Below, one piece after another: positions 1 to 20,000 of a stretch of 20,000 nt of DNA. Below the pieces are notes generated by a model, which ran no database searches, was not told the origin of the DNA, and saw only the letters and a program-made list of their open reading frames with translations. Positions within the stretch are counted from its first letter, which is position 1. Every line of letters begins with the position of its first letter. The position numbers and the translations under genes were made by a program. The DNA comes from an uncultured virus (IMG/VR IMGVR_UViG_3300021142_000034) (lineage: Duplodnaviria > Heunggongvirae > Uroviricota > Caudoviricetes): the IMG/VR virus record IMGVR_UViG_3300021142_000034. One strand, given 5' to 3'.

Positions 1-389
1 GAAGCGTCCGTCACCGTGACGATGTTGGACATATTCGTAGTCTGAAACGGATTAGCTGATAAGTTAACCACTGCCCGAATGGGAGTGATGTCGTAATAGG
101 CTCCGCCGTTTTGAATGTAAAACTTCAGGTTAGTCCCAAGGCTGATGTAAGTCTGGTAAGCCAGAGTCACCCAAGACCACAAAGAACGACATACACCAAG
201 GAACGTAGCAACCGTAAGTGGTATCCAGCCCCCGATGCTCTCGGGCATTCCCTGGCGGAAACGGACTAGATTAGATTCATACCAGCCAGTGGTATAGCCA
301 GACGAGTTATTGACGCCCAGTAATTCTGTGGCATAACGTGTGTTTTCTCTGTTAACACCGGGTCTAATAACTATTGGCTTTAATGGCAC
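1..389 (-). CDS. Virion tail protein, N-terminal part (possibly P22 gp10-like DNA-stabilisation/tail hub); runs off the window's left edge
   Basis: Not in the ORF track. GTG at 387-389 follows SD TGAGGT (395-400). Frame is open to the edge: MPLKPIVIRPGVNRENTRYATELLGVNNSSGYTTGWYESNLVRFRQGMPESIGGW... The PGVNRENTRY / W..VRFR.G.PE.IGGW pattern is recalled from phage tail proteins; the family call is tentative. Confidence 0.75.
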   Translation of the reverse strand, partial: MPLKPIVIRPGVNRENTRYATELLGVNNSSGYTTGWYESNLVRFRQGMPESIGGWIPLTVATFLGVCRSLWSWVTLAYQTYISLGTNLKFYIQNGGAYYDITPIRAVVNLSANPFQTTNMSNIVTVTDA

Positions 390-400
390 GGTTTACCTCA

Positions 401-997
401 TTATGCTAGGACGCTAAAGGCGGTGTTAATCTGTGCAACCCTGTCGTCAAGCCCAATGATACCGCCGTTAATCACCTTTGTCATCCCGACAAAATCACGC
501 CCTTCAGCCTTTTGATTTAGCTTATGGGTTGACCAAAAGAAACCAGCTGTCAGGGCGGCATACATGGGCGTAGACACCAGATCGGGGTTCATGACGAAAT
601 CCACCCCTAGTGCTTGACCGGCATGATAGTAATTTGCATGGCCCGTGGTTTGAATGCATCCCCTTCCGCGAAAACGCCAGCCATCTCCTGATGCTTCATC
701 CCGGTTTCCCATACGATTGGCGTAAACAGAGTTGGCAATCTTTTGCGGATTACCGGCGTACTGGTTTGCGACATCAAGAGTAGGAAAGCGCTTGGGCCAT
801 AGACGCATCAGCGTCGCAGCCTTGTAGTTCAAGTTCTCTTCTAGGACCCGAAAGTTACCGCATTCGTGAGCGCACTGCCCTATAAAAGAAGCCTGCTCAA
901 TATTTGAGAGGATATTGAACTTTTCAAACGTAGCGTTCAGTGGATCAACCCACTTGGGATCAATCTTTAATTTGACAAGTTGATCACTGTTTACCAT
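401..997 (-). CDS. Endolysin, glycoside hydrolase family 19 (chitinase-like lysozyme)
   Basis: GH19 motifs AHECGNF..LEENL, YANRMGN, FRGRGCIQTTG..NY and TKVINGG..GLDDR; adjacent to spanin genes. Confidence 0.92.
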   Translation of the reverse strand: MVNSDQLVKLKIDPKWVDPLNATFEKFNILSNIEQASFIGQCAHECGNFRVLEENLNYKAATLMRLWPKRFPTLDVANQYAGNPQKIANSVYANRMGNRDEASGDGWRFRGRGCIQTTGHANYYHAGQALGVDFVMNPDLVSTPMYAALTAGFFWSTHKLNQKAEGRDFVGMTKVINGGIIGLDDRVAQINTAFSVLA

Positions 998-1484
998 TGA
1001 TCTGCTCCCGTACTTGGTTATAAGCGTCTATGCACGCATTGAGCTGCAGGGTATTCTTATCCCCTTGGGCTACTATTTCTGCGATGGCTGCGAGGGTTGC
1101 TCGGTCGGCATCAGAAGTTTGGTCAGCCGGTCCACTAGGTTGGCTTCCTGCTTCTTGGCTATTTCCGGCGGAAGCGGGGGTACTTGGGGCGGCTTGTACG
1201 CAACTTGCGGTGGGGAGCCGCAAGCGGCCAGCACGGATAGCACGGTCAAGGGCAGTAGATTTTTCAGCAAGGACATTGTTGGCTTCCTCCAGTTTGGTGG
1301 CATTCTGATTCAGTTTACTCGTCATGTTCTGCTCAATTAATCGAGCTTCTTCATTTTTCTTGGCAATCTCAGCCTGCATCTCTAGGTCACGTTCAGTCCA
1401 GCCTTTGTGATGCCCATAGAAGTAAATGCCAATAGCCGCAAAGACAGCGGCTAGGATGAGATAGGCTTTAGGTATACCAAACAT
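984..1484 (-). CDS. Rz: Inner-membrane spanin (i-spanin, Rz-like)
   Basis: N-terminal TM helix (YLILAAVFAAIGIYFYG), long coiled coil, G.LRLP motif and C-terminal LNACIDAY; contains an out-of-frame lipoprotein gene. Confidence 0.85.
   Translation of the reverse strand: MFGIPKAYLILAAVFAAIGIYFYGHHKGWTERDLEMQAEIAKKNEEARLIEQNMTSKLNQNATKLEEANNVLAEKSTALDRAIRAGRLRLPTASCVQAAPSTPASAGNSQEAGSQPSGPADQTSDADRATLAAIAEIVAQGDKNTLQLNACIDAYNQVREQINGKQ
1073..1276 (-). CDS. Rz1: Outer-membrane spanin lipoprotein (o-spanin, Rz1-like), fully embedded in Rz
   Basis: ATG at 1274-1276 preceded by GGAGGAAGCCAACA. 67 aa with signal peptide and lipobox LAAC, then a Pro-rich segment (PPQVAYKPPQVPPLPP). Lies in a different frame inside Rz. 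Confidence 0.85.
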   Translation of the reverse strand: MSLLKNLLPLTVLSVLAACGSPPQVAYKPPQVPPLPPEIAKKQEANLVDRLTKLLMPTEQPSQPSQK

Positions 1485-1978
1485 TACTCTGCCTCTTTAC
1501 GGGCTAGTGCCATAGCTTCGCGCTCATGCTCGGGCTCCTGAAGGTTTGGCGGCGTTGTTGGGGGTGGTGGAGGCGTCCAGGTTTCATCCAGCGCGGGATT
1601 CTGGAAGTTCATCCAGTTCATGTTTCCAAGCGGTTGCGCCCCAAATGAGTTTACAGCTGGCGCATTTGAGTTTACAGCCGGAGGATTAGCAGGCGGGGTT
1701 GCCAAAGCATTGGCAGCAGCCCCCACAGCCCGTTTACTCATCACGCCACCAATACCGCCAACAACAAGCAGCACAATGTCGTTTAACATCTTGGTATACG
1801 CCATATCGATGGGCGCCATCGACTTGATTGGCTGAGTTACAAACGTAACCGAGTACAAGAGCGCAATCACAATAATGAACAAGATCATGGTCACAGCTAT
1901 GACCACTACGCCCCACACTCTAACCTCAATATCGGCTGCGCTTAATGGCTCATTGTGATGGTGGTTTTGGTGCTTCAA
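1484..1978 (-). CDS. Two-TM membrane protein, holin-like, with Pro-rich C-terminal tail
   Basis: Likely start is TTG at 1976-1978 after SD GGAG (CTGGAGAAACAAATTG), giving 164 aa. TM1 VWGVVVIAVTMILFIIVIALLY, TM2 IVLLVVGGIGGVM. TAATG coupling to Rz. Holin function is inferred from context. Confidence 0.65.
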   Translation of the reverse strand: MKHQNHHHNEPLSAADIEVRVWGVVVIAVTMILFIIVIALLYSVTFVTQPIKSMAPIDMAYTKMLNDIVLLVVGGIGGVMSKRAVGAAANALATPPANPPAVNSNAPAVNSFGAQPLGNMNWMNFQNPALDETWTPPPPPTTPPNLQEPEHEREAMALARKEAE

Positions 1979-2159
1979 TTTGTTTCTCCAGAATCGGCGC
2001 AACAAGATATTCGGGGCACTGCTGCGTGAATAGGCACTTGGGCTTTTGGCACTGTGCGTCCGTGAAATGATCGGGATTTTGGCAAATGTATCTGTAGCGG
2101 TCCTCGCAGCCAGCCAGTAAGCCAAGCGTCAGGGCGATAGCGGCAAACACGTATTTCAT
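1950..2159 (-). CDS. Small Cys-rich lipoprotein
   Basis: 69 aa; signal peptide with lipobox LAGC; four further Cys (ICQ, QCQKPKC, QQCP); G-rich SD upstream. Confidence 0.8.
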   Translation of the reverse strand: MKYVFAAIALTLGLLAGCEDRYRYICQNPDHFTDAQCQKPKCLFTQQCPEYLVAPILEKQIEAPKPPSQ

Positions 2160-2167
2160 TTAACCCC

Positions 2168-2317
2168 CTAAAACGGCAGCTTTGAAAGCGCTGCATCCAT
2201 CACCCGTGCCGCTAATGGCTCGGGGAGCGACTTTACAAAGTCTAAAAACCACCAGACGCAAGCGACATAGCAAAAGACTTTGAAGAACTTTTTAAAGCCT
2301 TCGACAACTTCTTTCAT
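2168..2317 (-). CDS. Small hydrophobic/membrane protein (49 aa)
   Basis: Below the ORF-track cutoff: MKEVVEGFKKFFKVFCYVACVWWFLDFVKSLPEPLAARVMDAALSKLPF. TGATG overlap with the upstream gene; fills the gap exactly. Confidence 0.7.
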   Translation of the reverse strand: MKEVVEGFKKFFKVFCYVACVWWFLDFVKSLPEPLAARVMDAALSKLPF

Positions 2318-2817
2318 CAGTGGCACCCGTATTTATTGCAATGAAGGTAAAAATAAATGCCGCCCCAAACCATTAGACCAAAGATAACCAGAGACAAGAT
2401 GCTGATGACAGCAAAGTCAATTGCCTCGCGTAACTCTTTCTTGCGTTTAGCCTCAGCCGCTTTAGCCCTGGCGATCTCTTTAGCCGCCTCGGCTTCCATC
2501 GCAGCCGCACGCTTTTTGATATTCATCCACACGTCCATTTTGCCGGACGAGAAGAATAGATTCTTGAGTGACTCTTCAAATTCTCGGGCTTGCTCAAGAG
2601 CCATTTCTAGCTCAAGAGCTTTACCCATAGCCGAGCCTTTAAAGCCGCCCGACTTAGCCTGAGATACGACCTTAATCGCATCGACTTTGGCGTCAAAGTA
2701 TTTCCCCAGAACAGGGCCGAGACTACCAAGGTCATTGGCAGTTTGTGAGGCTTTTTTGACCAGCTTGATAGCTGACTGCACCGCATCCAGCGCGGCAAAC
2801 GGATCAATAGGAATCAT
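2317..2817 (-). CDS. Helical protein with C-terminal TM anchor (lysis-region hypothetical)
   Basis: Start MIPIDP (ATG 2815-2817) after GGTGGAG; 166 aa; Ala/Lys/Glu helical body; TM FAVISILSLVIFGLMVWGGIYFYL. Confidence 0.75.
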   Translation of the reverse strand: MIPIDPFAALDAVQSAIKLVKKASQTANDLGSLGPVLGKYFDAKVDAIKVVSQAKSGGFKGSAMGKALELEMALEQAREFEESLKNLFFSSGKMDVWMNIKKRAAAMEAEAAKEIARAKAAEAKRKKELREAIDFAVISILSLVIFGLMVWGGIYFYLHCNKYGCH

Positions 2818-2854
2818 GCTCCACCTATGGGGAAAGCGGCACAAGGCCGCTGGT

Positions 2855-3046
2855 TTACTGCACTGGATCGGAAGCCGGAGCTTCTTTCAATTCAGGCATT
2901 GGGACTTGCGGGATAGCCTGCTCTCGGATGGATTGCACCAGATCAGCCACTTGTTCGTAAGGGGCTTTAGCCAATGCAGCCAGTACCATATTGACAGCGC
3001 CCAAGGGCAAGGTCAAAGAGATAGGCGTGTTCAGTTCTTCGTTCAT
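2855..3046 (-). CDS. Hypothetical phage protein (63 aa)
   Basis: SD GGAG at 3054-3057; co-oriented; fills the gap. Confidence 0.75.
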   Translation of the reverse strand: MNEELNTPISLTLPLGAVNMVLAALAKAPYEQVADLVQSIREQAIPQVPMPELKEAPASDPVQ

Positions 3047-3062
3047 GTTTAAACTCCAGCAG

Positions 3063-3091
3063 CGGCTGAGATGGGGCAGCCGTGTAACCCC
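3063..3091 (-). promoter_or_regulatory. Predicted H-type RNA pseudoknot upstream of an RBS
   Basis: mRNA reads GGGG-UUACA-CGGCUG-CCCC-AUCU-CAGCCG. Stem 1 GGGG/CCCC and stem 2 CGGCUG/CAGCCG are interleaved, ending 5 nt before SD GGAG. Confidence 0.5.
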
Positions 3092-3100
3092 TTGAACGTA

Positions 3101-3418
3101 TTATGCCGTAGCCCAAGGCAATGGCGTGTTTTGAGGGCTGACAGGAGGGGTAATCATGCTGTCGATTTGGCCTTGCACACAAGCCTGTGCGCTTGCGATT
3201 TGCTCTGCGGGAATCCACGCAATGACTTGAGCGGGTTGCAAATCTGCGTATGGGGTGTAGCCCGTTTCGCCTTGGGTGGGAGTGAATTGGCAGTTGCCAT
3301 CGATGCTGGCGGTATGTTGACCGTCAACTCCGGTGACCTCATAAATCACGTTTACAACATACCCCGTTGGATTGGGGATGGTGAACATCTGTTTGATGGT
3401 GGTGGTGAAGGTGGTCAT
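3101..3418 (-). CDS. Hypothetical protein downstream of tail fibre (possible fibre assembly/accessory protein)
   Basis: Start MTTFTTT (ATG 3416-3418) after AAGGAAAATATC; 105 aa; C-terminal PLPW; sits directly after the fibre gene. Confidence 0.75.
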   Translation of the reverse strand: MTTFTTTIKQMFTIPNPTGYVVNVIYEVTGVDGQHTASIDGNCQFTPTQGETGYTPYADLQPAQVIAWIPAEQIASAQACVQGQIDSMITPPVSPQNTPLPWATA

Positions 3419-3437
3419 GATATTTTCCTTTCGGGGG

Positions 3438-6400
3438 TTAAGCGATGCCTGCGTTTGCAAGGCGTTTACGGAGGGATTGGATTTCTGCTACCAAGTCAGC
3501 AATGACTTCTGGTGTGCTTGGTTGCATTGCTTGATAAACTGGGTTTCCTTTGGCATCAACAGCATCTTTTGTTCCTGTCACGCTGTTTTCATACACTTCT
3601 TGGAATTCATGCGCCAAAAAACCTCGAGCATTTGCGCCACTATCTTTCCATTTGTAATCAATGGGCTTCAAAGCATCAATTCGTTCACCTTGCCCCGTTA
3701 CTGCGCCAATAACATTTTTTAAACGGTAATCAGAAGTGGTGTTGTAAATAACAGCGTTAGTAGTTGTGACTCTTGTAATAGAGCCAATTGAAGTGGTTGC
3801 AGAATTTCTAAATTGAATATATCCGTTACCGCTTGCATCGTCTGTTGAAACAAGACCAAGCTGGTTAGAAGTAGCGCCAGTAGAAGCAAAACGAACTTTA
3901 TCAGTGCCTGCAAATGTAGTCCCCACCAAGAAGTTACCCGAGCCATCAAAAATACCCCGTGGATTCCCATCCCCATCAGACAGCACGATGTAGTTGTTTG
4001 CTGTGCGGATGTCTAGGCCGCCTTGGTTGCCGTTGTATGCGCCAAGGATTGAGTTCTTTGTGCCAGAAGTTATTAGGTTTCCAGAGCCATAACCAATAAA
4101 AGTATTTAAACTAACTCCACCAGCGCCAACTGTGTTGTATCCAGCAATATAACCAACGTATGTTCCATAAGCACCAGTTGCATTGCTATACCCCGCTTGA
4201 TAACCTATAGCAGTGTTGCTGGATGCTGTGGTGTTTGACTGAAGCGCATCTGCGCCAATGGCAGTGTTGTAAGAACCCGTTGTATTGCTTCTTAACGCGC
4301 CACCAGATACGTTTCCACCAAACGCCACATTTCCAGTACCAGTGGTATTGGAGAGCATGGAGTAGTAGCCATACGCAGTGTTGTTGGCGGCGGTGTTGTT
4401 GTACAGCGACCAGAAACCAGCCGCCACGTTGCCGCCGTTGGTTGTGTTGCTTATCAAGGCTTGATGACCAATGGCTACGTTATTGTTACCAGTGGTGTTG
4501 CTAGAAAGGGCTTGCGTACCAATCGCTACGTTTTGCGCTCCTGTGGTGTTGTAATAAGCTGCCTGATAACCTACAGCAGTGTTGTTTGATGCTGTGGTGT
4601 TTGAGGCAAGAGCAGATATACCAATTGCGGTGTTGTATGAACCTGTTGTATTGGTTTGTAGTGCGGCGGCGGTTATGCCATTGTTGCCACCAACGGCTAC
4701 GTTTGATAATCCAGTCGTGTTTCCGTTTAGCGCATACGCCCCAACAGCCACCATGCCAATACCCGCAGTGTTTGCGTAAAGCGATTGATAACCAACAGCA
4801 GTGTTATTAGAGGCTGTGGTGTTGGAGTAGAGGGCGTAATTGCCAAGCGCAGTATTTGCGCCGCCAGTAGTGTTTGCGGTTAACGCAACGTGACCAACAG
4901 CCGTGTTATTTGCGCCAGTTGTATTTGCATAAAGTGATTGAATACCTACCGCAACATGGTCAGCTCCGGTGGTGTTGCTATACAGTGCTTTTTGACCAAG
5001 GGCGGTTACCGACCCAGTTGTATTACTGTATCCAGCCTGATAACCTACAGCAGTGTTGTTTGAGGCTGTGGTGTTGGAGTTAAGGGCCAGTTGACCAATG
5101 GCAGTGTTGTACAAACCGCTTGTGTTTGACAAAAGCGCCTGATAGCCAACCGCAGTAATATTCCCGCCCGTTGCGGCTGTTCCTGCCTGATAACCAAGCA
5201 AAGACAAACCTGCCGAAGTCGTGTTTGATGCGCCAGCCTGATAACCAACAGCAGTATTTAATGAGCCACTTGTATTAGCCGCTAAAGCGCTATAACCCAC
5301 CGCAGTGTTGGTAGACACAGCACCTGCACCACGGCCTACAGTCAGTCCGCTTATAGATGCGTCTAAAGTGCTTCTAATGCCACCTGATACATCCAACTTA
5401 TAAGCAGGCGAACTCGTCCCAATACCCAGACCTGTGCTGGTCAGGCGCATTTGTTCGCTACCTTTAAACCAAGCAAGGTCTGCGCTTCCTGATGGAATAT
5501 AGTTATACCAGTCAGCAGTTGTTCCACCAGTTCGAACAAGATTTAATCCAACATTTCCTGACCCTGCTGTTGTTGCTCTAAGGTCACCAGTAGCAATTAC
5601 TTTACCATTACCATTGGTAAAATCAGTACCATCAAACGTCAGCGCAGAACCAGTAGTCAGCGCACTTGTAGACGATGCGTAGACAACACCGTTAGCGGTG
5701 AATGAGGTTAAGCCTGTACCGCCGTTAGTAGTTGCAAGAGTACCGGCAAGAGTAATAGCGCCGCTTGTTGCCGAGCTTGGGGTAAAGCCCGTAGTTCCAG
5801 CACTGAATGTCGTTACCGCAACACCAGACAATGTAGACCACTGTGGGGCCGAGCCAGAAGATGTGAGAATCTGGCCGTTTGTGCCAATACCCAGCTTGGA
5901 CAATGTTGTTCCAGATGCGTAGTAAGGAAGATCACCAGCGGTGTAAGACGATAATCCCGTGCCGCCATAAGCGGTCGTCAAAGCGTTTGTCAGGTTTAAA
6001 GTGTTGGCTGTTAATGTAGTTCCATTAAACGTCAGCGCAGAACCAGTAGTAAGCACCTTAGAGCCATTGAGGTATGCTACTCCGTTGGCTGTGCCTGCCG
6101 TCAAAATGATATTGCCGTTGCTCAGGGTAAAGTTGCCCGAAGTGTCCAGTTGCGCTTGCTGACTTCCGTTTGTGTAGAACGACAACGGTAAATACGTTCC
6201 CGTCCCGTTAATGCCAGACACCAATTGCACATCGGTTGAGCCGTTTGTGGCAATTAAAATCTTGGATGCGTTGGTGGGGTTGCTGTTGTTGAATGCCTGC
6301 CAAGAAGCAGCCGTACTGGTGCCGTTAGGCAAGGCATAAATGCCCGTCGTAGCATTGGTTGTACTGGTTTGGAAAGATGTACGGTTAGCAAACGTAGCGT

Positions 6401-7019
6401 TACTAAAGTCGCCTTGGAACAAGGCGCCGACACCAGCGGCGCCCAAGCCCAAAACCGTACCTGTGAAAGTCAGGTTAGCCGAGTCTTGGAGTAAACCGCC
6501 AGTACCGGCATAAGTCACCCGACCGGAAGTCAGGCTTGTATCCGTGATGGAACTAAACGTCGCAACACCGTTTGTATTGCTGATCTTTACAAAGTCACCG
6601 GCAACGCTGTTCCAGAAGATAATGGCTTTTTCGCCGTTGACAATCGTGACACCAGTAGTGGGTCCGGTAACGCCACGAACGATAATTGAGTAGCCACCGC
6701 TTGTAGAGTTGTTGACCACAAACATCTTGCTTGAGTTAGGAGCATTGATGTATCTGTTTGCAGTGCGAGCTCCCGTGCACAGCAAGTGCATGTACTGAGC
6801 CGTAGTTGAGTTAGGAGAAGCAACAAGGTTTGAGCCAGCGCTGCTGCCGTTTGTGATGGACAGCGTGATGTCCAAGTCGTTCGTGATGTTGTTTGTACCA
6901 GCTATTGCAACGTCAACATAGACAGTGATACCGTTGTTAACATCATCGCCCCAGGTACCAGATTCTGTGCCGGTTACTGGTTCAGCTAAACCCAAAAGTG
7001 TGGTGTAGTTAATAGTCAT
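3438..7019 (-). CDS. Tail fibre / receptor-binding protein with C-terminal intramolecular chaperone (peptidase S74-like)
   Basis: Start MTINYTT after AGGA; 1193 aa; Gly/Thr/Ser/Asn rich. Contains about 14-aa NTAVGYQAL repeats, a GIGTSSP motif, the autocleavage motif TSDYRLK, RGFLAHE and a C-terminal coiled coil. Confidence 0.9.
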   Translation of the reverse strand: MTINYTTLLGLAEPVTGTESGTWGDDVNNGITVYVDVAIAGTNNITNDLDITLSITNGSSAGSNLVASPNSTTAQYMHLLCTGARTANRYINAPNSSKMFVVNNSTSGGYSIIVRGVTGPTTGVTIVNGEKAIIFWNSVAGDFVKISNTNGVATFSSITDTSLTSGRVTYAGTGGLLQDSANLTFTGTVLGLGAAGVGALFQGDFSNATFANRTSFQTSTTNATTGIYALPNGTSTAASWQAFNNSNPTNASKILIATNGSTDVQLVSGINGTGTYLPLSFYTNGSQQAQLDTSGNFTLSNGNIILTAGTANGVAYLNGSKVLTTGSALTFNGTTLTANTLNLTNALTTAYGGTGLSSYTAGDLPYYASGTTLSKLGIGTNGQILTSSGSAPQWSTLSGVAVTTFSAGTTGFTPSSATSGAITLAGTLATTNGGTGLTSFTANGVVYASSTSALTTGSALTFDGTDFTNGNGKVIATGDLRATTAGSGNVGLNLVRTGGTTADWYNYIPSGSADLAWFKGSEQMRLTSTGLGIGTSSPAYKLDVSGGIRSTLDASISGLTVGRGAGAVSTNTAVGYSALAANTSGSLNTAVGYQAGASNTTSAGLSLLGYQAGTAATGGNITAVGYQALLSNTSGLYNTAIGQLALNSNTTASNNTAVGYQAGYSNTTGSVTALGQKALYSNTTGADHVAVGIQSLYANTTGANNTAVGHVALTANTTGGANTALGNYALYSNTTASNNTAVGYQSLYANTAGIGMVAVGAYALNGNTTGLSNVAVGGNNGITAAALQTNTTGSYNTAIGISALASNTTASNNTAVGYQAAYYNTTGAQNVAIGTQALSSNTTGNNNVAIGHQALISNTTNGGNVAAGFWSLYNNTAANNTAYGYYSMLSNTTGTGNVAFGGNVSGGALRSNTTGSYNTAIGADALQSNTTASSNTAIGYQAGYSNATGAYGTYVGYIAGYNTVGAGGVSLNTFIGYGSGNLITSGTKNSILGAYNGNQGGLDIRTANNYIVLSDGDGNPRGIFDGSGNFLVGTTFAGTDKVRFASTGATSNQLGLVSTDDASGNGYIQFRNSATTSIGSITRVTTTNAVIYNTTSDYRLKNVIGAVTGQGERIDALKPIDYKWKDSGANARGFLAHEFQEVYENSVTGTKDAVDAKGNPVYQAMQPSTPEVIADLVAEIQSLRKRLANAGIA
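4040..5320 (-). repeat. Tandem ~14-aa coding repeats (N-T-A-V/I-G-Y-x-A-L-x-x-N-T-T), beta-roll/beta-helix type
   Basis: Many degenerate copies in the translation. Near-exact 41-bp DNA repeat at 4561-4601 and 5035-5075 (1 mismatch). Boundaries approximate. Confidence 0.85.
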
Positions 7020-7027
7020 CTTATTTC

Positions 7028-8038
7028 CTATTGTGTGGGTACGGGCACCCAACTTGGAGAATCAACATCAGACACTGCCGTCCATGAAGGTGAATCTGGG
7101 TTCGCAACGTTAGTCCAGTTTGGTGTCTGCGCCGTGTTTACGCTTGACCAGCCAGGGCTTTCGGCATCATTGATATTTTGCCACGAAGGAGTCTGATTGT
7201 CATTGACTAAACTCCAATAACTAATCGCCAAAGTCTGGACCGTTCCAGCGGCTCCAACCCCTATTAACTGAGCAGTTCTGCCGCCCATCGTGACAGAACC
7301 AACCAGTCCATTTGCACCAACGCCAGTCAGCGCAACCGTGACATTTGAAGAAAGGTTTCCTACTTGACCATTGGCGACAACCGGACCAAGAGGAACAGAC
7401 ATTGCCCCAACCTGACCGGTAGCGTTATTGCCTGTAATGCCTAATTGAGTATTTGGAGATACAGTTCCAACTTGACCCGTTGTACCAACGCCGGTCAAAG
7501 CAATCGTTAAGCTGGTTCCAACCGATCCTACGGAGCCTATAGCTACGTTACCAACATCCCCGTCTGTGTTGTTAGCCACCAATTGACCAACAGACCCGGA
7601 AGTAGAAACACCGGTGATACTTTGTGTTTGTGAGCTGGTAACCGATCCGGTAAACCCGCTTGCCAGCACACCAGACAAGGCGGCTGCATTACTGACGGAG
7701 ACAGATCCAACCGATCCAGAAGATCCAACGCCAGTCAGGGCAATTGTAATGTTGACCGTTTGAGAGCCAACCGCACCGCTTGCGCCAACACCCGTTAGGC
7801 TGATCGTTACATTAGAGGAGACAGTGCCGACGTTACCGCTTGCTGCAACGCCGGAAAGGCTATCGGTATCCTGCTCTGAGACAGTTCCGACATTACCAGT
7901 TGCTCCAACACCAGTCAGAGCAATCGTGATATTGGGAGAGGCAGTTCCTACTGCTCCAGAGGCGGGGTCACCAGTTAATGGGGTACTACCAAATCCCCAT
8001 ACACCGCTGCCCCAAGCGCCACTGCCCCACCCGGACAT
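7028..8038 (-). CDS. Gly/Val/Ser/Thr repeat virion protein (tail/fibre-associated)
   Basis: N-terminal GWG repeats; central LTGV.A.G.VG repeats of about 19-20 aa; C-terminal 11-aa Trp-periodic repeats; lies among tail genes. Confidence 0.75.
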   Translation of the reverse strand: MSGWGSGAWGSGVWGFGSTPLTGDPASGAVGTASPNITIALTGVGATGNVGTVSEQDTDSLSGVAASGNVGTVSSNVTISLTGVGASGAVGSQTVNITIALTGVGSSGSVGSVSVSNAAALSGVLASGFTGSVTSSQTQSITGVSTSGSVGQLVANNTDGDVGNVAIGSVGSVGTSLTIALTGVGTTGQVGTVSPNTQLGITGNNATGQVGAMSVPLGPVVANGQVGNLSSNVTVALTGVGANGLVGSVTMGGRTAQLIGVGAAGTVQTLAISYWSLVNDNQTPSWQNINDAESPGWSSVNTAQTPNWTNVANPDSPSWTAVSDVDSPSWVPVPTQ

Positions 8039-8048
8039 AAATCACCTA

Positions 8049-8525
8049 TTAGGTGGTAGACAAGCGCAGCAAAGCAGTTGTCGTAGTGTTAGAAGGCATG
8101 GTCAAAGTAAACGTGCCAGCAGTGATGGTTTGCGCACCGAACGTGTGAACGCTGACAGCAGCATTGCTCTGAGTTGAGTTATAGATCAACACAGTGTCAA
8201 AAGCCGTAGTCAAAGTCACGCCCGAATAAACCAAGTTACCCGATGGAGTCCAATAACCCACACCTGCTGTAGGCGATGAGTTGGTGGACGTAGGCGCAGT
8301 AGCGTTAGTCACCGCAATACCGCCAGCCGTATAGCCGGTACCCGATACCTCGTTGGTAGCAGAGTAAGCCGTAGTGGCAGCGTTAATGGTGGCCGTAGTT
8401 ACGTACAAAGCTGCTTTAAAGGTGTCGGCAGCAGTCGTTCCACGGGTGGGCGCAGTGCCAAAGTTATGAGTCGCAGTCAATAACTGGCCCAAAAAAGAAG
8501 TGCACATTGATTGAGTGTTGGAAAT
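8049..8525 (-). CDS. Small tail/virion protein, paralog of 9215-9640; probable ATT start (first ATG at 8507)
   Basis: Shares TSF..QL, ALY, ATTAYS..NEV.GTGYTAGG and TFT.TMP with 9215-9640. SD AAAGGA lies 6 nt before an in-frame ATT (8523-8525). Confidence 0.8.
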   Translation of the reverse strand: MSNTQSMCTSFLGQLLTATHNFGTAPTRGTTAADTFKAALYVTTATINAATTAYSATNEVSGTGYTAGGIAVTNATAPTSTNSSPTAGVGYWTPSGNLVYSGVTLTTAFDTVLIYNSTQSNAAVSVHTFGAQTITAGTFTLTMPSNTTTTALLRLSTT

Positions 8526-8554
8526 GATAGTTCCTTTCGTGGGCTATGCCCATC

Positions 8555-9013
8555 TTAAGTTTGTGCTTGATAACCGCGATTGTTATTGCGGATAAAACTT
8601 ATATGCCCTTGAGTAACACCAAGAATTTCTGCAATTTCCCTCTGCAATCCCTTGGCAGTTCTTGCAAATTCTACTTGCTCATTGGTTAATTTTGCTCGTC
8701 CATGCAATTCTCCAACACGCATTCTCATCTTTTGTTTTGCATCTTGCATGTTTTCTTTTCTTGTTCCAAGCTTTAAATGCTCTGGATTTACGCAAGCAGG
8801 CGTGTCGCATGAATGCATCACATCTCTTGTGTCAAGAGGACCATTAAAAAGTCTAAAAGATGCCCGGTGCGCAAGCTCATTTTTTGCTGGAGTCCTAAAA
8901 AGACCATATCCATTTTTCATGCGGTAAGCAGACCAAAGCCAGCAGCCATTCTCGGCTTTATGTATTTTTGACATAAAGCGTTCAACTTCCGACATTTTTT
9001 GCTTAGCCGCCAC
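8555..9013 (-). CDS. Free-standing HNH homing endonuclease with C-terminal HTH-like DNA-binding region
   Basis: GCWLW...GYG...AHR...VMHSCDTPACVNPEHL..GT..EN motif; C-terminal QREIAEILGVTQGHIS; GTG start after AAGGAG; more AT-rich than the flanks. Confidence 0.9.
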   Translation of the reverse strand: MAAKQKMSEVERFMSKIHKAENGCWLWSAYRMKNGYGLFRTPAKNELAHRASFRLFNGPLDTRDVMHSCDTPACVNPEHLKLGTRKENMQDAKQKMRMRVGELHGRAKLTNEQVEFARTAKGLQREIAEILGVTQGHISFIRNNNRGYQAQT

Positions 9014-9023
9014 GGTAGGCTCC

Positions 9024-9215
9024 TTAAGCTATTGATGCGGCAACTAAATCCGCAAAGGGTGATTTCTTTAGGGTCACATGAACAGACCGATGCACCAGCT
9101 CAGAGTCTTTCCAATACTCAACCCAAGTGGTTAACTCGTTGTCATCTTCAAACGTTCCATCCTTGCGCTCAAGCAAAGAGTCGTCCATATCGCCGTAAGT
9201 GGTTGTGACAATCAT
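9024..9215 (-). CDS. Hypothetical phage protein (63 aa)
   Basis: TGATG coupling with the upstream gene; MIVTTTYGDMDDSLLE...WVEYW...VHRSVHV. Confidence 0.75.
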   Translation of the reverse strand: MIVTTTYGDMDDSLLERKDGTFEDDNELTTWVEYWKDSELVHRSVHVTLKKSPFADLVAASIA

Positions 9216-9640
9216 CAAGCGCTCCTGATCAAAGCAGTGTTGTATGCATTAGCTGGCATGGTCACCGTGAATGTATTTGAGCAGCTCTTGTCTGATCCAA
9301 AGTCAATCACAGCAATCGAAGCATTGCTAGCCGTGCGATCATAAATCAGAGCGCAGCGTGCCGTAAATGCAGCAGGGTTCCATACAACGTTATTCCAGTT
9401 GATATAGGCTACGCCACTGTTAGCATTGAAGTTAATGCTGATCCCAGTCATCAGTTTCCCGCCAGCCGTATAGCCAGTTCCAACAACTTCATTGACTGAG
9501 CTGTAAGCAGTTGTCGCCAAATTCAAGGTGGCATTGCTCGTATACAGCGCCATGTAGATGGAATCTGAAGACAAGTTAAAAACACCACCCGTATACAGCT
9601 GGTACTTAAAACTTGTGGTTTGACCTTGGACTATGCTCAT
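9215..9640 (-). CDS. Small tail/virion protein, paralog of 8049-8525
   Basis: ATGA overlap with the upstream gene; shared motifs ALY, TTAYS..NEV.GTGYTAGG and F.VTMP. Confidence 0.8.
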   Translation of the reverse strand: MSIVQGQTTSFKYQLYTGGVFNLSSDSIYMALYTSNATLNLATTAYSSVNEVVGTGYTAGGKLMTGISINFNANSGVAYINWNNVVWNPAAFTARCALIYDRTASNASIAVIDFGSDKSCSNTFTVTMPANAYNTALIRSA

Positions 9641-10740
9641 GGTACGGGTTGAATCCTAGTTTGACCAGAACGATAAGCATCCTGGCGGTCCATACCATCG
9701 CCCAGCCGCTTAGCAATTGCCAATGCTTCTTTGTACTTGTTATCGTAAAAAGCGATTAAATCTTTATCGCCTTTTTGATAAGTGTAGGCTTCAACTAAAG
9801 TCCCGTACAAAAGCACAGAATCAAAGTTATTACCTAGCCAAGACTGACCGACTGCGTTTGTAATCGTTGACACTGGCACTGTAAAACCAACACCAGAATT
9901 ACCCAAGTATGTATTGGCAACCGTCAAGGAATCACCAGCCACATAGCCAGTTCCGCCTGAAGTAATTGTTGCTGAAGTAACGACACCAGCCGTTACTACG
10001 ATGTTTGCATAGGCACTTGTGCCCGTTCCGCCAGACAAGGGAACGTTGTAGTAAGTGCCGCTCACATACCCAGAGCCGCCATTGGTAATCGCTCCAAGAG
10101 CCGTGATAGGCGCTTGAATAATTGAGTCTGGATAAAAGAAATAGTGCAGCTCTGCGTTGTAGTTCTGATCCGGCGTAGGACCGACCATGAACGCCAGATA
10201 CAAAGGAGCCGAGCTCTGCGGACCAAACAAAGCATAGTGCCTTGGCAAATTTTGATAACTTGAAGTTGGATAGCACTCACGAATAAAGTTCACGTCTTTA
10301 TTCAAAAGATACAAGTAATCCGTCTGGAAAACTACCAGACCAGATACCGCCCCAATGTTGTACTGAGACAAAGTTATCGTTGTTCCAGAAACACTCAAAA
10401 CCTTGCACTGGTTGCCGATATTCGTACCGGAGACAGACTGACCAGCAAAGATGCCCGTGTTAGAAGCAACAGTGATTGTGTTTGTGCTTACAGTTCCTGT
10501 GGCTGTGGTACTTACACTTGAGTAAACCGCCAATGAATAAGGAGCAAGAAAATCATTGGGGCAAGCCAAGTAGGAATTACCAGCAGTCAATACGCCAGTC
10601 ACGTTCTTACGCAATGACGGAAACTGAACAGAGTTAAATACCCTCTGCTCAGCTTGCGTGATAAACGTATTGATGTTAACCGTCTGGAACGTGTATTCCA
10701 GATACGAGTTAACTTCAGTGACTAGCTGGCTGTAATTCAT
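9637..10740 (-). CDS. Head-tail adaptor / tail tubular-like protein with probable inserted beta-rich domains
   Basis: Helical N-terminus (FITQAEQR), GPTPD..Y motif and C-terminal LLYG.LVEAY...Y.EAL helix, as recalled for podovirus adaptor-like proteins; two Thr/Gly/Val-rich blocks. Confidence 0.6.
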   Translation of the reverse strand: MNYSQLVTEVNSYLEYTFQTVNINTFITQAEQRVFNSVQFPSLRKNVTGVLTAGNSYLACPNDFLAPYSLAVYSSVSTTATGTVSTNTITVASNTGIFAGQSVSGTNIGNQCKVLSVSGTTITLSQYNIGAVSGLVVFQTDYLYLLNKDVNFIRECYPTSSYQNLPRHYALFGPQSSAPLYLAFMVGPTPDQNYNAELHYFFYPDSIIQAPITALGAITNGGSGYVSGTYYNVPLSGGTGTSAYANIVVTAGVVTSATITSGGTGYVAGDSLTVANTYLGNSGVGFTVPVSTITNAVGQSWLGNNFDSVLLYGTLVEAYTYQKGDKDLIAFYDNKYKEALAIAKRLGDGMDRQDAYRSGQTRIQPVP

Positions 10741-11000
10741 GCCATCGGACCCCGAGCATAAACACCACGCTCAGCTGCGCCCGTGCCGCGAATGCGAGTC
10801 TTGCCTTCAGGCACTACAGCATTGCCGGTGTTTGAATCTTTGTCTGGATCAATACCCAGCGTATCACGCATGTGCAAAGGAGCCCCATCCATGCGATGAG
10901 GCTTTGCATACTTGGCTGCGGGTTCGTTATGAACAACACGGGGTTTAACGATAGCCGGACTATTCTTTTTAGTCGGCTTGACAATTTTAGCTGTAGCCAT
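10737..11000 (-). CDS. Small basic protein (87 aa)
   Basis: Start MATAKIVK after GGAGG; C-terminal RIRGTGAAERG...RGPMA; ATGA overlap with the next gene. Confidence 0.75.
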   Translation of the reverse strand: MATAKIVKPTKKNSPAIVKPRVVHNEPAAKYAKPHRMDGAPLHMRDTLGIDPDKDSNTGNAVVPEGKTRIRGTGAAERGVYARGPMA

Positions 11001-11001
11001 A

Positions 11002-11229
11002 TTAGCCTCCACGCTGATAGCCAGCCCGAGCCAAATTGCGGCCAACAGACTTCATGCTATCTTGGTTAACACCAGCAATACCGCCCTTAGCGTAGTGCTT
11101 GATCTTGCCGCCTTTTTTGAGCTTGCTCAGATCGGTTTTCTTGTGCTCATGCAGCTGCTTGTCGTGCATACCAAAAGCCTTTTTAATCAGCTTTTTGTCT
11201 TCTTTGATGTCATCGTGTTTAGCCATCAT
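11002..11229 (-). CDS. Small Lys/His-rich basic protein with Phi-x-x-GG motifs
   Basis: SD AAGGAG; motifs LKKGG, YAKGG and terminal YQRGG. Confidence 0.8.
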   Translation of the reverse strand: MMAKHDDIKEDKKLIKKAFGMHDKQLHEHKKTDLSKLKKGGKIKHYAKGGIAGVNQDSMKSVGRNLARAGYQRGG

Positions 11230-11237
11230 TAGCTCCT

Positions 11238-11627
11238 TTAGGATGTGGAAATTGTAACTTGACCCACAGAAGTTGTGGAGATTAAATTGTTTGGCGTTAA
11301 CACGGAATCAAACTGTGAAGCTCCGCCAATCGGGTTCCATCCCCACTGAATATCCCTTGAGCCACCAGAAGGCAAACCAAGCGCATTCAATCCAGAAGTT
11401 ACATAAGTAATGTCAGGTCTTGGCTGACGCACCGCTTGAGGATCATCAACCGGATACATGCCCAATTGCAACTGCGGCTGATCTGGGTCCCAGCATTCTG
11501 GGCAAACTTTCAGCTGATAGAGCTTGGTCTTAATGACCTCCATCTTCAGCTGCTTGAGCTTATACCGCTGACCGCATCTATCGCACTCACTTATGCTGTA
11601 TTTACCAGACGCAAATCTATTTCCCAT
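11238..11627 (-). CDS. Zinc-ribbon-containing phage protein
   Basis: CDRC...CPEC pair, followed by DPQAVRQPRPD; abuts the upstream stop. Confidence 0.75.
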   Translation of the reverse strand: MGNRFASGKYSISECDRCGQRYKLKQLKMEVIKTKLYQLKVCPECWDPDQPQLQLGMYPVDDPQAVRQPRPDITYVTSGLNALGLPSGGSRDIQWGWNPIGGASQFDSVLTPNNLISTTSVGQVTISTS

Positions 11628-12584
11628 TTAGACCCCGCCACTACCCAAGAATTGCTGGCGCGGAACAAATCTAATAGCTGCTTTTTCCCTGTCCTCACCA
11701 GCAGCCAGATCAAACTGTTCGTCGTAAGCCGCCTTGAGCATCTGAACCCGAGGCATTAGCTCCGGCACTTTCATGGAAATTTGGTACGCCAAACCTGCAG
11801 CCACTGCTGGCAAGAAACGGAAGTTCATGTCTTGTACATTCGGGCCTTGCCCTGCATCCTGCACACGACGCAAGCGCCAATACGCAAACGTATATGTAGT
11901 AGATGAGTCTGGTGTGGGCCATACAGTGATTGCCGGTAGTTTAGGAACATAGACCGCAGCGCCAAGCGAGTATGCTGATGCGGTTGTGTTTGCCTGCCCC
12001 CTAAAGCAGTTCTGTAAGGTATTACCAGAGATGTACGAGTAATAAATGATCTCACCGCTTGTAGAGCCAAGCTGGATATAGCCGTTAGCAGCCAATCCAA
12101 CCGTGCTTGAAAGCGTGATAACCGTATCCGTAGGGGCTACCGCAGCAGCCGCCTGAATTGTTGTCGTAGATGTCTCGCCAGACATCCGTTGCACCCAAAC
12201 CTGAATAGGGCGAGCCTGAGTCAGCTTGTTTGGAATTGTCGCATAGGTAGAAACACTAATACGAGTAATCGTCAAGTCAGACTGATTGGAAGTGCTATTT
12301 GCGTTTGTGCGAATGACGTGATCTAACAAGTCAATCGTATCGGTTGGCAAAGGGTATGTGTTCAATCCTGGCGTCAAGGTAATCACACCCTGATCAATTG
12401 TCCACATGTTGATACCACGGTTTTGCCACTCGATGGTCATCAAATTCATTGACCTGCGTGCTGTACGCAAGTCATATCCGCTACGCATTTCACGACCAGC
12501 TCTCTCCCATGCCTCCTCTGCTATTTCAGCAAAGTCAAGGTCAAAGTTGGTCGTTCCAGTAGTCGTACCGGAGTTGATAGACAT
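11628..12584 (-). CDS. Head-tail connector/adaptor-like virion protein
   Basis: EEAWERAG...ARRSMNL...W.NRG.N.W N-terminus, VWPTPD motif and C-terminal GLAY...LKAAYDEQ helix; located between head and tail genes. Confidence 0.6.
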   Translation of the reverse strand: MSINSGTTTGTTNFDLDFAEIAEEAWERAGREMRSGYDLRTARRSMNLMTIEWQNRGINMWTIDQGVITLTPGLNTYPLPTDTIDLLDHVIRTNANSTSNQSDLTITRISVSTYATIPNKLTQARPIQVWVQRMSGETSTTTIQAAAAVAPTDTVITLSSTVGLAANGYIQLGSTSGEIIYYSYISGNTLQNCFRGQANTTASAYSLGAAVYVPKLPAITVWPTPDSSTTYTFAYWRLRRVQDAGQGPNVQDMNFRFLPAVAAGLAYQISMKVPELMPRVQMLKAAYDEQFDLAAGEDREKAAIRFVPRQQFLGSGGV

Positions 12585-12586
12585 GA

Positions 12587-12799
12587 TTAAGCCTCGGCTG
12601 CTGGAGTCTCAGGTGTAGCGGCAACTTCTGCAACAGGCTCATCGTCTTCTACGATAGGCAAGTCCAACTGCCCCGCCAAATCAGCGATGACAACGATCAA
12701 GGCAGGGTCTGGCATCCCATAAGCATTAATCTGGTGCTGAGCACGATGATTCAGTTCATCATAAATAAACTGTGCGTCTTCTTTGCTAATCTGGATCAT
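12587..12799 (-). CDS. Small acidic hypothetical protein (70 aa)
   Basis: ATGA overlap with the upstream gene; acidic C-terminus. Confidence 0.7.
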   Translation of the reverse strand: MIQISKEDAQFIYDELNHRAQHQINAYGMPDPALIVVIADLAGQLDLPIVEDDEPVAEVAATPETPAAEA

Positions 12800-13047
12800 T
12801 TCTTTTTCCTTGCGGTTTTAGCCGAGTTAATAAAGTCCTGTTTAGTAGGAGCGCCCTTAGAGCCGACTTTTCTCATCTTCTCTTTGGAGCCGTGTGCAAT
12901 ACGCTCTTGCTTAGCATGAATGTTTGCGTACAAACCGGCTTTGCCGCCTGCGGAAAACTGCTCAAAGTCAGTGTCATCGCGGCGTTTTTTCATCCTACCT
13001 TTAGGCATTTTGCTGGCGCTAATAGCGCCCATTCCGCGACTTGACAT
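12796..13047 (-). CDS. Small basic protein (83 aa)
   Basis: ATG at 13045-13047 in TGATG overlap; MSSRGMG...FSAGG.AGLYANIHAKQERI...GSKGAPT..DF..SAKTARKKK. Confidence 0.8.
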   Translation of the reverse strand: MSSRGMGAISASKMPKGRMKKRRDDTDFEQFSAGGKAGLYANIHAKQERIAHGSKEKMRKVGSKGAPTKQDFINSAKTARKKK

Positions 13048-13223
13048 CAATTGTGCATCCCCCTGAGTGTCTCGGCTAGGCGTGCCCGTTGCCCCAGTTT
13101 ACCTGGAGCCTTGGCAGCCTTAGCCAATTTCTTGGCTGGAATCTTTTCACCTTGAGGCACACCCAGTTGCTTGTGCAATGCACCCGCCCGAGAGATTGCG
13201 TGTTGGATCCATTTCTCAGCCAT
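13047..13223 (-). CDS. Small basic protein (58 aa)
   Basis: Below the ORF-track cutoff. SD AGGAG; MAEKWIQHAISRAGALHKQLGVPQGEKIPAKKLAKAAKAPGKLGQRARLAETLRGMHN; fills the gap exactly. Confidence 0.8.
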   Translation of the reverse strand: MAEKWIQHAISRAGALHKQLGVPQGEKIPAKKLAKAAKAPGKLGQRARLAETLRGMHN

Positions 13224-13235
13224 GACTACTCCTGA

Positions 13236-13454
13236 TTAATACTTACCGCCGTGGCACAGATGCTTTTGGTGTTTGTGCAAGTGCTCAACAGCTTCGTGAT
13301 GCTTGTGGTGACCTGCGGCGTGTTTGCCGTAGTGTTCATGGTGATGAACGTGACCACCAGCTTCATGCTCTTTCAAATGATGAACCATGTGCTTGTGCTC
13401 ATGGTGATGAGGAGCGTGACCGTGAGGATGAATAGGAGCGTGTTTATGAGACAT
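13236..13454 (-). CDS. Extremely His-rich small protein (72 aa, 28 His)
   Basis: ATG 13452-13454 after AAGGTG; MSHKHAPIHPHGHAPHHHEHKH...LCHGGKY. Confidence 0.75.
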   Translation of the reverse strand: MSHKHAPIHPHGHAPHHHEHKHMVHHLKEHEAGGHVHHHEHYGKHAAGHHKHHEAVEHLHKHQKHLCHGGKY

Positions 13455-13464
13455 GATTTTCACC

Positions 13465-14184
13465 TTATTTCTTATGATGCATCTTGGCTTTGCCGCCATG
13501 CTTCAGACCAGTGGTGCTGCCGTGCATTTTTTCTTGCAAGGCGCGAGTGTGACCTTTTTGCTGGATAGCGTGCTCGCCATGAGCGCGCTTCTTCTCGCCG
13601 TGCTCAATAGAAGTCAGACCTTTGTGCATGGTGCGCACTTCTTCCTTCATTTCTTTCTTGCCGCCAGCAGCTTTCTCAATTACTGTGCCGTCAATCTTGC
13701 CGCCTTTAGCGTAGTGGTGTTTGGCGTGAGCCTTGCCGCCATGCTTTAAGCCCATCTCGCCCATGTCTTTAGACTTAGGCACATGGTCAGCAGTCATGTG
13801 ACCGCCTTGGTGCATGTGCATGTGGTGCTCAGCCATAGCCAAATGGTGATGAGCCAAATGCTTGTGGTGAGACTTGGTTAAGCCACCATGAGCCATACCG
13901 GGAGCGCCTCCCATAGGTGCGGCTGGAGGAGCCATAGTAGCTGCCATTGCTGGACGAGCTGGGGCGGTGCGACGACGAGCTGCTGCCGCACCCATTAATG
14001 CGGCCATTGCCGCTGCTGCTTTAGGACTAGTTGCCATATCACCACCTCTTTTGAAATGTTTGCCTTTATCGGCTTCTGCGAAATCACGCCCAACAGATTG
14101 AGGGACGTGAACCTTTTTTGCAAAAGCCTTATTATGGGCTATTGCTTCCATAAAATTATGTTGTTTTTTGCTTGTGCTTGGCAT
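13465..14184 (-). CDS. Basic, His/Lys/Ala-rich low-complexity protein with repeated Phi-x-x-GG motifs
   Basis: 239 aa with 30 His counted; motifs FKRGG, MAHGG, MHQGG, LKHGG (x2) and YAKGG. Confidence 0.8.
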   Translation of the reverse strand: MPSTSKKQHNFMEAIAHNKAFAKKVHVPQSVGRDFAEADKGKHFKRGGDMATSPKAAAAMAALMGAAAARRRTAPARPAMAATMAPPAAPMGGAPGMAHGGLTKSHHKHLAHHHLAMAEHHMHMHQGGHMTADHVPKSKDMGEMGLKHGGKAHAKHHYAKGGKIDGTVIEKAAGGKKEMKEEVRTMHKGLTSIEHGEKKRAHGEHAIQQKGHTRALQEKMHGSTTGLKHGGKAKMHHKK

Positions 14185-14185
14185 A

Positions 14186-14374
14186 TCAGAATTTTACGAT
14201 CCAACCTTTACCAAAAGCAAAACCAACAGCTATTGCGCCAATCCAGATCAATAGCTTGTTGATAACGGTTTTACCAACTTGTTTGTAGAACTCGCCAGCC
14301 AATTCTTCAATGGCAATCTTTGCCGCTTCTTTGGCTATGGCTTGCTCACGTTCAGTAAGTTCGATGTCAACCAT
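14186..14374 (-). CDS. Small protein with C-terminal TM helix (62 aa)
   Basis: Hydrophobic LLIWIGAIAVGFAFG; 1-nt gaps to both neighbours. Confidence 0.75.
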   Translation of the reverse strand: MVDIELTEREQAIAKEAAKIAIEELAGEFYKQVGKTVINKLLIWIGAIAVGFAFGKGWIVKF

Positions 14375-14375
14375 A

Positions 14376-14618
14376 TCAACAATTCCATGCTCTTAACGAT
14401 TTATTGATGCGAGAATTCGGGTCTTTTTTCGTCTTCTCGCCGGTCAACTTGGCTTTCATCCCTTCCATCCGGGCGCAGAAAGAGTCTCGGCGTTTGCCGC
14501 CCTCTGGCTGCGGAGGCTTCAGGTTCATGCCTTGTGCCTTCGCAGAGGCTCGACCCTTGGCGTTCAGTCCGCCTTTGGGATTCTTGCCTTCTTTGCGCGT
14601 CCATGCCGGGGATTTCAT
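14376..14618 (-). CDS. Small basic phage protein (80 aa)
   Basis: KSPAW.RKEGKNPKGGLNAKGRAS...RRDSFCARM...SLRAWNC, a pattern recalled from phage head regions; TAATG coupling. Confidence 0.8.
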   Translation of the reverse strand: MKSPAWTRKEGKNPKGGLNAKGRASAKAQGMNLKPPQPEGGKRRDSFCARMEGMKAKLTGEKTKKDPNSRINKSLRAWNC

Positions 14619-15418
14619 TACGTGCTACCCACATCTGCGTTTGCAATCAAAACGCCTCCAGCAAAGATGCTTCCAGTGTACGGTCCACCCGTGCTGGCTT
14701 TCATCTGAAACTGAATATCCGTTCCGCCTTCATGAGTGACGGGCACCGAATATGGGACGTTAAAAATCTGCACAAAAGGAGACTGAGACAATACGTTTGT
14801 GTTGCCGCTGTAACCCAATGGATAACCCAAATAGTTATCGCCTAGAACAGGCAAGTTGTATTTGTTGTACTCAGCAAAAGTCATGTAAGTACTGGACGTG
14901 AATCCAATGCTTGCGTTTGCTTGTACATAAGACAAATAGAACGTGTAACCCTTTGGCACAGTGTAGATTGACATCTGCGACTGACCAATACCAATGTTGA
15001 TCTGGGCATAAAGCACAGAGTTGTTTTTGCAGGTGATGGTTCCTGCATTAACGCCATTGGTAATGTACAGACCGTTAATTCTTAAATAAGAGTTAACTGT
15101 CGTCACGTTTGTTGTGCCGTTTAGCGTAATGATTTCAGACAGCAAGTTGTAGTTTGCATCTAAACCCATGACCAAAACGTTTTGTGTATCCGTAGTTGTG
15201 GATACCAAAGTCATTTGAACGGCAGAGCTTGGATAGGCATAAGCGCCACCAGACTGCGTGAGTCCTTCCCAGCAGGGTCCCAATGCCGTTGATCCAACCG
15301 CAGTGCTGTATCCAAAAAGTTCAATTGGATAGTGCAAAGCCACTTGGCCGCGAGCAACCTGCAGCTCAAAAGGCTCATGTCTACCATTTCTGGTAATTGA
15401 AGAGACTTGTGCTCCCAT
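14618..15418 (-). CDS. Putative virion protein (beta-rich, 266 aa)
   Basis: SD AAGGAG; long ORF rich in Gly/Thr/Val/Tyr; lies in the head module. Confidence 0.7.
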   Translation of the reverse strand: MGAQVSSITRNGRHEPFELQVARGQVALHYPIELFGYSTAVGSTALGPCWEGLTQSGGAYAYPSSAVQMTLVSTTTDTQNVLVMGLDANYNLLSEIITLNGTTNVTTVNSYLRINGLYITNGVNAGTITCKNNSVLYAQINIGIGQSQMSIYTVPKGYTFYLSYVQANASIGFTSSTYMTFAEYNKYNLPVLGDNYLGYPLGYSGNTNVLSQSPFVQIFNVPYSVPVTHEGGTDIQFQMKASTGGPYTGSIFAGGVLIANADVGST

Positions 15419-15436
15419 AACTAATCTCCTTGAGTT

Positions 15437-15462
15437 GTAAAACCAAGGGGCCGAAGCCCCCC
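15437..15462 (-). terminator. UUCG-tetraloop hairpin, probable leaky intrinsic terminator
   Basis: mRNA GGGGC-UUCG-GCCCC followed by an interrupted U tract (UUGGUUUU), just after the stop at 15471. Confidence 0.6.
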
Positions 15463-15470
15463 GAGATTAA

Positions 15471-16181
15471 TTAGTCGAAGTTACCGTATGGGTAAGTCGT
15501 TGCGTTACCAATGTTCATGTCGTTCTGGTTATAGCGAATAGTCACTTCAACTTGACCAGATGTCAAACCAGCAGCAGTCGTGGTCATTGCCAAAGTAACA
15601 ACCACTTGACCATACCAAGCTGGGTCTTGACCAACGTATGGGTTTTGGAAATCTTGCAGCGTAGCATTTGAGTTAGCCAACTGAGAACCAACAAAAGTAG
15701 CCGTGTATCGCTGTGCGGCTGGGCTGGAGATGTTGGCAAACGTAGCGTAAACACCAGTAGACGTTGCAAAGTTATTTGAAACGTATGGCTGAATTGCGCT
15801 CACAGCAACAGGAGTACCGGCGCTATCCTTTGGCACTGTACCAATATCAAAGATCACATCAGTGATGTTGCAGCTGTAAGGAATATAGAAAACTACGCCG
15901 CGATAAACCAAGTTGGTAGCGTCAGCAGTTGGAGCAGAAGCCTTTGTAGGACCGCTATTGCTGAATACGCCAGACTGAGGGGTCCAGATCGTTGCGTTGC
16001 TATTGGGGATGTTGTTTGAGGCAACAAACTGACCAGAGTTGCCACCATAGTTTGCACCAGGTGTAGTAACAGAAAAATCCAAAAGAGCCGTTTGAACGAG
16101 ATCGGTATAGCCAACATCGCGGTTAGGGCCGAAACGGTTTTGCCCAGACAGAATTGGGCCTGAAAAGGTGGAGCGTGCCAT
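15471..16181 (-). CDS. Putative head-associated virion protein (236 aa)
   Basis: SD AAGGA; N-terminus MARSTFSGP; beta-rich; first structural-looking gene after the capsid gene. Confidence 0.7.
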   Translation of the reverse strand: MARSTFSGPILSGQNRFGPNRDVGYTDLVQTALLDFSVTTPGANYGGNSGQFVASNNIPNSNATIWTPQSGVFSNSGPTKASAPTADATNLVYRGVVFYIPYSCNITDVIFDIGTVPKDSAGTPVAVSAIQPYVSNNFATSTGVYATFANISSPAAQRYTATFVGSQLANSNATLQDFQNPYVGQDPAWYGQVVVTLAMTTTAAGLTSGQVEVTIRYNQNDMNIGNATTYPYGNFD

Positions 16182-16270
16182 GACAGTAAGTCCTTATGCA
16201 AAAGATAACGTGCCGATTGTTGCATCATGACCGCTGGGGCGGCTGGTGGCACGCTTGAATTCCCCAGATG
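16172..16270 (-). ncRNA. Putative structured cis-regulatory 5' leader RNA (multi-pseudoknot)
   Basis: Four complementary pairs lie within about 75 nt before the SD, plus a 9-bp alternative pairing with the start-codon region (detailed in findings). Confidence 0.55.
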
Positions 16271-16274
16271 TCTC

Positions 16275-16302
16275 AATATACACCAAATACAAAATTAAGC
16301 AA
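16275..16302 (-). promoter_or_regulatory. Putative sigma70-type promoter
   Basis: -35 TTGCTT (16297-16302), 16-nt spacer, -10 TATATT (16275-16280). The start site would fall just before the structured leader. Confidence 0.45.
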
Positions 16303-16861
16303 GAATTTTGTTGGACTTTATTAAGTTTTCTTCCTGAGTAATCACCCTTAAATTCCAAGGTACATGAAGGCCGCAAACATCAGGCGAGATCAACGGAACG
16401 ATGTGGTCAACCACATACCTCTCGCCAGTAATCTTGGTCATCTTCTGCGCCTGCAAATATAGTCCTCGCATAGCTAACTTCTGTTCTGCCGTGATCCAAG
16501 CCGGAGTAGCGTCGCGGTGTCTACGCTTACGCACACTGGTTAGTGCTTTGTAATATTCTGGATTGTTTTCTTTGTGTTTTTTCTTGTAAACATTTTTTTC
16601 TTCAGCAGGTCTTGCACTTGCCCTAGCTTTTACAGCTTCTTTGTTTTTTTCATAGTACCTGCGAGCAGCTTCTTTGGCGGCTTCTGACTTGGGTTTTTCT
16701 TTGCGTTTGGCATTTCCAATTTTCCATTCGTCTTTCATGCATTCAACGCACAAGCCCTTTGTTTTGCGTAGTGCTATATGACCACGACTACACGCAAGCC
16801 CAGTGAAATAGTACTTACTGCCGGTTTTCTTTGCCTCTAACCTGCTACTTGGATAATCCAT
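16295..16861 (-). CDS. Free-standing HNH endonuclease with N-terminal Cys/His zinc-binding motif
   Basis: Start MDYP after AAGGAG; 188 aa. YFTG..C.RGH...C.EC, basic helical linker, then VDHIVPL....VCGLHVPWNL...EN..KSN. Confidence 0.88.
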   Translation of the reverse strand: MDYPSSRLEAKKTGSKYYFTGLACSRGHIALRKTKGLCVECMKDEWKIGNAKRKEKPKSEAAKEAARRYYEKNKEAVKARASARPAEEKNVYKKKHKENNPEYYKALTSVRKRRHRDATPAWITAEQKLAMRGLYLQAQKMTKITGERYVVDHIVPLISPDVCGLHVPWNLRVITQEENLIKSNKILA

Positions 16862-16899
16862 TATTGCTCCTTGCGTTACGATACAGGAAATCATAACAC

Positions 16900-16924
16900 A
16901 AATAAAAAGGGGCCGAAGCCCCTT
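16900..16924 (-). terminator. Rho-independent terminator after the major capsid gene
   Basis: mRNA AAGGGGC-UUCG-GCCCCUU followed by UUUAUUU. Confidence 0.85.
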
Positions 16925-16952
16925 AATGAAAATATTAATTTCTTTAATGAAA

Positions 16953-17855
16953 TCAATAAGTTCCGTAGATACCTAAAGGATCTGACCAGCCAAAAGAGTA
17001 GCGTTCGCGGCTCTTATAGCGTACATTCCCCGTGTCAAAGTCTCCGTCCATTGAATTTTGCAATGGGGTGCGTTCGAAGTGCTTCATGCCGTTAGGCACG
17101 TCGGTCAACAGGAACCAAGCATTAGGCGCGGTCAAGAAGTGGTTAATGGTGTAACCCTCTGGGATCGAACCATTGTTCTCGATAGCGTTAATGTCGTTGT
17201 TGTTAGTACCAACGCGCAACTTAGTTTCGAGCAAACGGGTTGCAACGAACTGCAGTGCTGGAGGAACAATCAACTTCTTGGGTTTAGCTGCAATCAGCAA
17301 GCCACGTTCATCGGTCCATGCGGCGATTTGAATCACAGCGTTTTCCAACGATGTTTCATTCAAGTCGGCAGGGGTAGATGGGCTGTTGCTGTTAGTGCCA
17401 CCGTTCACCAAGGGGTGAGCGCTGTTAAACAAAGAAACGCCGTCACCACCAACATAAGCAGAGTTAAAGCCGTTGTTCAAGACGGCAGCAGCTTTAACTT
17501 GTTTGGTGTAAGCCATAGCACGAGCCAAGCCTTTGGTGTAACGAGCAGACAGGCTGTCGTACAGGTTATCTTCAATCGCTTCTTCAGTGATTGAGAAACC
17601 CAAGGCGATGGTTTCGTGGTTATAACGAGTTGTCCATGCTTCTTGTGCATTGTCATAAGCGATGGCGGAGCCTTCGTTCTTAACAGGTGCAGCAGAGAAA
17701 CCAGACAGTTTCGTTTCTTCTTCAAAGCTACGCTCCGAGGTTTCGGTTTCGTAGATTTCTTTGTGCTCTTCGCCGTAGCGTGCATACTCCAAACCGAACA
17801 AAGCGTTCAGACCTGGCAGCAATTCTTTGAGCAGTTGTGCGCGTGAAATAGCCAT
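16953..17855 (-). CDS. Major capsid protein (HK97 fold, Mu gpT-like family)
   Basis: 300 aa; MAISRAQLLKELLPGLNALFG N-terminus; P..LIVPP.L motif; C-terminal RERYSFGWSD; strong SD AAGGAG; followed by a terminator. Confidence 0.9.
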   Translation of the reverse strand: MAISRAQLLKELLPGLNALFGLEYARYGEEHKEIYETETSERSFEEETKLSGFSAAPVKNEGSAIAYDNAQEAWTTRYNHETIALGFSITEEAIEDNLYDSLSARYTKGLARAMAYTKQVKAAAVLNNGFNSAYVGGDGVSLFNSAHPLVNGGTNSNSPSTPADLNETSLENAVIQIAAWTDERGLLIAAKPKKLIVPPALQFVATRLLETKLRVGTNNNDINAIENNGSIPEGYTINHFLTAPNAWFLLTDVPNGMKHFERTPLQNSMDGDFDTGNVRYKSRERYSFGWSDPLGIYGTY

Positions 17856-17868
17856 TTTAAATTACTCC

Positions 17869-18723
17869 TTAGACGGTGATACCGTTGTAATAGCCATGAG
17901 TTCCCTGATTGAACTTAACCAAAATCTCAGGATATTGGTTGAAAACAATCGTGGCCGATGCGGTGATAGCTGGGCTAGGTGCAACGTTCACAGTCAGTGA
18001 AGTAGAGCCAGCCGATGCTGCTGCAGCGATGAAGGAACCAGTAGCAATGTACTGACCGTTAGGAGCAATGCTGCCAATATCAGTACCAACTGGCAATGCT
18101 TGAGGAATAGCAGCGCAAGTGATAGTGGTAGAGGAGATGCTTGTGTAAGTGGTTGTACCCAAAGACACAACGGTATCAGGAACCAAACCGATAACACGCA
18201 ATGGGACGGCAGAAGTCGTCGTCAAAGATGTTGGGCTAGTTGCGCCGATTAACGAATCGCCAGTGTTGACGTTACCAGTACCAGCTGCCCAAGAGCGGTT
18301 GATACCAACGTTTTGACCAACCAAAGCCATAGAGCCAGAAGCAAGAGTACCGGCAGAGGCTAAAGCCACTACTTTGAACACTTGATCAGGATCATCAGCA
18401 ACAATTGCTTGAGCATCGCCAGCCAAAGTGTTTGCAGGCCAGTATTGGCTGAAACGCTTTTGTTTGGTCACTGGGTCTGTAAAAGTGCAGCCCAAGAAGA
18501 TGCCAACAATGTTTTGAGTTGGGGTTGCCAAAGTACCGTTGCTAGTGGTGATGGTAGACTGAACCACAAAACCAGTAGACAAAGCTACGATGTCGCCATA
18601 GTACAAGTTACTTCCGTAGTTGTACTGGATAGGTAAATAACGAGTGGAACCCGCAAATACCTGACCTCCGATCAGATTGACCGGCTTGAACCCGTAAGGG
18701 GCCGAGACAGTTGGATAAGCCAT
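17869..18723 (-). CDS. Putative capsid decoration/cement protein
   Basis: Immediately upstream of the capsid gene; APYG.KP, GD.V, GIFLGC and DDPD motifs; SD AGGAG. Confidence 0.6.
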   Translation of the reverse strand: MAYPTVSAPYGFKPVNLIGGQVFAGSTRYLPIQYNYGSNLYYGDIVALSTGFVVQSTITTSNGTLATPTQNIVGIFLGCTFTDPVTKQKRFSQYWPANTLAGDAQAIVADDPDQVFKVVALASAGTLASGSMALVGQNVGINRSWAAGTGNVNTGDSLIGATSPTSLTTTSAVPLRVIGLVPDTVVSLGTTTYTSISSTTITCAAIPQALPVGTDIGSIAPNGQYIATGSFIAAAASAGSTSLTVNVAPSPAITASATIVFNQYPEILVKFNQGTHGYYNGITV

Positions 18724-18739
18724 TTAGGACTCCTAAAAA

Positions 18740-19189
18740 TTAAGATTTGCCGAATGTAACCTCAGAGCGCCTGTCTTTAAACAGAGGCATACGAGGATCA
18801 CTATTGCGCATGAAACTATTATCAACCGACTCCATCTGAGCTGTGTTTTGCTTGGCGTAGTATTCTGCCGCCTGCTTCACAAACTCCTCTGGTATCCGGC
18901 ATAACAATAGTCCGCCGACTTCAATGCCACCTTTAAATCTTCCATCATCCACTTCATGCATCATCAACTCTGGATATTCCTCGGCTTTGCAAGGCTCATA
19001 ACCTTCGCGCAAGCGCATAGAAATATTCTTCGGATCTGCATTCCCTACCATGCTAATGCGGATATAGCGGTGCTCCCATCCTGGACGGGGATCCGGCATT
19101 GGCAGTTGCTCTGGCGGACGCCATGCATCTGGTCGCTGCATAACAGCACGGGTTTCAGTTTCACGAGGTTTACGATTCTGTTCTGACAT
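18740..19189 (-). CDS. Conserved phage head-region hypothetical protein
   Basis: W.PP..LP.P...PGW.HR.IR...REGYEP...GGLLLCRIP pattern; lies between scaffold and decoration genes. Confidence 0.75.
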   Translation of the reverse strand: MSEQNRKPRETETRAVMQRPDAWRPPEQLPMPDPRPGWEHRYIRISMVGNADPKNISMRLREGYEPCKAEEYPELMMHEVDDGRFKGGIEVGGLLLCRIPEEFVKQAAEYYAKQNTAQMESVDNSFMRNSDPRMPLFKDRRSEVTFGKS

Positions 19190-19191
19190 GA

Positions 19192-20000
19192 TTAGTTTCC
19201 TTTACGAGTTTTTTCAACTTGACGTGCATAGTCCTCTAATGAGACACCAAGACGCCTTGCAATGTTTGCTTGACTTGCAGTAAGTACGATCTTCTTGGTC
19301 GCTGTACTTCTACTTGCCGGTGCAACATTTGATCTCTTAGGTGGAGAAGAAGCTTCCTCCTCAGAGCTGCCTTCAAAACGATCAGGGAACCTATTACGCA
19401 TTTCGGAATCAATTCTTCGGTAGTACTCTGGGCTAGATGGATTAATTCGCTCATCTTGCGTCAGTTCCTCGTGAATAGCAAGCGCATAACTAGTCATACG
19501 CCGATCACTTCCGAACCAAGGATTCTCGCTTTTCCACGCCTCCGCCTTTCGGTCTAGCTGCGGTGGTTGCGTTGTTTGAGTTTGTACCTCAAATTTTTCT
19601 TCTTGTAAAGGAGGAGCTTTAAAATTATGTAAACGCTCAGCCTTTATAGTTACTGCGGTCAATTCACTTTGGGCTTCGGCTAGTGCCTCAGAATCGCCCA
19701 TTTCATATGCCGCTTTGTATTTGGATTTAGCCGTCTGCAGTTCATTCTCAACGACTTTTTTAGCCTGCTCTAATAAAGCTGTCTGTCCTTGACTCAATGA
19801 ACCTTTGAGCTTTTTGTTCTCTTCAACGACGTTTTGGGCAAGCTTTAAAGCTTCTTCACGTTCACGCAAAGCCGCTTCTTTGGCTCGGCGCTCATCGTGA
19901 TAACCCTTAGTAAAGTGCTTGATCCGCTTCTTTACTGAATCGTTGTAAGTCTCTAGCTCATCATCAGAGAACTCTTTTGGCGGCTCATCAGCAGGTTTAC
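19192..20000 (-). CDS. Capsid scaffolding-like protein, 5'-truncated at the window edge
   Basis: Frame is open to the edge (KPADEPPKEFSDDELETYNDSVKKRI...). Coiled coil, W...NPWFG and C-terminal LT.SQ..IARRLGVS.EDYA, upstream of head genes. Confidence 0.7.
   Translation of the reverse strand, partial: KPADEPPKEFSDDELETYNDSVKKRIKHFTKGYHDERRAKEAALREREEALKLAQNVVEENKKLKGSLSQGQTALLEQAKKVVENELQTAKSKYKAAYEMGDSEALAEAQSELTAVTIKAERLHNFKAPPLQEEKFEVQTQTTQPPQLDRKAEAWKSENPWFGSDRRMTSYALAIHEELTQDERINPSSPEYYRRIDSEMRNRFPDRFEGSSEEEASSPPKRSNVAPASRSTATKKIVLTASQANIARRLGVSLEDYARQVEKTRKGN

Follow-up and report, generated by a model that had tools for sequence, protein, structure and literature searches.

The minus-strand leader of a phage gene analysed here is a conserved, uncatalogued double-pseudoknot variant of the orphan phage RNA motif Mu-gpT-DE. 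It was studied in 20,000 nt of DNA from an uncultured lake virus of the Caudoviricetes (IMG/VR record IMGVR_UViG_3300021142_000034), the whole of which is termed the window, and it precedes a gene that encodes a 236-aa protein (Table 1). The leader, with its four pairings P1–P4, is real and is common to a very common group of aquatic phages, the HTVC023P type.

A sequence-only reading of the window had proposed the four pairings and, when the sequence was re-checked, each strand of P1–P4, the Shine-Dalgarno (SD) sequence and the AUG were found at the minus-strand positions given to them. The core of the fold is a three-way junction of three GAC strands, in which each C pairs with the next G and the three adenines are unpaired. 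The arms of the junction are P2, P3 and a single pair that closes an 8-base loop. The loop of P3 pairs with the 5′ end of the leader to form P1, and the third loop pairs with the ribosome-binding region to form P4. P3 is flanked by junction adenines A16244 and A16228. The three GAC triplets are exact in 81 of 120 leaders of this long form sampled by protein. The window has a derived variant, found in 42 of 170 subfamily leaders, whose P3 is one pair longer and itself covaries; in the window's copy the triplets are eroded to the three adenines and two of the pairings. The crossing layout of two pseudoknots had also been proposed, and it is beyond chance: none of 79,658 dinucleotide shuffles of 16190-16270 gives four helices of the same lengths in the same order, a pattern that was set after the fact. 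The nested folding energy of the leader is unremarkable (z = -0.3 to -0.6), as is expected because the leader is a pseudoknot.

Table 1. Features of the leader and its surroundings in the window (all on the minus strand).
Feature	Position	Strand	Remarks
Major capsid protein gene, Mu gpT-like, HTVC023P-type	16953..17855	-	Pfam PF25209 E 7.5e-15, PF10124 E 2.3e-9; PHROG 371 major head
Intrinsic-terminator-like hairpin 3′ of capsid gene	16906..16924	-	
HNH/endonuclease VII-like gene between capsid gene and leader	16295..16894	-	PHROG 1035 E 1.5e-16, PHROG 144 E 4.9e-6
Sigma-70-like promoter	16275..16302	-	-35 TTGCTT 16297-16302 (3/6); -10 TATATT 16275-16280
P1	16262-16267 / 16234-16239	-	5′ strand pairs with P3 loop; 5′ pseudoknot at the inferred transcript end
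P2	16248-16255 / 16207-16214	-	One G-U pair; 5′ strand in window lineage also complementary to 16172-16180
P3 hairpin	16240-16243 / 16230-16233 (element 16228..16244)	-	One pair longer than family form
Third junction arm	16217..16227	-	Lone pair U16227-A16218 closes loop holding P4 5′ strand; junction adenine A16217
P4	16220-16225 / 16196-16201	-	3′ strand immediately 5′ of SD; 3′ pseudoknot
Shine-Dalgarno-like AAGGA	16191-16195	-	9 nt before AUG; retained across subfamily
Start codon AUG	16179-16181	-	
Alternative-helix target, start codon and codons 2-3	16172..16180	-	Pairs with 16247-16255
236-aa jelly-roll protein, probable capsid cement/decoration protein	15471..16181	-	Structure model pLDDT 83.6
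Terminator-like hairpin 3′ of 236-aa gene	15446..15462	-	Weak U tail

Leaders for the covariation analysis were drawn by the N-terminal motif of the protein and by the capsid gene, and not by the RNA itself. From 150 sampled leaders, 107 fit one anchoring rule and 54 were left after removal of those more than 90% alike; the 43 excluded from the anchored set include short forms and the window's own variant. Among the 54, and against a tree-simulated null, 18 column pairs covary at E<0.05: eight in P2 (all of its eight pairs), six in P4, three in P1 and one in P3. The best pair outside P1–P4 has E>2, and no non-helix pair is significant. Covariation in homologous leaders was the check that the sequence-only reading had called for, and it extends to all four stems.

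Sequence alone served to anchor P2 and P3. The 5′ strand of P1 and the 3′ strand of P4 were placed by best complementarity, which inflates the P1 and P4 scores, and a partner swap and a sequence-only alignment serve as controls. Native partners score at least 5/6 in 98% (P1) and 100% (P4) of leaders, compared with 21% and 26% when partners are taken from other leaders. In the sequence-only MAFFT alignment of 57 leaders, that of the window included, 88.4% of cells are paired versus 63.3% when shuffled and 28-38% when slid. RNAalifold alone recovers P2 and P3. The lone pair of the third arm is C-G in 161 and U-A in nine of the 170 distinct subfamily leaders, with no mismatches, and the U-A form accompanies no fewer than two distinct P2 sequences. 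All 54 anchored leaders retain the three junction adenines, partly on account of the anchoring rule, as does the window variant.

Close homologues of the 236-aa protein were found at 80 loci, two of which have too little upstream DNA, and the leader is kept in 76 of the 78 scored. At the two exceptions (L033, at 1500-2390, and L040) an open reading frame that resembles a GIY-YIG endonuclease by motif reaches up to the start codon; expression of the gene is thus possible in the absence of the RNA. A model built from 41 leaders outside the window subfamily ranks 16176-16270 first in the window, weakly, with 18.6 bits (E 0.019); typical subfamily members have 38-46 bits. Named relatives of the window capsid protein include HTVC023P and HTVC027P (∼65% identity; 64.8% for the HTVC023P capsid protein), DSL-LC04, and the Roseobacter phages CRP-901 and CRP-902. 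The long form scores 65.8 bits in HTVC023P, 55.9 bits in HTVC027P and 38.3 bits in DSL-LC04. Three of seven named relatives, Yong1, QDWS535 and Caulobacter phage RW, have neither the long nor the short form, and together with the two homologous loci this shows that some lineages can dispense with the leader. In four of five genomes there is a single strong copy. Searches of named phages with the leader (blastn) and with the 236-aa protein (tblastn) gave no match.

The leader type of the window is also found before a shorter protein of 160-175 aa that belongs to another sub-family (L110, L119, L134, L154), and the window's own variant occurs before four divergent proteins. Since one leader type precedes differing proteins, the distribution suggests that leaders and genes reassort.

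The sequence-only reading could assign the leader to no known RNA family. This holds for the long form, which has no Rfam match, but not for the core without P1, which is Rfam RF03012, Mu-gpT-DE. At gathering and E-value thresholds, Rfam gave no match at the leader in the window or in 40 homologue loci. RF03012 does not match the window leader at E<=10 (its gathering cut-off is 49 bits), nor was it found in 20 close homologue loci, 20 loci of the CUAGG type and seven other long-form loci, or at the leader in related records. Thirteen short leaders in the protein-drawn sample do match RF03012, seven of them above the cut-off, and the short form of CRP-901 reaches 72.3 bits. The leaders of CRP-901 (short form) and DSL-LC04 (long form) stand before proteins that are 72% identical. 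Another Rfam family, Polynucleobacter-1 (RF01718), has no match at the leader in five related records, and its seed sequence is unlike the leader (PMC2864571).

The Mu-gpT-DE model has 53 positions, is filed in Rfam as 'Gene; sRNA', and is displayed with a structure of nine pairs and no pseudoknot. The motif reportedly stems from a 2017 survey. The main text of PMC5737381 does not name it, and a CaCoFold study adds covarying pairs to it, with no function given (PMC7657543). Both forms have three GAC strands at the junction, eroded in the window's copy, a closing P2, a P3 hairpin, and an SD and AUG directly behind. Both follow a Mu gpT-like capsid gene and precede the same gene family, with the optional HNH gene between in the window. 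In the short form P3 is long and self-contained, the 3′ strand of P2 runs into the SD, and P1 is missing. In contrast, the long form has a short P3 (4 bp in the window) whose loop forms P1, a strongly covarying P4 after which the SD follows, and a longer P2 that excludes the SD. The long form therefore works from the Mu-gpT-DE core but fails as a member of RF03012, and is an elaborated relative of it. An intermediate form, with a P3 loop of ∼11 nt that remains paired to the 5′ end, was seen in five leaders (L351, L405, L440, L458, L465), of which L351 and L440 reach 51 and 45 bits under the long-form model. The long form is missing from Rfam 15 and is far commoner than the short form in the protein-drawn sample. 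No description of it was found in the literature searched; the supplement of PMC5737381 could hold one, and it may well be numbered among the 10,006 viral candidates, built from IMG/VR, of PMC10690425.

On its minus strand the window covers the head-tail region of a tailed phage. A capsid gene lies at most 1.5 kb upstream of the leader in 219 of 232 cases. The HNH gene that separates the two in the window is optional at this position (present in four of 43 loci tested). The -35 box of the window promoter overlaps the stop codon of the HNH gene, and the HNH insert therefore provides a replacement promoter element. One locus, L001, has the same leader and protein as the window, no HNH gene and a better -35 box.

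A plausible promoter just upstream of the leader had been put forward in the sequence-only reading. In the window itself it is weak and unlisted by a consensus scan, but it is well supported in relatives: a full sigma-70 match precedes P1 by 7-9 nt in 87 of 172 upstream regions, versus a mean of 1.5 and a maximum of 6 in shuffled sequences. As the promoter ends 7-9 nt before P1, P1 would lie at the start of the transcript, and the promoter position points to a transcription start near 16268-16269, two or three bases before P1. Infection RNA-seq of HTVC027P is in accord with a promoter of its own. There gp62, the gene behind this leader, is classed as late; its TPM ratio to the capsid gene is 0.48, 1.23, 0.67 and 0.38 at 6, 9, 12 and 15 h, and at 9 h it is 3.7-fold above the upstream gp60 (PMC12753301). 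That gp62 mRNA rises earlier than that of the capsid gene fits a promoter firing before the capsid peak. These values are gene-level TPM from one phage and do not speak to translation.

The location of P1 at the transcript end bears on one simple explanation, that of a constitutive, ligand-free element in which the knot guards the 5′ end and fixes the translation rate, so that the mRNA is stable and the cement-to-capsid ratio is set. The absence of a conserved alternative fold and the degeneration of the junction that is tolerated in the 42 subfamily leaders are compatible with it as well. Yet a plain hairpin would suffice for such a role, the junction adenines are kept to the extent described above, and the short form does without any P1. 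This explanation is considered rather unlikely.

The 236-aa protein is probably a capsid cement protein. No family was assigned to it by Pfam, PHROGs, PDB sequence, Atlas or Foldseek-PDB searches. Its structure model gives Z-scores of 6.3-6.8 to head-accessory chains of Bordetella, Pam1, KHP40 and GP4 phages (6.8 to 3j4u_H and 7eel_H, 6.7 to 7dou_4), but 6.9 to an unrelated chain, and the scores of cement/capsid chains are tied with those of unrelated beta-sandwiches. A profile of the subfamily weakly matches the annotated cement protein of DSL-LC04, even without the first 25 residues (E 0.0015 among 221 sequences). Two properties sought in a cement protein, a jelly-roll model and a gene near the capsid gene, are found. 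Family proteins range from ∼70 to >300 residues and have mainly a short N-terminal motif in common. They are acidic, with a pI of 4.5 in the window and a family median of 4.5, and Pfam and PHROGs show no known RNA-binding domain in the 236-aa protein.

The relation of P4 to the initiation site was surveyed in 331 anchored leaders from all samples, including pattern-chosen ones, of which ∼10 rows are visibly misparsed. The 3′ strand of P4 directly adjoins the SD in 171 leaders, lies over the AUG in 54 and overlaps the SD in 40; in 46 it ends at least 3 nt upstream, in 19 P4 has fewer than 4 bp, and in one there is no clear SD. Where P4 covers the AUG, GCCA lies opposite AUGGC in 60 long-form leaders and CCCA opposite AUGGG in two, with one mismatch case. 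In the short form it is P2 that pairs with the SD. Sub-families thus differ in how they reach the initiation region, and this is the main argument for control of translation.

Pairing of P4 into the SD or AUG, in 94 of the 331 leaders, also bears on a role away from the adjacent gene, either as a small RNA that is released and acts in head assembly or packaging, or as a self-cleaving ribozyme. The promoter, the location among head genes and the Rfam filing of RF03012 as an sRNA could be read in this manner. However, no terminator separates the motif from the gene, which together with the P4 pairings makes such a role highly improbable. HDV-like ribozymes have a nested double pseudoknot, with the 3′ strand of P1 after P3 and a catalytic C in J4/2. 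The strand order of the leader differs from this textbook arrangement, as the 3′ strand of its P1 is the P3 loop, and no ribozyme model matches over the leader; an HDV-like ribozyme is highly improbable as well.

The leader is regarded, with slightly more confidence than doubt, as a cis-acting translational operator on a separately transcribed capsid-cement mRNA. Transcription would begin two or three bases before P1, and the folded RNA would impede 30S loading by means of P4, most likely limiting the amount of protein produced. Closure of P4 would then be set by a protein that recognizes the invariant junction adenines. The most likely partners would be free cement protein, with feedback repression once capsids are saturated, or the capsid protein, with release when shells exist. 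Either partner would match cement output to head number. P1 probably also protects the 5′ end against decay. Translational control as first proposed thus survives in part: the conserved leader beside the ribosome-binding site of a probable head-accessory gene was borne out, and the start-codon helix as a switch was not. Against the operator, the SD itself is left unpaired by P4 in the window subfamily and P4 ends at least 3 nt upstream in the 46 leaders noted above; blocking is therefore not assured. In addition, acidic cement proteins that share little beyond an N-terminal motif do not suggest an RNA-binding protein.

The start-codon helix had been described in the sequence-only reading as a perfect 9-bp pairing of 16247-16255 with 16172-16180, mutually exclusive with P2, and it is present as described. 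On this basis P2 and the start-codon helix would be two states of a switch, the second of which shuts off translation. The helix is 9-10 bp long in six leaders that precede divergent proteins, and is ∼2.4 kcal/mol more stable than P2 in a nested calculation, as well as compatible with P4. The length of the match is non-trivial, the chance of a P2-to-gene-start match that long being ∼0.02 over 36 P2 types, and one position is G-C, G-U or A-U among the six. However, a helix of at least 7 bp is found in only eight of the 170 distinct subfamily leaders and is absent from the other 162; six of the eight are of the window's own lineage. All six share one P2 3′ strand, so that, judging from the shared leader sequence, their helix would have a single origin. 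A sister leader of this lineage, L653, has changes in both P2 strands that restore P2 and break the alternative helix. P2 can also form ∼27 nt earlier in transcription, and P1 and the junction, neither of which enters the energy model, keep it in place. A two-state switch of this kind is thus very unlikely.

The 3′ strand of P2 is a near repeat of codons 1-4 of the gene. As the chance of such a repeat is only ∼0.02, short local copying is the likelier origin, and the start-codon helix most likely arose as a side effect when a short stretch of the gene start was copied locally into P2. It is lineage-specific and probably incidental.

Small pseudoknot riboswitches that close over the SD, such as preQ1 and SAM-II/V, are known. 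The leader resembles these in having a 3′ pseudoknot helix at the ribosome-binding site, but has no Rfam match, a structural-gene context and a different strand order. A metabolite or ion riboswitch, with the junction as binding pocket and P4 as expression platform, would be consistent with a compact double pseudoknot that starts at the transcript end and has a conserved junction. Yet the leader is seen only before one family of phage structural genes, and never before metabolic or transport genes, in a sample that is partly gene-chosen. In a collection of cellular genomes, 19 matches to the motif (L329-L347) were found, all in metagenome bins of unrelated taxa and none in an isolate genome; these are probably misbinned phage contigs. 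Only about a dozen bases are conserved, and these are eroding in the window lineage. There is, moreover, no conserved mutually exclusive platform helix, given the eight of 170 leaders noted above. A metabolite riboswitch is therefore unlikely.

Precedents for the preferred reading, that of a translational operator, come from phage and bacterial mRNAs. T4 gene 32 has a phage mRNA pseudoknot operator upstream of its ribosome-binding site (PMC535899; PMC10690425), and here too a conserved pseudoknot is found at the initiation region of a gene. The autogenous control of gene 32 serves as the model for the preferred reading. The topologies differ, no sequence relation is expected, and gp32 is a nucleic-acid-binding protein, whereas an acidic jelly roll is encoded here. 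The rpsO (S15) operator likewise has a pseudoknot near the initiation site, which is stabilized by protein and has a competing fold (PMC3985624); no conserved competing fold is found in the leader.

More tentatively, and as a possibility that is doubtful at present, the leader may be a widespread phage-borne sensor RNA. In this form, a pseudo-threefold GAC junction with two kissing arms would respond either to a host metabolite or, through free cement or capsid protein, to the state of head assembly, and would gate cement synthesis. A second, start-codon-covering state was perhaps added in the window lineage. Little is known of how phages adjust the amounts of accessory head proteins to the number of capsids, and no function has been assigned to Mu-gpT-DE. 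If the sensor reading is true, the orphan motif would gain a function, and one of the most abundant groups of aquatic phages would carry regulatory RNA of a new class, acting on virion stoichiometry. With the long form in cultured HTVC023P, HTVC027P and DSL-LC04 and the short form in CRP-901, function is directly testable. The 80-base double pseudoknot around its three-way junction also lends itself well to structure determination.

Other genes of the window minus strand may be mentioned. Two very histidine-rich small proteins are encoded among the head genes, at 13236-13499 and 13465-14184, and the longer of these has an N-terminal match to virion-protein PHROGs. A second open reading frame that resembles an HNH endonuclease, judged by motifs only, is at 8555-9013. 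A glycoside hydrolase family 19 endolysin is encoded at 401-997.
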